A stretch of 64,000 nucleotides of DNA, from NCBI GenBank assembly GCA_050246755.1, contig JBFWVL010000004.1:1-64000 (forward strand), read 5' to 3'. A program made the translations under genes and the position numbers. Under the pieces are notes generated by a model, which was given only the letters and a program-made list of their open reading frames with translations, did no database searches and was not told the origin of the DNA. Source of the stretch: Bacteriovoracia bacterium. Lineage in GTDB: Bacteria > Bdellovibrionota > UBA1018 > CAIPTA01. Below are positions 1-64,000 of the stretch, piece after piece; the stretch's first letter is position 1; every line of letters begins with the position of its first letter.

Positions 1-3
1 GCG

Positions 4-657
4 GTGGGGGACTTCTTTCTTTTCCGCGGCTACCAGCGCCTCGGATCCGCGCGCACGATCATGGTATTCAGCCTCTCTCCCTTATTCCTCACCCTCGAGG
101 GCTTTTTCTTTTTCGGCCAAGGCCTCAGCCGCTACCAATTTCTCGCCATCCTTCTCATGATGGCTTGCGTATGGACGATCAGCTTCGAAAAATTCCGGGA
201 GCGGGGGGAGTGGGAATGGCACGGAATCCTCTATGCCCTCCTCGGCGTTCTGCTCGATAATGTGGGCGTGGTACTGAGCCGGAGGGCCTTCGATCTTTCT
301 CCCGGCACCAGCGCATTTACCGCCAATGCTGTGCGCTGCGCAGCTGGGATTCTCATTTTGTATCTCTGGCAGCTATGGCGCGGCGACGAGAAGGAGCTGC
401 GCTTTGGCAAGCTCGATTGGCGCGATCGTTCCCTAGTTGTATTCGCCGCCTTCATGGGCACTTTTCTCAGTTTGTCCTGTTGGCTCACCGCCGTGAAAGT
501 GGGGCATATCGGAACCCTGGCGGGCGTGGGATCTTTCAATCCCGTAGCGGCCTCGCTCTGGGAATGGCTGCTGCTGCGGAAGCGGCCCACCATATACCTC
601 GTGGCGGCCCTGGCCCTATTTCTCTGCGGCTTTTTCCTCTTGCTCCATAGAGTCTGA
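4..657 (+). CDS. EamA/DMT family transporter (5' end outside window)
   Basis: Multiple TM helices; SLSPLF and SFNPVAASLWEWLLLRKRP EamA repeat-end motifs. Confidence 0.85.
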   Translation: MGDFFLFRGYQRLGSARTIMVFSLSPLFLTLEGFFFFGQGLSRYQFLAILLMMACVWTISFEKFRERGEWEWHGILYALLGVLLDNVGVVLSRRAFDLSPGTSAFTANAVRCAAGILILYLWQLWRGDEKELRFGKLDWRDRSLVVFAAFMGTFLSLSCWLTAVKVGHIGTLAGVGSFNPVAASLWEWLLLRKRPTIYLVAALALFLCGFFLLLHRV

Positions 658-661
658 AGCC

Positions 662-670
662 TGCTATTCT
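662..670 (+). promoter_or_regulatory. extended -10 (TGcTATTCT) 6 nt before the Smr ATG; probable leaderless promoter
   Basis: TGnTAnnnT match, no SD before ATG 677. Confidence 0.5.
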
Positions 671-676
671 TCCCGA

Positions 677-940
677 ATGGGAAAAAAAGACCAGCCTAAA
701 AATCTGCCTACCCTGGACCTTCACGGCGCCACCACCGACCAAGTGTTCGATCGCATCGACCAATTCCTCCGGCGGGAGGAGAGCAAAGGCACATCCTGCG
801 TGCGCATCCTCCACGGAAAAGGCAGCGGCAAGGTGCAGGAGAAGGCACGGGAATACTGCCGGATTGCACAGCACCAGCCTAAACCCGACGTGGATCCGCA
901 GGGCCGCGCCAATCCCGGCGCCTTTCTCCTCTATCTCTGA
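677..940 (+). CDS. stand-alone Smr/MutS2 C-terminal domain protein
   Basis: LDLHG and ILHGKGSG motifs, GAFLLYL terminal strand. Confidence 0.9.
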   Translation: MGKKDQPKNLPTLDLHGATTDQVFDRIDQFLRREESKGTSCVRILHGKGSGKVQEKAREYCRIAQHQPKPDVDPQGRANPGAFLLYL

Positions 941-957
941 ATTTCCTTTTTTGCGTT

Positions 958-1092
958 ATTTCTCCTAGGAGGATTTTTGATTTCTCCTATGAAAAATTCG
1001 CATTTTTCGGCAGTTTTCACGCTGCGCAGGGGCAAAAAAGATATTTTTTTGAATTTTCCATAGGGAAATATTGGATTTTCCCTATGAGAGAG
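958..1092. repeat. four 18-bp pseudo-palindromes (ATTTYYCMT|AKGRR...) in two pairs with 22-bp period
   Basis: 958 atttctcctaggaggatt; 980 atttctcctatgaaaaat; 1053 attttccatagggaaata; 1075 attttccctatgagagag. Confidence 0.75.
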
Positions 1093-1219
1093 GTTAGCTT
1101 TCTCTGGAGAAATGAAAATTTCTCGAGGGACAATGTAGAAAATTTGCGATTTCGTCTTGAAAAAGCGGAAAAGCGTGTAACACTGAATTCTCAACGAGTT
1201 CACAAGGAGAACTAGAATA

Positions 1220-1540
1220 ATGGCTAAAAAGACCACGAAGAAGACCGCTGCTAAAAAGAAAAAACCCGCTGCTAAGAAAGCCGCTTCCAAGCGCAAGCCT
1301 AACGCTGCCTTCATGAAGCCCATGACCCCCAGCTCTGAATTGGCTGCCATCGTAGGCGCCAAGAGCCTTCCCCGCACCGAAGTTACCAAGAAACTTTGGG
1401 CCTACATCAAGAAGAACAGCCTTCAAGATAAAGTTCAGCGCCGCAACATCCACGCTGACGACAAGCTGAAGCCTATTTTCGGCAAAAAGACCGTGAACAT
1501 GTTCGAAATGACGAAATTGGTGAACAAGCACCTTTCGTAA
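1220..1540 (+). CDS. SWIB/MDM2 domain protein with Lys/Ala-rich histone-like N-tail
   Basis: PSSELAAIVG-PRTEVTKKLWAYIKKNSLQD-MFEMTKLVNKHL; AAGGAG RBS. Confidence 0.95.
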   Translation: MAKKTTKKTAAKKKKPAAKKAASKRKPNAAFMKPMTPSSELAAIVGAKSLPRTEVTKKLWAYIKKNSLQDKVQRRNIHADDKLKPIFGKKTVNMFEMTKLVNKHLS

Positions 1541-1561
1541 TTCGTTCTTTCTACGAAAAGA

Positions 1562-1594
1562 GGCCAGTTCGGGTTTACCGGACTGGCTTTTTTG
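1562..1594 (+). terminator. intrinsic terminator
   Basis: gccagttcgg-gttta-ccggactggc hairpin followed by T tract. Confidence 0.85.
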
Positions 1595-1707
1595 TTTTGG
1601 AGCAGGCCGTTGGCCGGGAAGGCGAGGCCTCTCTCTGTCAGTGCAGGGCAGAAATGATCCTCATAGATTCTTGAATTTGCAGGTAGAAAAATGGGAGGAT
1701 CTTCACG

Positions 1708-2364
1708 ATGACTATTACCATCACCGCCTTTGAACGATCACCCGATGGAGGCAAAGGACTCGCGCGCGATACTCGCGTTCGCTGGGCGCTGGAAGAAGTG
1801 GGCCAGCCTTACGAAGTTCGCCTCGTTTCGTTCAGCGCGATGAGCGAGCCTGCGCATTTGGCACTTCAGCCTTTCGGCCAAATTCCCACCTACGAAGAAG
1901 GTGATCTCGTTCTCTTCGAGTCGGGTGCCATTATTTTCCATATTGCCGAACGCCACCAAGGCCTGTTTCCCCACGACGCCAATGCGCGGGCGCGGGCGAT
2001 CACTTGGCTGTTCGCCGCTCTTAATACCGTGGAGCCTCCGATCCTTGAGCTTGTAACCGCTAAGATTCTAGAAGGCGATAAGCCCTGGAGTGCAGAGCGA
2101 CTACCGCTGGTGGGCGTGCGCATTCGTGATCGCTTGAAACAACTCTCCGCGCGCCTCGGTGCTGCCGATTGGCTCGACGGTGCGTTCAGCGCGGGCGATC
2201 TGATGATGGTGTCGGTGCTGCTTAGGTTAAGGCCTTCCGGCATCCTGAGCGAATTCCCGAGTTTGGCGGCCTATGTTGCGCGTGGCGAAGCGCGTCCGGC
2301 CTATCAGCGTGCTTTTGCCGCGCAATGGGCGGTCAATAATGGCAAAACGCCGGCCCGAGCGTAA
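1708..2364 (+). CDS. glutathione S-transferase family protein
   Basis: RVRWALEE, QPFGQIP, LFESGAI, FSAGD motifs. Confidence 0.95.
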   Translation: MTITITAFERSPDGGKGLARDTRVRWALEEVGQPYEVRLVSFSAMSEPAHLALQPFGQIPTYEEGDLVLFESGAIIFHIAERHQGLFPHDANARARAITWLFAALNTVEPPILELVTAKILEGDKPWSAERLPLVGVRIRDRLKQLSARLGAADWLDGAFSAGDLMMVSVLLRLRPSGILSEFPSLAAYVARGEARPAYQRAFAAQWAVNNGKTPARA

Positions 2365-2457
2365 AAGCCTGGGCTTTTTTTCGCTGGCGCCCCAAATAAC
2401 TAGTGCGCTTCACCATACTTGAATTTGATGCAGCGCTTAGCCGGCGCCGGCGGTAAG

Positions 2458-3438
2458 TTAACTAGGAATCCTGGCTTCCCTATATTCCTTCATCAGCCGC
2501 TCGATGATCTTCGCCGCCGGCAAAATTTCTTCGATCAGGCCCACGCCCTGGCCCGCGCTCCATACTTCCTTCCAGCTCGTGGAAGTGGCGGCGCGCTGGA
2601 GCAGATAGGCTCCCCAGAGCGAACGCGCCATCTTCGTGTACTTCTTCGTGAGATCGTTCTTCATCAGGAATTCTTCGAGCGCGTTGAGCTCGAGGCCCTG
2701 CTTCTTCACGTAGTCGGTATTGATCACCGAGGCGGGGGTGCCGGAGATTTTTTTGGTGAGCACGATGTCTTCCGGTTCCGAGCGCAGTACGGCCTGCTTA
2801 TAGGCATCGTCTACCTTCGCCTCCTTGCTCGCGATGAAGCGCGTGCCGATTTGCACAGCAGAAGCGCCCAGCATCAGGCAAGCCGCCATCTGCGCGCCGG
2901 TGGCCACGCCGCCCGCGGCCACGATGGGAATATTCAAGTGTTTCTTTAAGTAAGGGATTAATACTAGCGGAGAAGTGGGGCCGGCGTGCCCGCCCGCCCC
3001 CGCGCCCACGGCCACCACGCCGTCGGCGCCGAGGTCCTGCACTTTTTTGGCATAGTCGAGGGTGGTTACGTCGCAGAAAACTTTGCCGCCCACGGCGTGC
3101 ATCTTCTTGATCACTTCTTTGGGATTGCCGAGGGAGGTGATCACGAGCGGAACTTTCTCACTCACGCAAACTTCGAGATCAGCGCCCACTCTCATATTGG
3201 ATTTATTCACGATGAGATTCACGGAATAAGGGTTCTTGGTATTTTTCTTCACCTTCCGCACTTCCTCGCGGAAGCCCTCGGTGGAGCGCCAATTCAGGCT
3301 CGGCATCCCGCCCACGCCCCCGGCTTCGCTCACCGCGCTCACGAGCTTTTCGTCGCTCACCAAAAACATCGGCCCGGCGATGATGGGGTACTTGCAGTTC
3401 AAGAGGGTGGTGAAAGGTGTTTTCAGCTGGTTTTCCAT
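2458..3438 (-). CDS. nitronate monooxygenase / FabK-like flavin oxidoreductase
   Basis: YPIIAGPM, AGGHAG, IVAAGG, QIGTRF, WSAGQ motifs. Confidence 0.9.
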   Translation of the reverse strand: MENQLKTPFTTLLNCKYPIIAGPMFLVSDEKLVSAVSEAGGVGGMPSLNWRSTEGFREEVRKVKKNTKNPYSVNLIVNKSNMRVGADLEVCVSEKVPLVITSLGNPKEVIKKMHAVGGKVFCDVTTLDYAKKVQDLGADGVVAVGAGAGGHAGPTSPLVLIPYLKKHLNIPIVAAGGVATGAQMAACLMLGASAVQIGTRFIASKEAKVDDAYKQAVLRSEPEDIVLTKKISGTPASVINTDYVKKQGLELNALEEFLMKNDLTKKYTKMARSLWGAYLLQRAATSTSWKEVWSAGQGVGLIEEILPAAKIIERLMKEYREARIPS

Positions 3439-3466
3439 GCCTCCATGCTAACGTAGGAAGAGGAGG

Positions 3467-4030
3467 TTGCGCATGAAAATCCTGCTCCCGTTTTTGGCCC
3501 TATTGCTGCCCGCGCTGGTTCACGCCGATTCTTTCGAGGGAAAAGTGGTGGCCGTTTCGGATGGGGATACCGTGAAAGTGCTGCGCCCCGACAAAACATT
3601 GGAAAAAATCCGCCTCCTTGGAATTGATGCGCCCGAGAAAAAACAGGACTTTGGCCAAAAATCCAAAACCTTCCTGACCGAAAAAATCGCGGGCCGGCAG
3701 GTGAGAGTGGAATTCAAGAAGCGCGATCGTTACGGCCGCTTGCTGGGAAAAATCTGGAAGGGCTCGGAAGACGTGAATCTCTCCCAGGTAAAGGCCGGCC
3801 TAGCGTGGCACTATAAGCAATACCGCAAAGAGCAAAGCCCCGAGGACGCCGAGGCCTATGCCAAAGCCGAAACCCAGGCCCGCACCGCGCTGACGGGGTT
3901 ATGGGCCGGAGCGGTTCCAACGCCTCCCTGGGAGTTTCGCCAGAATCGTAAGGTGGCGTCTCAATCCGCGCCCAAGCGGCCAAAGCACCTTCCCCGGCAC
4001 GTAAAACGGGCGCGCGTTTCGTCCTGGTAG
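3467..4030 (+). CDS. secreted thermonuclease (SNase family)
   Basis: signal peptide; DGDT, IRLLGIDAPE, DRYGR, GLW motifs. Confidence 0.95.
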   Translation: MRMKILLPFLALLLPALVHADSFEGKVVAVSDGDTVKVLRPDKTLEKIRLLGIDAPEKKQDFGQKSKTFLTEKIAGRQVRVEFKKRDRYGRLLGKIWKGSEDVNLSQVKAGLAWHYKQYRKEQSPEDAEAYAKAETQARTALTGLWAGAVPTPPWEFRQNRKVASQSAPKRPKHLPRHVKRARVSSW

Positions 4031-4042
4031 CCTCCGCGCTAT

Positions 4043-4059
4043 TTGACAATGATTCTCAA
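4043..4059 (+). promoter_or_regulatory. Fur-box-like dyad overlapping a TTGACA -35 of feoAB
   Basis: TTGACAATGATTCTCAA near-palindrome directly upstream of iron uptake genes. Confidence 0.75.
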
Positions 4060-4077
4060 AAAGGATAATTCTCCTAA

Positions 4078-4317
4078 TTGAGGTATTCCGTGAATCTCTT
4101 TGAAGCTCCCTTCCGCCAACCGTTGCGGGTGAGCGCATTAGCCAGCCTGAGTGAGGAAGTACGATTGGTGCTGATCCAGCTCGGCGTGGATAAGGACGAA
4201 TGGATCGAGAAGGTACACGTGGCGCCCCTCGGTGATCCCGTCAGCCTGCGCATTGGGCAGCAGCTTTTTACCCTGCGCAAAGAAATATGCCGGCAGATCG
4301 AAGTGGAGCTCCAATGA
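4078..4317 (+). CDS. feoA: ferrous iron transport protein A
   Basis: LIQLG...APLGDPVSLRI...LRK; overlaps feoB start. Confidence 0.85.
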   Translation: MRYSVNLFEAPFRQPLRVSALASLSEEVRLVLIQLGVDKDEWIEKVHVAPLGDPVSLRIGQQLFTLRKEICRQIEVELQ

Positions 4318-6290
4318 GGGAAGTGATCCTCGCTGGCCGCCCTAATTCGGGCAAAAGCACTCTCTTCAATCGTCTCGCTTCCGCGAACCAAAAAGTGGGC
4401 AACTACGCGGGCTGCACGGTGGAGAAGAAAACCGCCACGGTGATCACGGATGAGAGCGAGTCTTTTGAGATCACGGATCTGCCCGGGCTCTATTCCATCA
4501 AACCCAATTCCATCGACGAAGAAGTGGCCTTGAAGCACCTCGAGCAGAGCCGGGATTCCAGCCGCGTGGTCTTCGTGCTCGACGGAAATAACCTCGAGCA
4601 GGAACTGGTTCTGCCGCTCGTGCTGAAAAAGCGCGGGTTCCATCTCGCCATTGCCGTGAACATGATGGACGAGGTGCGCGCCAATAAGAAAATCCTGAAC
4701 CTCGCCGGGATGCACGATCTCGCCGGAATTCCCTTCTTTCCCGTTTCGGCCAAGACCGGAGAAGGCGTGCCGGCGCTGAAGCATTTTTTGGCGCGCGATG
4801 GGAAGCGGGAGTTTTCTGCCGAAGATTCGCGCCGCAGTGCCGAGCTTTCTAGTCACGAGATCACCGAGCTCCATCGTGGGGCGAAAAGCGAGGCCCGCAG
4901 ATTAAACGCGCTGAATGAAGGTCCTAGGGGAAATGCGTTGCTCGCGCGCGATTTGAAATTCGATTCCATCCTGCTCCACCCCGTTTCCGGCCCGGTGATT
5001 TTTCTCGGGGCCATGTTCGTATTGTTCCAATCGATTTTTACCTGGGCGGCACCGCTTTCGGATTGGATCGAGATGGGGGTGGGGGCGCTCCAGGATTTAG
5101 TGAATAACGCGTTCGGTGCGGGCCTCGCGGCTTCCCTGCTTTCCGACGGAGTGCTCGCCGGCGTAGGCTCCGTGCTCGTGTTCGTGCCTCAGATCGCAAT
5201 TCTCTTTCTGCTCATCGGGGTGCTCGAGTATACGGGCTACCTTCCCCGCGTGGCCTATATGGTGGACCGCCTGATGAAACCCTACGGGCTCGACGGGAAG
5301 GTTTTCATCCCGCTGCTCTCCTCGGTGGCCTGCGCCGTGCCGGGGATCATGGCCACGCGTACGATCGAGAGCGAGCGCACGCGGATCATCACCATCATGA
5401 TCTCTCCGCTCATGACGTGCTCGGCCCGCCTGCCGGTGTATACCCTCCTCATCGCCACGTTTATTCCGCAGCGCTACTATGGGCCCTTCAGCTTGCCCGG
5501 CCTGGTGATGTTCGGGATGTATATGCTCGCGGTGGTGGTGGCCCTCTTGGTTGCGCTCTTTTTGCACAAAATGCATTTTCAGAACCGCCGCCACGTTTTG
5601 GATTTCATTCACCTCCCGCACTACCGCATGCCCAACTGGCCGGAACTTTTCCGCTACGTATGGATCCGCGTGTATTCCTTTTTACGGAAGGCCGGCACCA
5701 TCATTGCCGGCATGTCTATCCTGCTCTGGGTGCTTCTGAGCTTTCCGCGCGTGGATACGACGCATCCCGAGCTGATCCAGCAAAAATCCGCGATTGAAGC
5801 GAGTGCCTCGCTTTCTCCCGAGCACAAAGGCGCTCAGCTCACCGAAATCGAATCTCAATTGGCTTCGCTTCAGCTCTCGGAAAGCATTGGGGGGCGCTTG
5901 GGAAAAACCCTGGAGCCCGTGTTTCGCCCGATCGGGTACGACTGGAAACTCACGATCGGTATCCTGGCTTCGCTCGCCGCGCGGGAAGTATTCGTGGCCA
6001 CTATGGGAACGGTATTCGCGCTGGGCTCCGTGGATGAAAATTCCCAAGGCCTGGCGAAAGTTTTACGGGAAAGCAAAGACGCTTCCGGCGCTCCCGCCTA
6101 TACGATTGCGACCTGTTTGAGCTTGCTGGTGTTTTTTGCTTTCTCGCTCCAATGTGTTTCCACCATCGGGGTGGCCCGGCGGGAAACCAATTCCTGGAAA
6201 ATTCCGGCCGTGATGTTTTTGTATATGTTCGCGCTCGCCTACGGCGCGGCCTTTATCGCGTTTTGGGTAGGGAAAGCATTTTTCCTCTAG
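4314..6290 (+). CDS. feoB: ferrous iron transport protein B
   Basis: GRPNSGKS, NYAGCTVE, DLPG, NMMD GTPase motifs; CSARLP; ATG 4314 overlapping feoA stop. Confidence 0.97.
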   Translation: MREVILAGRPNSGKSTLFNRLASANQKVGNYAGCTVEKKTATVITDESESFEITDLPGLYSIKPNSIDEEVALKHLEQSRDSSRVVFVLDGNNLEQELVLPLVLKKRGFHLAIAVNMMDEVRANKKILNLAGMHDLAGIPFFPVSAKTGEGVPALKHFLARDGKREFSAEDSRRSAELSSHEITELHRGAKSEARRLNALNEGPRGNALLARDLKFDSILLHPVSGPVIFLGAMFVLFQSIFTWAAPLSDWIEMGVGALQDLVNNAFGAGLAASLLSDGVLAGVGSVLVFVPQIAILFLLIGVLEYTGYLPRVAYMVDRLMKPYGLDGKVFIPLLSSVACAVPGIMATRTIESERTRIITIMISPLMTCSARLPVYTLLIATFIPQRYYGPFSLPGLVMFGMYMLAVVVALLVALFLHKMHFQNRRHVLDFIHLPHYRMPNWPELFRYVWIRVYSFLRKAGTIIAGMSILLWVLLSFPRVDTTHPELIQQKSAIEASASLSPEHKGAQLTEIESQLASLQLSESIGGRLGKTLEPVFRPIGYDWKLTIGILASLAAREVFVATMGTVFALGSVDENSQGLAKVLRESKDASGAPAYTIATCLSLLVFFAFSLQCVSTIGVARRETNSWKIPAVMFLYMFALAYGAAFIAFWVGKAFFL

Positions 6291-6334
6291 TGGGCCGATA
6301 GTTATTTGATTTCAATGACTTGCCGATAGTTCCT

Positions 6335-6361
6335 TAAGGTTTTCCGCTCGCCTGCCGATAG
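6335..6361 (+). promoter_or_regulatory. sigma28 (FliA)-type promoter
   Basis: TAAGGTTT-N11-GCCGATAG; extra GCCGATAG copies at 6294 and 6322. Confidence 0.7.
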
Positions 6362-6366
6362 GTGGA

Positions 6367-6867
6367 GTGATGAATGCCTTTAAATATTCCATCGCCGTTG
6401 TGATTCCTATTCTCTGCTTTGCGTTTGGCATTTATTTCCAGTCGTATATGCCGGATTCCACCCGCGAGATCGCCTCCTTCGGGCTCGCCCAGGGAAGAAG
6501 CGTAGCGAACACCAAGGTGGACGTGAAGGTTTCTTCCGCGCTCCGCGATTGCCTCAACGATCAGGTGAAAGACAATAAGATGGCGCTCAATAAATCGGGC
6601 GTGGATGGCCGCAACTGGGCCATCGTGAGCGTGAATTGCATCGACGATAAAGCCAAGGCCCTCTACGATGCCGTGCAGGGTTACTCGAGCGAGCAGTACG
6701 TGCGCTACAGCGATGGGCGTCGTGGCGTGGGACGTTTCTTCGGCCGCCTTTATCCGCCTAGTCAGTGCGTGCGCGTGATCGCCCGCAAAGGTTCCGAGGC
6801 GAATTTTTATAGCTGCCGGATTTTCATCGATCTCGATTACGATCTCATCCAAAACCTGAAGCTCTAA
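6367..6867 (+). CDS. hypothetical exported/membrane-anchored protein
   Basis: N-terminal hydrophobic segment, 4 Cys in soluble part. Confidence 0.75.
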   Translation: MMNAFKYSIAVVIPILCFAFGIYFQSYMPDSTREIASFGLAQGRSVANTKVDVKVSSALRDCLNDQVKDNKMALNKSGVDGRNWAIVSVNCIDDKAKALYDAVQGYSSEQYVRYSDGRRGVGRFFGRLYPPSQCVRVIARKGSEANFYSCRIFIDLDYDLIQNLKL

Positions 6868-6870
6868 TGT

Positions 6871-7554
6871 ATGAAAACCCTGCTGCTCCTGCTCTCGCTA
6901 TTGCCGGTGCACGCATTCGCGGCGGACAGCTGCGCCGAGCGCGGCTTCAAGCTCAAGGGTAAAGCCAAAGAACAAGTGGAACGCTACGATTCCTTCGTGC
7001 TTTCGCTGAAGGGAAAATATTCCCGCAAAGAAATCCAGGCTTTCGTGGAGAAGCATGGGCTACCTTTCAACGCCGAGATCAAAAAGGGCGGAGTGAAGGG
7101 CCTCGACGGCTGGCTCGAGATGGATGGGATGGGTGGGGGCCGCGATGCCGCCATTTTTCTGAAGAAAGTGAAGCTCGACGAGAAGTCTGGACTGGGCTTA
7201 GACGACGTTTTCCTATTTTCCTCCGGTGCAGAGAAAAAGCCCCTCTATTCCTGGAAAGTTCCCTTCAATAATTTCTACCCGGCCGGCCTCGATGGCGACG
7301 AGATCATTTATCATTCTTCCCTCTACGCGTTTTGCCGCGAAAGCGACTCCGTGGAGATCATGATCGCGTTGAGGCCCGACGGATCGTTCCGCGTGATCGA
7401 CTGGCCTAAAGATATGGTGCTGAAGGATTTACCGCCCGGAAAATGCCAGGCCAAGAAACTGTTTACCAAATCGAATTACGCCACTTGCGTGGAAATTCTC
7501 GATAAAAAATCTAAGCAGAAGAAGGTGCTCGTGTTCGAGCAGCCGCTGAACTGA
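6871..7554 (+). CDS. hypothetical secreted protein
   Basis: MKTLLLLLSLLPVHAFA signal peptide. Confidence 0.8.
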   Translation: MKTLLLLLSLLPVHAFAADSCAERGFKLKGKAKEQVERYDSFVLSLKGKYSRKEIQAFVEKHGLPFNAEIKKGGVKGLDGWLEMDGMGGGRDAAIFLKKVKLDEKSGLGLDDVFLFSSGAEKKPLYSWKVPFNNFYPAGLDGDEIIYHSSLYAFCRESDSVEIMIALRPDGSFRVIDWPKDMVLKDLPPGKCQAKKLFTKSNYATCVEILDKKSKQKKVLVFEQPLN

Positions 7555-7557
7555 GGC

Positions 7558-9105
7558 TTAGGTTTCCGGCTTCCATTCTACGCGTGGAAATAAGGGCTCG
7601 CCTTTTTGGATGGGCGTCCCCGGGGCAATGGCGCGAACCTTTTTTGCGTCCGCAAAGGCGGGGGCCTTATTCCAGCCGAGGGTCTTCAGCATCAGCTCGC
7701 ACTTCGTGGGCATTACGGGCGAAAGCAGGATTCCCGAGATACGCAGGATTTCCATGCAGCAACCGAGGGTTTCGGCGGCGGCGGGAAGATCGGTCTTCAC
7801 TTGCTTCCAGGGGGCGCGGTCACCAATGTATTTATTCGTTTCGCCGAGCAGGTCGAGCACCAGCACCACGGCTTTTTGCGGCTCGAGCGCGAGGATGGAT
7901 GCCTTCACCTGTTCGGCGAGGCCTTCTGCGCGCGCGAGGATGGCGGCCGTTTCGGGAGCGGGGGACCGTGTCCATTCCGGCGCCCCGCCAGTAAAGTTTT
8001 TCTCCACCAAATTAGTAACGCGCGAGAGCAGATTGCCTAAATTGTTGGCCAGGTCGCTATTCACGCGGCTCACCACGAGCTCCGGCGAGAAAGCCGCGTC
8101 GTTGCCAAAAGAAATATCGCGAGTGAGGAAGTAGCGCAGGCCATCGATGCCCACGATGTCTTTCATCTCGAGCGGCTTCACCGCGTTGCCCTTGGATTTG
8201 CTCATCTTGTCGCCGTCGGCGGCTAGCCACCATCCGTGGGCGAAAATGGTTTTCGGCAAAGCGGCGCCGAGGGCCATCAACATGGTAGGCCAGTATACGG
8301 CGTGGGTGGTGAGGATATCTTTGCCCACGAGGTGCACCGCGCGGGTTTTTTCCCACCACTTGTCGAACTCGGCTTCTTTGCCCGCCTGCTGGTAGCCCAC
8401 GCCGGTGGCATAGTTGAGCAGGGCATCGAACCAAACGTAGGTCACGTAGTCTTTATCGAAGGGCAACTCGATTCCCCACGAGAGCCGGGCTTTGGGGCGG
8501 GAGATGCAAAGGTCGTGCAGGGGCTTTTTCAAAAATCCCAATACTTCATTTTTGCGGTATTCCGGCTGGATGAAATCGGGATTCTTCTCGATGTGAGCGA
8601 TCAAGCGCTCCTGGTATTTTCCCATGCGGAAGAAATAATTTTTTTCTTTAATCGGCACCACTTCGTTGCCGAAGGGGGTTTTCCCGCCCACGAGGTCTTT
8701 TTCGGTATAGAAAATCTCTTCGCTCACCGAATAGAGGCCTTCGTAATCCTCGGCATAAATTTCGCCGGCTTTATAGAGCTGGTCTAGGCAGGCCTGCACG
8801 GCCTTCTTGTGGAAATCGTCGCTGGTGCGGAAGAATATATCGTACTGAATGCCAAGCTCGGCCCAGATTTTTTTCCAGTTTACCTGCATGTCGTCGCAAT
8901 GAGCCTGGGGATCCATTCCCCGCTTGGCAGCGGCGGCCTGCACTTTTTGCCCATGCTCATCCACGCCGGTGAGAAATTTTACCTCGTGTCCAAAAAGCCG
9001 GTGGAAACGGGTGATCACGTCTGCCGCCACGGTGGTATAGGCGTGGCCGATATGCGGGAGGTCGTTCACGTAGTAGATGGGAGTGGTGAGATAAAAACGG
9101 TCCAT
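7558..9105 (-). CDS. metG: methionine--tRNA ligase (short form)
   Basis: HIGH, YVWFDAL, KMSKS motifs. Confidence 0.98.
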   Translation of the reverse strand: MDRFYLTTPIYYVNDLPHIGHAYTTVAADVITRFHRLFGHEVKFLTGVDEHGQKVQAAAAKRGMDPQAHCDDMQVNWKKIWAELGIQYDIFFRTSDDFHKKAVQACLDQLYKAGEIYAEDYEGLYSVSEEIFYTEKDLVGGKTPFGNEVVPIKEKNYFFRMGKYQERLIAHIEKNPDFIQPEYRKNEVLGFLKKPLHDLCISRPKARLSWGIELPFDKDYVTYVWFDALLNYATGVGYQQAGKEAEFDKWWEKTRAVHLVGKDILTTHAVYWPTMLMALGAALPKTIFAHGWWLAADGDKMSKSKGNAVKPLEMKDIVGIDGLRYFLTRDISFGNDAAFSPELVVSRVNSDLANNLGNLLSRVTNLVEKNFTGGAPEWTRSPAPETAAILARAEGLAEQVKASILALEPQKAVVLVLDLLGETNKYIGDRAPWKQVKTDLPAAAETLGCCMEILRISGILLSPVMPTKCELMLKTLGWNKAPAFADAKKVRAIAPGTPIQKGEPLFPRVEWKPET

Positions 9106-9114
9106 GCCGCTAGC

Positions 9115-10005
9115 TTACTGCTTGCGAATAAGTTTGGCTACCGGGGAGCCCAGCTCCACCAGGGTTTCGAAACCCTCGGCGGTATGCCGCAGCAGATCTT
9201 CTGTGGGTTCCCACCTGCCTTGCTCGCCGTAGAGGATCACGGTGGAGCCTCCGAATAAGAAATAACCCTTTTCTGCGCCCCGGGCGAATTCCTTAGCGGT
9301 ATGGGACTGCACGATCCGGCCAACGCAGAGCGCGCCCACCTCCACGTAGGCGAGGGAGCCGAAGTTCTCCGTCTCTAAAATAGAAATATGCCGTTCGTTA
9401 CGCAAAAAAAGCCCGGGATCGCGGCGAAGGGCGGCCGGATTCACCGAATGCAGCTTGCCGTGCTCCTCATGAAAGTGGCTAATGATTCCTGAATCTGGGA
9501 AGTGAAAGCGGTGGTAATCCACCGGGCAAAGCCGTGCGAGGAGAACGGGGCCGCCACGAAAACGCTCGAGCCTCGGCGTATTCGATAGGATCGCCAGGGG
9601 ATCTAAATTCAGCCCTTTAACGGGCAAGCTGAGAGGGGCGGAGGAATTTTGGTAGGCGAGGTAGCGGGCTTCGGCCGGAGCTCCTAATAAATCCGCCTGC
9701 GCGGGGAAAGGCCTGAGTCCAGGCCGAAACTGGCGGATGAAAAAATCGTTGAAGCTGGCGTATTTCTTCTCCACCCAATCTTCCCGGCGCAAGCCGAAAC
9801 GGGCAAAGAAGGGCTCCACTTTGCCGGCGCTGAAGGCCGTGTTTTGGAAAGCGCCGTAGAGTTTACTGACGAAAGAGCGGCTCAGAAGGTACTCGGTGAG
9901 CGCATAGCCCACCGGATTCCCGTATAGCATCGCCACGCCGGCTCCGCCGTAGACATCCTCATTCTCCATACGCCCGCGGCGGCGGTTCCAGTAGCGTAGG
10001 CTCAT
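9115..10005 (-). CDS. psd: phosphatidylserine decarboxylase
   Basis: SFNDFFIR, RLCPVDYHRFH, FGGST autocleavage motif. Confidence 0.93.
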   Translation of the reverse strand: MSLRYWNRRRGRMENEDVYGGAGVAMLYGNPVGYALTEYLLSRSFVSKLYGAFQNTAFSAGKVEPFFARFGLRREDWVEKKYASFNDFFIRQFRPGLRPFPAQADLLGAPAEARYLAYQNSSAPLSLPVKGLNLDPLAILSNTPRLERFRGGPVLLARLCPVDYHRFHFPDSGIISHFHEEHGKLHSVNPAALRRDPGLFLRNERHISILETENFGSLAYVEVGALCVGRIVQSHTAKEFARGAEKGYFLFGGSTVILYGEQGRWEPTEDLLRHTAEGFETLVELGSPVAKLIRKQ

Positions 10006-10814
10006 TCGCTATTGGCCCCGTCGGAGCAATGGATACAGTCCTGGTTCACCTTAGGGATGGGGCCTTGGCATTTTGGGCAGAGGCGGGCTCCGGTAGGGGT
10101 AAGCTTGGGATCGAGCGCCACGCGCTGGTCGAACACGAAGCATTCGCCTTCCCAGTGCCGAGCGCCTACAGCTTCAAAATAACCCAAGATGCCTCCATCC
10201 AGCTGGTATACCTCTTCGAAGCCTAAGGAAGCGAGGTAAGGCGCCGCTTTTTCGCAGCGAATGCCACCGGTGCAATACGTAACGATCGGCTTTTTTTTCC
10301 AGTCGTCCTGGAGAGTGCCCGCCGCTTCGGCAAATTCCACGAACTGCTTCAAGTGAAGAGAGCGGGCCTCGGAAAAACGCCCCAGGCGGAATTCGAATTC
10401 GTTCCTGGTATCGAGCACCACGAATTCTTTGCCCTGATCGTACCAGGCGGCGAGATCTAGTGGCTGAATTCGGCCGCTGGTAGCGGGGGGAGGAGAAACT
10501 TCCGGTACGCGGAAGGTAACGATTTCGGGTTTCAGTTTAAACGCCAGGAACTCGAAGGGGATGGAATCCGAAAAGCTTTCCTTCCAGCGCAATTCTTGGA
10601 ACGCAGGCTGGGCCTGCAGAAGGGATAGGGCGGCGCGAACTTCTTCTTCCGGCCCGGCCCAAACGCCATTAATGCCTTCGGGGGCCAGGATTAAAGTCCC
10701 CTTTAGGGAGGTAGGGTCCAGTTGCTCTTTTAGGTGCCGGCGTAACCGGTCGGGCTGCTCTAGGGGGGCAAAATGGTAGAAGGCTACGTTAAGGACGCGC
10801 ATTTTCCTTCTCAT
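10002..10814 (-). CDS. trhO: rhodanese-domain tRNA uridine(34) hydroxylase
   Basis: LAPEGING, DTRN, YCTGGIRCEK, CFVFDQR. Confidence 0.9.
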   Translation of the reverse strand: MRRKMRVLNVAFYHFAPLEQPDRLRRHLKEQLDPTSLKGTLILAPEGINGVWAGPEEEVRAALSLLQAQPAFQELRWKESFSDSIPFEFLAFKLKPEIVTFRVPEVSPPPATSGRIQPLDLAAWYDQGKEFVVLDTRNEFEFRLGRFSEARSLHLKQFVEFAEAAGTLQDDWKKKPIVTYCTGGIRCEKAAPYLASLGFEEVYQLDGGILGYFEAVGARHWEGECFVFDQRVALDPKLTPTGARLCPKCQGPIPKVNQDCIHCSDGANSE

Positions 10815-10838
10815 ACCGCGAAACGGCTGGAAGTAGAA

Positions 10839-10864
10839 TACCCGGCACTTTTGGATGCCGGGTA
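10839..10864 (-). terminator. hairpin downstream of XRE gene (possible terminator)
   Basis: tacccggca-N8-tgccgggta perfect 9-bp stem; weak U tract. Confidence 0.5.
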
Positions 10865-10899
10865 CTATTATATTGGACTAGAGGATGGTGGAAGCGCGA

Positions 10900-11172
10900 T
10901 TAGCGCTTTTTGCCTTTGAGGCTAAGGGCTTTACGCAGGTGGCGTTCGTGTTCTTTCATCATGAGCTTGAGAACTTCTTCGCCGCTGAGATCATAGAGCT
11001 GCACAAGCATTTTGAGTTTATTGAGGGGCGGCGCACAAAGGCCACGCTCAAAGTTCGAAATGAACTGGGGGGAAGAGTACCCAAGCTTCGTGGCAACGTC
11101 GCCTTGGCTCAATCCGGCTTTTACTCTTTTGCTTTGTAGAAATTCTCCGAGTACCTGGAACAGTTCTTTCAT
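10900..11172 (-). CDS. XRE-family helix-turn-helix regulator
   Basis: GLSQGDVATKLGYSSPQFISNFERG. Confidence 0.92.
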   Translation of the reverse strand: MKELFQVLGEFLQSKRVKAGLSQGDVATKLGYSSPQFISNFERGLCAPPLNKLKMLVQLYDLSGEEVLKLMMKEHERHLRKALSLKGKKR

Positions 11173-11396
11173 AACGGGTGTAGCTCCTAAACTTCAACGA
11201 TAACTGGGGGCTGAAACGGTCCTTACTTTATAGTCAGACCTCGCCAGGAATCAATAAATATTTTCAAGAAAGCGCGGCTAAATAAAAATGCTACGCCGCA
11301 ATTGAGGAGATTTTGCGGTATTTGGCGCATGAATGGCTGCGTCGTCGACAATAGGCCGCGGTAAAATAAAAAACTGCTAGGAAAAAAAATTCTTGC

Positions 11397-12167
11397 TTAA
11401 AGCGCAAGGTCTAAGCTGATGGGACAGTGATCGGATCCCAGCAGCTGCGGATGAATTTCCGCTTGACGAACTTTGCCGGCGAGCGATTCCGACACGCAGA
11501 TATAGTCGATGCGCCAGCCTTTATTGCGCTGGCGCGAGGCCTGGCGAAAAGACCACCAGGTATACTGATCTTTTTTTCCAGGATTCAAAGCACGGAACGT
11601 ATCCACGAACCCCGCCTCTAGAAATTCCGTCATCCACGCGCGCTCTTCCGGCAAAAATCCGGAGCTCTCGGCATTGCTCTTTGGATCGTGGATATCGATT
11701 TCGGTATGCGCAATATTATAGTCGCCCACTACCACTAAGGGGCCGCGCGCCTTCTCCAGATTCTTCAGCCAAGGGATGAGGTCTTTGAGGAATCCCATTT
11801 TAAAATGGTGGCGCTCTTCGCTGGCTCCGCCGTTGGGGAAATAAATATTCACCAGTGTGAATTTTTCGGCGTAGGCGATCGTAACCCGTCCTTCGCGGTC
11901 GTATTTGGGGATGCCCATTTTATTACTGAGCTCCACGGTTTTATGGGGAGTAAAAATAACCGTGCCGCTATAGCCTTTTTTTTCGGCGCTAGCCCAGGTG
12001 CCAGCTAGGCTATGCAATCCGGGGTGGGGCAGCAGCGGAACTTGGTCTTCACAGGCCTTGGATTCCTGGAGGCAGAAGAAATCGGCGCCAAAATCTTGCA
12101 CGATTTTTTCCATGCCCTTGCCAAGGCAGGCGCGGATCCCATTCACGTTCCAAGAAACAATTCGCAT
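11397..12167 (-). CDS. xth: exodeoxyribonuclease III
   Basis: SWNVNGIR, GDYNIAH, GWRIDY, SDHCP. Confidence 0.96.
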   Translation of the reverse strand: MRIVSWNVNGIRACLGKGMEKIVQDFGADFFCLQESKACEDQVPLLPHPGLHSLAGTWASAEKKGYSGTVIFTPHKTVELSNKMGIPKYDREGRVTIAYAEKFTLVNIYFPNGGASEERHHFKMGFLKDLIPWLKNLEKARGPLVVVGDYNIAHTEIDIHDPKSNAESSGFLPEERAWMTEFLEAGFVDTFRALNPGKKDQYTWWSFRQASRQRNKGWRIDYICVSESLAGKVRQAEIHPQLLGSDHCPISLDLAL

Positions 12168-12173
12168 GGCCTT

Positions 12174-12977
12174 TTATAATACGGACCGGCGGAGTTTGGC
12201 GGAAAAGAAATCGACGATCATAACTAAAATCAGGATCACCAGAACCACGGTGGCCACCTGCTGGTACTGAAAAAGCCTCATATACTGCGTCAAACGGAAG
12301 CCGATGCCGCCGGCACCCACGATTCCCAAAACTACGGCCACCCGCACGTTTAGTTCGAAGCGGAAAAGAAAAAAGCTGATAAAGTGGGGCGCCACTTGGG
12401 GGAGCACAGCCCAGCGAATCACCGCTAGGCGGCCGGCGCCAGCGCTTTCCAGCGCTTCGATCGGGCCCGGGTCTACCGCTTCGATGGCGTCGGCAAAGAG
12501 CTTCCCTAGCATTCCCACCGAGTGGATGGCGAGGGCTAGGGTGCCTGGAAAGGGGCCTAGGCCCACGGCGCTCACGAAAAAGATGGCCAAAATCAGGGAG
12601 TCGACGGCCCGGTCGGCATTGAGGAGAAAAATCACTGTGCCTCGCAGAGGACGGTTCGGGAAAAGATTGGCGGCGGCAAGGAAGCCTACCGGCAGAGACA
12701 CCAGAGCGGCGATCACGGTGGAAACCCAGGCTAGCTGGATGGTCACCAGCATGTCTTTAAGCACCTTATCCAGAATCGAAAGGTCGGGCGGCCACATCCG
12801 GCCGAGGAAGTCGGCCATATAGGGCAAGCCTTCCACCAAGCGGGACCAGCTGAACTCCACTGCTTGGGCAGACCAGTAGCTCAGCACACAGAGCAAGAGC
12901 AGCGCCGCGTAGGCGAGCGCCGTTCTAAGCGTGAAATTGGGCGGCGGCGGTAATGCGGTGGGCTTGAGCCTAGCCAT
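12174..12977 (-). CDS. phnE: phosphonate-type ABC transporter permease
   Basis: GPFPGTLALAIHSVG, GPIEALESAGA, GIVGAGGIG; start taken at MARLKP. Confidence 0.92.
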   Translation of the reverse strand: MARLKPTALPPPPNFTLRTALAYAALLLLCVLSYWSAQAVEFSWSRLVEGLPYMADFLGRMWPPDLSILDKVLKDMLVTIQLAWVSTVIAALVSLPVGFLAAANLFPNRPLRGTVIFLLNADRAVDSLILAIFFVSAVGLGPFPGTLALAIHSVGMLGKLFADAIEAVDPGPIEALESAGAGRLAVIRWAVLPQVAPHFISFFLFRFELNVRVAVVLGIVGAGGIGFRLTQYMRLFQYQQVATVVLVILILVMIVDFFSAKLRRSVL

Positions 12978-12978
12978 G

Positions 12979-13743
12979 CTAAAAATGATCCCCGCTACGC
13001 GGATCCACTTGGTAGATTTCTTCGATTTTGGCTTCGCTGAGCTCGGCGGGGGTGCCATCGAACACGACGCAGCCATGCCGGAACCCGATGATCCGGTGTG
13101 CATATTTACGCGCCAGTTCGAGCATATGGATGTTCACGATCACCGTGATTCCGCGCTCCCGGTTGATACGTTCCAACATCTGCAGTACCAGTTCGGATAG
13201 TTTGGGATCGAGGGAGGCCATCGGCTCGTCGGCCAGGATAAGCTGCGGTTCTTGCACCAAGGCCCGCGCGATCGCCACGCGCTGCTGCTGGCCACCGGAA
13301 AGGTTCCGGGCTTTTTCGTGGTAGCGGCCGGCCAAGCCCACCGAATCAATGGCTTGTTTGGCGAGGGCGCGGTCTTCCCTGGAGAATAAGCCCGTCAGTG
13401 TGCGCCATAGCGGGGAATAACCCGAGCGGCCGGCGAGCACGTTCTGTAGTACGGTAAGATTTTTTACGAGATTGAATTGCTGAAAGATGAAGCCGATACG
13501 GCGGCGGAGGCGCATTAAATCCGTACCGCCCAGATGAGTGACCTTTTGGCCGAAAACCTCCAGGCCACCTTCGAATTCCCGCACGGTGCCATTCAGCGCA
13601 CGCAGAAAAGTGCTTTTTCCTGCGCCGGAAAGCCCGATCACCGCCACGAACTCTCCCGGGCGAATGGATAGATTTACCTCTCTTAGGGCGTAAGATTTGC
13701 CGCCGTCGAAAGATTTGCTGAGCTGATGGGCGAGAATCGTCAC
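12979..13743 (-). CDS. phnC: phosphonate-type ABC transporter ATPase
   Basis: GLSGAGKS, LSGGQQQR, ADEPMASLDP. Confidence 0.93.
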   Translation of the reverse strand: MTILAHQLSKSFDGGKSYALREVNLSIRPGEFVAVIGLSGAGKSTFLRALNGTVREFEGGLEVFGQKVTHLGGTDLMRLRRRIGFIFQQFNLVKNLTVLQNVLAGRSGYSPLWRTLTGLFSREDRALAKQAIDSVGLAGRYHEKARNLSGGQQQRVAIARALVQEPQLILADEPMASLDPKLSELVLQMLERINRERGITVIVNIHMLELARKYAHRIIGFRHGCVVFDGTPAELSEAKIEEIYQVDPRSGDHF

Positions 13744-13746
13744 GAA

Positions 13747-14637
13747 TTACTCAATGTGAATCGCCTTGGCGGCGTCGCGCACCGGCTGAAATTCTTTGGA
13801 GGTAGCGGGGGTGAGGGACTCGATGCGGTAGAGCGCCATGAGTACCTCGCGTCCTTCTTTGGTGTCGCCCATTTTGCCGAGCAGCTGCACGAATTTATCC
13901 AGGATTTCCCTATTTTCCTTCGCAAATTTCTTCGTGGTGGAAATGGTTTCGCCGGGAATAGGGTCCGACACGAAAATCATGCGAATTTTTTTACGCTCGG
14001 CTTCGGTCTTAAGAAAAAGATGCCAGGCTCCGTCTTCGCCCTTGGTATCGTTTACGAACGTGGCGCCCGCGTCCACCGTTCCGTTGAGCACCGAGAGGAC
14101 CACCGCATCGTGGGCGCCCGCAAAAACTTGGCGGCCAAAAAATGAGTCCGCGTCCAGTTTCTTTTTCACCTTGAGCATGGCTTTGGGATAGATGAATCCC
14201 GACGCGGAGGCGGGATCCACCCAGGCGATGTTCTTGCCCTTGAGGTCTTCGATTTTATAGTAGGGCTTATCCGCGCGCACGATGATGGCGCTGTAGAACA
14301 CGGATTTTCCTTTTCGCACGGCTTTCATCAGCACCTGGGCATCGGCGATCTGTTCGGCCTTTACCAAGCTAAAGGGAGGGAGGAAGGCGAAATCGATTTT
14401 CCCCGAGCGCAGGGCTTCGACCAGCGCGATATAGTCGGTGGCCACGAAGGTTTTTACCTTCAGCCCCATTTGCTTTCGGAAATACTCCGAGAAAGCTTTC
14501 CCGTTCATTTCCACGAGCTCCGCATTTTCGGCGGGATTGAAACCAATCGAGATCTCCGCTTTCACCGCGGAAACCGGCAGAGCAAAAACGGGCAGCAGAA
14601 GGAGAGCGGAGATCAGGCCGACGAGTCTTCTGTTCAC
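13747..14637 (-). CDS. phnD: phosphate/phosphonate-type ABC substrate-binding protein
   Basis: signal peptide, DYIALVEAL, DPASASG, HDAV; GTG start after AGGAG. Confidence 0.9.
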   Translation of the reverse strand: MNRRLVGLISALLLLPVFALPVSAVKAEISIGFNPAENAELVEMNGKAFSEYFRKQMGLKVKTFVATDYIALVEALRSGKIDFAFLPPFSLVKAEQIADAQVLMKAVRKGKSVFYSAIIVRADKPYYKIEDLKGKNIAWVDPASASGFIYPKAMLKVKKKLDADSFFGRQVFAGAHDAVVLSVLNGTVDAGATFVNDTKGEDGAWHLFLKTEAERKKIRMIFVSDPIPGETISTTKKFAKENREILDKFVQLLGKMGDTKEGREVLMALYRIESLTPATSKEFQPVRDAAKAIHIE

Positions 14638-14653
14638 GTTTCTCTCCTGAAAA

Positions 14654-15976
14654 TTAATGGGCGGCTTTACTGCTGGGCCGTGCATTCCAGAGCAGCAGCA
14701 TAATGATCGCGCCGGCCACCGAGAATAGAATCATGCTGGGGGCCCACGCCGTCCAGCCGTAGGCATCGAGAAGCCAGCCCATGCCGAGGCCCACGAAGGA
14801 GCCACCCACGTACTGCATGCCATCGAATAGGCCGCAAGCGGTGGCGGCGGCTTTCTTGCCACCGAAATCCATCGAGGCGGTGCCGGAAAGCATGGAGTGC
14901 ACCACGCTGATCGAAAAGGAATTTACCACGAAGGCGGCGATCACCCAATTGATGCTCGGAGCCATCCAGATCATCACGAAGCAGCCGATTTGCAGGAAGT
15001 ACCCCACGAAGGCCGCGGGGGTGCGGCGGCCCTTGAACACCTTATCGGAGAGGAAGCCGGCGCAAAAAGCTCCGGCGATTCCAGCCAATACCACGCTGAA
15101 GGCGCCTTTCTGGAAGATTCCCGACTCGAGCGGTAGGTGCTGGTATTCCTGCATGTAACGCGGGAACCATTGCTCGAAACCGTGGCGCACGAAGCCCGTG
15201 CAAAATTCGGCGCCGGCAATCATGAGCATCACGGGATTCGTGAAAACTTTTTTCAGCACGTACTTCAGCGTCACCGTCTCGGTATCGCCGCTCGATGCGT
15301 CCTGCACGTCGAGCTCCGGCATGCCCACTTCTTCCGGGCCGTTATATACGAACTTATAGGTGAGGAACGTCATCACGGCCACCACGGCCGAGGGAATGAA
15401 GAAAACCCACTGCCATTCGTAACGAGCCACGATGAATCCGCCGATCACGAAAATCAGGGCGCGGCCCATTTGGATCATGGATCCAAAAATCGCCGAGAAA
15501 ACTCCGCGCTCCGAAATATGGAACCAACCGGAATTTACTTTGATGAGGGCAAGAGCCGAGTAGGATTGGAAGTAAGAATTAATGCCCCAAATGCCGGCGA
15601 AGTAAGCCAGGAGCAGCGGGCCTTTTCCCAGGAACTCGAGGTAGGCCCCGAGGCCGAACAAAAAGTTAAAGATCACGGTGCCGAAGGCGCCGATGAGCAT
15701 GGCTTTTCGCCCGCCGATGCGATCCGCGATCGGGCCGTTCAGGATAGCCGAAAAACCGTAGATGGAGAGCGCCGTGGTGATGATGGCGCCAATTTGGGTT
15801 TTGTCCCAGCCGAAGGTATTCGAGAGCGCGAGGTTGGCAAAAGAGAGGTTATAGCGGCCCATGTACATGGCAGAGTAGGTAAGGCCGAGCACGAGCCAAT
15901 TCAGCGCGCGGCGCTGGCGGAATTGTTTCGTATAGGTTTGTTTATTGGCGAAGCCGTGTTGAACCTGAGCCGACAT
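14654..15976 (-). CDS. OPA-family MFS organophosphate transporter (GlpT/UhpT-like)
   Basis: YMGRYNL, WFHISERG, MDFGGKKAAATACGLFDG. Confidence 0.88.
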   Translation of the reverse strand: MSAQVQHGFANKQTYTKQFRQRRALNWLVLGLTYSAMYMGRYNLSFANLALSNTFGWDKTQIGAIITTALSIYGFSAILNGPIADRIGGRKAMLIGAFGTVIFNFLFGLGAYLEFLGKGPLLLAYFAGIWGINSYFQSYSALALIKVNSGWFHISERGVFSAIFGSMIQMGRALIFVIGGFIVARYEWQWVFFIPSAVVAVMTFLTYKFVYNGPEEVGMPELDVQDASSGDTETVTLKYVLKKVFTNPVMLMIAGAEFCTGFVRHGFEQWFPRYMQEYQHLPLESGIFQKGAFSVVLAGIAGAFCAGFLSDKVFKGRRTPAAFVGYFLQIGCFVMIWMAPSINWVIAAFVVNSFSISVVHSMLSGTASMDFGGKKAAATACGLFDGMQYVGGSFVGLGMGWLLDAYGWTAWAPSMILFSVAGAIIMLLLWNARPSSKAAH

Positions 15977-16014
15977 GAGAATCCCCCTCAGAAACGTTTC
16001 GTAAAACCTCGCCG

Positions 16015-16043
16015 AATCTATCGACCACGGATGGGGGAGTCAA
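16015..16043 (-). promoter_or_regulatory. sigma70 promoter of the MFS-phnDCE-xth unit
   Basis: TTGACT-N17-TAGATT on minus strand. Confidence 0.65.
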
Positions 16044-16178
16044 ATAAAATGGGGAAAGTTTCCCGGGGGGCGGAGCTCCTGGCAGAGTCTTACAGGAAAA
16101 TACTTCCTTCTGGAGCCCGGAGAGGGGGAATATTCTTTAAATTTCTGTCAGAGCTTCAATAGGCCTTGCCCGGGAGCC

Positions 16179-17804
16179 CTATTCGGTGGGCGGCTTCGCG
16201 ATACTGCTCTCCAAAAAAGCTAAATCTAGATTATTGGATTTTGCCCAGTCCAAATGGAAATCGCTGGTAAATAATCCCACCAAGTTGCCCCGGCGGTCCT
16301 CGAGAAAAGAGAGTGTGCCCTTTACCTTTTCGGCGGGAACCTTTTCCTTGCTGCCGTTCGCGTAGCGAATCCAGCGCGCCGCCTTGAAGGGCTGCGAGCG
16401 AAGTTTTACCTCCACTCCGTACTCGTCCTTCATCCGGTACAGCATTACTTCGAACTGTAGCTGGCCCACGGCGCCCAAGACCGGATCCTGATCCCCCACC
16501 CGAGGATCGATGAACATCTGCACGGTACCCTCTTCGCATAGCTGGAGGATGCCTTTATTGAATTGCTTGCGCTTTAGCGGATCAGCCAGATCAAGCTTGG
16601 CGAAGAATTCGGGAGAGAACTGGGGAATCCCGTCGAATTCGATTTTCTTGGCTCCGGTATAGAGGGTGTCTCCAATCAAGCAGGAGCCGCTCGTGTCGTT
16701 CAGCCCCACGATATCGCCGGCGTAGGCCGTTTCCACGAGGGAGCGGTCGCGTGCGAGGAACTGGGCCGAATGGGAAAGGCGAATTTCTTTTTCCAGCCGT
16801 GCGTGCTTGGCGTACATGCCCCGCTCGAATTTTCCGGAACTAACGCGCAAGAAGCAGATGCGGTCGCGATGATTTTTGTCGATATTCGCTTGAATCTTGA
16901 AAATGAAACCAGAAAAATCTGGGCTGGTGGGCTCCACGATGCCCGTTTCGCTAATCTGCGCGGCAGGAGGAGGGGCGATCTCGCAGAACAGATCCAGAAA
17001 AGCTTTTACGCCGAAATTAGTGCGTCCCGACCCGAACATCACGGGCGTAACTTTCCCGTGCAGAAAAGCCTGCACGTCGAGCGGGCCGATCGTGCCGTCC
17101 ACGAGCTCGATGTCCTCGATGAGCTGGGCGTGTTCGGCTTCGCCGAGTACTTCGGCTAGCTTTGGATCCTTGATGGAGTCGAACGCAATTTCCTGCGCCT
17201 CGCCCGTGGCGAAACCCGATTCCTTGAAAAGAATGATTTTTTTCAGCACCCGGTGGTAGATGCCCTTGAAGTTCTTGCCCATGCCGATCGGCCAGGAAAT
17301 AGGATTGCACTGGATATTAAGAACTTTCTCGATCTCGTCCATCAGCTCGAAGGGAGAGCGGCCCTCGCGGTCTAGCTTGTTGATGAAAGTGAAGATGGGC
17401 GTCATGCGCAGGCGGCAGACTTCGTAAAGTTTTTTGGTCTGGCCCTCCACGCCCTTGGCGTTATCGAGGATCATCATTGCGGAATCCACGGCCGCGAGCG
17501 TGCGGTAGGTATCCTCCGAGAAGTCGGCGTGGCCGGGGGTATCGAGGAGGTTAATCCTCAGCTCGTTGAAATCGAATTGCATCACCGAGGTGGAAACCGA
17601 GATCCCGCGCTCCTGCTCGAGTTTCATCCAGTCCGACCGAGCCGAACGGCGCTCCTTCTTGGCTTTCACTTCGCCGGCTTCGTGGATGGCGCCGCCGTAA
17701 AGCAAGAGTTTCTCGGTCATCGTGGTTTTTCCCGCATCGGGGTGGGAAATAATCGCGAAGGTGCGGCGGCGCTGGATCTCTTTGATATCGTGGCTGCTGA
17801 GCAT
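16179..17804 (-). CDS. prfC: peptide chain release factor 3
   Basis: RRTFAIISHPDAGKTT, DTPGHADFSEDTYR, GAVGQLQFEV. Confidence 0.98.
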   Translation of the reverse strand: MLSSHDIKEIQRRRTFAIISHPDAGKTTMTEKLLLYGGAIHEAGEVKAKKERRSARSDWMKLEQERGISVSTSVMQFDFNELRINLLDTPGHADFSEDTYRTLAAVDSAMMILDNAKGVEGQTKKLYEVCRLRMTPIFTFINKLDREGRSPFELMDEIEKVLNIQCNPISWPIGMGKNFKGIYHRVLKKIILFKESGFATGEAQEIAFDSIKDPKLAEVLGEAEHAQLIEDIELVDGTIGPLDVQAFLHGKVTPVMFGSGRTNFGVKAFLDLFCEIAPPPAAQISETGIVEPTSPDFSGFIFKIQANIDKNHRDRICFLRVSSGKFERGMYAKHARLEKEIRLSHSAQFLARDRSLVETAYAGDIVGLNDTSGSCLIGDTLYTGAKKIEFDGIPQFSPEFFAKLDLADPLKRKQFNKGILQLCEEGTVQMFIDPRVGDQDPVLGAVGQLQFEVMLYRMKDEYGVEVKLRSQPFKAARWIRYANGSKEKVPAEKVKGTLSFLEDRRGNLVGLFTSDFHLDWAKSNNLDLAFLESSIAKPPTE

Positions 17805-17806
17805 TG

Positions 17807-18571
17807 CTATTTCCTCGCCACTTCACGCGGTGCCGCCTGCGCGGTGGGATAAATGACTAATTCTTGGATATTCACGTGAGCGGGGCGATCTAGGCTCCAG
17901 AGAACCGCTTCGGCCACGTCGTCGGCCGAAAGGGCTTCCACGCCGGAATAAACCGCCTTCGCTTTCGCTTCATCGCCCTTGAAGCGCACCACCGAGAACT
18001 CGGTCTCGGCCATTCCGGGAGCGATCGTGGTCACGCGGATATTCTTTCCTATCAGATCGGCGCGTAGCGATTCGGTGAGGGCATGCACGGCGAATTTGGT
18101 GGCGGAGTATACGTTTCCTTTGGCGTAGGTATAGCGCCCGGCGATCGAGCCCATGTTTACGATATGGCCTTCGCCCCGCTGGATCATTGCGGGCAAAATT
18201 CCGCGAGTGATATAAACCAGGCCCTTCACGTTCGTATCGATCATGCGGTCGAAGTCGTCGAGATTGCCATCCTGGAAGTTTTCGAGGCCCGCCGCGAGGC
18301 CGGCATTATTCACGAGCACTGAGATGTTTTTTAGCTCGGCCTCGTTCTGCCTCAGGAATTTTTCTACGGCTTCACGCGAGCTGATATCGAAGGCGAACCC
18401 GCGCGCGCGTTCTGGCCCAATTTCTTTCACAAGAGCGTCGAGGCGCTCCCGGCGGCGCCCGGTAATCCAAATCCGGCATTCTGGCCAGGCACGGGCCATC
18501 AGGCGGGCAGTGGCCTCGCCGAATCCCGAAGTAGCTCCCGTAATGAGGACGATGCCGTTCTTAAGTGCCAT
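17807..18571 (-). CDS. SDR oxidoreductase (YdfG-like)
   Basis: TGATSGFG, NNAG, YSATK, PAHVNI. Confidence 0.93.
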   Translation of the reverse strand: MALKNGIVLITGATSGFGEATARLMARAWPECRIWITGRRRERLDALVKEIGPERARGFAFDISSREAVEKFLRQNEAELKNISVLVNNAGLAAGLENFQDGNLDDFDRMIDTNVKGLVYITRGILPAMIQRGEGHIVNMGSIAGRYTYAKGNVYSATKFAVHALTESLRADLIGKNIRVTTIAPGMAETEFSVVRFKGDEAKAKAVYSGVEALSADDVAEAVLWSLDRPAHVNIQELVIYPTAQAAPREVARK

Positions 18572-19070
18572 GGGGTCCTAGTTTATACTTCTTCCAGCTG
18601 GGAAGATTTTCTGCGAGAAATTTATCCTTAAAATGGAATTTTTCTAACAAACTTTCGTCCCACATACCCAAAAAAGCGGCCGCGATGAACAGGGCTTCGA
18701 TGGTGGCTAAGCCGCCTTCGGGATCTAGGCCTTGCTTATTCTTGCGCGGGTAGGCGGTAGTGAATCCTTCGGGAATGCGCACAAGCGTAGGCAAATTTCC
18801 TTCCACGCGCTGCAGGGCCGCCCCCACTTTTTTCCAGGTGCAGTCTACCAGCGCGATCGAGCGGAAACTTTTTTCCTTCAGGGTGCTTAAATCGAGCCCG
18901 TCGATATGAAGGAGGCAGTCCGATTCGAATTTTGGAATGGGATTATTGCCCTTAAAATAGCGAATCTTAAAATCCTCGCGGCCGCCCACGGGATGAATCG
19001 TGCATTTGCGCGGATTCTCGAGCTTATCCATGAGGATTTCGAAGCGAAGCATAGGTAGGGCTTTTACCAT
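18561..19070 (-). CDS. Tsr3/DUF367-like (TDD superfamily) putative aminocarboxypropyltransferase; alternative start 19052
   Basis: ENPRKCT, LVDCTW, TAYPR, GLATIEAL, FHFKDKFLAEN. Confidence 0.7.
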   Translation of the reverse strand: MVKALPMLRFEILMDKLENPRKCTIHPVGGREDFKIRYFKGNNPIPKFESDCLLHIDGLDLSTLKEKSFRSIALVDCTWKKVGAALQRVEGNLPTLVRIPEGFTTAYPRKNKQGLDPEGGLATIEALFIAAAFLGMWDESLLEKFHFKDKFLAENLPSWKKYKLGPHGT

Positions 19071-19080
19071 AAACCGGTGC

Positions 19081-19314
19081 TTATAATCCTAACTTATAGC
19101 AGACCTTGGCGGCGTTCGGCTTCCAGGAAAGGCCGCCGATCTGGGCGCAGTAACTCGCGCTTACGTACACCGCTTTGGCGGAACCCGTGCAATTTTCGGA
19201 ATAGTAGCAGCTACCTGGGCCGGCGGGGGGAGTGGGCGTGTCGTTGGCCTGAGCCATCGCGTGCGAGATCGCTAGGGCAGCGAAAAAAGCTAAAATTACG
19301 GGCACGCTCTTCAT
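19081..19314 (-). CDS. small secreted Cys-containing protein
   Basis: signal peptide, Pro linker, 4 Cys; GGAG RBS. Confidence 0.65.
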   Translation of the reverse strand: MKSVPVILAFFAALAISHAMAQANDTPTPPAGPGSCYYSENCTGSAKAVYVSASYCAQIGGLSWKPNAAKVCYKLGL

Positions 19315-19334
19315 GAAGCTCCGGCAAGTACGGC

Positions 19335-20417
19335 CTAGTGAACCGACTTAATTTTTTCGATCAGCTCGGCGCCACCGGGAATTTCCTTAAACTTCGCGTA
19401 CACGGGAGCAGCGAGCTTTTCTAGCTTTTCGCGCTCGGAAGCGTTGAAGGAAGTAATCACCAGGCCTTTTTTGATCAGCTGCTTTTTGGCTTCTTGCGCC
19501 TGCCGGATAAATAGCACGCGCTCTTCTTTGGCCATTTTTTCGATTTCGGCGGTGAGCACCTTTTGCTGCTCGGGCGAGAGCTTCTGGAAAGAATCCTCGC
19601 GCATTACGATCACGGTGGTGAATAAATTCAAATTGTCGTCCGTGATAAATTTGGGCTTGGGAACTCCGGGCACTTTCATTTCGTAAAGGAGCTCTTTGTA
19701 GGGGCCGATGAAGGTATCGATCGGTCCCTTCGAGAAGAGGCCTTTTTTGGTTTCGGGAGTGCCGAGCGTGGCGATCGCTTCCTTCAGCTCCACCACTTTG
19801 GCGCCAAATGCCTTCAAGGTTTCCATTCGGTAGGAATATTCGGCGGCACGGGGATAGGAGGTACCGTCGAGGGTGGAGCGGGCCTTGAAGTCCTCGGCGG
19901 TGAGGATTTTTTTGGTGCTCGCCACCACGCGGAAGCCGCCGCTATAGGTGAACGCAAAGGCGTGGAGCCTCCCTCCCGAAGAAGCGGCGATTTGGGCCAA
20001 TAGCCCCTTACCGATTTCCCCGGTGAGCACTTTTTCCACGTGGTCATGGTCGCGAAAAAGGAAGGGCAGGTCCATCACATCGAGGGCGGGAGTGCTCGTG
20101 CCGAGCGTGTCGGTGGCGATCTGGCCAATGTCTATCTCCCCGCTGGAAATTTTTTTGAACGCGTCACTCCAGCGGTATGCCCAGCCCCGTCCACTTTCCC
20201 ACTGGGTTTCGGGAAAATATTTAAGGTCCACTTTTAGAGTAGAGTCCGATTTCTCGGAAATGAGGCGCGCGTATTTTTTCATCATCCCGAGAACTTGCTG
20301 GTCGAGGGGACCGTGCGCGAAGATCCAGCTAATCGAATGCGCAGAGCAGTGACCGGTTTCCGCGGTTAGGCTGAAAAGCAGAGCAACGGGGAGTAGGTAT
20401 GATTTTATCCAACGCAT
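19335..20417 (-). CDS. TRAP transporter substrate-binding protein (DctP-like)
   Basis: DLPFLFRDHDH, GEIG, YSGGFR. Confidence 0.88.
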   Translation of the reverse strand: MRWIKSYLLPVALLFSLTAETGHCSAHSISWIFAHGPLDQQVLGMMKKYARLISEKSDSTLKVDLKYFPETQWESGRGWAYRWSDAFKKISSGEIDIGQIATDTLGTSTPALDVMDLPFLFRDHDHVEKVLTGEIGKGLLAQIAASSGGRLHAFAFTYSGGFRVVASTKKILTAEDFKARSTLDGTSYPRAAEYSYRMETLKAFGAKVVELKEAIATLGTPETKKGLFSKGPIDTFIGPYKELLYEMKVPGVPKPKFITDDNLNLFTTVIVMREDSFQKLSPEQQKVLTAEIEKMAKEERVLFIRQAQEAKKQLIKKGLVITSFNASEREKLEKLAAPVYAKFKEIPGGAELIEKIKSVH

Positions 20418-20537
20418 TCTTATCTCCAGGTAGGCGGTAAAGGCGCTTATTTTAATGGGCGTTTCTCAAGCACTTTACTAGAGTTTACCCTTGAAATTCA
20501 ACGATTTCGGCATTTTCAGGGCTAGTGGCCCCGAAAA

Positions 20538-21563
20538 TTACCCGCTGGGACGGTCGGTGATATCCACCGGACTCGTAAGCTCAACTAGGTTAAGGGGAGG
20601 ACGGTGCGTAAAAGCCTCCCGCCGGATTGGGCAGTCGGGTAAATCACAGCTGCGGCAGTAGAGACGGCGGCAAGGGTCGATATGAAACTCGATTTCTCCT
20701 TCGAGGAAAATGTCCTTCACCACGCGCTTCTCGTACGCTTCACCTCGCTCGTGGGCCACTTCCACGGTCCAAAACTCCGGTACCACTAAATGCCCATCCA
20801 CGTGAATACGGCGTCCATTACGCATCGCTCGCACGTGGTGCAAGCGGATATCGCCCGGTTGCCGGTTTCTTTCTAGGGAGCCGAGGATTTTTTCCAGCAG
20901 GCGCGGATTGGCGGCGTCGATTAAGCCGTCGATCGCGAGCCGCATAAGCGGGATTCCGGTGAAGGCTAGCAGGCCGGCCATCGCGAGCGCGATCATGGGA
21001 TCGAGCCAAGCGTAGCCCGTTACTTTCACCACGCCCAATCCGAGCAAAATTCCTATGGTGGTGAGAAAATCCGTGAGCACGTGCTTGCCGTCGGCGGTAA
21101 GGGCTACCGAAGAGGTGGTGCGGCCGGCCGCGATCAGCACGAGCCCGAGCAGGCCATTGAGTGCGCCGGCGAAAATCATGATGCCGAGCCCCTGCGAAAG
21201 GTCCGGACCGGCTGTGCCGTGAACGATCGCCATGATCGCGCCATAAGCGATCATGAGCGCCGCAAAGGAAATAAGGCCGCCTTCAAAAACGGCGGTTACG
21301 AATTCCAATTTACCGTGGCCGTAGGGATGTTCTTCGTCGGGGGGCTGGTCTGCGGCGCGCACGGCCCACAGCGCGAAGGCGGCGGCCACCACGTTCACGA
21401 TGCTTTCGAAGGCATCGGACAAAACGGCCTGCGATTTCGTGAGGCGGAAAGCGTAAAACTTCAGCGCCATGATGAAGATGCCGACCACTAAAGACAGGCA
21501 GCCGGCCGCCAGCCGGAGGCGGCGCTCGCGATCCGGGCCTTTGAAATAGCGAAGCATGGCCAT
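20538..21563 (-). CDS. cation diffusion facilitator transporter
   Basis: SDAFES, PPDEEHPYGHGKLE, HVLTD; Cys-rich C-tail. Confidence 0.93.
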   Translation of the reverse strand: MAMLRYFKGPDRERRLRLAAGCLSLVVGIFIMALKFYAFRLTKSQAVLSDAFESIVNVVAAAFALWAVRAADQPPDEEHPYGHGKLEFVTAVFEGGLISFAALMIAYGAIMAIVHGTAGPDLSQGLGIMIFAGALNGLLGLVLIAAGRTTSSVALTADGKHVLTDFLTTIGILLGLGVVKVTGYAWLDPMIALAMAGLLAFTGIPLMRLAIDGLIDAANPRLLEKILGSLERNRQPGDIRLHHVRAMRNGRRIHVDGHLVVPEFWTVEVAHERGEAYEKRVVKDIFLEGEIEFHIDPCRRLYCRSCDLPDCPIRREAFTHRPPLNLVELTSPVDITDRPSG

Positions 21564-22222
21564 TACTGTAGTGCGTCCGCGGGTTTTACTGCAACCAGAG
21601 CACTGCGTTTTTTGAGGGTGTTCGGGAGTTTATGTTTGGTTATTTCCAGGCCCGCCGAAACCGCAGAATCCTTAGCGCTGCGGCATACTGAGTAGGTCAC
21701 GAGGCGGCCCGACGGATAAAGCAGGGCGGCCGCTAGCCGAAATAAATGGTCGGTCCAGGCCTCAGGATTGGCTTTGGGAGAGAAGGGATCGAAAAATATG
21801 GCATGGAACTTTTCTCCGCGCGCGGCCATTTCAGGAAGCAGCGAAAAAAAATCCCCCTCGAGCAGTTCCGCGTGAAAATCACCGGCACGAAATTTTTTCG
21901 TGGCCACGATTTCCGAGAGAGATGGCTGCGCTTGGTCCTCAAGGAAAAATTTTGCTCCGGATAAATCGCGCTCGATCGAGGTAAAGTGCAGGGGGAGCCT
22001 TTCTTCGGCGAGCGCGAGAAAATTTGTGCCGAGCCCAAAGCCCAGCTCCAGAATCCGGAACGGTTGCACCAGGCCGAAATAGGGGTTTTCACGGAGGCCC
22101 GGGGTTAGGAAAACCGCCTGCACCTCGAGCTGAGCCGCATGCCGGCTCTTGAAACATTCTCCGGCAACCGCGTCGAATACCGTGAGGCTGCCGTCTTGGG
22201 TGGTGCGAAACTCGAAGCGCAT
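21563..22222 (-). CDS. stand-alone MnmC/MnmD-type tRNA methyltransferase domain
   Basis: TQDGSLT, ILELGFGLGTN, FFDPFSP..NPEAW. Confidence 0.85.
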   Translation of the reverse strand: MRFEFRTTQDGSLTVFDAVAGECFKSRHAAQLEVQAVFLTPGLRENPYFGLVQPFRILELGFGLGTNFLALAEERLPLHFTSIERDLSGAKFFLEDQAQPSLSEIVATKKFRAGDFHAELLEGDFFSLLPEMAARGEKFHAIFFDPFSPKANPEAWTDHLFRLAAALLYPSGRLVTYSVCRSAKDSAVSAGLEITKHKLPNTLKKRSALVAVKPADALQ

Positions 22223-22228
22223 AGAGTG

Positions 22229-22257
22229 GGGATAGTGGTTATGCTGGGCTTTGTCAA
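22229..22257 (-). promoter_or_regulatory. sigma70 promoter, probably leaderless
   Basis: TTGACA-N17-TATCCC-N6-ATG(22222). Confidence 0.65.
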
Positions 22258-22302
22258 AGCCGCCCTCTCGTGGACGGCCTTAAAGTAAGATACGCTGAAA
22301 GA

Positions 22303-23484
22303 ATGCTCGTATTTTGGCTGTTTTTTCAGGCCTTCACCTCTTTCGCTAACGCGGCGCAATGGGTTGCCGTGGAGAAACAGCCTTACCTTTCCCTCACCGA
22401 CTGGGCGCATGCCGGCCACCTATCAAAATTTTCGGATCCCAAGTCGGGCCGGATCTTACTCGAGCGAAAAGGGCGCGCGCCGATTATCCTATTGCTCGAT
22501 TCTCCTTACGCCCTCCTTGGCAGCAAGTTCATCGCGCTGCCGGACGCGCCGATTCGTAAAGGGGAAAAGATTTTATTGTCGGCGCAGAGTGCCGAACGCT
22601 TGTTTCCCGCCGTTTTATCGGCCGAAGAGAGGCCGGCTTTCTCCGCATTGTTGCTGAGCGCGAAAGGGGAAGGGCCGAAACCGGAAGAGAAAAAAAATGA
22701 GGCAAAGGCAAAGCCAGCCGCGGCGGTTCAACCCATTCCCAGCCCCATTTCCGCGATGGAGTCCTGCCAGCTTGAGCGCCCGGTGAAGCGTATCTTCCTC
22801 GATCCCGGCCATGGCGGTAACGACGTGGGCACGAAATTCGCCGGCGTTTTCGAAAAAAATATCACCCTGGAATTTTCCCGTCTCGCCGCCGACGAGCTCC
22901 GGCGCCGCGGTTTCGAAGTGAGCTTCTCTCGCACCCGCGACGTTTTTCTCCCACTCGATATCCGCACGAAGCTCGCCGAAAAATGGAAAGCCGATCTCTT
23001 CGTGAGCTTGCACGTGAATAGCTCTCAGCACGCCGATGCTCATGGTACCGAAACGTATATCCTAAATCAGGAAGCCACCGATGCCGAAGCGCGCAAGCTC
23101 GCCCTCATCGAGAACTCCATCGCTAGTGCGGCAAAGGAGCGGCAAAGTGCCGTCCAAGATATCCTCTGGGACATGGAACAGACCGCCTACCTTCAGGACA
23201 GCGCCTACCTCGCTTCCTACCTGCAGGGCGCACTCGTGGCCAATGCCCACGATCTTTTGCTGCGGGAAAAGATCGGTGGAGATTGGAAAAATCGCGGAGT
23301 GCGTCAGGCACCTTTTTACGTGTTGAACCGAGCCGCGATGCCGGCGGTCCTGGTGGAATTAGGCTACCTCTCGAACCCGCGGGATCGTAAACTGCTGCTA
23401 ACCAAATCCTTTCAAGAAAGTTTGGCTAAGGCGCTGGCCGAAGGGGTTAAGAAATATAGGGAAGAGTGCCGAAAAGCACAGTAG
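22303..23484 (+). CDS. N-acetylmuramoyl-L-alanine amidase (Amidase_3)
   Basis: LDPGHGG, EK, SLHVN, VLVELGYLSN; signal peptide from MLVFW. Confidence 0.93.
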   Translation: MLVFWLFFQAFTSFANAAQWVAVEKQPYLSLTDWAHAGHLSKFSDPKSGRILLERKGRAPIILLLDSPYALLGSKFIALPDAPIRKGEKILLSAQSAERLFPAVLSAEERPAFSALLLSAKGEGPKPEEKKNEAKAKPAAAVQPIPSPISAMESCQLERPVKRIFLDPGHGGNDVGTKFAGVFEKNITLEFSRLAADELRRRGFEVSFSRTRDVFLPLDIRTKLAEKWKADLFVSLHVNSSQHADAHGTETYILNQEATDAEARKLALIENSIASAAKERQSAVQDILWDMEQTAYLQDSAYLASYLQGALVANAHDLLLREKIGGDWKNRGVRQAPFYVLNRAAMPAVLVELGYLSNPRDRKLLLTKSFQESLAKALAEGVKKYREECRKAQ

Positions 23485-23509
23485 GATTTTGAATCACGGA
23501 GAGAGAATC

Positions 23510-23872
23510 ATGGCCAAAAAACAAAAAGCAAAACCCAGCAAGCCGAGCAAAAGAAGTTTCGCCAAAGCCCAGGTGTCCAAAGTGATGGACCAGGTGAAGG
23601 AACCATTTTCTCTTCTCGGCACCTTAAAAGAAGAGGGCATGGCCAACGTGATTATGCTGCTCGGCCTCGCCGGCTCGATGGCCAGCGGCGCGAAAAAAAA
23701 CCTTCGTCTCGAAGCCGTGAAGCCGCAGCTGCGCGAGCTGGTGGCCTCGCTTGGCTTTGCGATGAAAGAAGATTTCGATGAACTCGCCTCCCGCGTAGAC
23801 GAGCTCGAGCATAAGTTGGCTAAAAAAGAATTCGCGGATCTGCGCAAAGCCGCCCGCGACGAAGAAGAATAA
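23510..23872 (+). CDS. hypothetical coiled-coil protein (phasin/UbiK-like C-terminus)
   Basis: LGFAMKEDFDELASRVDELEHKL; GGAGAG RBS. Confidence 0.7.
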   Translation: MAKKQKAKPSKPSKRSFAKAQVSKVMDQVKEPFSLLGTLKEEGMANVIMLLGLAGSMASGAKKNLRLEAVKPQLRELVASLGFAMKEDFDELASRVDELEHKLAKKEFADLRKAARDEEE

Positions 23873-25312
23873 CTAGAAAATATCCACGGAACTGGCACCC
23901 GCGGGGCCGCCGCCCGGCTGATTGTCGCCGCCGTACGCGAAGTCGCGGAAGGTGGTGAACTGGCCCTGCCACGAGAGCTTGATCTCGCCCGTATTACCGG
24001 AACGGTGTTTGCCCACGATGAGCTCGGCCTCATTGGCCATTTCCGGATTATCCTTATCGCGGTGAATGAAGAGCACCATATCGGCGTCTTGCTCGATCGC
24101 GCCGGATTCCCGCAAGTCGGAGAGCTGGGGCTTTTTCTTTTCCCGGCGTTCCACGTCCCGGCTGAGCTGGGAGGCGGCGATCACGGGCACGCTCAATTCT
24201 TTCGCCATGGCTTTGAGGCCGCGGGAAATTTCGGCGATTTCTTGCTCGCGGTTGCTGAAGCCGCTCTTGCCGCCGAGGCCGCGCATGAGCTGCAAGTAGT
24301 CCACGATCACGAGGCCGAGCCCGTGCTGGCTCTGCATGCGGCGGCAGCGGCTCTTGAGTTCGAGAATATTCAGCGCCGGCGTATCATCGAGGAATAATTG
24401 GGCCGACTGCAATTCACCCGCCGCACGCTGGAGGTGCTTCCAGTCACTTTCCTGGAGGCGCGAGGCGTTCTTCAAGCGATTGGAATCCACGCGGGCTTCC
24501 ATCGAAAGCAGGCGCATCGTGAGCTCGTGCTTGCTCATCTCCATCGAGAATACGCCCACGGTGGTTTGGCCCTTCACGGCGGCGTTGAGCGCCCAGTTGA
24601 GCATCAAGGAGGTTTTCCCCATCCCGGGCCGGGCCGCCACGATGATTAGTTGTCCGCCATGCCAGCCCATGGTCTCGGCGTCGAGATCGCGGAATCCGGA
24701 AGGCACGCCGATGATTTTCGTATTGCGGGAAGCGGTATCCTGGAGGTGGTTGAATACCTCGAGCATATTTTCCGAGAGCGAGCTGTAGGTACTGAGCTTG
24801 CGCTCCGAGGTGGCGTTGAGAACCTTTTTTTCGGTTTCTTCTTTAAAGGCCGAGTGATCTTGGATCCCGTCGTAGGCGAGGGCGGCCTGCTCGCTGCAAA
24901 CCTGGATGATATTGCGCTCGATCGATTTTTCTTTCACGATCAGGCCATAGGCGGGCAAGTTGGCTACCGAATAGTCGGAACTCACGAGTTCGGCGATATA
25001 ACCGGCGCCACCCACTTTTTCGAGGATGCCCGCGCTGAGAAGGGAGTTTTTCAGCGTGATCGCGTCGGCGGGCTGGCCGCGTTGCGCGAGCTCCAGCATG
25101 GCGCGGAAAATTTTCTGGTGGCTGTCTTTGTAGAAGTCCTCGGGGGCGAGGCCGATCTCGTAAACGGAATCGAGCGAGCGGTTATCGAGCAGGATGCCGC
25201 CCAATACGTTCATTTCGGCTTCTAGGTTATGCGGCGGTACTTTTCCGGCAGGCGGACTGAGCGTTTTTGGTGCGTCTTTCCATCTGCCTTCCGGCCGTTG
25301 TTCGAAATCCAT
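23873..25312 (-). CDS. dnaB: replicative DNA helicase
   Basis: PPHNLEAE, ARPGMGKT, DYLQL, DLRESGAIEQDAD. Confidence 0.98.
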   Translation of the reverse strand: MDFEQRPEGRWKDAPKTLSPPAGKVPPHNLEAEMNVLGGILLDNRSLDSVYEIGLAPEDFYKDSHQKIFRAMLELAQRGQPADAITLKNSLLSAGILEKVGGAGYIAELVSSDYSVANLPAYGLIVKEKSIERNIIQVCSEQAALAYDGIQDHSAFKEETEKKVLNATSERKLSTYSSLSENMLEVFNHLQDTASRNTKIIGVPSGFRDLDAETMGWHGGQLIIVAARPGMGKTSLMLNWALNAAVKGQTTVGVFSMEMSKHELTMRLLSMEARVDSNRLKNASRLQESDWKHLQRAAGELQSAQLFLDDTPALNILELKSRCRRMQSQHGLGLVIVDYLQLMRGLGGKSGFSNREQEIAEISRGLKAMAKELSVPVIAASQLSRDVERREKKKPQLSDLRESGAIEQDADMVLFIHRDKDNPEMANEAELIVGKHRSGNTGEIKLSWQGQFTTFRDFAYGGDNQPGGGPAGASSVDIF

Positions 25313-25390
25313 CGTGTTTTATTTCCCCATTAAACAGCGGATCGTGACTGGAATAATTGTGAGGGCCTCGCGGCCCAGTAACTAGGGCTA

Positions 25391-25840
25391 CTATTCTACG
25401 TCGGCTACAACGGAAAGGTTCACTTCGGCGATCACGCCTTCCATGAGGCGCACGGGTACTTTGAAGGAGCCGAGCTTCTTCAAGGAGCCTTCGATTTCAA
25501 TCTGTTTGCGATCTACCGTCAGGCCTTTCTGCGCAATGGCTTCGGCGATGTCTTGGTTGGTGATCGAGCCGAACAGTTTTTGGTTCTCGCCGGATTTACG
25601 GCGAATCACGATGGAGAGGGCTTCGAGCTGAGCTTTTTCGGCTTCTTTTTCGGCTTTTACTTTGGCGAGCTTCTTCTTCAGCGAGCGCTTTTGATTTTCC
25701 ATCTGGTTCAGGTTCTTTTCGTCGGCTTGCACGGCAAGCTTTTTGGGGAAAAGAAAGTTTCTCGCGTAACCTGCGCTCACGCGCACGTTATCGCCAATGG
25801 AACCCAGGGTATCTACGTTTTCTCGCAAAATAACGTTCAT
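25391..25840 (-). CDS. rplI: 50S ribosomal protein L9
   Basis: GYARNFLFP, KLFGSIT. Confidence 0.97.
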   Translation of the reverse strand: MNVILRENVDTLGSIGDNVRVSAGYARNFLFPKKLAVQADEKNLNQMENQKRSLKKKLAKVKAEKEAEKAQLEALSIVIRRKSGENQKLFGSITNQDIAEAIAQKGLTVDRKQIEIEGSLKKLGSFKVPVRLMEGVIAEVNLSVVADVE

Positions 25841-26829
25841 GACTCTTTATCCTCTTCCGCTTCAATCGGCTTGTGCCGATGCCTAAAATTTAACCACAAA
25901 TCGAAAAATCCAAAACTCACCACCATGGGATACATAACCATCCCAAGAGCATAAATGGGAACCCGAAACGGCCCGCGCAATCGGAGTGAGTCCAGAAAGT
26001 ACGCTAGAATACTCATTCCCTGGAAAAAGTAAATGACGAGAAGCGGTTTCACGCAGTTTCTGGCTACCGTGCTGAAGATTTCGAGCTCAAAGAGCATTAA
26101 AGTTACGCAGAGGATTGCGGGCCAAACGAGCCACTCGGGCGTCTTCCATTTGCGCAGAAAATCCCGACCGATTCCGGCTCGGTGCAAAAAGCCTTTGGGG
26201 TTCCAGCGAATTAGTGCCAGGCAAGGAAGAACGCAAAGCAACAAAAGGCCCGAGGCCAGCAGGCCCGGCAATTCCATCAGGGCGGCTCTGGGAGTTTCCA
26301 CAATCTGTTTCAGGGAGGTCACGGTGGTTTCGGCCCAGTCGTTTTTACCCGCTTCTAGCAGGTGTTCCGCGGTGCTTTTAAAGGTTTGCTCCAAGTAGAC
26401 GATGCTTTCGCTCACGGCCGGGCCTAGGCCTTTTCCGTGAGAGCTGGCTACTATCCAAAACGCCAGCACTCCGGCCGCGACCACGGCTAAGAAAGCCAGC
26501 GAAATGGCCTTTTCCACGCTTTTTTTCCAAAGCAGCACCTCTCCCAATACCAAAGAAGGGAGGCTAACCAGCAACAGAAAGCCTAGCGCGCCGGGCAATC
26601 CGTGAATGACGGCCGCCAAGGCGGTGCCTAAAAATAGAGCGATGGCCCACCACATGCGGCCTAGGCGGCGATCGCTTTTGCCCACGAGGAGGTAAAGGCT
26701 AGGAAGAGGAGCGAGGAGGGTAAATGCGTAAGAAAGGAAGAAGAGAGGGCCGAGCAGGCATAACGCCAATTGAAAAGCCCAGGAGCCGGAGCGTTCCCAC
26801 GGTTCTGGGCTTTCCATTGATTCCATCAT
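25837..26829 (-). CDS. DUF2232/YybS membrane protein
   Basis: multi-TM, PEWLVWP, YFFQG, GFFDLWLNFR; context before rplI. Confidence 0.85.
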   Translation of the reverse strand: MMESMESPEPWERSGSWAFQLALCLLGPLFFLSYAFTLLAPLPSLYLLVGKSDRRLGRMWWAIALFLGTALAAVIHGLPGALGFLLLVSLPSLVLGEVLLWKKSVEKAISLAFLAVVAAGVLAFWIVASSHGKGLGPAVSESIVYLEQTFKSTAEHLLEAGKNDWAETTVTSLKQIVETPRAALMELPGLLASGLLLLCVLPCLALIRWNPKGFLHRAGIGRDFLRKWKTPEWLVWPAILCVTLMLFELEIFSTVARNCVKPLLVIYFFQGMSILAYFLDSLRLRGPFRVPIYALGMVMYPMVVSFGFFDLWLNFRHRHKPIEAEEDKES

Positions 26830-26837
26830 GAACGATC

Positions 26838-27212
26838 TTAGGAGTCGTAATTTTCGCCAGCTTCGTCAGAAGGCTTTTTCACGCGCTTCATCGGGCTCGG
26901 CTTTTTGAGGGCTTCTACGTCTTCTTCGTCGGAGATATTCACGCTGAGAAAGCGAACGATATTTTCATTGATGCGAAAGTTACGCTCCAGCTCCGCCACC
27001 GTGGCGTTATTGCCGGTGAAAGCGAAGTAAACGTAGCGGCCGCGCGATTCTTTTTGGATATCGTAAGAGAAACGGCGCGTGCCCCAATCTTCGTAGCTGG
27101 CCAATTGTCCTTGGTGGGCCTGGATGATGCCTTCCACTTTGGTTTTGATGGCCGACACTTGATCTTCAGTGGAAGCAGCTTTGGTGATCACGGTAGTTTC
27201 GTAACTCGGCAT
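26838..27212 (-). CDS. rpsF: 30S ribosomal protein S6
   Basis: YETTVI, WGTRRFSYDI, ELER..INENIVRF. Confidence 0.95.
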   Translation of the reverse strand: MPSYETTVITKAASTEDQVSAIKTKVEGIIQAHQGQLASYEDWGTRRFSYDIQKESRGRYVYFAFTGNNATVAELERNFRINENIVRFLSVNISDEEDVEALKKPSPMKRVKKPSDEAGENYDS

Positions 27213-27372
27213 AGGTTCCTTTCGGGGCGCTAAAAACGGGATAAATCTATAGATTTGTTTCTGTACCACATACCTTCGATGGATGAAAAGGGAGAAATTC
27301 CAGAGGTTTCGGCCTCCCCTGGGGCGGCGAATTATTGAATAAGTGGAGGAAATCGAATAGTTTTTTGCCTAT

Positions 27373-28785
27373 ATGAGCGAAAAATTCTCTACCCTCGTGC
27401 TGGCGGCCGGCAAAGGCACCCGCATGAAGAGCAGTCTTCCCAAGGTTTTACACACCGTTTGTGGCCAGTCCCTTTTAGTGCACGTATTGCAAGCCGCCGC
27501 TAAAGCCGGTGCCCAAAAACACTACGTAGTGGTGGGACACGGGCGCGAAGAAGTTTTGGCCGAGCTCGAAAAGTCTGGCCTGCCCTTCAGCGAAGTTTGG
27601 CAGAAGGAACAAAAGGGTACGGGGCACGCGGCCCAGATGGCGCTGCCAGCGATGGCCGAAGTCGAAGAAACGATTTTGATCATTAATGGAGACGGCCCGT
27701 TGCTGCAGCCGGAAACGCTCCGATCTTTGCTTGCGGCCCACCAGGCACGCAAAGCCGATCTTACCCTCGGAGTGATGCAGCTCGAAGATCCTACTGGCTA
27801 CGGGCGGGTGCTCACGGGGAGCGGCGGCGCGCTGAAAAAGATCGTGGAGCAAAAAGAAGCTTCGGCCAAAGAGCAAAAAATAAATCTAGTAAACGGCGGG
27901 GTATATGCCGTGAGCCGGAAGTACCTCGCGACCTTCCTGCCCTCACTAAAGCCCAGCGCTAAGGCGCAGGAGCTTTACCTTACCGATATCGTGGCGATGG
28001 GCGCCGCTAAGAAGAAAAAACTTTTCGCGTTCACGATGCCCGCTGAAGAGTTGAAGGGCGTAAATGATTTCGCCCAGCTCGCCGAAGTGGAAGAGATTCT
28101 ACATCAGCGTCAGCGCCTCGCCTGGATGAAGGACGGCGTGCGCCTGGAGGCGCCGGCCACTTTGTTTGCCGATGCGGGCGTGGAAATCGGAAGCGGGACG
28201 CGGATCGGCCCGAACGTGGTGCTTCACGGAAAAACAAAAATCGGCCTGGGGGCCACGATTGAAGCCGGCTGCGTGCTGAAAGATTCCGTGGTGGAGGGCG
28301 GGGCGGAAGTGAAAGCCTATTCTCACCTCGAGGGTGCCGTGGTGAAGTCGGGCGCGAAAGTGGGCCCATTCGCCCGGCTGCGCCCTGGATCCGAAATTGG
28401 CGTAGAGGCACGTGTCGGGAATTTCGTGGAGGTAAAAAATTCGCGGATCGGAAGCGGCTCCAAAGCCAATCACCTTTCTTATATCGGGGATACCGAAGTG
28501 GGGGCGGAAGTGAATATCGGTTGCGGGTTTATCGCCTGCAACTACGACGGCGTGAATAAGCACCAGACCGTGATCGAAGACGGGGCGTTCGTGGGCAGCG
28601 GCGTACGGGCCGTTGCGCCGGTTACGATCGGCAAAGACTCTTACGTGGCCACCGGCTCCACGATTAACCACAGCGTGCCCGCCGAGGCGCTCGGGATCGC
28701 AAGGGCGAAGCAGGAAAATAAAGAGGGCTACGCGCCTCGCTTGAAGGCCCGGATGCTCGCGCAGAAGAAAGCGAAGGGTAAATAG
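27373..28785 (+). CDS. glmU: bifunctional GlmU
   Basis: LAAGKGTRMKS, YLTD, GNFVEVK, HLSYIGD, CNYDG. Confidence 0.97.
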   Translation: MSEKFSTLVLAAGKGTRMKSSLPKVLHTVCGQSLLVHVLQAAAKAGAQKHYVVVGHGREEVLAELEKSGLPFSEVWQKEQKGTGHAAQMALPAMAEVEETILIINGDGPLLQPETLRSLLAAHQARKADLTLGVMQLEDPTGYGRVLTGSGGALKKIVEQKEASAKEQKINLVNGGVYAVSRKYLATFLPSLKPSAKAQELYLTDIVAMGAAKKKKLFAFTMPAEELKGVNDFAQLAEVEEILHQRQRLAWMKDGVRLEAPATLFADAGVEIGSGTRIGPNVVLHGKTKIGLGATIEAGCVLKDSVVEGGAEVKAYSHLEGAVVKSGAKVGPFARLRPGSEIGVEARVGNFVEVKNSRIGSGSKANHLSYIGDTEVGAEVNIGCGFIACNYDGVNKHQTVIEDGAFVGSGVRAVAPVTIGKDSYVATGSTINHSVPAEALGIARAKQENKEGYAPRLKARMLAQKKAKGK

Positions 28786-28786
28786 A

Positions 28787-30688
28787 ATGTGTGGAATAGT
28801 GGGCTACGTGGGTCCTCGGCCCGCCCAGGAGCTGATTTATCGCGGGCTTGGCCGGCTTGAATACCGCGGCTACGATTCCGCCGGCATCGCCGCGCTCGAG
28901 AATTGTGGAAACGATACTTTCACGACCCGGGTGATCAAAGCCCCCGGCAAGCTGAAAGAGCTGAAGGCCTATTGGAAGGACATCGATTTTCCCTCCGGGC
29001 ACGCCATGGGGCATACGCGCTGGGCCACGCACGGGGAGGCGAATCAGGCCAATGCGCATCCGCACCGCGCCGGGGCCATCACGATCGTGCACAATGGTAT
29101 TATCGAGAATCATTCCGCCATTCGCGAAGATTTGCGCTCTAAAGGCGCAAAATTTTCTTCCGACACCGACTCCGAGCTTTTCGGCCATTTGGTAAGTGCT
29201 GAGCGGGAAGCGGGGAAATCGCTGCTGGAGTCCGTTCGGCTCTCTTTCCTAAAAATTCATGGCGCCTCCGCCTTCGTGGTGATGGATGAGCGCTTGCCGG
29301 GCACCATCGTGGTGGCGCGCAACGGCTCACCCCTGGTGATTGGATTGGGCCAGAACGAGAATTTCGTGGCCAGCGACGTGCCTGCCATTCTCGACAGTAC
29401 CCGCGAGATTTATTATCTCGAGGATAACGAGCTCGCCGAGCTCACGGCCAAAGGGGTGAAGGTTTTTTCCCTCGATGGAAAAGCGAAAAAAATAGAACCA
29501 GTCACGATCACTTGGTCGCTCGATAGCATTGATAAGCTGGGCTACGACCATTACATGCTGAAGGAAATTTTCGAGCAGCCGCGCGCGCTCACCGACACCC
29601 TCGGTGCCTGGCTCGATCTGGCCATCGGAAAGTTCCGGCTCGACGCCGCCGCCGTTTCGAAGAAATCCAACGTGGAGAGGAAATCCTATTCTCACGACGA
29701 GCTCGTGCGCGAATTCACGCGGGCGACCGCGCTGCATATCGTGGCCTGCGGCACCGCCGCCCACGCCGGCTTTTACGGCCAGCAATTATTCGAGCGCGTA
29801 GCTAAAATTCCCGCGCGCGCCGAGCTCGCCAGTGAATTCCGCTATCGTGAGCCGGTGCTTCGCAAAACCGACATCGGGCTCGTGATCAGCCAGAGCGGCG
29901 AAACCGCCGACACCTTGGCCGCCGTGAAGCTGATGAAACAGAACGGAATGAAGGTTTTCGCCATCTGCAACGTGCGCGATTCCTCGATTCCCCGCGAATG
30001 CGACGCCGTTTTTTACACGAATGCCGGCATCGAAGTGGGAGTGGCGAGCACCAAGGCGCTCACTACCCAGCTAGCGCTGCTCGCGGTACTGGCCGGCGCC
30101 TGCGCTTCCGAAGCGAAAGTTCTAGATGCCAAGGCCGAGCGTGCCTGGGTAGAAGGGCTCGGTAAGCTGCCGGAAATCGCCCGCCATTATCTCGAGAGCG
30201 AGGCGGCTCACGTAAAAAGAGTCGCGCACAAATTCGCCAATAAAAAAGGCTTCCTATTTCTCGGGCGCGGATCGTTTTTCCCGATCGCGCTCGAGGGCGC
30301 ACTCAAGTTGAAAGAAATCGCCTACGTGCATGCCGAGGGCTATTCCGCCGGAGAGCTTAAGCATGGCCCCATCGCGATGGTGGAGCCCGAGATGCTCGTG
30401 ATCGCTATCGCCCCCGAAGGGCATGGCCTCGTGCACTCCAAGACGGTGAGCAATATCGAGGAAGTGAAGGCCCGCAAAGGAACCTTGCTGTCGATATGTG
30501 CCGTAGAGGATACCCAGCTGCAAAAAATGTCGGAGGAGTTTCTGGCGATTCCCGATACGGGATTGCCCGACGTGCTTCCTATTCTCGCGCTGCTTCCGCT
30601 GCAGCTCTTTGCCTACGAGGTTGCCGTCTTCAAGGGTACCGAAGTGGATCAGCCGCGGAACCTGGCGAAAAGCGTGACGGTGGAATGA
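28787..30688 (+). CDS. glmS: glutamine--fructose-6-phosphate transaminase
   Basis: MCGIVG, GHTRWATHG, SQSGETAD, PRNLAKSVTVE. Confidence 0.98.
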   Translation: MCGIVGYVGPRPAQELIYRGLGRLEYRGYDSAGIAALENCGNDTFTTRVIKAPGKLKELKAYWKDIDFPSGHAMGHTRWATHGEANQANAHPHRAGAITIVHNGIIENHSAIREDLRSKGAKFSSDTDSELFGHLVSAEREAGKSLLESVRLSFLKIHGASAFVVMDERLPGTIVVARNGSPLVIGLGQNENFVASDVPAILDSTREIYYLEDNELAELTAKGVKVFSLDGKAKKIEPVTITWSLDSIDKLGYDHYMLKEIFEQPRALTDTLGAWLDLAIGKFRLDAAAVSKKSNVERKSYSHDELVREFTRATALHIVACGTAAHAGFYGQQLFERVAKIPARAELASEFRYREPVLRKTDIGLVISQSGETADTLAAVKLMKQNGMKVFAICNVRDSSIPRECDAVFYTNAGIEVGVASTKALTTQLALLAVLAGACASEAKVLDAKAERAWVEGLGKLPEIARHYLESEAAHVKRVAHKFANKKGFLFLGRGSFFPIALEGALKLKEIAYVHAEGYSAGELKHGPIAMVEPEMLVIAIAPEGHGLVHSKTVSNIEEVKARKGTLLSICAVEDTQLQKMSEEFLAIPDTGLPDVLPILALLPLQLFAYEVAVFKGTEVDQPRNLAKSVTVE

Positions 30689-30689
30689 G

Positions 30690-32465
30690 ATGCTGATTTG
30701 GGCTCTGGCCATCGTAATCGGCTGTTTAGCGGGCTTGCTCATCCCCGCTTCGTGGTGGATTTTACAAAATGCCGGTGAATGGGTTTTTCAGCGCTTCCAC
30801 TCGGCCCAGGAAACCCACGTGCTGCTTAGTTACAGTATTTTTCTTCCCGCGCTCGCGGGCGGATTGCTCTACGGTCTTTTCCTGGCCGTGCGCAGCTTCC
30901 GTTCGGCCGATGGCTTTACGTATTTTATTTCCGACTTGCATTTCCAGGACGGCCGAAGAAAAGTTCGCTACTCTTTTACCCACGGGCTGGGCGCGTTGTT
31001 TTTGCTGTTTGGCCAAGGCGTAGTAGGTGTAGAAGGCTTCGCGATCGAAGTGCTTTCTGCAATGGGTTCTAAGTTTGGGCAATGGGCCAAGCTTTCCAAT
31101 AATCAGGTCCGCACGCTTTCCGCCTGCGGGGCCGCCGCTTCGCTCGCCGCTCTCCTAGGCCAGCCGACGGCCGCTTTTCTCTTCGTGGTCGAGCTGCTCT
31201 ACGGCTGGGGAACTTTTTCCTTCGCCATCGGTCCCTACGCGGTGGCTGCCTTCGTGGCCCAGAGCGTGGCGCAGTCGCTTACTTCGCCCAATGGCGTTTT
31301 TCACTCCCTCTTCGCCGCCGACGCGGGGCTCTCCCTCGCTTTTCGCGCTGAAAGCTTTCAACTCACTCCGGTCACGGCGGCTTTCTGCGCCGTCACGCTT
31401 AGCATCGTGGCCGGTTTGGCCGCCTCTTTTTCCATCTCCCTCCACCGGAAAACCGACCGCGAGCTGCACGGCCTCTTTGAAACCCGCCGCGCCACCGACG
31501 TTTCTTCGGCCGCTTTTCTCGTGCGCATCGTGCTCTGGGCGGCGCTCACGGCTTTTGCGATTTATCTTTTTCCCCAGGCTCTCGGGAGCGGCGTCACGCT
31601 CCTGCATGAATCTCTCTCGCAGGGGTATCTCCTGAGCGTAGCGATCATTGCGGTTCTGCTGCGCATCTTGATGGGGGCTCTCACGTACTCCGTGATCGGC
31701 TCGATCGGGCTGATTTTCCCCACGCTGATCGCCGGCGGGATTCTGGGCGCGGCGGTTGCACTGGCGGCCCATAGCTTTATCCCCGTGAACCAGACCACCG
31801 TGGCGCTTTTGTGCATGGGGGCCTATTTTTCCGCATCCTTCGGCACTCCCGTGGCGGCCACCGCGCTGGTGTTTGGATTTGCCACCGGCTTCATGACCGA
31901 CTCCGCGCTTTTCCTCTTCACCGCGCTTTTCACCAACTTCGCCGCGCATTTTATTTGCGGGTATTTCCAATCGGACCGTATGGCAAGCATGGGGCTCTAC
32001 CGCCACGGCATCCGTTTTCGGGCGGGGATGTGTTTCAATACTCTCTCTGGTATCCAGGTGCGTGACGCCATGATCACTTACGCCGATCCGATTCCTTTCC
32101 AGAGCTCGCTCGGCGATGCCTATAAGCGCTTGATGGAATCGAAATTTCCCGTGCTGCCGGTGGTAAAAGACGGCCGGATGCTCGGCATGGTTTCACTCTC
32201 GGATTTTTACGGCCTCGATGCCTGGAGGAAGCTTGGCGAAGAGAGCCAGGTGCATAACCTAGTGGGCGTGGAAGAAATGCTCAAGCCCGCGCGCGTGAGC
32301 CTGCATCCCGAGATGAATTTGGAAACGGCTCTGCAAAATATGAGCGACGAAGAATGCGTGCCGGTGGTGGAGGGAGATTCGGTCTACGTGGGTCTATTAG
32401 TAAAGAGCGATCTCGTGAACCTGTATAACAAAGAAGTGGTGAAGAAAGCGTTTCGTCGCAATTAG
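30690..32465 (+). CDS. divergent ClC channel/transporter with CBS pair
   Basis: GVEGF, ACGAAA, GLIFP, GMGA-like motifs; C-terminal CBS domains. Confidence 0.85.
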   Translation: MLIWALAIVIGCLAGLLIPASWWILQNAGEWVFQRFHSAQETHVLLSYSIFLPALAGGLLYGLFLAVRSFRSADGFTYFISDLHFQDGRRKVRYSFTHGLGALFLLFGQGVVGVEGFAIEVLSAMGSKFGQWAKLSNNQVRTLSACGAAASLAALLGQPTAAFLFVVELLYGWGTFSFAIGPYAVAAFVAQSVAQSLTSPNGVFHSLFAADAGLSLAFRAESFQLTPVTAAFCAVTLSIVAGLAASFSISLHRKTDRELHGLFETRRATDVSSAAFLVRIVLWAALTAFAIYLFPQALGSGVTLLHESLSQGYLLSVAIIAVLLRILMGALTYSVIGSIGLIFPTLIAGGILGAAVALAAHSFIPVNQTTVALLCMGAYFSASFGTPVAATALVFGFATGFMTDSALFLFTALFTNFAAHFICGYFQSDRMASMGLYRHGIRFRAGMCFNTLSGIQVRDAMITYADPIPFQSSLGDAYKRLMESKFPVLPVVKDGRMLGMVSLSDFYGLDAWRKLGEESQVHNLVGVEEMLKPARVSLHPEMNLETALQNMSDEECVPVVEGDSVYVGLLVKSDLVNLYNKEVVKKAFRRN

Positions 32466-32564
32466 TCCACTTCCTCTTGTCCGAAAATCGATCAAAATAT
32501 TGCTGCGCATTAGGAGGAAATTCCGTTGTGGCCATGCACCGTTTCGAGTTAACTTTCGTGCCTC

Positions 32565-34949
32565 ATGGAACCCTACCTCCTCGGATTAAATGAACCCCAG
32601 CGCAAAGCGGCCCAGGCCACCGAAGGGCCCGTGATCGTGCTCGCCGGCGCGGGTTCCGGAAAAACAAAAATGCTGATCACGCGCGTGGCGCATTTGATCA
32701 AGCAGGGGGTGGACCCTTCCACGATTCTCGCGGTTACTTTCACGAACAAGGCCGCCGCCGAAATGAAAAAAAGGGTGGAAACCATCCTGCGAGAGATTCA
32801 TGCCGGCCGCCAGCATCACCAATGGGCCCAGCCCTGGATGGGTTTTTCCCACGTGCTGCCGGAAGTTTCCACCTTCCACTCTTTTTGCGTGAAGCTCCTA
32901 CGCAACGAGCTGTCCGCGCTCGGGTTCACGCGTCCTTTCGTGATCTACGACGACGACGACGTCTATTCTCTCATCAAGAAGGTGCTCGAAGAATTCGATA
33001 TCAATACCAAGAATGCGAATCCCAAGCGCTTTAAGGGCTTGATCGACCAGATGAAATGCCAAGCCATCGGTCCCGAGGAAGTGGATCCCGCGGATTTTTT
33101 CGGCCCGATCGGTGAGCAGCTCATCAAGGTATACCGCCGCTACCAGGAAGTTTTGCGCTCCAGCCAGGCCCTGGATTTCGGTGATCTCATCGTGGAGGCG
33201 TATAAACTGCTCCGCGATAATCCCGCGATCCTGGCTAAGTACCAGGAGCATTTCAAATATTTGATGGTCGACGAGTACCAGGATACGAACCGCGCCCAGT
33301 ACCTGCTCGTGAATATTTTGGCTAAGAAATACAAAAATATTTGCGTAGTGGGCGATGAAGACCAAAGTATTTACAAGTGGCGCGGCGCCGACATCAAAAA
33401 TATTTTGGACTTCCAAAAAGACTATCCCGAAGCGTTGATGGTGAAGCTCGAGCAGAATTACCGCTCTACCCAGACGATTATTTCGGCCGCTTCCGCGGTG
33501 ATTAAGAACAATAAGTCCCGCTACGATAAAACTCTCTGGACCGATAACGAGCCGGGAGACAAAATCCGCTGGGCCCAGTTGCCCGACGAACGCTCTGAGG
33601 CCGAGCACGTGGCGCGTGAGCTCACGAGCTGGCTGCGGGAGAATCCCGGAAGGTCTTTCGCCGACATCGCGATTTTCTATCGTTCTCACGCGCAGTCGCG
33701 GGCGCTCGAGGAAATCTTTCGCCGCCAGCGCGTAGCCTATAAAATCGTGGGCGGAGTAGGATTCTACGAGCGCCGCGAGATCAAGGATGCTTTGGCCTAC
33801 CTGCGGGTTCTGGTGAATCCCGATGATTCCGTTAGCCTGCTCCGGATCATTAACGTGCCCGCGCGCGGAATTGGAAAGACCACCCTCGACAAAGTGGAGC
33901 AATTCGCCACCAAGTATAAGCTTTCCTTTTATGCTGGCATGAAGAAGATGCTGGGCGGCTCCGAGGAAGCTGGTTCCTTGCCGCCGAGCGCCCAGAAAAA
34001 ATTAATCGAGTTCATGAAGCTCCTCGACGGCTTCCGTGCGCTCGCGCAGCGATCCTACGTGGGCGAGATGTTCCATCACATTCTCGACGCCACGGGATAC
34101 GTGAACGAGCTCAAGGCCGAAGACACCGATGAAGCGAAAGCCCGCATCCAAAACTTGGAAGAATTCGATACCGTGATCCAATTTTTCGAAGAGGATGCCA
34201 AACGCCGCGGGATGAAACCGGAAGAGGGGATGCTCCAAGGTTTCCTCAATCAAGTTACCCTGGAAGCTTCTTTGTTGGATAAGGGCGCGGAAGAGCCTAG
34301 TACCGGTTCGGTTTCGATGATGACCCTCCATTCTTCGAAGGGCCTCGAATTTCCGCTCGTGTTCCTCGTGGGCTGCGAAGAAGGAATTTTCCCTTCGAAA
34401 ATGGCGATGAGCGAGGAAGATTTCGATTCCGAAGCCATCGAAGAAGAGCGCCGTCTATGCTACGTGGGAATTACCCGCGCCATGGAACGGCTAGTGATGA
34501 CCAGCGCCAATATGCGCCGCATCTATGGCCAGATCCAGGTTTCTCCGCCTAGCCGTTTTCTCCTTGAGATCCCGGAACAATTCATCCAGCGCGATGTGAA
34601 GAAAGGGGACGCTTCCGTGGCTTCCCAGTTCAATGTGCGCACGGTTTGGGAATCGGAACGTTCCCGCGGCTTTCCTTCTTGGAAGGGAAAAGGCAAAACC
34701 GAGGGGGAGGGCGGCCGCAAATATGATTACGGGCATGAAGCCGCCGCGCCTACCTACGAAGTAAAGGCCGCCGCCGATGCCGAAGGTACCGAGATCAAAG
34801 TAGGGCAGAAAGTGAAGCATGCTTCCTATGGGGCCGGCACGGTGAAGCAGCTTGAAGGCTCAGAGTCGGATCGTAAGGTGACGATCGAGTTTAGTGGGCG
34901 CGTAACGAAGAAATTTTCGCTCAAGCACGTGCAGCTCGAACTGCAGTAG
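32565..34949 (+). CDS. pcrA: UvrD/PcrA DNA helicase
   Basis: AGAGSGKT, TFTNKAA, DEYQD, EERRLCYVGITRA; C-terminal Tudor-like domain. Confidence 0.93.
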   Translation: MEPYLLGLNEPQRKAAQATEGPVIVLAGAGSGKTKMLITRVAHLIKQGVDPSTILAVTFTNKAAAEMKKRVETILREIHAGRQHHQWAQPWMGFSHVLPEVSTFHSFCVKLLRNELSALGFTRPFVIYDDDDVYSLIKKVLEEFDINTKNANPKRFKGLIDQMKCQAIGPEEVDPADFFGPIGEQLIKVYRRYQEVLRSSQALDFGDLIVEAYKLLRDNPAILAKYQEHFKYLMVDEYQDTNRAQYLLVNILAKKYKNICVVGDEDQSIYKWRGADIKNILDFQKDYPEALMVKLEQNYRSTQTIISAASAVIKNNKSRYDKTLWTDNEPGDKIRWAQLPDERSEAEHVARELTSWLRENPGRSFADIAIFYRSHAQSRALEEIFRRQRVAYKIVGGVGFYERREIKDALAYLRVLVNPDDSVSLLRIINVPARGIGKTTLDKVEQFATKYKLSFYAGMKKMLGGSEEAGSLPPSAQKKLIEFMKLLDGFRALAQRSYVGEMFHHILDATGYVNELKAEDTDEAKARIQNLEEFDTVIQFFEEDAKRRGMKPEEGMLQGFLNQVTLEASLLDKGAEEPSTGSVSMMTLHSSKGLEFPLVFLVGCEEGIFPSKMAMSEEDFDSEAIEEERRLCYVGITRAMERLVMTSANMRRIYGQIQVSPPSRFLLEIPEQFIQRDVKKGDASVASQFNVRTVWESERSRGFPSWKGKGKTEGEGGRKYDYGHEAAAPTYEVKAAADAEGTEIKVGQKVKHASYGAGTVKQLEGSESDRKVTIEFSGRVTKKFSLKHVQLELQ

Positions 34950-35070
34950 GTATAACGCGCCGCTTGATCGAGGCTCAAGAAGCATAGCGGCAATCAGGTC
35001 ATTTTCCCAAACGCGGGCTTGCTGCCAAACTCGAGCAAAGTTAATCTTTGCCATTCAAAATCGAGGTTTT

Positions 35071-35376
35071 ATGTCTGAACTCGTTTCGCCAGAAGTAACC
35101 CGGAAAATTGCGCATTTAGCGCGCCTAAAAATTACGGAGCCCGAAGTGGCCCAGTACACCAAAGAACTCGAAAAAATTCTGGGCATGATCGCCCAGCTTT
35201 CCGAGGTGAACGTGGATGGGGTGGAGCCTTTAGTGCACGCGGTGCAAACCGGAACGCATTTCCGGGAAGACGAGGCGATCCAGCTTCCGGAAGAAGAAGT
35301 AAAACGAATTTTGAATTGTTCGGAACAGTCGCTCTACGAACAGTTTCGCGTGCCGCAAGTGATTGGAGGCGAGTGA
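35071..35376 (+). CDS. gatC: Asp/Glu-tRNA amidotransferase subunit C
   Basis: KIAHLARL, VEPL, FRED, FRVPQVI. Confidence 0.93.
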   Translation: MSELVSPEVTRKIAHLARLKITEPEVAQYTKELEKILGMIAQLSEVNVDGVEPLVHAVQTGTHFREDEAIQLPEEEVKRILNCSEQSLYEQFRVPQVIGGE

Positions 35377-36857
35377 TGCAATTCCCCCGTCATACTTTGA
35401 AGAAAGCCTGGGAATGGAAAGAACAGCTCAACGCCAAGAAAATTTCCGCCACCGAATTGGCCAAGGAGTATCTAAGCCGCGCGAAGGCCGATCAGACGAA
35501 TTCTTTTATCGGCCTCATGGAGAATGAGGCTCTGGCTGCCGCGAAGGAAGTAGACGCGGGAAAGCGGACGGGACCTTTGGCGGGAATTCCCATCGGCCTC
35601 AAAGACAATCTGGTTACCCTCGGCGTGCGCACGACTTGCGGTTCGAAGATTTTGGAGCATTATATTCCACCCTATAGCGGCACCGTGGTGAAGAAAATGG
35701 AAGCCGCCGGCACCTTGCCGGTAGGAAAGTGCAACCTCGATGAGTTCGCCATGGGTTCTTCCAATGAGAACTCCGCTTTCGGCGCCGTGAAACTGCCGCA
35801 GGACCATGCTCGCGTTCCCGGAGGTAGTTCCGGCGGCTCGGCCGCCGCGGTGGCGGGGAATCTTTCGGTGGTGGCATTGGGTTCCGATACGGGCGGCTCG
35901 GTTCGCCAGCCCGCCAGTTTTTGCGGGGTAGTGGGACTCAAGCCTACTTATGGACGCGTGAGCCGTTTTGGCCTAGTGGCGTTCGCTTCCTCGCTCGATC
36001 AAATTGGCCCGCTCGGCCTCGATGCCCAGGATACCGCCGATTTGCTCGAGGGCATTTCTGGTTTCGATACCTGGGATTCCACCTCGATCGAAAAGCCCGT
36101 TCCGCAGTATGGGAAAGCCGTGGAAAGAATCCGGAAAGATTCCGCGCACCGCCAGAGTTTCACCAAAAACCTACGCGTAGGCGTTCCTAAAGAATTTTTC
36201 GCCGATGGGCTGGATCCCACCGTGCGCCAGCAAGTGGAAAAAGCGATCGATGCCCTCAAGGGCGCCGGCGCCAAGATCGTGCCCATCACGCTGCCGCATT
36301 CCAAATATTCCCTCGCCGTATACTACGTGGTGGCCGTTTCGGAAGCCTCCGCTAACCTCGAGCGCTACGACGGAGTTCGCTATGGCACCCGCGTTTTACC
36401 TAACGGGCAGCAAACCACCCTGGAAGAAATGTACGAAGCCACCCGCGGAGAATTATTTGGTGCCGAAGTAAAGCGCCGGATCCTGCTCGGTACCTTCACA
36501 CTCTCTTCGGGCTACTACGACGCCTACTACCGCCGCGCCTGCCAAGTAAGAAATTTGATCACCCAGGATTTTGCGAAAGCCTTTCAGGAGGTAGACGTAA
36601 TCGCCGGTCCAACTACGCCCACCGTTTCTTTCGCGCGCGGCTCGAAAACCAGTGATCCGCTTTCGATGTACCTCTCGGATATTTACACCGTGCCCGTGAA
36701 TCTCGCCGGCTTGCCCGCCGTGTCGATGCCCTTCGGCACCGGGGAAAAGGGATTGCCCGTGGGGCTCCAGTTCATCGGCGCTCCGTGGAGCGAAGAAAAA
36801 CTACTCGAAACGGTGGCCGCCACCGAGATCCTCCACGACGAAGGGAAGGGAGCTTAA
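35376..36857 (+). CDS. gatA: Asp/Glu-tRNA amidotransferase subunit A
   Basis: GGSSGGS, SDTGGSVRQP, EVKRRILLG; TGATG overlap with gatC. Confidence 0.97.
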   Translation: MQFPRHTLKKAWEWKEQLNAKKISATELAKEYLSRAKADQTNSFIGLMENEALAAAKEVDAGKRTGPLAGIPIGLKDNLVTLGVRTTCGSKILEHYIPPYSGTVVKKMEAAGTLPVGKCNLDEFAMGSSNENSAFGAVKLPQDHARVPGGSSGGSAAAVAGNLSVVALGSDTGGSVRQPASFCGVVGLKPTYGRVSRFGLVAFASSLDQIGPLGLDAQDTADLLEGISGFDTWDSTSIEKPVPQYGKAVERIRKDSAHRQSFTKNLRVGVPKEFFADGLDPTVRQQVEKAIDALKGAGAKIVPITLPHSKYSLAVYYVVAVSEASANLERYDGVRYGTRVLPNGQQTTLEEMYEATRGELFGAEVKRRILLGTFTLSSGYYDAYYRRACQVRNLITQDFAKAFQEVDVIAGPTTPTVSFARGSKTSDPLSMYLSDIYTVPVNLAGLPAVSMPFGTGEKGLPVGLQFIGAPWSEEKLLETVAATEILHDEGKGA

Positions 36858-36858
36858 G

Positions 36859-38328
36859 ATGCCGCAACCTACCTATAATGGATTCGAAACCGTAATCGGC
36901 CTCGAGGTGCACGCGCAGCTCGCCACCAATTCGAAGCTGTTTTCGGCTTCCCCCAATAAATATGGGGTGGCTCCGAATCGCAATATCAACGCCGTGTGCA
37001 CGGCGCAGCCGGGTGCCCTGCCGGTGCTTAACCGCAAAGCCGTGGAATTCGCGATCCGTGCTGGTCTCGCCACGAACTGCAAGATTCGCAACGTGAGCGT
37101 ATTCTCGCGGAAAAATTATTTTTACCCCGATCTTCCGAAGGGCTACCAAATTTCCCAGTTCGATAAACCGATCTGCGAAGAGGGACACCTCGAGATCGAG
37201 TTCGAAAACGAACCCGGCGTGCGAGAGTCCAAAAAAATTGGCATTACTCGCATCCACATGGAAGAAGACGCAGGCAAGAGCCAGCATATGGCCGGATTTT
37301 CTTTGGTGGATTTGAATCGGGCGGGAACTCCGCTCATCGAAATCGTATCGGAACCTGATTTTCGCGGACCCGCCGAAGCGGCTGCTTACCTGCGTAAGCT
37401 ACGCGCCATTCTCCAGTACATCGAGGTCTGCGACGGGAATATGCAGGAAGGAAACTTTCGCTGCGACGCCAACGTATCGGTGCGCCGGATCGGCGAGCAA
37501 AAATTGGGCACCCGCGCGGAGCTCAAGAACCTCAACTCTTTCCGGTTCGTGGAAAAAGCGATCGAATACGAGATCCATCGCCAGATCAACGTGATCACCT
37601 CGGGGGGGCGCGTGATCCAGGAAACCCGGCTCTACGATTCGGCCAAGAACGTAACCCAGTCCATGCGCTCTAAAGAGGATGCGCATGATTATCGCTATTT
37701 CCCGGATCCCGATCTGCCACCGCTGAACGTGGATAATGCCTGGATCGAAAAAGTTAGGTCCGCCTTGCCGGAGCTGCCCGACGCCAAGGCCCAGCGCTTC
37801 GTGAAAGAGTTCGGATTGCCCGAATACGACGCGAAAGTAATTACTTCTTCCAAAGCGCTGGCAGCGTTCTACGAAAAGGCCGTGGCGAAATCCTTAGGCG
37901 AACCCAAGCTCGTCTCGAACTGGCTGATGACGGAAGTACTCCGCAAGCTGAAAGAGAACGAAAAAGAAATCGAAGACTGCCCCTTCACTGCCGAAAATCT
38001 CGGGGAACTCGTGGCGCTCATCAAGGGCGGCGAGATTTCTTCCAAGATCGCGAAAACGGTATTTGAGGACATGTGGGCTGAAGGAAAAGCCCCGGCCGCG
38101 ATCGTGAAAGAGAAAGGGCTTGTGCAGGTATCCGATCCCGGCGTGATCGAAGATGCGATGCGCCGGGTGATGGCGGCCAGTCCTAAGAACGTGGAAGAAT
38201 ACCGCGCCGGCAAAGAAAAGCTGTTCGGATTCTTCATCGGGCAGATGATGAAAGAAACCCAGGGGAAAGCTAACCCGGGTCTCGTAAACGATATTGTGAA
38301 AGCCTTTCTTAAGGGAGAGAAGTCATGA
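36859..38328 (+). CDS. gatB: Asp/Glu-tRNA amidotransferase subunit B
   Basis: IGLEVHAQL, YFYPDLPKGYQ, DYRYFPDPDL. Confidence 0.98.
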   Translation: MPQPTYNGFETVIGLEVHAQLATNSKLFSASPNKYGVAPNRNINAVCTAQPGALPVLNRKAVEFAIRAGLATNCKIRNVSVFSRKNYFYPDLPKGYQISQFDKPICEEGHLEIEFENEPGVRESKKIGITRIHMEEDAGKSQHMAGFSLVDLNRAGTPLIEIVSEPDFRGPAEAAAYLRKLRAILQYIEVCDGNMQEGNFRCDANVSVRRIGEQKLGTRAELKNLNSFRFVEKAIEYEIHRQINVITSGGRVIQETRLYDSAKNVTQSMRSKEDAHDYRYFPDPDLPPLNVDNAWIEKVRSALPELPDAKAQRFVKEFGLPEYDAKVITSSKALAAFYEKAVAKSLGEPKLVSNWLMTEVLRKLKENEKEIEDCPFTAENLGELVALIKGGEISSKIAKTVFEDMWAEGKAPAAIVKEKGLVQVSDPGVIEDAMRRVMAASPKNVEEYRAGKEKLFGFFIGQMMKETQGKANPGLVNDIVKAFLKGEKS

Positions 38329-40763
38329 AAAAGCTGTTTCTAGCCATCGGGGCCATTTTCGTTGTTCTCTTGGTGGCCGTGATTAGCGTGCCGCTCTTTG
38401 TGGACGTGGACCAGTACCGGCCCACCATCACCGCCGAAGCTAATAAGCGAATGAATGGCCAGCTTGAGCTCGGCCGTCTCAAGCTTTCGCTCTGGGGCGC
38501 GATTAAGATCCATGCGGAATCCATCGTGGTGAAAGTGAACGGCTTCTCGGAACCCATGCTGGATACCCAGCAATTTCACCTAGAAATCCCTTTTCTCTCC
38601 GTGCTTTCGGGCCGCCCGCAGATCATCGCCGTGCTCGATGCGCCGAAAATTTCTATTCGCAAAGAGGCGAACGGAAAAATGAATATTCTCGAGCTCATGA
38701 AAGCTCCTGGGGCCTCCGCTGATGCCGGCTTTTCGGCTGAGACCGAGCAAGCCGCCGCTTCCGACCACGTGAGCAATATTTCGGGCGCGCCGAAAAAAAG
38801 CGCGCCGGCGGCTAAGGAAAATACCGCTCCTATTTCTGCCGCTGCCGTGCCGGCCGCCACTCCGGTTCCCTCCGCTCCCGTTGCCGCCACCCCTAGCGAG
38901 CCCACGAAGGTTCCCTCCATCGTGGCCGGCGCCCGCATCGGCCTCACCATCAATAAAGGCGAAGTGCACTATGTGGACGTACTCGGAAAAAGCAAATATG
39001 ACGTGAACGGCCTCGATCTCCAGGCCCGTAATCTAGGTCTCGGCTCCACCATGGATATTTCCCTCACGGCGCCGTTAAAGGGCGCCATGCCCGACCTCAC
39101 CTTCGAAGGTCCGGTCTCGCTGGATGCGAATATCACTCCGGTGCTCGTGAACAATATGGTGAAAAGCGTGAAGGGCACTCTTTCAGCCGATGCCACCAAA
39201 CTCGCCGTGGATATGAAAGGCGGTCTTTTTCACAAAACGCCGTCGATGACCTTTACCGCGAAAACTGAAGTAGACGGCAACGAGCACGAAACGTTGATCA
39301 AGAGCCTAGAAGTTCGATTTCATAACTTCCAAATTCACGGGAAAGGCCGTGCTACCGCCGAGCCGGTTACGGCGCAGGTGGAAGTCACCACCGAGCCGTT
39401 CCGTCTCAATGATATCCAGGAATTCGTGCCCATGGTGATGGGCTATCAGCTGAAGGGCTTGGGCGGGCTGAACGTTAAGCTCGACTATAACCCTCATGGT
39501 ATTCGCGCGAATGGCGACGTTAGCGTGAAAGACGGATCTTTTTTTATGAAGGATGTGCTGAAGGCGCCCATGGATTTTCAGCTTCAGGGCGGATTTTCGG
39601 AAAATACCTTCAATCTCGTGCGGGCTTCTATCAGCGCGCCCGATTCGGATGTGCAGCTCGTGGGCGACGTAAAGAATTTTCTGGCGCCCCAGTTTGCCTT
39701 CTCGCTTTCTGGCAAAAGCTTCAACGTAGATAAAACGCTCGTGCTTCCCGCCGCCGGTGTGCCCGCGAAAACGGCGATGGTTTCCTGGATTGCCGAAGCC
39801 TTCGCGGAAGAGAAGAAGCCTTCCGAGGTAAATCCCATGCTCCCCCTAGCGAAGAACCCGGTGATGATGAATGCCTCGGGCACACTCGTGGGCAAGCTAA
39901 ATCGCGTGGTCGCTTACGGGGCCAATTTTGACGACGTGCACGTGAAGTCCCGTCTGCAGAATATGGTGCTCTACGTGCCGGAAGCCAGCCTGAAAACCTT
40001 CGGCGGCTCGGTGAAAGCTAATGCCGAGGCCGATCTGAAGGTGCCGGCGCTTACCTATAAAACCTCGGGTAGCATGGCCGGGATATCCGCTAAAGAGGCG
40101 TTTGCCTCGTATTTCCCCAAATACAAAAATACCCTCGAGGCCACCACCGACGCTACCTGGAATATAACGGGAGCCACCTATCCGCCGGCAATTCGCATGC
40201 GTTCGATCAGAGGCACCGCGAAATTATTGGCCAAGGATGGAGCCATCAAGTCCGTGGACTTCCAGGGCACCATCAATTCCGCCACCGATAAAGTGCCTTT
40301 CCTTAAGGGGAAGAAGGTGCAGATTGATGAAGGTTTCAAGACGCTCACCGCAGACTTGCGGTTCGATGCCGGAAATATCTACGTGGAGCCGATGGAAATG
40401 CAGCCGCGCGGAAAAGGATTCGTGATCAAGGGTAAATCCACGATCGCCGAAAATCTGGAGCAGGACTCTTACCTGGATCTATTTGATCCTCAAGGAATCT
40501 TGCCCAAGGAATTCCAAGCTCCGGGCAAACCCGCGATTGCCCTGCACCTCACCGGGCCGCTCACGGGCCCTCGTACCGACTATGAATATACCGTGAAGAA
40601 GCTCGCGGGCACCGCCGGGAAAAACGTACTGAAGGATCAGGCGTCGAAAGCACTTGGAAAATTCCTGGGCGGCGATGCCAATAAAACCGACGGCCAGAGC
40701 GGCAAGCAGGACGCCCTGAAAGACGCGGCCGATAAGCTCAAAAAGAAATTCTTTAAGTTCTAG
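38325..40763 (+). CDS. AsmA family protein
   Basis: N-terminal TM then beta-rich repeats, AsmA-like termini. Confidence 0.8.
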   Translation: MKKLFLAIGAIFVVLLVAVISVPLFVDVDQYRPTITAEANKRMNGQLELGRLKLSLWGAIKIHAESIVVKVNGFSEPMLDTQQFHLEIPFLSVLSGRPQIIAVLDAPKISIRKEANGKMNILELMKAPGASADAGFSAETEQAAASDHVSNISGAPKKSAPAAKENTAPISAAAVPAATPVPSAPVAATPSEPTKVPSIVAGARIGLTINKGEVHYVDVLGKSKYDVNGLDLQARNLGLGSTMDISLTAPLKGAMPDLTFEGPVSLDANITPVLVNNMVKSVKGTLSADATKLAVDMKGGLFHKTPSMTFTAKTEVDGNEHETLIKSLEVRFHNFQIHGKGRATAEPVTAQVEVTTEPFRLNDIQEFVPMVMGYQLKGLGGLNVKLDYNPHGIRANGDVSVKDGSFFMKDVLKAPMDFQLQGGFSENTFNLVRASISAPDSDVQLVGDVKNFLAPQFAFSLSGKSFNVDKTLVLPAAGVPAKTAMVSWIAEAFAEEKKPSEVNPMLPLAKNPVMMNASGTLVGKLNRVVAYGANFDDVHVKSRLQNMVLYVPEASLKTFGGSVKANAEADLKVPALTYKTSGSMAGISAKEAFASYFPKYKNTLEATTDATWNITGATYPPAIRMRSIRGTAKLLAKDGAIKSVDFQGTINSATDKVPFLKGKKVQIDEGFKTLTADLRFDAGNIYVEPMEMQPRGKGFVIKGKSTIAENLEQDSYLDLFDPQGILPKEFQAPGKPAIALHLTGPLTGPRTDYEYTVKKLAGTAGKNVLKDQASKALGKFLGGDANKTDGQSGKQDALKDAADKLKKKFFKF

Positions 40764-41681
40764 ATGGCACTCCGGGCGGGCATTGATATCGGCACCAATA
40801 CCATTCTTCTCCTCGTGGCCGAGGTGGAGAATGGTAAGATCACTCGCGTGTACGAAGATAACGTGCGCGTGGTGCGGCTCGGACAGGGCGTAGACCAGAA
40901 CCGCGCCTTTCATCCCGATGCCCTCGAAAGAGCGCGCGCTTGCTTCCAGGACTATAGCGATCGGCTAAAAAAATACCCCGGCATCGAGGTTCGTGCCGTG
41001 GCCACCTCGGGATCCCGTGACGCAAAGAATAGCCCTGAGTTTTTCGAGGAAGTGCGCGCGAAGTACGGTATTCCCGTGCGAGTGATCAGCGGAGAAGAAG
41101 AAGCGCTGCTTTCCTTTAAGGGTGCGCTTCCTGATGGCATAAAAGATCCTCACTCGATCGCCGTACTGGATATCGGCGGGGGATCCACCGAAGCCGTTGG
41201 CCTCAGGCCAAATTCAGATTCTGAGTTATTTCGTTATAGCTTCGATATGGGTTGTGTGCGCCTCAGCGAGCGTTATCTAAAGTCGAATCCGCCTCTAGCT
41301 TCGCAGATCCAAGAGCTAGTTACTTTCGTGAAAGTGGATTTAGCTAAAAAGCCAGAGATTCTCGACGCGCTAAAGGGCAGAACCTTGGTGGCGGTGGCGG
41401 GCACGGCTACCTACCTCGCTTCGGCGAGCCTCGGCCTGACGAGATTCGATCCCGAAAAGGTACATGGGCATATTCTTACGCGCGCGGCGATTCAGGAGCT
41501 GATCGCGAAGTTCGCGAAACTTACTTCGGAGCAAAGGCTCGGGCTGGGCGGAATGGATAAGGGCAGAGCCGACGTGATTCTCGCCGGCGCCCTCATCCTC
41601 GACGAAGTATTGGCACGTGCCGGTTTGTCCAGCGTGCAGGTTTCGGTGCGCGGGCTCCGCTATGGGGCGGTGCTCGTCTAA
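40764..41681 (+). CDS. Ppx/GppA family phosphatase
   Basis: IDIGTNT, DIGGGSTE, RADVI, GLRYG. Confidence 0.93.
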   Translation: MALRAGIDIGTNTILLLVAEVENGKITRVYEDNVRVVRLGQGVDQNRAFHPDALERARACFQDYSDRLKKYPGIEVRAVATSGSRDAKNSPEFFEEVRAKYGIPVRVISGEEEALLSFKGALPDGIKDPHSIAVLDIGGGSTEAVGLRPNSDSELFRYSFDMGCVRLSERYLKSNPPLASQIQELVTFVKVDLAKKPEILDALKGRTLVAVAGTATYLASASLGLTRFDPEKVHGHILTRAAIQELIAKFAKLTSEQRLGLGGMDKGRADVILAGALILDEVLARAGLSSVQVSVRGLRYGAVLV

Positions 41682-41683
41682 AA

Positions 41684-41941
41684 CTACTGGCCGTAATTAC
41701 GCGTGAACGCCGCTCGCTGGCCGCGCTCTAAAGCCGCGCGGGATTCTTCCTCACGGGAGGGGCGGCGGCTAGGCGTGGCTTGGCGCGCCGGGCGCAGTTC
41801 CGCTTCGAGCCGGTGGGCAAGATGGGGATCGCGCTTACGCACGTTCGCGAGGATTTTCTCGCGAAAGGCCGCATCGGAACGATTGAGCATTTCTAGGACA
41901 CTGCCGAATCCGTCAAACGGAATACCTTCGTTCTTGCTCAT
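41684..41941 (-). CDS. small FliG-like helical domain protein
   Basis: DGFGSVLEML...REKILANVRKRDPHLA. Confidence 0.6.
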   Translation of the reverse strand: MSKNEGIPFDGFGSVLEMLNRSDAAFREKILANVRKRDPHLAHRLEAELRPARQATPSRRPSREEESRAALERGQRAAFTRNYGQ

Positions 41942-42345
41942 GCTTTCCCCTTCTTGGTGATGTTTTCGTTGGAAACTAATTGTTCTTCGCGGATGGAGCT
42001 GAGTTTTTTCTCTCCCTGAATGCGCAGCTGATCCGCCTGTAAGCGGTAGGTGTCCTGGGCCTGCTTCAGGTTTATTTCATTTTGCTGGGAGAGCTGAGCG
42101 AGGCGCTGGGCTTGGCTGGAATTCAGCTCGTCCATCTTTCGGGTGAATTCTTCTTGCTGGGCGCCGAGCTCTACGCGAAAAGCGTTGGCCGTCGTTTTCA
42201 TGTCCCGCTCGTGCTTTTCCACGAGGGCTCTCATCTCTTCGTCTTGTTTCTTCTTGGTTTCGCGGAGCCTATAGTTGCTTTCTTGCTGCAAGCGCTCGGC
42301 GTCGGATACTTGCGCGGGGCGAGGGGTGCTATTTGCGGTTTCCAT
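41938..42345 (-). CDS. hypothetical coiled-coil protein
   Basis: Q/E/K-rich heptads; AGGAGG RBS; ATGA overlap with next gene. Confidence 0.75.
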   Translation of the reverse strand: METANSTPRPAQVSDAERLQQESNYRLRETKKKQDEEMRALVEKHERDMKTTANAFRVELGAQQEEFTRKMDELNSSQAQRLAQLSQQNEINLKQAQDTYRLQADQLRIQGEKKLSSIREEQLVSNENITKKGKA

Positions 42346-42429
42346 GTGGCCTCCTGCCAGAAAAAAGGGGGCCCAATCCTAGGCACCTTTCTTTCATTAT
42401 ACGAGGGGAAGAGATAGTTTGGAAAGAAG

Positions 42430-43347
42430 ATGTGGAATTTTCAGGCACCAAAGGCGGATAGAATAGATCGGTTGCTCCGGGAGGCGAAGCTGCCGGGTTC
42501 GGAATGGCTGAGCCGCAGCGCTTTCGACGCTTTAATCGAAGCGGGCTGGGTTTCCGTGCAAGGCAAGCGTGTAAAAAAGTCGGGAGAAATGGTGGCGCCT
42601 GGCCAAGAGATCGCCGTGCAATTGCCTCAATTGGGTTTGTTGAGATCAGAGCACCCGGCCGAATTGTTGTGGATGGATCCTTCGCGAAAGCTGGCCTTAT
42701 TCAATAAGGTGGCCGGGATTGCTTCTTATCCTCTTCTGCCGTGGGAGAATGATACTTTTGCGAATCGCGTGGCCACAATCCTCGCCGAATCCGGTACGCC
42801 GGCAGAAGATTTTGCCGCCCTCGCGGAAGCGCCGAAACTCGAAGGCGGGCTGCTCCAGCGCCTCGATCGCGATACCAGCGGAATTCTCGCGGTGGCACTC
42901 GCTAAAGAAGTGAAGGCTGCGTTGCGAGAGGCCTTCGGCGCCGGAAAATTTCGTAAAACCTACTTGGCTGTGGTGGCGGGTGCGCCCGCTGAAGGGGAAT
43001 ATTCCTTCGAGTTGAGGGATTCGGGAAAAGTGGCGGCGAAGGAATCGAGCGCCGGCACCACGAAGCTTATGGTAAAGAAAAGGAAGAGTGGCGATGGATT
43101 CTCTCTCGTGGAGATATCTACGGCCCAGGGTTCCCGCCACGTGGTGCGGGCCTGTATGGCGGCACTGGGCAAGCCCCTGGTAGGAGATACCACCTACGGT
43201 GGAAGCGATAGGGCGCCTTTTCATCAGCTGCATGCGTTGAGCCTGGAGCTTCTGGAAGGCAGGCTTTTCCCCGGTTTTCCCAGTGGTTTGGAGGCGCCGA
43301 TTCCCCAAAGCTTTCTGGATTGTCTGACAAAGCTGGGGATAGACTAA
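42430..43347 (+). CDS. RluA/RluD-family pseudouridine synthase with S4 domain
   Basis: QRLDRDTSG, KTYLA, PLVGD, LHA. Confidence 0.9.
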   Translation: MWNFQAPKADRIDRLLREAKLPGSEWLSRSAFDALIEAGWVSVQGKRVKKSGEMVAPGQEIAVQLPQLGLLRSEHPAELLWMDPSRKLALFNKVAGIASYPLLPWENDTFANRVATILAESGTPAEDFAALAEAPKLEGGLLQRLDRDTSGILAVALAKEVKAALREAFGAGKFRKTYLAVVAGAPAEGEYSFELRDSGKVAAKESSAGTTKLMVKKRKSGDGFSLVEISTAQGSRHVVRACMAALGKPLVGDTTYGGSDRAPFHQLHALSLELLEGRLFPGFPSGLEAPIPQSFLDCLTKLGID

Positions 43348-43351
43348 GCCA

Positions 43352-43843
43352 ATGAAGGCTGAAGGCTTACTTTCGAGCAAAGAACTCTACCGGGCCCTGG
43401 AAAATGCGGCCGTAGACCTCTATGGGTTCGGCGTGGTCTGCCAAGCGGGAGTTGCCTGGCTGGCGGAGCCGGACTTGCTCGATACTCTTCTGCTCGGTCT
43501 CGAAAATTTTTGGTTTACCGAAAACGAATCGGGCCTCCTTTCTCACCAAGAATTCCGGGAAGAGTTTTTTCGCTCGGTTTGGGAAAAGGGCAAGGGCCGC
43601 AAGACCGAGCCTCAGGGCGGAGCGGAAGTTCCGTTGGGCCACGAAGAGATGGCTTTTTATCAGCTCTCCCAGCTGGCGCGGGCGGCAACCTATTTGCGTA
43701 CCCGGAAAGGAATGCCTTATTCGAGCATCGCTTTGATTTTGGGCTACAGCGAAGACCAGGTAAAAAAAGAGATCGAGAAGGCTCGGGAATATTTGTTGGG
43801 CCGGAGCCTGCGCGATTTTAACTGGTCGGAGGAAGACTTTTGA
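43352..43843 (+). CDS. degenerate ECF sigma-like protein
   Basis: region-4-like LS..ARAATYLR..GMPYSSIALILG..EDQVKK..AR. Confidence 0.65.
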   Translation: MKAEGLLSSKELYRALENAAVDLYGFGVVCQAGVAWLAEPDLLDTLLLGLENFWFTENESGLLSHQEFREEFFRSVWEKGKGRKTEPQGGAEVPLGHEEMAFYQLSQLARAATYLRTRKGMPYSSIALILGYSEDQVKKEIEKAREYLLGRSLRDFNWSEEDF

Positions 43844-44199
43844 AGTTACCCGACCGCCAAGAATTTTTAGATTATGCCGAAGGAGCGGCGGGCCAAGATG
43901 CCGAAGTTCAGCGGCAGATTCTCAAGCTGCTGGCTTCCAGCCCGGTAATTCGCGAGCAGCTGGCCGAGCTCAAGCGGGACCTTTACCTGGCTTCCGTGCA
44001 GGTGCCGGACTATATCCCTTCCGCCGAGTTCGGTGCGGAAATTGCGCGGCTCACCCAATCTTGGGCGCAGCTCGCCTATACCCGAAAATTCTCGCTGAAG
44101 AATTTTCACCGGAGCCGTGAGTTTTTCAATCTGCTTTTATTCCTCGCCGCCGCCGCTCTGCTTGTGCTCGCCGGAATCGGGATCAAGATTTTAACCTGA
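43840..44199 (+). CDS. putative membrane-anchored anti-sigma-like protein
   Basis: FLDYAEG helical N-domain, C-terminal TM; overlaps sigma-like gene. Confidence 0.6.
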   Translation: MKLPDRQEFLDYAEGAAGQDAEVQRQILKLLASSPVIREQLAELKRDLYLASVQVPDYIPSAEFGAEIARLTQSWAQLAYTRKFSLKNFHRSREFFNLLLFLAAAALLVLAGIGIKILT

Positions 44200-44249
44200 G
44201 GCGAAGCTTTGCTTTTAGTTTCTATCGCGCCGGAATTTTAAGAAAAATT

Positions 44250-44389
44250 TATTTAGAAGGGGGGCAAAAGGTCGCTTTTCCCGAAGCAAGAATCTTTCGA
44301 TGGAGGGGAATATTCCTTTAGGTGGCAAGGAATTAAAAGACGCCCCAGGAAAAACGACCTTTTGCTTAGCTAAATTCTTTTTAGCTATG
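44250..44389 (-). ncRNA. candidate sigma54-dependent structured small RNA (ends approximate)
   Basis: 5' hairpin plus 25-bp stem (20 WC + 5 G.U, wobble only on minus strand); no ATG-initiated ORF; starts about 12 nt after sigma54 box. Confidence 0.7.
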
Positions 44390-44399
44390 AACCCTATAG

Positions 44400-44415
44400 A
44401 GCAACAGCCATGCCA
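44400..44415 (-). promoter_or_regulatory. sigma54 -24/-12 promoter
   Basis: TGGCATG-GCTG-TTGCT matches TGGCAYG-N4-TTGCW. Confidence 0.85.
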
Positions 44416-44461
44416 GGTTTTTGTTTAGCGCTTGTTAAAGTAAAAATTTGGCAAGCGGGGC

Positions 44462-44474
44462 TAAGTGCTTGAAA
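44462..44474 (-). promoter_or_regulatory. IHF-like site
   Basis: TTTCAAGCACTTA vs WATCAANNNNTTR (1 mismatch), adjacent A/T tract. Confidence 0.55.
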
Positions 44475-44529
44475 TAAAAAGAGCGGAAAAAATAAAAAAT
44501 CACGCCGCATCAAGCTATTTTGCGGGCTT

Positions 44530-44590
44530 CGGTTCCAATCTGGGTGGGGACAAAGAAGGGGCGCTCAGGCATGGTTTCAGATTGGAACCA
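44530..44590. promoter_or_regulatory. tandem dyad sites, candidate enhancer (UAS) for a sigma54 activator
   Basis: tggtttca-gat-tggaacca (44572-44590) and inverted 12-bp copy ggttccaatctg (44531-44542). Confidence 0.6.
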
Positions 44591-44595
44591 ATCTT

Positions 44596-45396
44596 TTAGC
44601 CGTAGAGGAATTCATTCGTGAGTTTCACGAATAGGGCAGGGTCTTCCACGTTGGTGCTATGGCCGCGTCCCGGGATCTCATAAAAGCGGCCATTCGGCAG
44701 GAGATTAGCCAATTCCTGGGATAGATTTTTGGGCAAAACGGAGTCGAACTCACCGTGTAGGACCAGTACGGGTTGCTTCACTTTGGGGAGCTCGTTGGTT
44801 ACGTCGGTTACGTTCAGGGCTTTCGGAACCCCGTGCCAGACTAAGGGATGCACGCCGAATGCATCCGAAACGAGCTGTTCTTTCAGCTCCTCACTTACCT
44901 GGGCCTGGTAGATCGTACCCATCATCACGAGTTCGCAGAACGCGCGGTCTTGGCTCATTTGGGTGAAGGCCGCGAACATTTCCGGCGGGAACTGGATTCC
45001 TTTGTGGGACACGGGATCCAGCAATACGGCTCTTTCGTAGAGTCCTGGGTTCTGGCTCATCGCCACGAGGCCGATCAGGCCACCGGTGGAATGGCCCACT
45101 AAACGAGCTTTTTGTATTTTTAGCGAATGGAGCAGGGCATTCGCGTCGGTGGAGAGCACTTCAGGGGCGAGGTCCTTTTCTAAACCAGGCCCTGAGCTTT
45201 TCCCGCAACCCCGCCATTCGGCCAGGATAATTCGGCCTTTCAGGTTAGGCTTCGCGTTCGCGCGCCATACTTCTACGGCGGGTTGCCACCAGGCGTTCGA
45301 GGCAAGGTTTCCGTGCAAAAAAAGCGTGTCGGAGGGAACGAGACCCTCAAGAATTTCGTAGTGGAGCTGAATGCCGTCGCGTTCGAGAAAGGGCAT
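44596..45396 (-). CDS. alpha/beta hydrolase
   Basis: FLHGN, GHSTGG, GEFD, GH triad motifs. Confidence 0.92.
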   Translation of the reverse strand: MPFLERDGIQLHYEILEGLVPSDTLFLHGNLASNAWWQPAVEVWRANAKPNLKGRIILAEWRGCGKSSGPGLEKDLAPEVLSTDANALLHSLKIQKARLVGHSTGGLIGLVAMSQNPGLYERAVLLDPVSHKGIQFPPEMFAAFTQMSQDRAFCELVMMGTIYQAQVSEELKEQLVSDAFGVHPLVWHGVPKALNVTDVTNELPKVKQPVLVLHGEFDSVLPKNLSQELANLLPNGRFYEIPGRGHSTNVEDPALFVKLTNEFLYG

Positions 45397-46376
45397 TAGG
45401 GCTTTCGCAGGGTGATTTCCGCGTCTTCCGACTTGGCTAAATTATCCCAGGTAGAGCCAGTGAAGATCCGGCCTGCGGAAATTTTAGGATTGTTGGCGAT
45501 GATCTCGGCCACCCAGGCGGCGGAGTATTCCGGAATGGCTTCCGGGATCTTATGCTCGGTGAAGGAAATATTGATCCGGCTGGCACGCGTAGAATTGGGA
45601 ACCGCGCTCCAGAATGCCTCGAGGGCTTCCTTATCCAGGTACTGGTCTTGATTGGCCACCATTAAATGAACGGAATTAGTGGGCAAAAGATGGGCAACCT
45701 TTGTGGCCGAGAACTTACGGATTCCTTGAACCATGCGGAATACGGCCTCGAGTTTAAAAGGATTTTCCAGAACCACGGGCTCAGCGGAAGGGTAGGTGGA
45801 GTAGATGAGATTACGCAAAAAGAAATCGTAGAGTTCGTCGTCGGTGGCGGGATTCCAGGGATTCATCATGCGCGTGGCTTTCACTTGCGAATGAATCCAG
45901 CGGTCCTGCGAAGCCACCGCTTCCGTATAGGGAGCCATCAAAATTAGCTTTTCTACTTCGTGGGGATAGCGCGCGGCGAACGCCACGGCCACGCCGCTGC
46001 CGTAGGAGAGTCCTACTAAGTTCGCGCGGTTAAGCCCAAAATGCTGAAGCAATAAATGCAGTTCTTCCACTTGATCGTCGAGAGAGATCGTATAGGAAAC
46101 GGGGAGCTTCGCGGTGAAAAGCGTTTGCCCCATGCCTTTCATGTCGTAGCGGAGGATTCCGGTACCGGGAGAGAGCTTCGCGAGCGGCTCGGCAAATTTC
46201 CGCCAAGTTCCGGTGGTATAGGTCAGGCCATTCAGCAGCACTACCGTGGGTTGGCCGGGGTTAGGCTTAAGGTAGTCCACGTACACTTGGTTTCCGTCCG
46301 GCAAAGCCACGAGTGACTCCACGCGGTTTCCGGCGAAGGCAGTTAATGAGCCCACGAGCAGCAGTAATAATCCCAT
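45396..46376 (-). CDS. secreted alpha/beta hydrolase
   Basis: signal peptide, LLNG, GLSYG, DQY, EHK. Confidence 0.88.
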   Translation of the reverse strand: MGLLLLLVGSLTAFAGNRVESLVALPDGNQVYVDYLKPNPGQPTVVLLNGLTYTTGTWRKFAEPLAKLSPGTGILRYDMKGMGQTLFTAKLPVSYTISLDDQVEELHLLLQHFGLNRANLVGLSYGSGVAVAFAARYPHEVEKLILMAPYTEAVASQDRWIHSQVKATRMMNPWNPATDDELYDFFLRNLIYSTYPSAEPVVLENPFKLEAVFRMVQGIRKFSATKVAHLLPTNSVHLMVANQDQYLDKEALEAFWSAVPNSTRASRINISFTEHKIPEAIPEYSAAWVAEIIANNPKISAGRIFTGSTWDNLAKSEDAEITLRKP

Positions 46377-46418
46377 GATGAATGTCCCCCTCAGAACAGT
46401 CGAAAGAACAGAAAACGA

Positions 46419-47165
46419 TTAGAGCGTGAGCGCGCCGTCTACGCTGAGCACGGTACCAGAAATATAACCGGCTTCGTCGCTCGCCAAAAAGAGGCAAGCG
46501 CGCGCGATGTCGGCGGTGGTTCCGAGCTTTTGCAATGGCACTTTCGCGGCCATTTGCTGCAATACTTCGGGGGGCATCGACTCCGTCATCTTCGTTTGGA
46601 TGAATCCGGGGGCTACCGCGTTCACGGTGAAGCCGGAGCGGGCGAATTCACGGGCCCACGTTTTCGTCATGCCGATCACGCCGGCTTTTGCGGCCGCGTA
46701 ATTGGTTTGTCCAAAATTTCCGTAAAGAGCCACGACGCTCGAAATATTGATGATGCGCTTCGGAGCAGTACCCGCCGTAAATTTTTCGAACACGCTTTTG
46801 GTCACGTGGAAAAGACCGCTCAAGTTGGTGGCGATCACGGCGTCCCATTCTTCGGCACCCATTTTTTTGAAGCTCTTATCGCGGGTAATGCCCGCGTTGT
46901 TCACTAGGATATCGAGGGTGAAGGGCAGGGCATTGGCGGCTTCCAAGCAAGAAGCGGCTTTACTCACGTCTACCTTCGCCACGGTAAGTTGATCTTTATA
47001 AGCAGAAAGTTCCAGTTGCGCGCTGGCGAGCGCCGCTTCGGAATAATCCCAGATCGCCACTTTAGCGCCCGCCCGGAGAAAGCTTTTTGCGATCTCGAAG
47101 CCGATGCCTTGGGCGCCGCCGGTTACAACTGCCGATTTGCCTTTGAATTGGTATTGAATATTCAC
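46419..47165 (-). CDS. FabG/PhaB-like 3-oxoacyl reductase (SDR); start uncertain (47165 or 47195)
   Basis: TGGAQGIG, NNAGITRD, GQTNYAAAKAG. Confidence 0.92.
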   Translation of the reverse strand: MNIQYQFKGKSAVVTGGAQGIGFEIAKSFLRAGAKVAIWDYSEAALASAQLELSAYKDQLTVAKVDVSKAASCLEAANALPFTLDILVNNAGITRDKSFKKMGAEEWDAVIATNLSGLFHVTKSVFEKFTAGTAPKRIINISSVVALYGNFGQTNYAAAKAGVIGMTKTWAREFARSGFTVNAVAPGFIQTKMTESMPPEVLQQMAAKVPLQKLGTTADIARACLFLASDEAGYISGTVLSVDGALTL

Positions 47166-47195
47166 GCTTGGGTGATATACCCGTGGCGTTTGCAT

Positions 47196-47209
47196 AGTGT
47201 CAAGACACT
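47196..47209. promoter_or_regulatory. operator-like inverted repeat between divergent SDR and KAS III genes
   Basis: AGTGTC-AA-GACACT overlapping a minus-strand TTGACA. Confidence 0.5.
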
Positions 47210-47223
47210 GTTAGGGGGATTTC

Positions 47224-48228
47224 ATGAGACGTGCTTTTATTGCTGGTACTGGTCTTTATCACCCGGAGAAATTGGTTCCCAATTCCTTCTTCAACGAGAA
47301 ATACAAGATAGATATCGATAGCTTCCTGCGCGCCAAGCGCAATATTCACCAACGCTATTTTATGGACGAGAAGCAGAGCACGAGCGATCTAATCGTCCCT
47401 GCCGTAGAACGCGCCCTCGAATCCGCCAAGTTAGCCAAAGAAGACGTAGACCTTTTGATCGTGGCTACTGACACGCCGGATTATATTTCTCCCTCCACCG
47501 CCTCCGTGGTGCAGCACAAGATGGGCCTCAAGAATGCTGGCACCTTCGATATAAATTCCGCCTGCGCGGGCTTCGTAACGGCCCTAGACATGGCCGCCAA
47601 GTATATAGCCGCTGATTCGCAGTACCGGAATATCGTAGTGGTTGGGGCTTACGGAATGACGAAGCATCTCAACTGGGACGATCATAAAATCGCCTCGCTC
47701 TTCGCCGATGGCGCGGGCGCCGTGGTGGTGCGCGCCGGTGCCGAGAATGTCGGTCCCGGAATCCTCGCCTCGAAACTTTTCACCGTGGGGGAATTCCACG
47801 ACTATATGGGCATCTACGGCGGCGGTACTTTCATGCCCAGCACGCCGGAAGTGCTGGAGAAAAAGGGGCACCAGCTTAGCTTCGCGAAGAAGATCCCGCT
47901 TGAAACTAATTCTACGCATTGGCCCCGCCTCGTGCGTCTGATGCTCGATCGGACCAATAAAAAAATCGAAGACGTGAAGCTCTTTTTTCTCACGCAAATC
48001 AATATCGGCACCATCGAGGAAACCATGAATATCCTCGAGCAGCCCCAAGAGAAGAGCTACAATATCATGGACCGTTACGGTTATACCGGCTCGGCGTGCA
48101 TTCCCATGGCGATCGCCGATGCGGCCAATCATCACAAATTGAAAAAAGGCGACCTCCTCATGCTCGTGGGTTCCGGCGGCGGAGTGGCCATGGGCGCAGT
48201 GGCGCTAGAGTGGGCCTATGACACCTAA
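47224..48228 (+). CDS. KAS III/FabH-like condensing enzyme with non-canonical active site
   Basis: DINSACAGF, LFADGAGA; LTQIN and YGYTGSA replace PHQAN and YGNT. Confidence 0.9.
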   Translation: MRRAFIAGTGLYHPEKLVPNSFFNEKYKIDIDSFLRAKRNIHQRYFMDEKQSTSDLIVPAVERALESAKLAKEDVDLLIVATDTPDYISPSTASVVQHKMGLKNAGTFDINSACAGFVTALDMAAKYIAADSQYRNIVVVGAYGMTKHLNWDDHKIASLFADGAGAVVVRAGAENVGPGILASKLFTVGEFHDYMGIYGGGTFMPSTPEVLEKKGHQLSFAKKIPLETNSTHWPRLVRLMLDRTNKKIEDVKLFFLTQINIGTIEETMNILEQPQEKSYNIMDRYGYTGSACIPMAIADAANHHKLKKGDLLMLVGSGGGVAMGAVALEWAYDT

Positions 48229-49879
48229 GAGTTTTTTTGAGAAGTTGGTGGCGGGCGCGGAAAATTCCGTGAAGGCTAAAGCTATGGCCGCCGCGGGGGC
48301 CGTGGGCGATGATTTCGGTATCGCCGCGCTTTCGCGCTTTAGAAGCGAAAGTTATAATAAGCCGGTCGCAAGGGACTCCGAATCCGTCGAGCTCGACTGG
48401 CTGAAGCGCTGGGCGATGTATTCTCCGCGCGCGCTGGCCCTCCGCTGCGCCGATTCGAACCGCACTTTCTCCTACCGCGAGCTCTACGAGCGCTCCAATC
48501 ATTTAGCCCAGCAGCTGCGCACATGCTTCCAGCTACAAAAAGGCGAGCGCGTGGCCGTGCTCGCGCAGAACGAACCAGAAACTATTTTCTTATTTTTTGC
48601 TCTTCAGCGGATCGGTGCCATTCTCGTGCCGATCAATTTCCGTTTAGCTCCCCGCGAGATCGATCACGTGCTCTCGGATTCCGGCGCCAAGCTTTTGATC
48701 TGGCAAAATACCTTCGCTTCCACCATGGCCGAGCTCGAGCAGAAGCCCGATGCTTTGCTGGCTTTCGAAGGCAAGGGCGGGCTCACCGACTGGATTTTCG
48801 GTTCCGAGCCGCACGAGTTCATGCCCATGGAATCGGACCTCGATGCACCGGTGATGATTCTCTATACTTCCGGAACCACCGGAAAGCCCAAGGGTGCTTT
48901 GATCTCCAACAAAATGCTCTTCTGGAATTCGGTGAATACCGGCCTGCGTCTGAACATCACCTCGAGCGATACCACGCTCATTTTCCATCCCTTCTTTCAC
49001 ACCTCGGGCTGGAACGTGCTCACTACTCCTTTTCTGCATCATGGCGCTTCGATCGTGCTCCTGAAAAAATTCGATCCGGAGCGCGTGCTCGCCGTAGCGG
49101 AAGAGCATGGCATCACCGTTCTCTTCGGTGTACCCACCATGATGGACATGATGGCTCGCGCGGAAACCTTTGCGAAAGTGGCCCTCAAAAAAGTCCGCTA
49201 CGCCATCGTGGGCGGGGAGCCCATGCCGGTTCCCCTGATCCGTACCTGGGCTGAAAAGGGTATACCCGTGCGCCAGGGCTATGGCCTCACGGAGTTTGGC
49301 CCGAACGTGTTTTCATTGAATGAAGAAGATAGTATCCGCAAGATCGGCTCGATCGGTTTTCCCAATTTTTATGTCGACGTAAAAATTCTGGCTGCAAGCG
49401 GCGAAGAACTCGAAGAGCCCGGTCAGGTGGGCGAGCTTTGCCTGCGCGGTCCGAGTTGCACGCCCGGCTACTGGAGAAATGCCAAGGCCACGCAAGAAAC
49501 GATTTCCGAAGGCTGGCTGCATACCGGCGATCTCGTCCGTAAAGACGAAGAGGGGTACTTCTACGTGGTGGGCCGCAAGAAAGAGATGTTCATCTCCGGG
49601 GCCGAGAATATTTATCCCGCCGAGCTTGAAAGCTTTATTCGCACTCATCCTCAAGTGCGCGAAGTGGCCGTGGTGGGCGTGCGAGACGATCGCTGGGGCG
49701 AAGTGGGGAAATGCTTTTATTCCACCGAAAATGGCGCGCCGATCGATGAATCCGAGCTCCGTGCATTCTGCCAGCAGGGCCTGGCTCGCTATAAAGTACC
49801 GAAGTTTTTCGTGCACATGAATGAGCTGCCCAAGGGCACGAGCGGGAAAATTCACCGTCTTTCGCTCACGGCGCAGTAA
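48218..49879 (+). CDS. AMP-dependent acyl-CoA synthetase/ligase
   Basis: YTSGTTGKPKG, GYGLTE, WLHTGD, SGKI. Confidence 0.93.
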   Translation: MTPKSFFEKLVAGAENSVKAKAMAAAGAVGDDFGIAALSRFRSESYNKPVARDSESVELDWLKRWAMYSPRALALRCADSNRTFSYRELYERSNHLAQQLRTCFQLQKGERVAVLAQNEPETIFLFFALQRIGAILVPINFRLAPREIDHVLSDSGAKLLIWQNTFASTMAELEQKPDALLAFEGKGGLTDWIFGSEPHEFMPMESDLDAPVMILYTSGTTGKPKGALISNKMLFWNSVNTGLRLNITSSDTTLIFHPFFHTSGWNVLTTPFLHHGASIVLLKKFDPERVLAVAEEHGITVLFGVPTMMDMMARAETFAKVALKKVRYAIVGGEPMPVPLIRTWAEKGIPVRQGYGLTEFGPNVFSLNEEDSIRKIGSIGFPNFYVDVKILAASGEELEEPGQVGELCLRGPSCTPGYWRNAKATQETISEGWLHTGDLVRKDEEGYFYVVGRKKEMFISGAENIYPAELESFIRTHPQVREVAVVGVRDDRWGEVGKCFYSTENGAPIDESELRAFCQQGLARYKVPKFFVHMNELPKGTSGKIHRLSLTAQ

Positions 49880-49971
49880 GCTACTGAAATTGCTTACCTA
49901 AATTTGAAATCACTGTGTGCCCCAAAGTGATTCAACTAAGCTCGTTCTAGTTGCCAAGCCCCCAGAATCTT

Positions 49972-49999
49972 TAAAGAATTTGCCCTAATCCACCGATAC
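49972..49999 (+). promoter_or_regulatory. sigma28-like promoter
   Basis: TAAAG...ACCGATAC, spacing one base longer than canonical. Confidence 0.5.
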
Positions 50000-50005
50000 G
50001 GCTTA

Positions 50006-51715
50006 GTGGTGATTACTTTTCTATTACTCCTGATTGCTCTGCCCGCTTTGGCGTCGAAGCCGAATCTCGCCGGTCCCGCCGCGCACCTGAAATTCGGCGA
50101 CACCTGCGAACGTCTCTATTTGGAAATCGAGAGCAAAGGGCGAAAGGGCTACGAAAAGGGCAAGCGTATCCGCGAGCGCTACGCGGAATTCCGTGGAATC
50201 AGCGACACAGACAATGAGAAATTTCTTCAGCGCGCGGTGGCCGCCAATCGCGGTGAAAAAACCGATGCACGGATTTTTCTCGATATCGAGAATGCCGTGC
50301 TCAAGGACCTCAACGATAAGGTAATTGAAGATCGAGAGCTCGTGACCGCGCTCACTAACCTGCATAAAGACGTAGTGTGGTCGGAAATTTCTTCTGATCC
50401 GGTTCTGGCCGCCGCGATGCTCGATAAGTATTCCGATTTTAAATCGCTGCGATTTTCTTTTAAGTCGGATGACCGCGAAATCCAGGCGCGCGCGTCGGCG
50501 CTGCTTTCCCGCATAAATAAAAAATATAGTGAATACCTAGATGATCTTTCCGAGGAGAACGGCTGGAAGGAAAAAGTGAAGGGCCTGAGCGCGGATAGCC
50601 GGAACTGGTACCACGCGGGGGTGGGGGCCACGCCCGACCAGGCCGGAGTGGCCACGCGTTTCTCCCGTGATAATCTTAGCCCAAAAAATGTGGCCGTACT
50701 CCGCCACTTCGATGAAGCCGCCGCCACGCTGCAACAGGCCGCCTACAACGCTGGCCGTTTTCAAAAGTGGGTGGCCAAGCGCTATGCTGGGCTGCCGGGA
50801 TTTTTAGTGAAATCCGAAAGCGGCGCGGAGGTTCTTTCCGCCGAAACCATCGAGGCCATCAAGAAGGCCATTCCTCGCTACCACGAAGATATGACCGATG
50901 CTGTGGCGCGGGCCCTAAGCGCGAGATTTAGGCTGAAGTTCAGCGCGGACGATGCCAAGGGGCTGCGGAGCTATCTTGGGCTCGTGGATCAGTTTTCCCC
51001 GGGGCTCTTGCAGGCCAAGCGCGAAGTGATCGATATGGGTGTGGCGGCGCGCGGTGTGATTTCGGCAGATTTTAAGGGGCAGAACGCGAGAAATATCCAG
51101 GAGACGATGAAGGCGCTGGCAGATACGGAAGGTCAGCATATCAAAATCCGTCTTCAGGCCGTCCGTGAGGGCGAGATTCGCGCTACCGCGGCGCTCGAGG
51201 CGAAGAAGGCAAGCTTCCAGCGTGCAATGCGACGCTTCGCCGCGGAGCTGGAAGCGCAAAAAATTCTTTCGCCGGCCGCAGGCAAGAAGCTCAAAGCCCG
51301 CTTCACGGGGGACGACGGCGTGATGTTCGTGCCGTTCGAACTAAATCCGGAAGCTCGGGCGATGGCCCAGAAGATTCTTCTGGAAGAAATGGACGCCGAA
51401 GATATCCGTTTGGCCTTCGTGCAGTTCGATAAGCCGGGGGCGGAAATTGCAGCCGAGGCGCGATCCGGCTGGATCGTGCAGGCCGAGAGTTTAGAGAAGA
51501 AATTACGCGTGGGCCTCATCGAAAAGATGAACCGCAGGAGCTTGAACGACCTGCAGATCGGCGTGTCGATGGTGCCGGATGCCGCCGGTAAAGGCGTGGT
51601 GGAGCTGCAGCTGCTTCGTAAGGGCGAGAGAATCGTATCGGTTGAGGAAGAGAAAATTATTTTAGAGATGGCGAGGGCGTTCGGATATAACGCGAAGATT
51701 ATGGGCATGCCGTGA
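50006..51715 (+). CDS. secreted hypothetical protein with two GGDEF/Palm-like regions
   Basis: signal peptide; IFLDIEN..LKDLND; ISADF...RFTGDDG. Confidence 0.75.
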   Translation: MVITFLLLLIALPALASKPNLAGPAAHLKFGDTCERLYLEIESKGRKGYEKGKRIRERYAEFRGISDTDNEKFLQRAVAANRGEKTDARIFLDIENAVLKDLNDKVIEDRELVTALTNLHKDVVWSEISSDPVLAAAMLDKYSDFKSLRFSFKSDDREIQARASALLSRINKKYSEYLDDLSEENGWKEKVKGLSADSRNWYHAGVGATPDQAGVATRFSRDNLSPKNVAVLRHFDEAAATLQQAAYNAGRFQKWVAKRYAGLPGFLVKSESGAEVLSAETIEAIKKAIPRYHEDMTDAVARALSARFRLKFSADDAKGLRSYLGLVDQFSPGLLQAKREVIDMGVAARGVISADFKGQNARNIQETMKALADTEGQHIKIRLQAVREGEIRATAALEAKKASFQRAMRRFAAELEAQKILSPAAGKKLKARFTGDDGVMFVPFELNPEARAMAQKILLEEMDAEDIRLAFVQFDKPGAEIAAEARSGWIVQAESLEKKLRVGLIEKMNRRSLNDLQIGVSMVPDAAGKGVVELQLLRKGERIVSVEEEKIILEMARAFGYNAKIMGMP

Positions 51716-52970
51716 TTGCACGGCTCGTTCCGTTAGAGCTTTCCACTTTCGCTTCACCCGTGCGTTGGAGATCGAAACGCGAAAAGCGAAATTGCTGGTG
51801 CTCTTCTTTGAGCAACGTCGCGTGGGCTGAAGGCTGTAAGTAGCGATTGAAGCTCATGCGGACCGAAAATACGGGCAAGGTCGCTTCGGAAAGCGCGGGG
51901 TCCGTGCCCCCCGAGTTTAGGATGCAATGGGGCTGAAGGGTTTCGATGCGATCGAGGGAGCGCTTTTCCAGTATCGTGCGTTCCCAGGAAAAGTCCGAGA
52001 TTTGCCGCAGGTAAGGCGCGAGCAATTTTCCGGTTTCGGCTTGTAGCTCGGCTGACTCTAAAAAGTCGCTGAGCCTGGGGCGTTCGATATCTTCCTGGTG
52101 AAACGGAACGCATGATGGATCGATTCTTCCGTCGGGGGAAAGGCAGCGCAGGCTGGTCCCTAACACCATTTTCCCAAACTCCCTTTCATCTGGCTTGAGG
52201 TAGGGGAGCCAGGCGTTGTTCTGGGCTTCGCTGAGATTCAGCGCGGCCTGAATGAGGCCCACGGCATTTCCGTTTTTATCGAGGAGGGGGGATCCGGAAT
52301 TCCCGGGTGCCGACACGCAGCCGCCGCCCACGAAAATAGAGTCGGATTCATTTCGGTAAAGAGGAAAAGCGTAAGAATTGCCCACGGCTTCACAGGTGTC
52401 CTTCATGATCTCGCCGGATGGTTTGTTGGGCTGGCCGCGCACGGGATTCACTTTGTAGGCGGTATAGCTCTCGCCTGGAATCACGCCCTGCTTATTCATG
52501 GCGAACGGAATTCGCTTCGTGCTCTTACTCAAGCGAATGAGGGCCAGGTCCGGGGAAAAGTCATTGGGCCTCTCGCTTACGGTGAGGAGCGTTTTGCAGG
52601 AAATGCTTTCGGTTTGAAATTCACCCGAAGACGGTAACTCGAGCTTTACGCGTTCGGCGCAGAGATCGGGCATTAATTTTACGGCGGAGGGGATGCAGTG
52701 GGAATTCGTGGCCGCGAGATCTTCGCCTACGAGGAAAGCGGTGCAGGTGAAGATATCTGCGCCTTGTTGGGCCGTGAGCATTCCCACCGAACTCGGGCAG
52801 TTATCGCTGTCGGTGCAACGAACGCGCGCGGTTTTGGCCAAGGTATTCGCTTCGCCCTCATTTAGGACGTGAATAGTGCGCACGAGGCTTTGCGCCGGCG
52901 AATCTTCGCGTTGTTTGCTGCAGCCGAGGAGGGCTAGGAGCAGGAGTGAAATGGCGAAAGAGCGGTACAT
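51699..52970 (-). CDS. trypsin-like serine protease lipoprotein
   Basis: LLGC lipobox; TNSHC, DLALI, GNSGSP triad. Confidence 0.9.
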   Translation of the reverse strand: MYRSFAISLLLLALLGCSKQREDSPAQSLVRTIHVLNEGEANTLAKTARVRCTDSDNCPSSVGMLTAQQGADIFTCTAFLVGEDLAATNSHCIPSAVKLMPDLCAERVKLELPSSGEFQTESISCKTLLTVSERPNDFSPDLALIRLSKSTKRIPFAMNKQGVIPGESYTAYKVNPVRGQPNKPSGEIMKDTCEAVGNSYAFPLYRNESDSIFVGGGCVSAPGNSGSPLLDKNGNAVGLIQAALNLSEAQNNAWLPYLKPDEREFGKMVLGTSLRCLSPDGRIDPSCVPFHQEDIERPRLSDFLESAELQAETGKLLAPYLRQISDFSWERTILEKRSLDRIETLQPHCILNSGGTDPALSEATLPVFSVRMSFNRYLQPSAHATLLKEEHQQFRFSRFDLQRTGEAKVESSNGTSRAITACP

Positions 52971-52995
52971 TCAAATTCCCCAATAAGGTCAATTT

Positions 52996-53024
52996 GGTAT
53001 ACCGCGTTAAAATAAAATAGTCAA
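52996..53024 (-). promoter_or_regulatory. sigma70 promoter of protease gene
   Basis: TTGACT-N17-TATACC. Confidence 0.55.
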
Positions 53025-53068
53025 GAATGAGGGCTGGGTGAACCTTAACTAATTATGAGTAAAATCAG

Positions 53069-54199
53069 CTATTTAGCTGAAAATTCGCGTTTCAGGCTAT
53101 GTCTTTGCTGCTGGCGGTGAAGGGCCAGGGTGACGAGCCGGGAAAGCAGGTCCTTATAGTTCACGCCGGAGGCGCCCATCATTTTAGGGAACATGGAGAT
53201 GGTGGTGAAGCCCGGAAGCGTATTCACCTCATTAAAATAAAATTTATTTGTTTTTCGGTCGAGGAAGAAATCGGCCCGCGCCATGCCCGCCAGCTCAAGT
53301 ACTTCGAAGGCCTGCGCCGCGTATTTTTGCACGGTGGCCACTTGTTCGGGGGTGATCTTGGCAGGCAGATCAATGGTGGCGCCATTGGCGTCGAGGTACT
53401 TGGCTTCGTAAGAATAAAATTCGTGGCCGCCAGCCGCGGAGATTTCCGAGGGCACGCTCACGAACGGCGCGCCGTTCACTGTTTCCAGCACCGCCACTTC
53501 GATCTCGCGAGCGTCAATACCTTCTTCAATGAGCACCTTGAGGTCGTACTGGAAAGAATCCTTGAGCGCCTGGCCGAGATCTTCCCATTTTTTAACTTTA
53601 TGCACGCCCACGCTCGAGCCCATATTGGCGGGCTTTACGAAAACGGGGAGCTTTAGCTTGGCTTTGGCTTGCTTCTCGGCGGCGCCCGCGTCGCGGAGAA
53701 AATTGGTTTTCGTTACGCTCACGTAAGGAACGATCGGAATGCCGGCAGCCTCGGCGAGACGCTTGGCCACTTCTTTGTCCATGCCGATGGCGGAGCCCAG
53801 GATGCCGGAGCCCACGTAGGCCACGTCGGCCAATTCGAGGAGGCCTTGAACCGCTCCGTCTTCACAAAGCGGGCCGTGCATCACCGGGAAAAACACATCG
53901 ATATCACCGAAGGAGGGGGAGCCCGAGTTTATCGGTTCCAGTGTAGCGCGTCCATCCGGTTGGGGGCGCAGGCGCATTTCGGGAGAGTTCTGGTAGATCG
54001 GCAATATTTTTGCGCGGCTTTCTTCAATCAATTTGAGGTCGTTCCATTGCCAGCGGCCTTCTTTGTTGATGCTTACCGGGATGACCTCGAATTTATCACG
54101 GTCTAAATTCGCTATCACCGAAGCGCCAGACTGCAGGGAAACTTCGTGCTCTCCAGAACGCCCACCATAGAGTACCGCTACACGGATTTTTTTCGTCAT
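53069..54199 (-). CDS. ddl: D-alanine--D-alanine ligase
   Basis: GGRSGEHEVS, HGPLCEDG, GSSVG, YEAKY, NEVNTLPG. Confidence 0.97.
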   Translation of the reverse strand: MTKKIRVAVLYGGRSGEHEVSLQSGASVIANLDRDKFEVIPVSINKEGRWQWNDLKLIEESRAKILPIYQNSPEMRLRPQPDGRATLEPINSGSPSFGDIDVFFPVMHGPLCEDGAVQGLLELADVAYVGSGILGSAIGMDKEVAKRLAEAAGIPIVPYVSVTKTNFLRDAGAAEKQAKAKLKLPVFVKPANMGSSVGVHKVKKWEDLGQALKDSFQYDLKVLIEEGIDAREIEVAVLETVNGAPFVSVPSEISAAGGHEFYSYEAKYLDANGATIDLPAKITPEQVATVQKYAAQAFEVLELAGMARADFFLDRKTNKFYFNEVNTLPGFTTISMFPKMMGASGVNYKDLLSRLVTLALHRQQQRHSLKREFSAK

Positions 54200-54253
54200 T
54201 TAGAAAGAATATCATTCTCCGTAGCCAGGCTCACGCCTTAAAATAGAAGGAGG

Positions 54254-54979
54254 ATGAACTTGCGCAAGAAAGTTTTTACGAGCCAGAAGATTTCGCTTTT
54301 TTTCGGCGGAAAAGAATACCGCATGCAGGCGCTCGTTTCCGTTTACGGCGTGAAGTACGCGTTCGACGAAATTGAGCTTCCGCCGGAGGCCCGCAACTAC
54401 CTCGGCTACGAAGTGCAGATGACCTATAAGGGAGTGCCCGCGCGCTGTCGTTTGATCAGTGAGGCCAATTCCATCGGCACGATCTATAATTTGCGCTTCG
54501 TGAACCCGAGCCCTATCCTCGTGCGGCAGATCGAGCGCGATATCCGTGACTCCGGTTTGCCTTCGCCTTGGATGCGCTATTTGCCCCGCCTCACCACCGA
54601 CGTGAAGGACCTTCCTTCGCCCGCGTTGGCGGTAGTGTACCGCGCTGGCGAGACGCATTTCCTCAACGTGAAAAATTTCACCCTGGGCGGGCTGTTGATC
54701 GAGCACGTGGGGGCCGGCATGCCGAACGTAACCACGGGCACGCGCTTCGATTTCGATCTTGTCACGAATCAGGGTGACAAATTCGAAGAAATCGCCGGCG
54801 TGGTCACGCGCATTTCGGTGGAAGTGAACGAAAAAGACTCTAATCTCAGCCGCACCTTCTTCGGGATAAAATTTCTGCCCATGGGGGTGATCAACGAAAC
54901 AAAGTACCGGGATTTAATCCGCGAGCATTGCAAGCTCCTGCGCGCGGCCGATTTGCGCACGCGCGAGCAAGAGATTTAG
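54254..54979 (+). CDS. PilZ domain protein (tandem beta-barrels)
   Basis: RYLPR (RxxxR) and NFTLGG motifs, GIKF. Confidence 0.75.
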   Translation: MNLRKKVFTSQKISLFFGGKEYRMQALVSVYGVKYAFDEIELPPEARNYLGYEVQMTYKGVPARCRLISEANSIGTIYNLRFVNPSPILVRQIERDIRDSGLPSPWMRYLPRLTTDVKDLPSPALAVVYRAGETHFLNVKNFTLGGLLIEHVGAGMPNVTTGTRFDFDLVTNQGDKFEEIAGVVTRISVEVNEKDSNLSRTFFGIKFLPMGVINETKYRDLIREHCKLLRAADLRTREQEI

Positions 54980-55830
54980 GGTTTCTCTAGGCGCTTGGCC
55001 TCATTCCAGTAAATATCCATCTCGTCCAGCGGCATATCCGCTAATTTTTTTCCGTCCACCCTGGCGCGGGTTTCCACGTGACGGAATCTTTTCTCGAAGC
55101 GGCGAAGCATGGAACGTAGCGCGTCCTCGGGATTCAAGTGTAGGAAGTGCGCGATATTGGATAGGGAGAAAATCAAATCGCCGAGCTCGCTTTCGAGGCG
55201 GAGCTTAGTTTTCTTATCGAGCGCGGCGCCCTCTTCGCGGCCGAATTTCGCGGGCTTCCCGAGCTTCTCGACTTCGGATAAAAATTCTTCAAGCTCCTCA
55301 CGGCATTTCTCTAGCGGGCCTTCGAGGCTCGGCCACTGAAAGCCTACTTTGGAAACCCGCTCGATAATTTTTAGGCTCTGTTGCAAGGCCGGCATTCCGG
55401 GAGGCAGGCCGTCGAGTGTGGATTCTCTGGGCTTCTCTTCTTGTTTCGTTTTTTCCCAGGCGCCTACTACTTCTTCCGCGGATTCTAGTTTTTCTCCGCC
55501 GAACACGTGGGGATGGCGGCGCACGAGCTTAGCGGCCAAATCGTTCGCGAGGCCGTCGATATCAAAACGGCCCGTTTCCCCGGCAATTTCGGCTTGGAGT
55601 AAAACTTGGAGCAAGAGATCTCCTAGTTCTTCCTTTAGCTTTTCGGAACCGGTCGTGGGATTCGTGGCCAGCTCGTCGAGCGCCTCCAGGACTTCGTAGG
55701 TTTCTTCCAGCAGGTAGCGGCGCAGGCTTTCGTGGGTTTGGGCGCGATCCCAGGGGCAGCCATCTGGGCCACGCAATTTTGCTACTACCGCTCGAGCGCG
55801 CTCAAGGCCGGATGGTTGGGTCGGAGGCAT
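54976..55830 (-). CDS. mazG: nucleoside triphosphate pyrophosphohydrolase
   Basis: GCPWD, EETYE, EELGD, RRHPHVF. Confidence 0.95.
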   Translation of the reverse strand: MPPTQPSGLERARAVVAKLRGPDGCPWDRAQTHESLRRYLLEETYEVLEALDELATNPTTGSEKLKEELGDLLLQVLLQAEIAGETGRFDIDGLANDLAAKLVRRHPHVFGGEKLESAEEVVGAWEKTKQEEKPRESTLDGLPPGMPALQQSLKIIERVSKVGFQWPSLEGPLEKCREELEEFLSEVEKLGKPAKFGREEGAALDKKTKLRLESELGDLIFSLSNIAHFLHLNPEDALRSMLRRFEKRFRHVETRARVDGKKLADMPLDEMDIYWNEAKRLEKP

Positions 55831-56884
55831 TTTTTAACTCCTCGGAAACAGGTGCCGGAGTGGCGTAGGAAAAGAAAATTCCGCTCTTACGGAAGGTTTC
55901 CGCGATCCGCACGGAGATCCCGTGGTGCGCGTTTATATAGGAAAGGTAGTCGCGCTTGTTCACCCAGTAGACGGTTTCGAATTCTAAATTCATGTTCCCG
56001 AATTTCGCCAGATGGCAGCGCTCGAAGCGGCAGTCGGGCTGGGAGGCCACTACTTTTTCTACCAGGGCGCGGGCCTGGTCGAGCTTATCGGGGGCGGTCG
56101 TGTACTGAAGGCCGAACGCGAATTCCACCCGGCGCTCCCCCATCCGTTTGAAATTACGGATACGGCTTTTGAGCAGGTCGGAATTAGAAAAAATCAGCTG
56201 TTCACCCGAGAGGCTTTTCACGCGGGTGGTTTTAATCCCGATTTTTTCCACCGTGCCCATCTCTTCGCCGACGGCGATAAAATCGCCGATCACGAAGGGC
56301 TTGTCGAGCACGATCGAGAGGGAGCCGAAGAGATCGCCAAGAATATTTTGCACGGCGAGCGCGATCGCGATGCCGCCCACTCCGAGGCCAGCGAGTAAAG
56401 CTGAAACATTATAGCCAAGGTTGCCGATGAGCAGCAGCGAAACCACGACCCAGATCGCCGCCTGACCAAGGAAAATAAGGGTAGCCAGCGTGGTAGCGCG
56501 CCCCGGGTCGGTAGTGAAGGTATCTCTCGTGTACTTTTTTCCCAGAAAATCGGCAGCGGTGGAGAGCCATATTCCGATTTGCGCAAAAGCGATGAAAAGA
56601 AATAGCACCTCCGAGGCGCGGGCTACCTTGGGATGAAGGTTCATCGACTGCATGCCGAGATGGAGGCCCACCATCAGCAGAAACCAATAATGTGTTTTCT
56701 CGAGGAGTAAGAGCGCGAGATCATCCCAGTTGGCCATGGTACTCGCGGTCACTTTTCTCAGCCTTACGATCAAGAGCGCGCGGAGTAGCCAAGTTAACGC
56801 CAGCGTGAATAAGAGGATGCCGCCTAGGATCGCCCAGCGTTCCCAGCTATTGCCCCAAAAGCCTTCGTCCCAGAATCGTTGCAT
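55802..56884 (-). CDS. mscS: small-conductance mechanosensitive channel
   Basis: AGLGVGGIAIALAVQ, DKPFVIGD, GTVEKIG. Confidence 0.93.
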   Translation of the reverse strand: MQRFWDEGFWGNSWERWAILGGILLFTLALTWLLRALLIVRLRKVTASTMANWDDLALLLLEKTHYWFLLMVGLHLGMQSMNLHPKVARASEVLFLFIAFAQIGIWLSTAADFLGKKYTRDTFTTDPGRATTLATLIFLGQAAIWVVVSLLLIGNLGYNVSALLAGLGVGGIAIALAVQNILGDLFGSLSIVLDKPFVIGDFIAVGEEMGTVEKIGIKTTRVKSLSGEQLIFSNSDLLKSRIRNFKRMGERRVEFAFGLQYTTAPDKLDQARALVEKVVASQPDCRFERCHLAKFGNMNLEFETVYWVNKRDYLSYINAHHGISVRIAETFRKSGIFFSYATPAPVSEELKNASDPTIRP

Positions 56885-57787
56885 TTACCTGGAAAGCCTT
56901 TCGATGCGCGCCTCGAGCGGAGGGTGGGTGGCGAAGAGGGCCATCAGGCCTCCGCGACGCCCATTGATTTTGAGCGCGGCCACCGCTGGGCTGGCACTAT
57001 GGTCGTAGGCTTCTTGATTTGCGAGCAAGCGGCGCAGGGCAGCCTGCATGGATTCGCGCCCGGCGAGGGTAGCGCCGCCACGGTCCGCGCGGAATTCGCG
57101 CCAGCGTGAGAAGGAAGCCACGATGATGGCGCCGATCAGGCCGAAGACGAGCTCGAACAGCATCGTGATCATATAGTAGACCATGGGGCTGCCGCGGCCG
57201 CTGTCACGGTCGTTGCGGCTCGCCATCGCTTGGCTTACGGCAAAGGCCGCGATGCGGGCGAGGAACATCACGAACGCGTTCACCACGCCCTGGATGAGGG
57301 TCATGGTAACCATGTCTCCGTTGGCTACGTGGCTGATTTCGTGGGCAAGGACGCCTTCGATTTCATTGGGGCGCATATTGCGCAGGAGCCCAGAAGAAAC
57401 GGCCACCAGGGAACGAGCTTTTGTGGGGCCGGTGGCGAACGCGTTGATCTCTCCGCTTTCGTAGACGCCCACTTCCGGCATCGCGGGCAGGCGTGCCGCT
57501 TTCGCCAGCCGATGCACGGTGCGCGCGAGCTCGCCGTATTCGCCGCTGGAATTGGGATCGATGATTTGCACGCCCATCGTCCATTTGGCGATCACGCGGG
57601 AAAGAGCGAGCGAAAAAAAAGCTCCGCCCATACCCCAAACCAGACAGAAAACCGCGAGGCTGGAATAATCCAGGCCGTAGGCATGCAGGTAAGGGCGTAC
57701 GTTGAAGAGAGAGAGCACGAGGCTGATCGTGAGTACCATCGCGATATTCACGAGGGAGAAGAAAAAGATTCGTTTTAAGAACGGCAT
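56885..57787 (-). CDS. htpX: zinc metalloprotease HtpX
   Basis: NAFATG, HEISH, NGDM, THPP. Confidence 0.96.
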   Translation of the reverse strand: MPFLKRIFFFSLVNIAMVLTISLVLSLFNVRPYLHAYGLDYSSLAVFCLVWGMGGAFFSLALSRVIAKWTMGVQIIDPNSSGEYGELARTVHRLAKAARLPAMPEVGVYESGEINAFATGPTKARSLVAVSSGLLRNMRPNEIEGVLAHEISHVANGDMVTMTLIQGVVNAFVMFLARIAAFAVSQAMASRNDRDSGRGSPMVYYMITMLFELVFGLIGAIIVASFSRWREFRADRGGATLAGRESMQAALRRLLANQEAYDHSASPAVAALKINGRRGGLMALFATHPPLEARIERLSR

Positions 57788-57858
57788 ACGAAATTCCTCC
57801 TAAGAATGGCTGACTAATATAATGGTAGCCATTGGCTATTTAGCAAGGAAAACGCATC

Positions 57859-58566
57859 TTATGACAGATTGCGTTGGTCGTGTTTTTGGGTAAAACCGTA
57901 GCCGAAGCTCAGCACCATGCTGCACCAAAAGGCCCAGAAGGCTGGATTTTTAGGATCGTGAAAATCGATACCAGGCATGTGAAAGCCGTCCACCACAAGT
58001 TTGAGCCCCACGATGAAAACCAGCATATAGGCAGTGGGCTCGAAGCGCGGGAAGCGTTCGAGTAGCTTAATGAACATCGTAGCCGCAAAACGCATCATGA
58101 GGAGTCCGAGCAGGCCCCCGGTAATCACCACCCAGAGTTTCTTGGTGAGCGCTACGGCCGTAAGGATGGAGTCGGCCGCGAAGGCCATATCGGTAAGTTC
58201 CACGATGATCACCGTGCGCCAAAAATTATGCTTCACCGTATTTTTGGCGTCGCTCTCTTCTTTTTTATCTCCGGTCCACCAGTAATGAATCCCTAAGTAC
58301 AGCAGATAGGCGCCGCCCACGAACTTCACCCAGGTCCAGTGCATGAGATACGAGGCGATGGAGATCGCAAACACGCGGAATACCACCGCGCCCACGAGGC
58401 CGTAAGTGAGGGCGCGCTGATGGAGATGCTTAGGCAAGGGATTTACGATCAGCGCTAAAACCAGCGCATTATCGATCGAGAGCACGCCTTCGAGGAAAAT
58501 GAGAAAACCAACCGCGACCAAATCGTCCGCGGATACGTGGGAGAGAACAGAATGAAGAAATTCCAA
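57859..58566 (-). CDS. TerC family membrane protein
   Basis: LEGVLSIDNA, DMAFAADSI. Confidence 0.92.
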   Translation of the reverse strand: MEFLHSVLSHVSADDLVAVGFLIFLEGVLSIDNALVLALIVNPLPKHLHQRALTYGLVGAVVFRVFAISIASYLMHWTWVKFVGGAYLLYLGIHYWWTGDKKEESDAKNTVKHNFWRTVIIVELTDMAFAADSILTAVALTKKLWVVITGGLLGLLMMRFAATMFIKLLERFPRFEPTAYMLVFIVGLKLVVDGFHMPGIDFHDPKNPAFWAFWCSMVLSFGYGFTQKHDQRNLS

Positions 58567-58578
58567 TGGTCACCGGCC

Positions 58579-60210
58579 CTAAGGTAGACGGAAAACCTTT
58601 CCCCACGAGGGAGGCTGCGCGCCGTTTTGGGCGCCGCATACGCTCGTGCCGAAAGGAAGTTGCACCATTTCTACATAATCCTGCGGCAAATTCCAAAGCT
58701 CAGTGCGTTGGAAAAGCCCGGGGCCCCGGGGGGTGGTCACGAGAATATCATTCACTAGGCGGCGCTGGATGCGCGGCGTGAGCAGAATTGGATCGAACGC
58801 GAAAATAATCTTCCGGCCGGCATTGGTTTCCACCGCGGTACCGCCCTGAGAAAGCATGGAAGTGAGGTAGGCGGGCAGGTTCAGCCGGCTCGTATCTATG
58901 GGAAGGAAGCAGCCGTTCGGCCCGGTGGGAGCAAACCCCAGCATTTGAAGCGGAAGGCCTTGGCCCATAGAAGGGTGCGGGGCCTGTGAACTGCCCGTCC
59001 TCTCGATAATATCTGCGCGCGAAAGGCGGCCTTCGCGCGACATTAAGATGGCGGCACCCGCCGCTACCATGGCGGCCGAGTTCGAAGTTCCCTTGAAGTT
59101 TTCTTCTTTCGATAGCGAAACCAGGGAATTGGTCCAGAGCTCGGGTTTTTGCTGCCGATTCGAAATGCTGGTGCGCTCCGAATCGAGGGCGCCAACCGTT
59201 ATAGCTCGTACATTGTCGGCCGGAGGAAGCACGCTTTCATTTTTATCGGCGCTTGCCATGGAAAGCGAATCGCCGTTCACGATGATGCGGAGGCGGTCGC
59301 TACCGGCGAAATTTTTGGAACGATCCTTTACGCGCAGGAAATAAAGGCCGGGCTTTACCTTGGCGGTGATGATCTCGCGGGGATATTTAGAGGTGCCGGG
59401 ACGCTCGACCTTCTCTTTCGTCTGCTGGAGGCTCGAGCTCTGGATCACGTTGAGCGTATCGTCGGTGAGCACGAAGTCGAGGTCTTTGTCGGAGCCTTGT
59501 TCCACGTCATCGGAGAAATCATTCCAGCTGAGCACGGCCCGCAGCATGCATTCTTTAGCGGGATTTTTCTCGCAGCGTACTTCCAGGCCTTGGTTGCGGT
59601 TGGGGAGGGTAACCCAGTCGTCCTCGCCGGTTTGGATTCCGCCGTTGAAAGTGGTGGCGCCCACATTTCCGGAGTTATTGATCCAGAGAATTCCCGAATC
59701 GATGGCTTTATCGATGAGCTTATTGATGAAGCCGCGCCCATCGAAATTTCCTCCATATTCCCAGGTTTGGGAATAAAGCACGATGTCGATCTTATTGCGG
59801 ACCGCATCGTCGATCGCGGCTTTTAGATTGGAGTAGCCGAAGGTATTGTAGAGGTGGAATTCCGCGGGAGCGTAGCGGCCGTCGGTACCGCCCAGGGAAA
59901 GCATGCTCCAGAGAATGCGCGCCATATAGAAACCGTGAGTCTCTTCTTCGCCCTGGGGCGGAACGGGGCCACGGTGAATTTTCGTATTTTTGGGAAGAGA
60001 GCGGCCGATTTCTTTTCCGGCGCCCTGGAAGCCATTGTCGAATATGGCGATTTTTAAGCGGCGTTGGGAACGCTGGCCTTCGGAAAAGTAGGGACGCAGA
60101 TTCAGTCCCTCGATCATCTGATCAAGGTTCTGAAACTGCGCTCCTCGGTCCGCCGCGACGGCAGATACAGAAAAAGCGATCGCGAAAATTCCGAGGAGAA
60201 CAGTTTTCAT
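58579..60210 (-). CDS. secreted S8 (subtilase) peptidase with insertion and C-terminal domain
   Basis: signal peptide; IFDNG (Asp), THG (His), NSGN, GTSNS (Ser). Confidence 0.9.
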   Translation of the reverse strand: MKTVLLGIFAIAFSVSAVAADRGAQFQNLDQMIEGLNLRPYFSEGQRSQRRLKIAIFDNGFQGAGKEIGRSLPKNTKIHRGPVPPQGEEETHGFYMARILWSMLSLGGTDGRYAPAEFHLYNTFGYSNLKAAIDDAVRNKIDIVLYSQTWEYGGNFDGRGFINKLIDKAIDSGILWINNSGNVGATTFNGGIQTGEDDWVTLPNRNQGLEVRCEKNPAKECMLRAVLSWNDFSDDVEQGSDKDLDFVLTDDTLNVIQSSSLQQTKEKVERPGTSKYPREIITAKVKPGLYFLRVKDRSKNFAGSDRLRIIVNGDSLSMASADKNESVLPPADNVRAITVGALDSERTSISNRQQKPELWTNSLVSLSKEENFKGTSNSAAMVAAGAAILMSREGRLSRADIIERTGSSQAPHPSMGQGLPLQMLGFAPTGPNGCFLPIDTSRLNLPAYLTSMLSQGGTAVETNAGRKIIFAFDPILLTPRIQRRLVNDILVTTPRGPGLFQRTELWNLPQDYVEMVQLPFGTSVCGAQNGAQPPSWGKVFRLP

Positions 60211-60225
60211 AGAGCCCCTAAGCTA

Positions 60226-60648
60226 CTAGTACCAGCGGTAGTAGTAGTAGTTACAGTTGTTATACGGATTGTAGTAGTTGTAGTAGGCGTTATACGAATA
60301 CTGGTAACCGTAATAGTAGTACGTGGGGTACGAGTAGCTATAGTTATTCCAGTAGAAATACCAGCCGCTCGAAGAGCTGTCGTTATCGAGTTCACCGCGT
60401 TGCTTGTCCGTATTTTTCATGGCAATGAATTTTTTGCCATCAAAGTTTTGGGGTTTAGCGGCGAGTTTGCTGCTGGAGTGAAGAACCGACACTGCACCCG
60501 TGGCTTTGTCCACTTTCATTACCAGCGTTTGCGGTAGGTCGGCGGCGTGGCGACGAGCGTTTTTTACTTGGTCTTCATTGTCGAGTTCATTTGCGTAAAC
60601 AGAAGCCATTGGCGCGAGAGCCAGGGCCAACAATAGTACTAGTTTCAT
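60226..60648 (-). CDS. secreted precursor with Tyr-rich C-terminal core
   Basis: GGAGG RBS, signal peptide, ELDN twice, last 45 aa contain 22 Tyr. Confidence 0.88.
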   Translation of the reverse strand: MKLVLLLALALAPMASVYANELDNEDQVKNARRHAADLPQTLVMKVDKATGAVSVLHSSSKLAAKPQNFDGKKFIAMKNTDKQRGELDNDSSSSGWYFYWNNYSYSYPTYYYYGYQYSYNAYYNYYNPYNNCNYYYYRWY

Positions 60649-60857
60649 GATCAACCTCCCCGTTGATTTGGTTATGTCTGAGGCGGCTAAATACCGCAAA
60701 ATGACGGATTGCGCAATTTGCAAATCGACCGACGCGCTCCATTACCCTGGTTTATTCTTTTTTCTTTAGTGATTTCAATAATTTGAATAATGCAGTAATA
60801 CGCCGCACTTACGTTGAGATCTCTTAAGTAAGTGCGCAAAAACACCGTTGGTAAGGA

Positions 60858-61283
60858 GTGAGATTCTTCACTTTCCTAATGGTGCTGATTTTGTCCGGAT
60901 GCGGAACTGCGATTCGTCCTTCCGTGACCAAAAATTCAGCCACCAAACCTACCGACGATTCCTTCTTCGTGATTCAGTTCGATCCGCCTTCTAGTTCGGT
61001 GGCCGCCATTCCCACCACAATTAATATTACTTTTAGCCAGACCGATTTAAACGTTCCCTCACTGAACGCCCTCACGCACTTCAATATGATTTGCAATGGG
61101 TTCGCTTTCGCCGCCGCGAGCGTAGTGTATTCTTCGGGAAGTATCATTACGGCCGTCACGATGCCGGCCATCACGGGATTTCCTTCGGGCACCGTTTGCC
61201 AATTCATCGTTTCGGCTAACCTGCAGAATTCCGAGGGAGTGCACCTAAGCGGTTTACGTATGGCCGAGTACCGGCTGTTGTAG
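60858..61283 (+). CDS. lipoprotein with Ig-like domain
   Basis: LSGC lipobox; P...INITFS...L pattern. Confidence 0.7.
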   Translation: MRFFTFLMVLILSGCGTAIRPSVTKNSATKPTDDSFFVIQFDPPSSSVAAIPTTINITFSQTDLNVPSLNALTHFNMICNGFAFAAASVVYSSGSIITAVTMPAITGFPSGTVCQFIVSANLQNSEGVHLSGLRMAEYRLL

Positions 61284-61440
61284 GCCTAATCTGGCGCTCT
61301 TTTTCCGAGAGATCCATGCGCAGAACGTTTTATTTATTTCAAGTTCTAGTAAGCCTAATTTTATTTTCATTTGCGCCATGACGCACCATTTTTGGGCGCT
61401 TTTCCTTGTAAGCCACAGCGTGGTGCCTTACCGTTAAGCC

Positions 61441-62052
61441 ATGAAATTCGGCCCCAAAATCCTCTGCCTCTTCGCGATGGTAGCCTTATTTCTTCCTGCC
61501 TTTTCTTCCGCCGAGCCGCCACGCCGGAATTTCTATGGTTCGCTCGCCGGAAAGCTTGGGTACGGCAAAGCCTCTTCACTGGACGGCACTTCCGTTCCTT
61601 CGCGCGTGATGCTAGTTCCGGCGCTGGAAGGCGTGCTCGCCCTGCGCTGGAATTATTTCCTTTTGGGAGTGGGGGCCGAGTATGCACTCTGGCAGCAATA
61701 TACCAATCCAAGCGGGCTCGCGGATTCCAACGTGCAGGGAGCTATGATCATCGCTGGGCCGGTGCTGGGAATCTCCGCGGGTAGCGTGCGCCTGCTCGCG
61801 CGGCTTTTTCCTCTTTATTCCTCCTACGATCTTTCCCGGCCGAGTGTTTTGGGTGTGAAGCAGGCATATACCTCGGCCGCTCAGCTTGGGATTCAGGTGC
61901 ACTTCCAGTCGGCGGGATCTTCCTTTTGGGGAATTGAGTACGCGAAAACCGAATTCTCGAAACGAGAGGCTCTCGGAACAGAGTTCACGCTGGCGGCGGG
62001 AAACGAAATGCAATTCAAGACGATAGGGGTGGTCTATGGCTTCTCTTTCTAG
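61441..62052 (+). CDS. outer-membrane beta-barrel protein
   Basis: signal peptide, amphipathic strands, terminal YGFSF. Confidence 0.8.
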   Translation: MKFGPKILCLFAMVALFLPAFSSAEPPRRNFYGSLAGKLGYGKASSLDGTSVPSRVMLVPALEGVLALRWNYFLLGVGAEYALWQQYTNPSGLADSNVQGAMIIAGPVLGISAGSVRLLARLFPLYSSYDLSRPSVLGVKQAYTSAAQLGIQVHFQSAGSSFWGIEYAKTEFSKREALGTEFTLAAGNEMQFKTIGVVYGFSF

Positions 62053-62617
62053 ACGCGTGCCTCTTCCTATTTTTTTGCTAGTTATTCTTATTCTTTTTTC
62101 TGCCTGCGGGCAGAGCAAAGGTTATAGCCCCAACTATTCTGGCGGCGGCGCCGCATCGAAAATTAAATATAAAATTTTTGTGACCACGAGGAACGACCTT
62201 TCGGGCGCTTTGCTGGGCACGGCCGGCGCCGACCTTTATTGTAATGCCGATGCCCAAGCCGGCAACGATACTTACAAAGCGCTCATCAGCGTTACGAGCC
62301 GGCAAGCTCCTTCCGCGGACTGGCCGCTAAAAGCGAATACGACTTATTACCGCATCGACGGCACTACCGAAATCGGGACCACCACTGCGGGCGCGATCTT
62401 CTCTGGCACGCTCACCAATTCGGTGAACGCTAGTAACAGTACGGTGTGGACCGGGCTCAGTTCTGGTTTCATTGGGAATAACGAGTGCAGTGGTTTTACC
62501 TCCACGGTAGGGACGGCGCACACGGGACAAAGCGACCAAACTTCGGTGGCCAGTATGATTTCCAACGGCACGAGCAACTGCACCTCCACGCTAAGCCTTT
62601 ACTGCGTTCAGCAGTAA
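62036..62617 (+). CDS. DUF1554 (endostatin-like) lipoprotein
   Basis: FSAC lipobox; IFVT, GADLYC, YKAL, DWPL..NTTY, VWTGL, LYCVQQ. Confidence 0.85.
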   Translation: MASLSRRVPLPIFLLVILILFSACGQSKGYSPNYSGGGAASKIKYKIFVTTRNDLSGALLGTAGADLYCNADAQAGNDTYKALISVTSRQAPSADWPLKANTTYYRIDGTTEIGTTTAGAIFSGTLTNSVNASNSTVWTGLSSGFIGNNECSGFTSTVGTAHTGQSDQTSVASMISNGTSNCTSTLSLYCVQQ

Positions 62618-62652
62618 AATAAAAAAGCCGCTGAAACGAATTTCAGCGGCTT
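62617..62652 (-). terminator. intrinsic terminator between convergent genes
   Basis: aagccgctgaaa-cgaa-tttcagcggctt 12-bp stem with A tract on + strand. Confidence 0.85.
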
Positions 62653-62691
62653 CCCTCTGCGACATTGTTAAAGCAATGCCCGGCAAATTAT

Positions 62692-63033
62692 CTAAGCAGT
62701 TTTGCGGTTCGGCTTGCGAACGTCTTCTTGGATGCCGGAATCTTCAAGGGTCGTTTTTTGGTCGTCGATTTCATCGGCGTCCACATCTTTTTGTTCGCTG
62801 CTCACGTCGAGCTCTTCGTCTTCGATATCAGAGTCTTTCATGGAGTCGCGGGGCGAAGATACCTTTTGGGAATCTTTCTGTCCAAATTTGTCCTGGGCTT
62901 GTGCGCCGGCAAACTGATGCTTGTCTTGGCCTTTTACCACGTCTTGACGAGAGTCTTGGCGGTTGCCTTGGCTCTGCCCGGACTGTTTGCCATTAAGGCC
63001 TTTTTGATTTTGTTGATTTTGGTTCTGTTGCAT
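62692..63033 (-). CDS. low-complexity hydrophilic (Gln/Asp-rich) protein
   Basis: AGGAG RBS, own terminator, no hydrophobic core. Confidence 0.75.
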   Translation of the reverse strand: MQQNQNQQNQKGLNGKQSGQSQGNRQDSRQDVVKGQDKHQFAGAQAQDKFGQKDSQKVSSPRDSMKDSDIEDEELDVSSEQKDVDADEIDDQKTTLEDSGIQEDVRKPNRKTA

Positions 63034-63194
63034 AAATTCTCCTGATTATTAGTGGTTTCCGTTCACATATTCCCGATTCACGTGAACTCAGGGGAGGAAG
63101 TGCAAGCCCGGGGCCAAAAATAACTAGACGACATTTTTGACCTATTCACCGCGGATTCGAGGCAAAATTTCCCGGCACAATATCTGCTTTTGCG

Positions 63195-63392
63195 GTGCCC
63201 ATGATGTTGCAACTCAATCCATCGATTCCGGTAGATACCCCAAAAGGAAAAGGGCAGGCCGCTTTTTTGATCGATTACAGCTCGGAGCATGACTTGTATT
63301 GGGTGGTATTCGTCGACGACAGCCGTGAGTGCTGGACGTTTAACAATCGTGAGATTCGCATTCAGGGAAATTATACGCTCGGGCGGCCGTGA
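63195..63392 (+). CDS. small conserved hypothetical protein
   Basis: LQLNPSIPVDTPKG...IDYS.EHDL.W...ECW pattern, globular beta-rich. Confidence 0.7.
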   Translation: MPMMLQLNPSIPVDTPKGKGQAAFLIDYSSEHDLYWVVFVDDSRECWTFNNREIRIQGNYTLGRP

Positions 63393-63441
63393 TTCCCGCT
63401 GGCGGGAATCACGGCAATCAAACCGGAAAACTAACGGCCGT

Positions 63442-64000
63442 CTAGAAGCCGAAGCCCTTCAGCAGATTTTTCCCTGCACCGGTGGGACCAGGCTGCGCGC
63501 TTTTCTCCGCGCTGCTCATGGCTTTGCCGAGCTCTTCTTTGCTCTGTCCCAGAGATTTTCCGGGACCAGAAGTGAGGCCACCGAGGAGCTCGCGTACTTT
63601 TTTCTTATTGCCGCCGATTTTTTCGTTCACGAAGGAATCCAGTTTTGCCTTCGCCTCGCCTAGTTTAGCTTGCAGTTGTTTTTGGAAGCCGCCGCTAAGC
63701 TCGCGGCCCAGATTAGAATCGAGGCTGATATTGAATTTATCCCAGGAGCCCGTAACGTCGGCATTCATCGTCACGGCCGGAATGCCTCGGAGAACTGCGC
63801 CGAGAATTTCTTTTACGGGAACGGATTTTGCCTCGAAATCGAATTCCGGTTTCTCGAAACGGCTGCCGATTTTGATATTCAGGGATTGGTCGGCCAGCGT
63901 GGCGCTGAGGCTGCTGGAACCCATGGCGTTCTTCAGCCTGAACTTCACGCTCGGGGAATCGGAAAATACTTGGTCTACCACCGGGAAGGATCCGACCTTG
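63442..64000 (-). CDS. C-terminal part of TIGR03545-like protein (start outside window)
   Basis: ADVTGSW...ISLDSNLGREL followed by helical tail. Confidence 0.6.
   Translation of the reverse strand, partial: KVGSFPVVDQVFSDSPSVKFRLKNAMGSSSLSATLADQSLNIKIGSRFEKPEFDFEAKSVPVKEILGAVLRGIPAVTMNADVTGSWDKFNISLDSNLGRELSGGFQKQLQAKLGEAKAKLDSFVNEKIGGNKKKVRELLGGLTSGPGKSLGQSKEELGKAMSSAEKSAQPGPTGAGKNLLKGFGF

Follow-up and report, generated by a model that had tools for sequence, protein, structure and literature searches.

Here, we report a previously uncatalogued family of predicted small RNAs with its own sigma-54 promoter, of a kind of regulator that is already known, one member of which is encoded on the minus strand of the window, i.e., the whole 64-kb stretch of DNA that was analysed (Table 1). 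The locus is very probably a real, transcribed RNA gene, and we consider it highly likely that this gene is sigma-54-dependent. Promoter box, fold and a C-rich stretch are kept in relatives, which supports the earlier sequence-only reading of the locus as a gene for a structured non-coding RNA that had not been annotated and is preceded by a sigma-54 promoter. Briefly, the mechanism that we propose is as follows: an enhancer-binding protein acting at TTGGAAC sites would switch the RNA gene on upon a signal, the best candidate being an NtrC-type response regulator that is encoded elsewhere in an operon with a CHASE2 histidine kinase; the C-rich stretch of the RNA would then pair with Shine-Dalgarno regions of the GGAGGGG type and block translation initiation; this pairing would proceed without Hfq; and within the window's order the leader of pilM (type IV pilus assembly) would be the best single candidate target. 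To the explanation as a whole, gene and mechanism taken together, we give a slight preference. At its present standing the finding is a solid annotation gain and not a new principle, with a well-defined regulatory anatomy: a covariance model now describes the family, its 24 members are known together with promoter, activator sites and a candidate sensor system, and any member that can be cultivated or sampled would allow direct tests.

Promoter box, predicted fold and coding status

The consensus sigma-54 box that had been claimed upstream of the RNA is present to the base. It reads TGGCAT-GGCTG-TTGCT (TGGCATGGCTGTTGCT) on the minus strand, with the GG at 44414/44413 and the GC at 44402/44401. 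The window's genome (hereafter G000; 3.55 Mb in 10 contigs, 95.7% complete) encodes rpoN and about 23 sigma-54 activator genes, and the strict pattern TGGCA[CT]N5TTGC[TA] occurs in it only 26 times, both strands counted. Because strict boxes are so few in the genome, and because box, fold and C-rich stretch are conserved in relatives, the element is more than a chance arrangement. The geometry of sigma-54 promoters would place the start of the RNA near 44389. Its 3' end was placed by where the long helix stops, with an uncertainty of about 10 nt, since the U run after the helix is poor in G000 (CCUUUUGC CCCCCCUUCU).

Table 1. Features of the small RNA locus in the window; minus-strand motifs are written in the sense of the RNA
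Feature	Position	Strand	Remark
Distal upstream activator site, GGTTCCAA (putative)	44582..44589	-	about -174 from the -24 GG
Proximal upstream activator site, TTGGAACC (putative)	44531..44538	-	about -124 from the -24 GG
Sigma-54 (-24/-12) promoter, TGGCATGGCTGTTGCT	44400..44415	-	box kept in homologous loci; rpoN in genome
Predicted sRNA, about 130 nt	44255..44389	-	ends estimated; covariance models match 44253-44397
5' hairpin 1, UAGCUAAA-AAGAA-UUUAGCUA	44367..44387	-	in families f1 and f2, not in f4
Long helix, 5' arm	44341..44365	-	20/21 modelled pairs covary among 24 members
Inner helix, 6-7 bp	about 44340-44335 with 44298-44292	-	
Hairpin 2, AUUCCUU-GCCACCUA-AAGGAAU	44312..44333	-	stem sequence UUCCU(U)/(A)AGGAA kept, loop variable
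C-rich stretch, AUUCCCCUCCAUC, single-stranded	44299..44311	-	proposed seed, complementary to GGAGGGG-type ribosome-binding sites
Long helix, 3' arm	44264..44288	-	U run after the arm in most members; probable intrinsic terminator stem
Two convergent neighbour genes	43352..44199	+	tail-to-tail order with the RNA gene conserved in the family

The fold described earlier, i.e., hairpin 1, the long helix with its inner helix, hairpin 2 and the single-stranded C-rich stretch, was found at the same minus-strand coordinates, and RNAfold reproduces this architecture. Over 163 nt the minus strand folds to -55.5 kcal/mol, compared with -30.4 +/- 4.0 in 200 shuffles (z -6.2), of which not one folds as well. 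The minimum free energy (MFE) structure holds 24 of the 25 pairs of the long helix, with G44341 assigned to the inner helix. A script count on the minus strand gave 20 Watson-Crick and 5 G.U pairs in the long helix, and on the plus strand the same 25 positions gave 20 Watson-Crick pairs and 5 A.C/C.A mismatches, just as the sequence-only reading had it. The plus strand folds with a z of only -2.9.

No notable open reading frame lies over the element, and there is no AUG within the RNA. Since the next genes downstream are convergent, the RNA is not a leader. A very small protein could in principle be encoded, as a UUG-initiated frame of about 37 codons runs through the core in G000; this frame, however, is shifted by one-base indels between close members, which fall inside the conserved core (for example, CCACCUAAAGGAA versus CCACCUAAGGAA, and AAUAUU versus AAAUU), and the substitutions in the helices are compensatory. 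From the indels in the core and the lack of an AUG, we argue that the RNA is not peptide-coding, and a protein product appears extremely unlikely.

Conservation, distribution and genomic neighbourhood

An empty Rfam scan had been expected, and with Rfam 15 there was indeed no match at gathering score across the whole 64-kb window; SRP, 6S, tmRNA, c-di-GMP riboswitches, Qrr, GlmY/GlmZ and CrcZ were not matched. With the threshold relaxed to E<=10, the region 43800-44900 gave three chance-level matches (a miRNA, a lncRNA and a snoRNA), none of them on the RNA itself, which scored 13-15 bits against cut-offs of 50-63. A full-text search of main articles found no description of a sigma-54 small RNA of Bdellovibrionota; to our knowledge, nearly nothing is known of RNA regulators in Bdellovibrionota beyond Bdellovibrio itself.

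The family is restricted to part of one class of uncultured Bdellovibrionota. When 185,579 species genomes were scanned for the exact core pattern, it was found in 8 stretches, all from uncultured Oligoflexia, Bdellovibrionales or Bdellovibrionota MAGs, and by BLASTN the stretch is present in 8 of 40 relatives. A covariance model built from 9 sequences (R1) detected the RNA as a single copy in 10 of the 11 genomes of the order, G009 being the one without it. Across the class, where the searches, like all those over more than 40 genomes, ran with stricter filters that may miss weak members, R1 found the RNA in 19 of 127 genomes, and a model rebuilt from 19 sequences (R2) found it in 24, one copy each. 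By family, these R2 members make up 9/9 genomes of f1 (including G000), 1/2 of f2, 14/75 of f4 and 0/41 in eleven other families. Both models found members that they did not contain, i.e., G002 in the case of R1 and G066, G068, G076, G098 and G110 in the case of R2. When 151 genomes sampled from the phylum were searched with the covariance models, nothing matched outside family f1. A MITE or REP element, for which many genomic copies would be expected, is not what was found: G000 has 1 copy by both BLASTN and covariance model, and each of the 24 genomes with a match has one locus, the second match in G117 being the other strand of the same locus.

The structure is conserved as well. Covariation among homologues, which had been suggested as a check, was clear: in a plain MAFFT alignment of 9 sequences with a hand-written structure, 90.4% of the cells are paired and 20 of the 45 pairs change on both sides, compared with 10.0 +/- 2.1 in column shuffles (0/500 reach 20) and 4-9 when partners are slid. 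Left to itself, RNAalifold gave 17 compensatory pairs out of 38. Among the 24 members aligned to R2, 41 of the 45 pairs are compensatory and 87.7% of the cells are paired (38-51% when slid); please note that this alignment was fitted to the R2 model and leans towards the model structure. Hairpin 1 carries compensatory changes in 5 of its 7 pairs among the 9 sequences, and the long helix covaries nearly throughout (Table 1). In hairpin 2 the six stem pairs are kept in 97.8% of the cells of the 24 members and hardly vary, with a variable loop. The exposed C-rich motif of the sequence-only reading is single-stranded in the conserved fold: TTCCCCTCCA, within the C-rich stretch, is invariant in 24/24 members and unpaired in the consensus fold; so is UUCCCCUCCA, also unpaired and invariant in all 24; and AUUCCCCUCCAU, which contains UUCCCCUCCA, is unpaired in both the MFE and the consensus folds.

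The members of f4 are built somewhat differently, without hairpin 1. In these, the RNA would start about 6-8 nt before the long helix, the order being promoter, about 18 nt, and then the long helix GGCUGCUUUCACC.../...GGUGAAAGCAGCC. The f4 members also share a further single-stranded motif, CUCAA, located in their 3' internal loop. Because a U run comes after the long helix in most members (in G002 directly, as U8; in G007 as UUUUUUA), the helix is most simply taken as an intrinsic terminator stem; the U runs were read from the sequences, and a simple terminator scan does not score such stems.

Of the two proteins encoded by the neighbouring genes in G000, one (163 aa) contains an HTH that resembles sigma-70 region 4, and the other (119 aa) has a membrane helix at its C-terminus. 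A single protein (about 255-290 aa) takes their place in f4, where it combines an HTH and a zf-HC2 motif with a membrane helix. From architecture and position we read the two-gene form as a split of the single f4 protein; BLASTP and the A6 profile gave no link between the two forms. The tail-to-tail arrangement with this neighbour family holds in 19 of the 21 member loci listed; two members, G002 and G067, have other genes downstream. In G009, an ECF-like neighbour was not found with the one query used, which is no proof of absence.

Such synteny raises the question of whether the RNA acts in cis on the convergent HTH/zf-HC2 membrane-protein gene, by antisense pairing, by colliding transcription or through a bidirectional terminator that the two have in common. 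In three f4 loci the stop of the neighbour lies 28 nt past the core, inside the 3' arm of the RNA (ORF listing), and the inverted repeat does fold on the plus strand too (z -2.9). However, the neighbour family is present in 96 of the 127 genomes of the class, most of which are without the RNA, and when 20 RNA-less genomes were searched for hidden divergent copies behind the neighbour gene, not one had a sigma-54 box or a pair of the activator sites described below. The neighbour in G000 ends about 60 nt beyond the helix, and in two members (G002 and G067) the downstream genes are different ones. The G.U pairs, which turn into A.C mismatches on the plus strand, together with the invariant unpaired core, point to selection on the minus-strand RNA itself. 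Regulation in cis therefore strikes us as quite improbable. The neighbour was likewise rejected as a functional partner of the RNA, its family not being RNA-specific. Because this family occurs mostly without the RNA, with neither box nor site pair in 20 such genomes, we take the synteny to reflect inheritance of position, possibly along with a common terminator, and not a functional pairing; the neighbours are probably outside the mechanism of the RNA.

Activator sites and a candidate activator

Upstream of the RNA, a box of the form GG[CT]A[CT]-N5-6-TGC was found in 21 of the 23 assessable loci; the copy in G005 is cut by the contig end. The two exceptions are G068, whose upstream region runs into the contig end and shows a degenerate box only, and G010, which has TTGCAA-17-TATAGT, a sigma-70-like promoter, at the position of the sigma-54 box. 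Farther upstream, T[TC]GGAAC or its complement is present between -260 and -40 in 20 of the 21 promoter-bearing loci, usually in 2-4 copies, compared with 0.056 per 220 nt as the background elsewhere in these loci. The two sites of f4 are direct copies 30-32 nt apart, sometimes arranged as the palindrome GTTCCAA-N-TTGGAAC. Those of f1 and f2 are 40-52 nt apart, inverted in G000, G002 and G003 and direct in G006 and G007. What marks an sRNA gene, i.e., its own promoter conserved at a fixed distance, was thus found, and so were the marks of a sigma-54 gene: box, rpoN, activators and sites.

The combination is close to unique in each genome. The site octamer is not over-represented in G000 (80 copies versus about 108 expected), and among the 26 strict sigma-54 boxes only this one has two sites upstream, just as among the 9 site pairs only this one has a sigma-54 box nearby. 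Five f4 genomes with the RNA hold 6 paired patterns in about 20 Mb, 5 of which sit 90-186 nt before the RNA. As upstream gene, f1 has one for an alpha/beta hydrolase, and f4 mostly one for a TonB-C protein; since this gene differs between the families, the sites belong to the RNA gene.

These data also bear on the plainest reading of the locus, in which a DNA-level or decayed inverted repeat serves as a mere terminator of the flanking genes and the promoter-like box is silent. It is true that a long helix with flanking A and U runs resembles a bidirectional terminator. But a terminator has no need of an invariant unpaired core of 10 nt, nor of a box at fixed distance in 21/23 loci, nor of activator sites in 20/21, and the fact that G010 has a sigma-70-like promoter where the box would be suggests that transcription itself is selected. 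We regard a terminator and nothing else as very improbable.

For the activator, sets of activators were compared by reciprocal best hits between genomes with the RNA (G000, G010, G116 and G066) and without it (G009 and G074), and two G000 proteins fitted the pattern of presence with a sigma-54-driven RNA. The candidate regulator, at C1:460824-462290 in G000, is an NtrC-type response regulator with receiver, AAA+ and HTH_8 domains. Its orthologues, taken at an identity of at least 60%, are found in 21 of the 24 RNA-bearing genomes and in 7 of the 103 others, counts in which related genomes are not independent and for which the 60% line was drawn after the scores had been seen (orthologues 60-66%, a paralogue group 53-58%). 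The 53-58% group is a nearly universal paralogue, with the copy in G000 itself at 56%, and in several genomes it is on the same contig as pilM. The activator candidate at C1:1683368-1684960 was rejected: its relatives at E<=1e-105 are in 67 of the 127 genomes, including G010, and many of these are without the RNA.

Three genomes carry the RNA and no orthologue of the regulator, i.e., G085 and G098, both with a sigma-54 box, and G010, in which the box is lost. Seven genomes show the reverse, an orthologue and no RNA: G078, G079, G088 and four f8 genomes. For the first three of these, the neighbour gene was also not found in their assemblies. R2 at E<=1 gave no RNA in five genomes carrying the regulator orthologue, and the paired site is missing there as well. 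In G000 the regulator lies downstream of the CHASE2 histidine kinase and of a 231-aa protein, in an operon; the protein in between has no Pfam match and no signal peptide. That this regulator is the activator of the RNA gene is a tentative assignment, to which we give somewhat less than an even chance.

A bolder version would be a dedicated one-target relay, in which the CHASE2 kinase and the NtrC-type regulator (a paralogue of the PilR-like activator) have the single sRNA as their only direct output and reprogramme, by way of its invariant anti-Shine-Dalgarno seed, the translation of surface and motility genes such as pilMNOPQ, as a lifestyle switch in predatory-type bacteria without Hfq. The data are compatible with such a relay, since the paired site is nearly unique per genome and the regulator co-occurs with the RNA, and also because the member without a sigma-54 box, G010, is without the regulator too. 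We consider the relay improbable. If true, it would be a further independent case of a two-component system acting through sigma-54 on one small RNA, as for Qrr and GlmY, and it would help to find out which signals these uncultured, probably predatory bacteria perceive.

Possible targets, mode of action and related systems

Hfq was not found in G000, an assembly that is 95.7% complete. Taken together, this and the invariant, unpaired CCCCUCC fit the RNAs whose C-rich seeds pair with G-rich ribosome-binding sites. RsaE/RoxS of Firmicutes and RepG of Helicobacter are RNAs of this sort, in which unpaired C-rich motifs pair with G-rich ribosome-binding regions and Hfq is dispensable; they belong to other phyla and have other promoters and folds, and the resemblance, drawn from general knowledge, is functional only. 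Action in trans by pairing with ribosome-binding sites is, in our judgment, a nearly balanced question that inclines slightly to the negative. Of the trans-acting sRNA that had been claimed, the sRNA gene holds; for trans pairing at ribosome-binding sites, the screens gave no target conserved across the family. Since the target tests were neutral or negative, function by mRNA pairing is something that we infer from the anatomy of the RNA.

Within the order, the pilM leader cuAUGGAGGGGAAccAUG has a predicted pairing of -19.9 kcal/mol with a 12-nt seed. GGAGGGG stands before pilM in all 10 RNA-bearing genomes of the order and GGAGGAA in the RNA-less G009, a conservation that within one order may be plain relatedness, with a contrast that consists of one genome only. 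In f4, no such ribosome-binding site was found near the candidate starts of pilM in the 5 of 12 fetched leaders whose N-terminus could be placed. It seems unlikely that pilM is a target of the RNA. The wider list of candidate targets in G000 comprises pilM, fliF, a flhG-like gene, a PilZ response regulator, glutamate dehydrogenase, a deoxynucleoside kinase and a secreted 447-aa protein; it comes from one genome and is noisy, and the genes were named by reading the sequences. The pattern GGAGGGGAA-N0-6-ATG has 19 matches in about 21 Mb of five f4 genomes with the RNA versus 16 in about 19 Mb of five without it, and the f4 matches, mostly secreted proteins, share no orthologue with the top 40 candidates of G000.

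Two other partners were considered and set aside. The convergent neighbour has no GGAGGGG-type site at its starts in 14 loci. In the 16S rRNA of G000, the sequence facing the f1 core is no more than GGGAAUAUU, and AUAUU is missing from the f4 cores; we take this match as a coincidence.

With no conserved mRNA target in the screens, the RNA might rather bind a protein, CsrA or another RNA-binding protein, as a decoy or carrier, with the AGGAA-N-AUUCCCCUCCAU block as the protein site. Hairpin 2 has a stem of invariant sequence, as has the block next to it, and covariation is nearly lacking there, which one would not usually expect of a stem with a structural role only; G000 encodes CsrA; and the CUCAA motif of f4 is kept as a single strand. 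The known CsrA decoys, however, carry many GGA motifs in loops. The multiple looped GGA of the CsrB/RsmZ type are not present here, where the single conserved GGA is inside the stem of hairpin 2. Moreover, the tests made turned up no candidate protein that co-occurs with the RNA, and a single-stranded seed that stays invariant over such an evolutionary depth is, as a matter of general knowledge, typical of base-pairing RNAs with several targets. We therefore hold protein binding in place of mRNA pairing to be improbable.

Among known systems, Qrr1-5 of Vibrionaceae with LuxO are sigma-54-dependent quorum regulatory RNAs (PMC10162802). The present RNA is like Qrr/LuxO in its sigma-54 promoter, its (candidate) NtrC-type regulator, its invariant single-stranded region and its inferred place as the output of a signalling pathway. 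Qrr RNAs fold into four stem-loops and need Hfq, whereas here the seed would be carried by the long terminator helix, Hfq was not found in G000 and the activator sites are TTGGAACC; the Rfam scan gave no sequence or structure match to Qrr.

GlmY/GlmZ of Enterobacteriaceae are under a two-component sigma-54 activator, GlrK-GlrR (QseE-QseF; PMC3045617, PMC4152352 and PMC7073468). The two systems are alike in that a small RNA is apparently the main or only direct target and in that several activator sites lie upstream of the promoter. They differ in that the present RNA has no Rfam match to GlmY/GlmZ, the sensor of its candidate kinase is of the CHASE2 type, no signal peptide is present in the protein encoded between this kinase and the regulator, and the RNA gene is not adjacent to the two-component system. 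GlmY is reported to act as a decoy for RapZ and not through a C-rich seed.

CJnc230 (FlmE) of Campylobacter jejuni is RpoN-dependent and represses the translation of a few mRNAs (10.1101/2023.04.21.537696; journal version PMC11187230). It is processed from the flgE mRNA, and RNase III is involved in its making (10.1101/2023.04.21.537696), whereas the RNA described here, to which it has no sequence relation, comes with a promoter and activator sites of its own. This involvement of RNase III may be relevant to the 25-bp helix of the present RNA.

Promoter and candidate activator of the small RNA

At the copy of the small RNA in the relative G010, the sigma-54 box is absent and a sigma-70-like promoter (TTGCAA-17-TATAGT) is found with its distance to the RNA unchanged; the candidate activator, an NtrC-type response regulator, is also missing from this genome. 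Judged from sequence, this looks like a promoter swap at the RNA gene. The window's own genome (G000, 3.55 Mb) contains about 23 sigma-54 activator genes versus only 26 strict sigma-54 boxes genome-wide; Hfq was not found in it, and CsrA is present.

In its operon, the candidate activator comes after the genes for a CHASE2 histidine kinase and a 231-aa protein that matches no Pfam family, and is followed by a gene for a 251-aa protein carrying a lipoprotein-like signal sequence. The order kinase/231-aa protein/NtrC-type regulator is similar to that of GlrK-QseG-GlrR; the middle protein here, however, is without a signal peptide. Around the distal activator site, the near-palindrome AGATTGGTTCCAATCT lies immediately 3' of the alpha/beta-hydrolase gene stop and was scored terminator-like on the plus strand by a simple terminator scan; therefore, this site may serve two purposes.

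Table. Positions of the features described in the text
Feature	Position	Locus
Near-palindrome AGATTGGTTCCAATCT	window 44572-44590 (+)	
Candidate activator operon	G000 contig C1:458078-463127	L221:6078-11127
HTH/zf-HC2 neighbour	window 43352-44199 (+)	L028:399-1229, L030:1664-2545, L042:1609-2373, others
pilM leader	G000 contig C1:1167520-1167560	L075; also L076-L084
Sigma-70-like promoter	G010	L025:1453-1481

Unpaired motif and pilM leader

A second unpaired motif of the RNA, CUCAA, is kept in most members from f4, another family of the same class, in the 3' internal loop (alignment A7), which follows the inner helix and precedes the 3' arm of the long helix; members from f1, a family within the window's order, have UUCUUG there. 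The pilM leader is strongly conserved within the order, reading GGAAAAAGGAUUUUU ... GGUCCCUAGGGAGGGGAACC AUG, and contains a palindrome, CCCUAGGG, which overlaps the ribosome-binding site and may have a regulatory role of its own.

Convergent neighbour protein

The neighbour protein (~255-290 aa) combines an HTH (sigma-70 region-4-like), a zf-HC2 domain and a C-terminal membrane helix, and looks like a membrane-anchored anti-sigma-type regulator with its own DNA-binding-like domain. It is one gene in f4 and most of the class (96/127 genomes). At the same position in the window's order, a 163-aa ORF and a 119-aa ORF lie side by side with overlapping stop/start; sequence searches gave no link between the two forms, and we read the ORF pair, from architecture and position, as a split of the single-gene form.

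Follow-up and report, generated by a model that had tools for sequence, protein, structure and literature searches.

The gene examined here encodes a member of an unnamed family, a protein predicted to be exported by the Sec pathway and to combine two palm domains of the ferredoxin-like type in a single polypeptide, as Cas10 and soluble adenylyl cyclase do. We propose, and would give an even chance to, the reading that it is a nucleotide-joining enzyme used at or in prey. Its features are listed in Table 1, with positions counted in the window, i.e., the whole 64,000-nt stretch of DNA that was analysed.

Table 1. Positions of the gene, its promoter and the parts of its product within the window.
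Feature	Position	Strand	Remarks
-35 box TAAAG, sigma-28 (FliA)-type	49972..49976	+	exact match to T[TA]AAG-N16-CCGATA
-10 box CCGATA	49993..49998	+	start codon 7 nt downstream
ORF of the exported tandem-palm protein	50006..51715	+	GTG start; 569 aa plus stop codon; ~61 kDa
Sec-type signal peptide, residues 1-17	50006..50056	+	read by eye; A-L-A followed by S, with putative cleavage behind A16 or S17
First palm-like half, residues 60-262	50183..50791	+	degenerate; hairpin without acidic pair
Second palm-like half, residues 335-569	51008..51712	+	invariant acidic triad D355, D436, D437
ISADFKGQNA (region 2)	51059-51088	+	
D355 codon	51068..51070	+	strand 1 of second half; proposed metal ligand
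RFTGDDGVM (region 2)	51299-51325	+	
G435-D436-D437 codons	51308..51316	+	beta2-beta3 hairpin turn; proposed catalytic GDD

Signal peptide, predicted fold and conserved residues

The first-pass annotation places the start at 49972, which is where the -35 box begins; the gene itself starts at 50006. The encoded N-terminus reads MVITFLLLLIALPALAS followed by KPNLAG and contains an A-x-A site, and residues 2-16 were modelled by AlphaFold2 as a helix of low confidence (pLDDT 55-68). Among 25 close relatives inspected by eye, most have similar N-termini, and of 16 giant members of the family inspected in the same way, most begin with a signal peptide. Using a crude rule, an uncharged hydrophobic stretch of 10 aa within the first 32 aa, we found such a segment in 55 of the 79 stand-alone representatives whose first residue is M. 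The signal peptide claimed earlier thus stands as a conserved Sec-type N-terminus, read by eye and by a hydrophobicity rule, and the tandem-palm protein is, as judged from its sequence, Sec-exported. For B. bacteriovorus, native Sec signal peptides are described as sufficient for the release of a reporter protein to the medium (PMC12622784). With a pI of 9.1, the mature protein is basic, and it contains one Cys.

The AlphaFold2 model of the protein has a mean pLDDT of 93.9 and a pTM of 0.89, with pLDDT of at least 90 in 501 of the 569 residues; the ESM Atlas produced a poor model of its own (pLDDT 0.44) and no usable matches. DSSP on the AlphaFold2 model gives both halves the palm-domain order beta1-alpha-beta2-beta3-alpha-beta4. 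The first half comprises strands at 90-96, 138-143, 147-152 and 202-207 and helices at 99-137, 157-184 and 210-222, with its hairpin turn at S143-K146. The second comprises strands at 350-356, 432-434, 437-442, 467-473, 516-523 and 531-538 and helices at 359-428, 448-461 and 483-504; D355 lies within strand 350-356, and G435-D436-D437 lies between strands 432-434 and 437-442. The model therefore agrees with the earlier description of a degenerate first region followed by a GDD-bearing second region, since the first hairpin lacks an acidic pair and the second half holds D355 and the GDD.

When the model was compared with the PDB using Foldseek, 33 of the best 50 matches were type III CRISPR/Cas10 entries (Cas10/Csm1/Cmr2), including ranks 1-13, and the rest were human soluble adenylyl cyclase (12), Thg1 (two), mCpol (one), a viral RdRp (one) and insulin-degrading enzyme, the only misfit. 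The scores were weak (best E 9.3e-4, for a Cas10-type entry, and the one match at or below 0.001; TM by query 0.14-0.25 overall and 0.19-0.25 for the Cas10-type matches; rmsd 20-24 Å over long alignments of 450-600 columns), and therefore the placement of the domains relative to each other may differ from that in Cas10. The first-pass annotation had called the tandem-palm fold and named AlphaFold and Foldseek as the way to check it; with the palm order present in both halves and the top 13 matches all from type III CRISPR, that call holds in the predicted structure.

Conservation was assessed among 158 representatives with pairwise identity of at most 50%, comprising 87 stand-alone and 71 fused proteins. 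K146, W201, D355, D436, D437, R468 and K498 are identical in all 158, stand-alone and fused alike, and N103 and G435 in 157; the seven invariant residues speak for an enzyme. Further conserved positions of the first half are N70, E95, K100, D104, Y142, D144, R218 and R221. No column of the 158 representatives has His or Cys conserved at 85% or more, which fits acid/metal chemistry. The strings quoted in the first-pass annotation for region 1 (RIFLDIENAVLKDLND, KYSDFKS and HAGVGATPDQA) and for region 2 (Table 1) are all present, and their conservation is far above chance. Mean-field DCA on the 158 sequences was dominated by gap artefacts and useless.

Comparison with Cas10 and other palm enzymes

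Like Cas10 (Csm1/Cmr2), the cyclic-oligoadenylate synthase of type III CRISPR-Cas, the family combines two palms in one chain, a degenerate first palm and a second palm with a strand-1 Asp and a G-D-D hairpin, GGDD in Cas10 and [S/T/C]GDD in the family. Unlike Cas10, it has a signal peptide, it is without the N-terminal HD nuclease domain (no Pfam match in 76 members), and, because no His or Cys is conserved, it is also without a zinc finger and the zinc-binding/helical insert of Cas10. Further, Cas10 genes are accompanied by Csm/Cmr genes and a repeat array, whereas neither was found in our window: no direct-repeat array (at least 24 nt, copies within 120 nt) was detected in the 64,000 nt, and Cas models matched none of the 40 ORFs of at least 220 aa, in agreement with the earlier statement that there are no CRISPR genes nearby. 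The PADLOC models of Cas10 and mCpol gave no match in 76 members at E<=10. The tandem-palm protein is not a member of the Cas10 family.

The minimal CRISPR polymerase mCpol (PDB 9mnr), which is OptS in the Panoptes system, is a Cas10-type palm that works without CRISPR. It was the best single-domain Foldseek match (prob 1.00, TM by target 0.62, rmsd 4.7 Å over 157 columns), with the qualification that the output contains no aligned ranges and the mCpol and Thg1 matches are not assignable to one half. mCpol is described as a single small cytoplasmic palm, with 119 residues in the chain, from a defence operon (PMC12657218), whereas the present family has two palms, an export signal and no conserved partner gene, such as an immunity gene, across 26 loci.

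Soluble adenylyl cyclase and the class III C1-C2 pseudo-heterodimers also consist of tandem palms, which form one asymmetric site with the metal Asp residues on one domain. D355 and G358 make up a D-x-x-G after strand 1, as in the class III motif F-x-D-x-x-G-F-T, and in the model the positions of D355, D436 and D437 fit the placement of the class III metal Asp residues. Unlike in class III cyclases, two long helices are predicted between strand 1 and the hairpin. The class III cyclase model (PF00211) gave no HMM match, and hhalign probabilities were 0.2-0.5%.

The GGDEF domain (PF00990) has the palm fold in common with the family, and the first half showed a weak profile match to the N-terminal 65 GGDEF positions (hhalign P 0.006 over 53 columns), in which D-N-x-x-F is aligned with L-T-x-L-x-N, and F-D-x-E-N-A-x-L-K-x-L-N-D with D-x-D-x-F-K-x-x-N-D. 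This is comparable to a positive control, GGDEF against class III cyclase (P 0.0044), and in a block-shuffle null, 3 of 40 shuffles attained the score of the control and 6 of 40 that of the first half; these comparisons were run without predicted secondary structure and, according to the reversed and block-shuffled controls, have little power. The second half scored 0.2% against GGDEF and 0.5% against the cyclase, and no sequence method tied it to any palm family; comparing the two halves with each other (prob 0.4%) detected no repeat. The PF00990 HMM had no match in 76 members at E<=10. The GG[DE]EF hairpin is absent, and the hairpins of the family read Y-S-D-F-K and S-G-D-D-G. GGDEF enzymes are cytoplasmic homodimers of single palms. 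Three ordinary GGDEF genes are present elsewhere in the source genome.

Whole-protein and per-half searches of the PDB (sequence and profile), as well as of Pfam, NCBIfam, PHROGs and PADLOC, returned only noise; the best PDB sequence/profile match, a nerve mini-haemoglobin (E 0.027), covered one helix and was judged to be chance. Pfam, NCBIfam and PADLOC on 76 members yielded nothing recurrent, and profile searches with single halves gave four fragments of the same family or nothing.

Family distribution, promoter and expression

A profile search recovered 560 proteins (cluster representatives) at E<=1e-3, and every family record with an organism name comes from Bdellovibrionota; no relative was found in viral contigs. 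The distribution within the phylum is patchy, with a copy in 95 of 301 sampled genomes. For example, at the same site within one genus, the gene is present in two genomes (G001 and G005) and absent from two others (G002 and G004). The module of about 500 aa is free-standing in some proteins and embedded in giant exported proteins in others, with at least six switches between the two states on a FastTree tree. One giant exported protein combines it with a Fic and a ParB-like nuclease domain, and a cytidylyltransferase-like domain and RamC_N were among the other partner domains, with any Pfam match in 3 of the 18 long proteins scanned. Searching the giants against their own genome returned only the module itself and one compositional coiled-coil match. 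The shuffling of the module into giants and the patchy distribution are effector-like traits, which we count in favour of the proposed use at or in prey.

The tandem-palm gene is a single-copy gene in its source genome. The sigma-28-like promoter noted in the first-pass annotation was confirmed by the exact TAAAG-N16-CCGATA match, and the window contains two copies of the pattern T[TA]AAG-N16-CCGATA where 0.04 would be expected, a count reached by none of 100 shuffles. The -10 box and the start codon are separated by 7 nt, and the mRNA is probably leaderless. A CCGA[TA]A located 7-8 nt before the chosen start was seen in 9 of 40 family genes examined, and of 11 distinct promoters in the family whose -10 box is near the start, only 3 have a good -35 box as well. 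The source genome contains two FliA_WhiG genes, and in 10 of its 20 such promoters with a nearby ORF the start codon lies 6-9 nt past the -10 box; genes with this promoter-at-start layout include those for CheW, a trypsin-like protease and an L,D-transpeptidase-like protein, among others. An Rfam search around the gene found nothing.

The consensus reported for B. bacteriovorus attack-phase genes is TTAAG-N16-CCGATA (PMC3627812). In the same source, Bd1312, the family homologue in the genome matching NC_005363, is flagged 'Silent', with RPKM values of 1.3 for the attack phase and 21 for growth at 3 h (PMC3627812, Table S1), and thus attack-phase expression is not seen for the sole homologue with expression data. 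Our literature searches found no prior description of Bd1312, nothing relevant on Bdellovibrio secreted nucleotidyltransferases and prey, and no report of an exported palm-domain, GGDEF or Cas10 protein.

Possible functions of the exported palms

In the mechanism that we propose, D355 together with D436/D437 of the second palm would hold two divalent metal ions, and R468 and K498 would hold the triphosphate. The degenerate first palm keeps the polar residues N103, K146, R218 and R221 and might bind the acceptor or a second nucleotide, while the second palm would carry out the chemistry in a composite site, with the result that nucleoside triphosphates would be joined or cyclised. As an exported protein, the enzyme would have access to nucleoside triphosphates only beyond the cytoplasm of its producer; it may therefore make or use nucleotides outside the producing cell, and for Bdellovibrionota the place of action would most plausibly be in or at the prey cell. 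The promoter is of the FliA (sigma-28) kind that drives Bdellovibrio attack-phase genes, and the transcript probably begins at the start codon or right beside it. What we infer from these features is the chemistry, the composite site, where the enzyme acts and on what target. Exported toxins that synthesize nucleotides are known, such as the type VI-secreted (p)ppApp synthetase Tas1 and the cyclases ExoY and CyaA. The principle would be the same as proposed here, i.e., an exported enzyme that uses the NTP pool of the victim, whereas the folds and the secretion systems differ from those of the family.

Alternatively, the tandem-palm fold is right but the enzyme is no cyclase released into prey, and it might act in the periplasm or at the surface of its producer as a part of the sigma-28 programme of motility, chemotaxis and surface functions, transferring nucleotidyl or phosphoryl groups to an envelope component or binding a nucleotide-like ligand. 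The promoter class, which in the source genome serves CheW and proteins of the envelope or periplasm as well, is consistent with this, as are the presence of a Sec signal with no further secretion signal seen, the lack of an immunity-like conserved neighbour, and the near silence of Bd1312 in both sampled phases (PMC3627812, Table S1). However, the patchy distribution and the loss within a genus argue against a core envelope role, and the module has repeatedly been built into giant exported proteins, with Fic and nuclease-like domains. Moreover, to our knowledge the periplasm has no NTP pool, and we regard the periplasmic role as improbable, at roughly one chance in five.

Somewhat less probable still is that the protein is a Thg1- or polymerase-like nucleotidyltransferase, working either from a primer or without a template, that adds nucleotides to a nucleic acid or protein of the target rather than producing cyclic nucleotides. 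Thg1 (prob 0.92-0.93) and a viral RdRp do occur within the best 50 Foldseek matches, the F-x-GDD-G hairpin resembles polymerase motif C, and the basic mature protein would suit such a role. However, Thg1 and the RdRp appear only at ranks 42-49, 45 of the 50 matches are two-palm cyclases (Cas10 and soluble adenylyl cyclase), and Pfam recognized no fingers, thumb or other nucleic-acid-binding domain.

That the palm likeness is superficial, and the second half another metal-dependent hydrolase, e.g., an EAL-like cyclic-dinucleotide phosphodiesterase after a GGDEF-like half, is very improbable. In its favour, GGDEF and EAL domains often occur together, the succession S-x-D, DD, R and A-E-x-x-E-K has, by eye, a spacing like that of EAL, and the Foldseek E-values and TM-scores are weak. 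We nevertheless rejected an EAL (PF00563) identity since hhalign scores against 15-30 EAL domains (13.3-16.4) fell below those of reversed controls (15.7-17.8) at every setting used, the EAL glutamates have no counterparts conserved at 85% or more, the model shows the beta-hairpin palm order and no beta/alpha barrel, and no EAL entry is among the best 50 Foldseek matches.

Returning to the two-palm enzyme used at or in prey, a more specific and rather unlikely version, which we would back about once in five, is that an exported Cas10-like cyclase, free or within giant multi-effector proteins, converts prey NTPs to cyclic or linear oligonucleotides and thereby drains the pool or falsely triggers suicide effectors of the prey that respond to cyclic nucleotides, those of CBASS or the ancillary nucleases of type III CRISPR. 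If true, predators would have made a weapon out of an enzyme of immune signalling.

The palm cyclases of the Cas10, mCpol, GGDEF and class III types are known as cytoplasmic signalling enzymes. Here, a large unnamed family combines the Cas10 layout with a predicted signal peptide, has no CRISPR genes adjoining, and has named records that all come from a predator phylum, which points to bacteria using nucleotide synthesis against or toward one another in an extracellular or trans-kingdom-style manner. Among the Oligoflexia and Bdellovibrionota, the giants that are exported appear as strings of enzyme modules, and Bd1312 and its relatives are concrete uncharacterised candidates for Bdellovibrio research, with obvious putative catalytic residues. 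If the product is a cyclic oligonucleotide, predation would be linked to the cyclic-nucleotide immune pathways of the prey.

Predicted fold and conserved residues

No match for the family was found in Pfam, NCBIfam, PHROGs or PADLOC, even when all 76 members of the family alignment were included, and nothing naming it was found in the PDB, by sequence or by profile, or in the ESM Atlas. Profile-profile comparison, which shuffling indicated to have little power as used, weakly linked half 1 (the first, degenerate palm-like part) to 14 GGDEF domains (P 0.006, 53 columns), about the same as a control pair of GGDEF and class III cyclase (P 0.0044); half 2 (the second part, with Asp and GDD) gave no signal. 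GGDEF domains themselves were present in 31 of 31 relatives searched. EAL domains are rare in the window's class (4 of 41 genomes) and, at E<=1e-40, occur in 85 of 401 genomes sampled from the phylum; none was present at E<=1e-20 in G000, the genome holding the window.

AlphaFold2, run with the 76-sequence alignment, produced a model with a mean pLDDT of 93.9 and a pTM of 0.89 (501 of 569 residues at pLDDT >=90; 93.1-93.9 across five models). Based on the DSSP assignment (see table), each half is predicted to follow beta1-alpha-beta2-beta3-alpha-beta4, the order of a palm domain. In the modeled half 2, D355 is on strand 1 and G435-D436-D437 at the hairpin turn, and the equivalent turn in half 1, S143-D144-F145-K146, is without an acidic pair. 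This confident prediction agrees with the first-pass annotation, which had proposed a degenerate first palm and a second palm with Asp and GDD in a Cas10-style layout, and whose quoted peptides are all found in the ORF translation.

Foldseek comparison with the PDB, a check suggested there, ranked Cas10 entries at the top with weak scores, only one match reaching E<=0.001. Among the best 50 matches, 33 were type III CRISPR effector or Cmr2 (Cas10) entries, including all of ranks 1-13 (E 9.3e-4 to 8e-3, prob 0.41-0.87, 484-596 columns), the others being human soluble adenylyl cyclase (12), Thg1 (2), a viral RdRp, an insulin-degrading enzyme and mCpol (9mnr; prob 1.00, TM by target 0.62, rmsd 4.7 A). 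TM by query was 0.14-0.25, with rmsd of 20-24 A on long alignments. In the model, the kind and order of domains agree with Cas10, while their relative placement may be different.

Conservation and architecture were counted in the 158 of 166 representatives that span profile positions 110-500. K146, W201, D355, D436, D437, R468 and K498 are invariant in all 158, as are N103 and G435 in 157. One residue occupies >=85% of sequences in 35 columns, none of them His or Cys. Judged from the alignment, the pattern is that of a putative enzyme using carboxylates, metal ions and basic residues.

Coordinates of features (window nucleotides, or residues of the tandem-palm protein where stated)
Feature	Position	Strand	Remarks
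Second exact T[TA]AAG-N16-CCGATA promoter	6334-6360		
ORF	6367-6864	+	GTG 6 nt past second promoter; 166 aa; hydrophobic N-terminus
UvrD-like helicase gene	32565-34949	+	794 aa
-35 box TAAAG	49972-49976	+	then N16
-10 box CCGATA	49993-49998	+	then 7 nt, then GTG of tandem-palm ORF
Tandem-palm ORF	50006..51715	+	GTG start; 569 aa
ISADFKGQNA coding stretch	51059-51088	+	in tandem-palm ORF
RFTGDDGVM coding stretch	51299-51325	+	in tandem-palm ORF
Trypsin-like gene, convergent	51699-52970	-	423 aa; PF13365/PF00089; lipoprotein-like N-terminus LLGCS
Half 1 (residues)	E90-96, helices 99-137, E138-143, E147-152, H157-184, E202-207, H210-222		DSSP
Half 2, part 1 (residues)	E350-356, helices 359-428, E432-434, E437-442, H448-461		DSSP
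Half 2, part 2 (residues)	E467-473, H483-504, E516-523, E531-538, H546-558, E563-565		DSSP

Relation to Cas10, distribution and gene context

The protein does not, however, belong to the Cas10 family itself. Unlike Cas10, the tandem-palm protein has no HD domain and its family no conserved His or Cys; Cas10 sequence models did not match the family, and the gene adjoins neither Csm/Cmr genes nor a repeat array, just as the first-pass annotation had reported no CRISPR genes nearby. The protein is best described as belonging to a new, exported family of tandem-palm enzymes.

A word-indexed search recovered 27 relatives at E<=1e-3 (36-60% identity), none of them named. A profile run against 1.84 billion cluster representatives matched 560 proteins at E<=1e-3, of which 518 reach <=1e-10 and 403 reach <=1e-30. 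Among species genomes, 25 of 91 pattern-matching stretches encode a relative; 21 are titled Bdellovibrionales, Oligoflexia, Bacteriovoracia/-aceae, Halobacteriovoraceae or Pseudobdellovibrionaceae, and the other four 'bacterium' (2) or 'Pseudomonadota bacterium' (2). Of 301 genomes sampled across the phylum, 95 carry a family match, mostly in one copy (87 of 258 of good quality), and no relatives were found in viral contigs.

Most of the 158 representatives are stand-alone (87) or carry an N-terminal extension of >150 aa (61); nine are extended on both sides and one C-terminally, and 12 have at least 1500 aa. Pfam domains were found in three of 18 long members scanned, from Oligoflexia and Bdellovibrionota: Fic plus a ParB-like nuclease (P0033), a cytidylyltransferase-like domain (P0038) and RamC_N (P0043). 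On a FastTree tree, the stand-alone, mid and giant labels require 24 changes in total; starred branches impose at least six for the giants, and the window protein lies amid 26 stand-alone forms, adjoining the giants P0030 and P0032. Four of 85 family proteins of >=700 aa (P0171, P0178, P0038 and P0034; 2531-4416 aa) end in ...T-A/L-x-C-L-[KG]-L, a Cys-x-x-L motif with a likeness to the prenylation box.

The gene is single-copy in G000 (3.55 Mb, 10 contigs, 95.7% complete). Within the genus, G001 and G005 both have it next to the same acyl-CoA ligase gene, and in G002 and G004 it is absent from the ligase-protease gap. No conserved neighbor was found across 26 loci compared, and local gene order is common only to the window and its closest relative, L001. 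The convergent trypsin-like gene shares 17 nt with the 3' end of the tandem-palm gene and also neighbors the family gene in L001. Elsewhere in the window, the UvrD-like protein is hit by the PADLOC models for GajB and for the helicase portion of DRT; since the window's large ORFs include no detected partner genes for defence, it is probably a housekeeping UvrD/PcrA-type helicase.

Promoter and expression

TAAAG-N16-CCGATA stands directly ahead of the GTG, which bears out the sigma-28-like promoter described earlier; position 49972, formerly taken as the gene start, is the first base of this promoter, and the ORF begins at 50006. The attack-phase consensus in B. bacteriovorus is TTAAG-N16-CCGATA, reported at 92 of 140 mapped promoters and attributed to FliA (PMC3627812). 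The window has two T[TA]AAG-N16-CCGATA matches vs. 0.04 expected; the 166-aa ORF behind the other has no Pfam match. G000, with two FliA_WhiG sigma genes above the family cut-off, has 22 matches to T[TA]AAG-N16-CCGA[TA]A vs. 4, 6 and 4 in three shuffles, 20 of them with an ORF of >=80 aa beginning within 200 nt.

Sigma-28-type promoters often abut the start codon, as observed in the window (49972-50008), in G000 and in 61 Bdellovibrionota genomes. In G000, the start codon lies 6-9 nt past the box in 10 of the 20; eight such genes scanned include CheW, a trypsin-like protease, a YkuD_2 L,D-transpeptidase-like protein, a HEAT-repeat lipoprotein and DUF4423, and three had no Pfam match. Across the 61 genomes, an ATG follows at 6-8 nt in 99 cases in 39 genomes (backwards control, 2) and at 12-14 nt in 27 cases in 19 genomes (control, 1). 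With such spacing the mRNAs would be leaderless; a literature search on leaderless mRNA in Bdellovibrio turned up no paper that, by its title, treats start-abutting sigma-28 promoters. For family genes, with starts chosen by signal peptide, CCGA[TA]A ends 3-25 nt ahead of the start in 11 of 40 distinct genes (background, 23 of 316 ORFs), nine of them at 7-8 nt. Of 11 distinct promoters with the -10 box near the start, only those of the window, L001 and L065 also have a good -35 box.

The family gene of G147 (longest ORF 1238960-1241359; L073:1461-3860) corresponds by coordinates to Bd1312, listed as a hypothetical protein at NC_005363 1239080..1241359, with RPKM values of 1.3 (attack phase) and 21.3 (3 h growth) and a 'Silent' flag (Table S1, PMC3627812). 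These entries argue against attack-phase expression. This homologue is distant from the window protein (about 29-30% identity per half, a figure from its close relatives L071 and L072) and has a Cys-rich N-terminal extension. Its listed start falls 120 nt inside the longest ORF and removes a hydrophobic, signal-peptide-like N-terminus, LGLHIIVIILTIVWAGPGKA, which an upstream in-frame TTG start provides.

Export and proposed site of action

The window protein begins with MVITFLLLLIALPALAS followed by KPNLAG, and the N-termini of its relatives are built alike, a short N-region leading into a hydrophobic core and then A-x-A, in line with the signal peptide noted in the first-pass annotation. Of the representatives starting with M, 55 of 79 stand-alone ones and 25 of 63 fused ones satisfy a crude hydrophobic-stretch rule, and most of 16 giants inspected by eye have a signal-peptide-like N-terminus. 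Native Sec signal peptides alone are reported to bring a reporter to the culture medium in B. bacteriovorus (PMC12622784).

In the proposed mechanism, D355, D436 and D437 would bind two metal ions, with the triphosphate held by R468 and K498. A composite site may also include N103, K146, R218 and R221 from the first palm, by analogy to Cas10 or C1-C2 cyclases. Because the protein is exported and the periplasm is without NTPs, and because the gene is patchy and accessory in behavior and the module recurs in giant exported proteins, one of them with Fic and nuclease-like domains, we infer that the enzyme would act in the prey.
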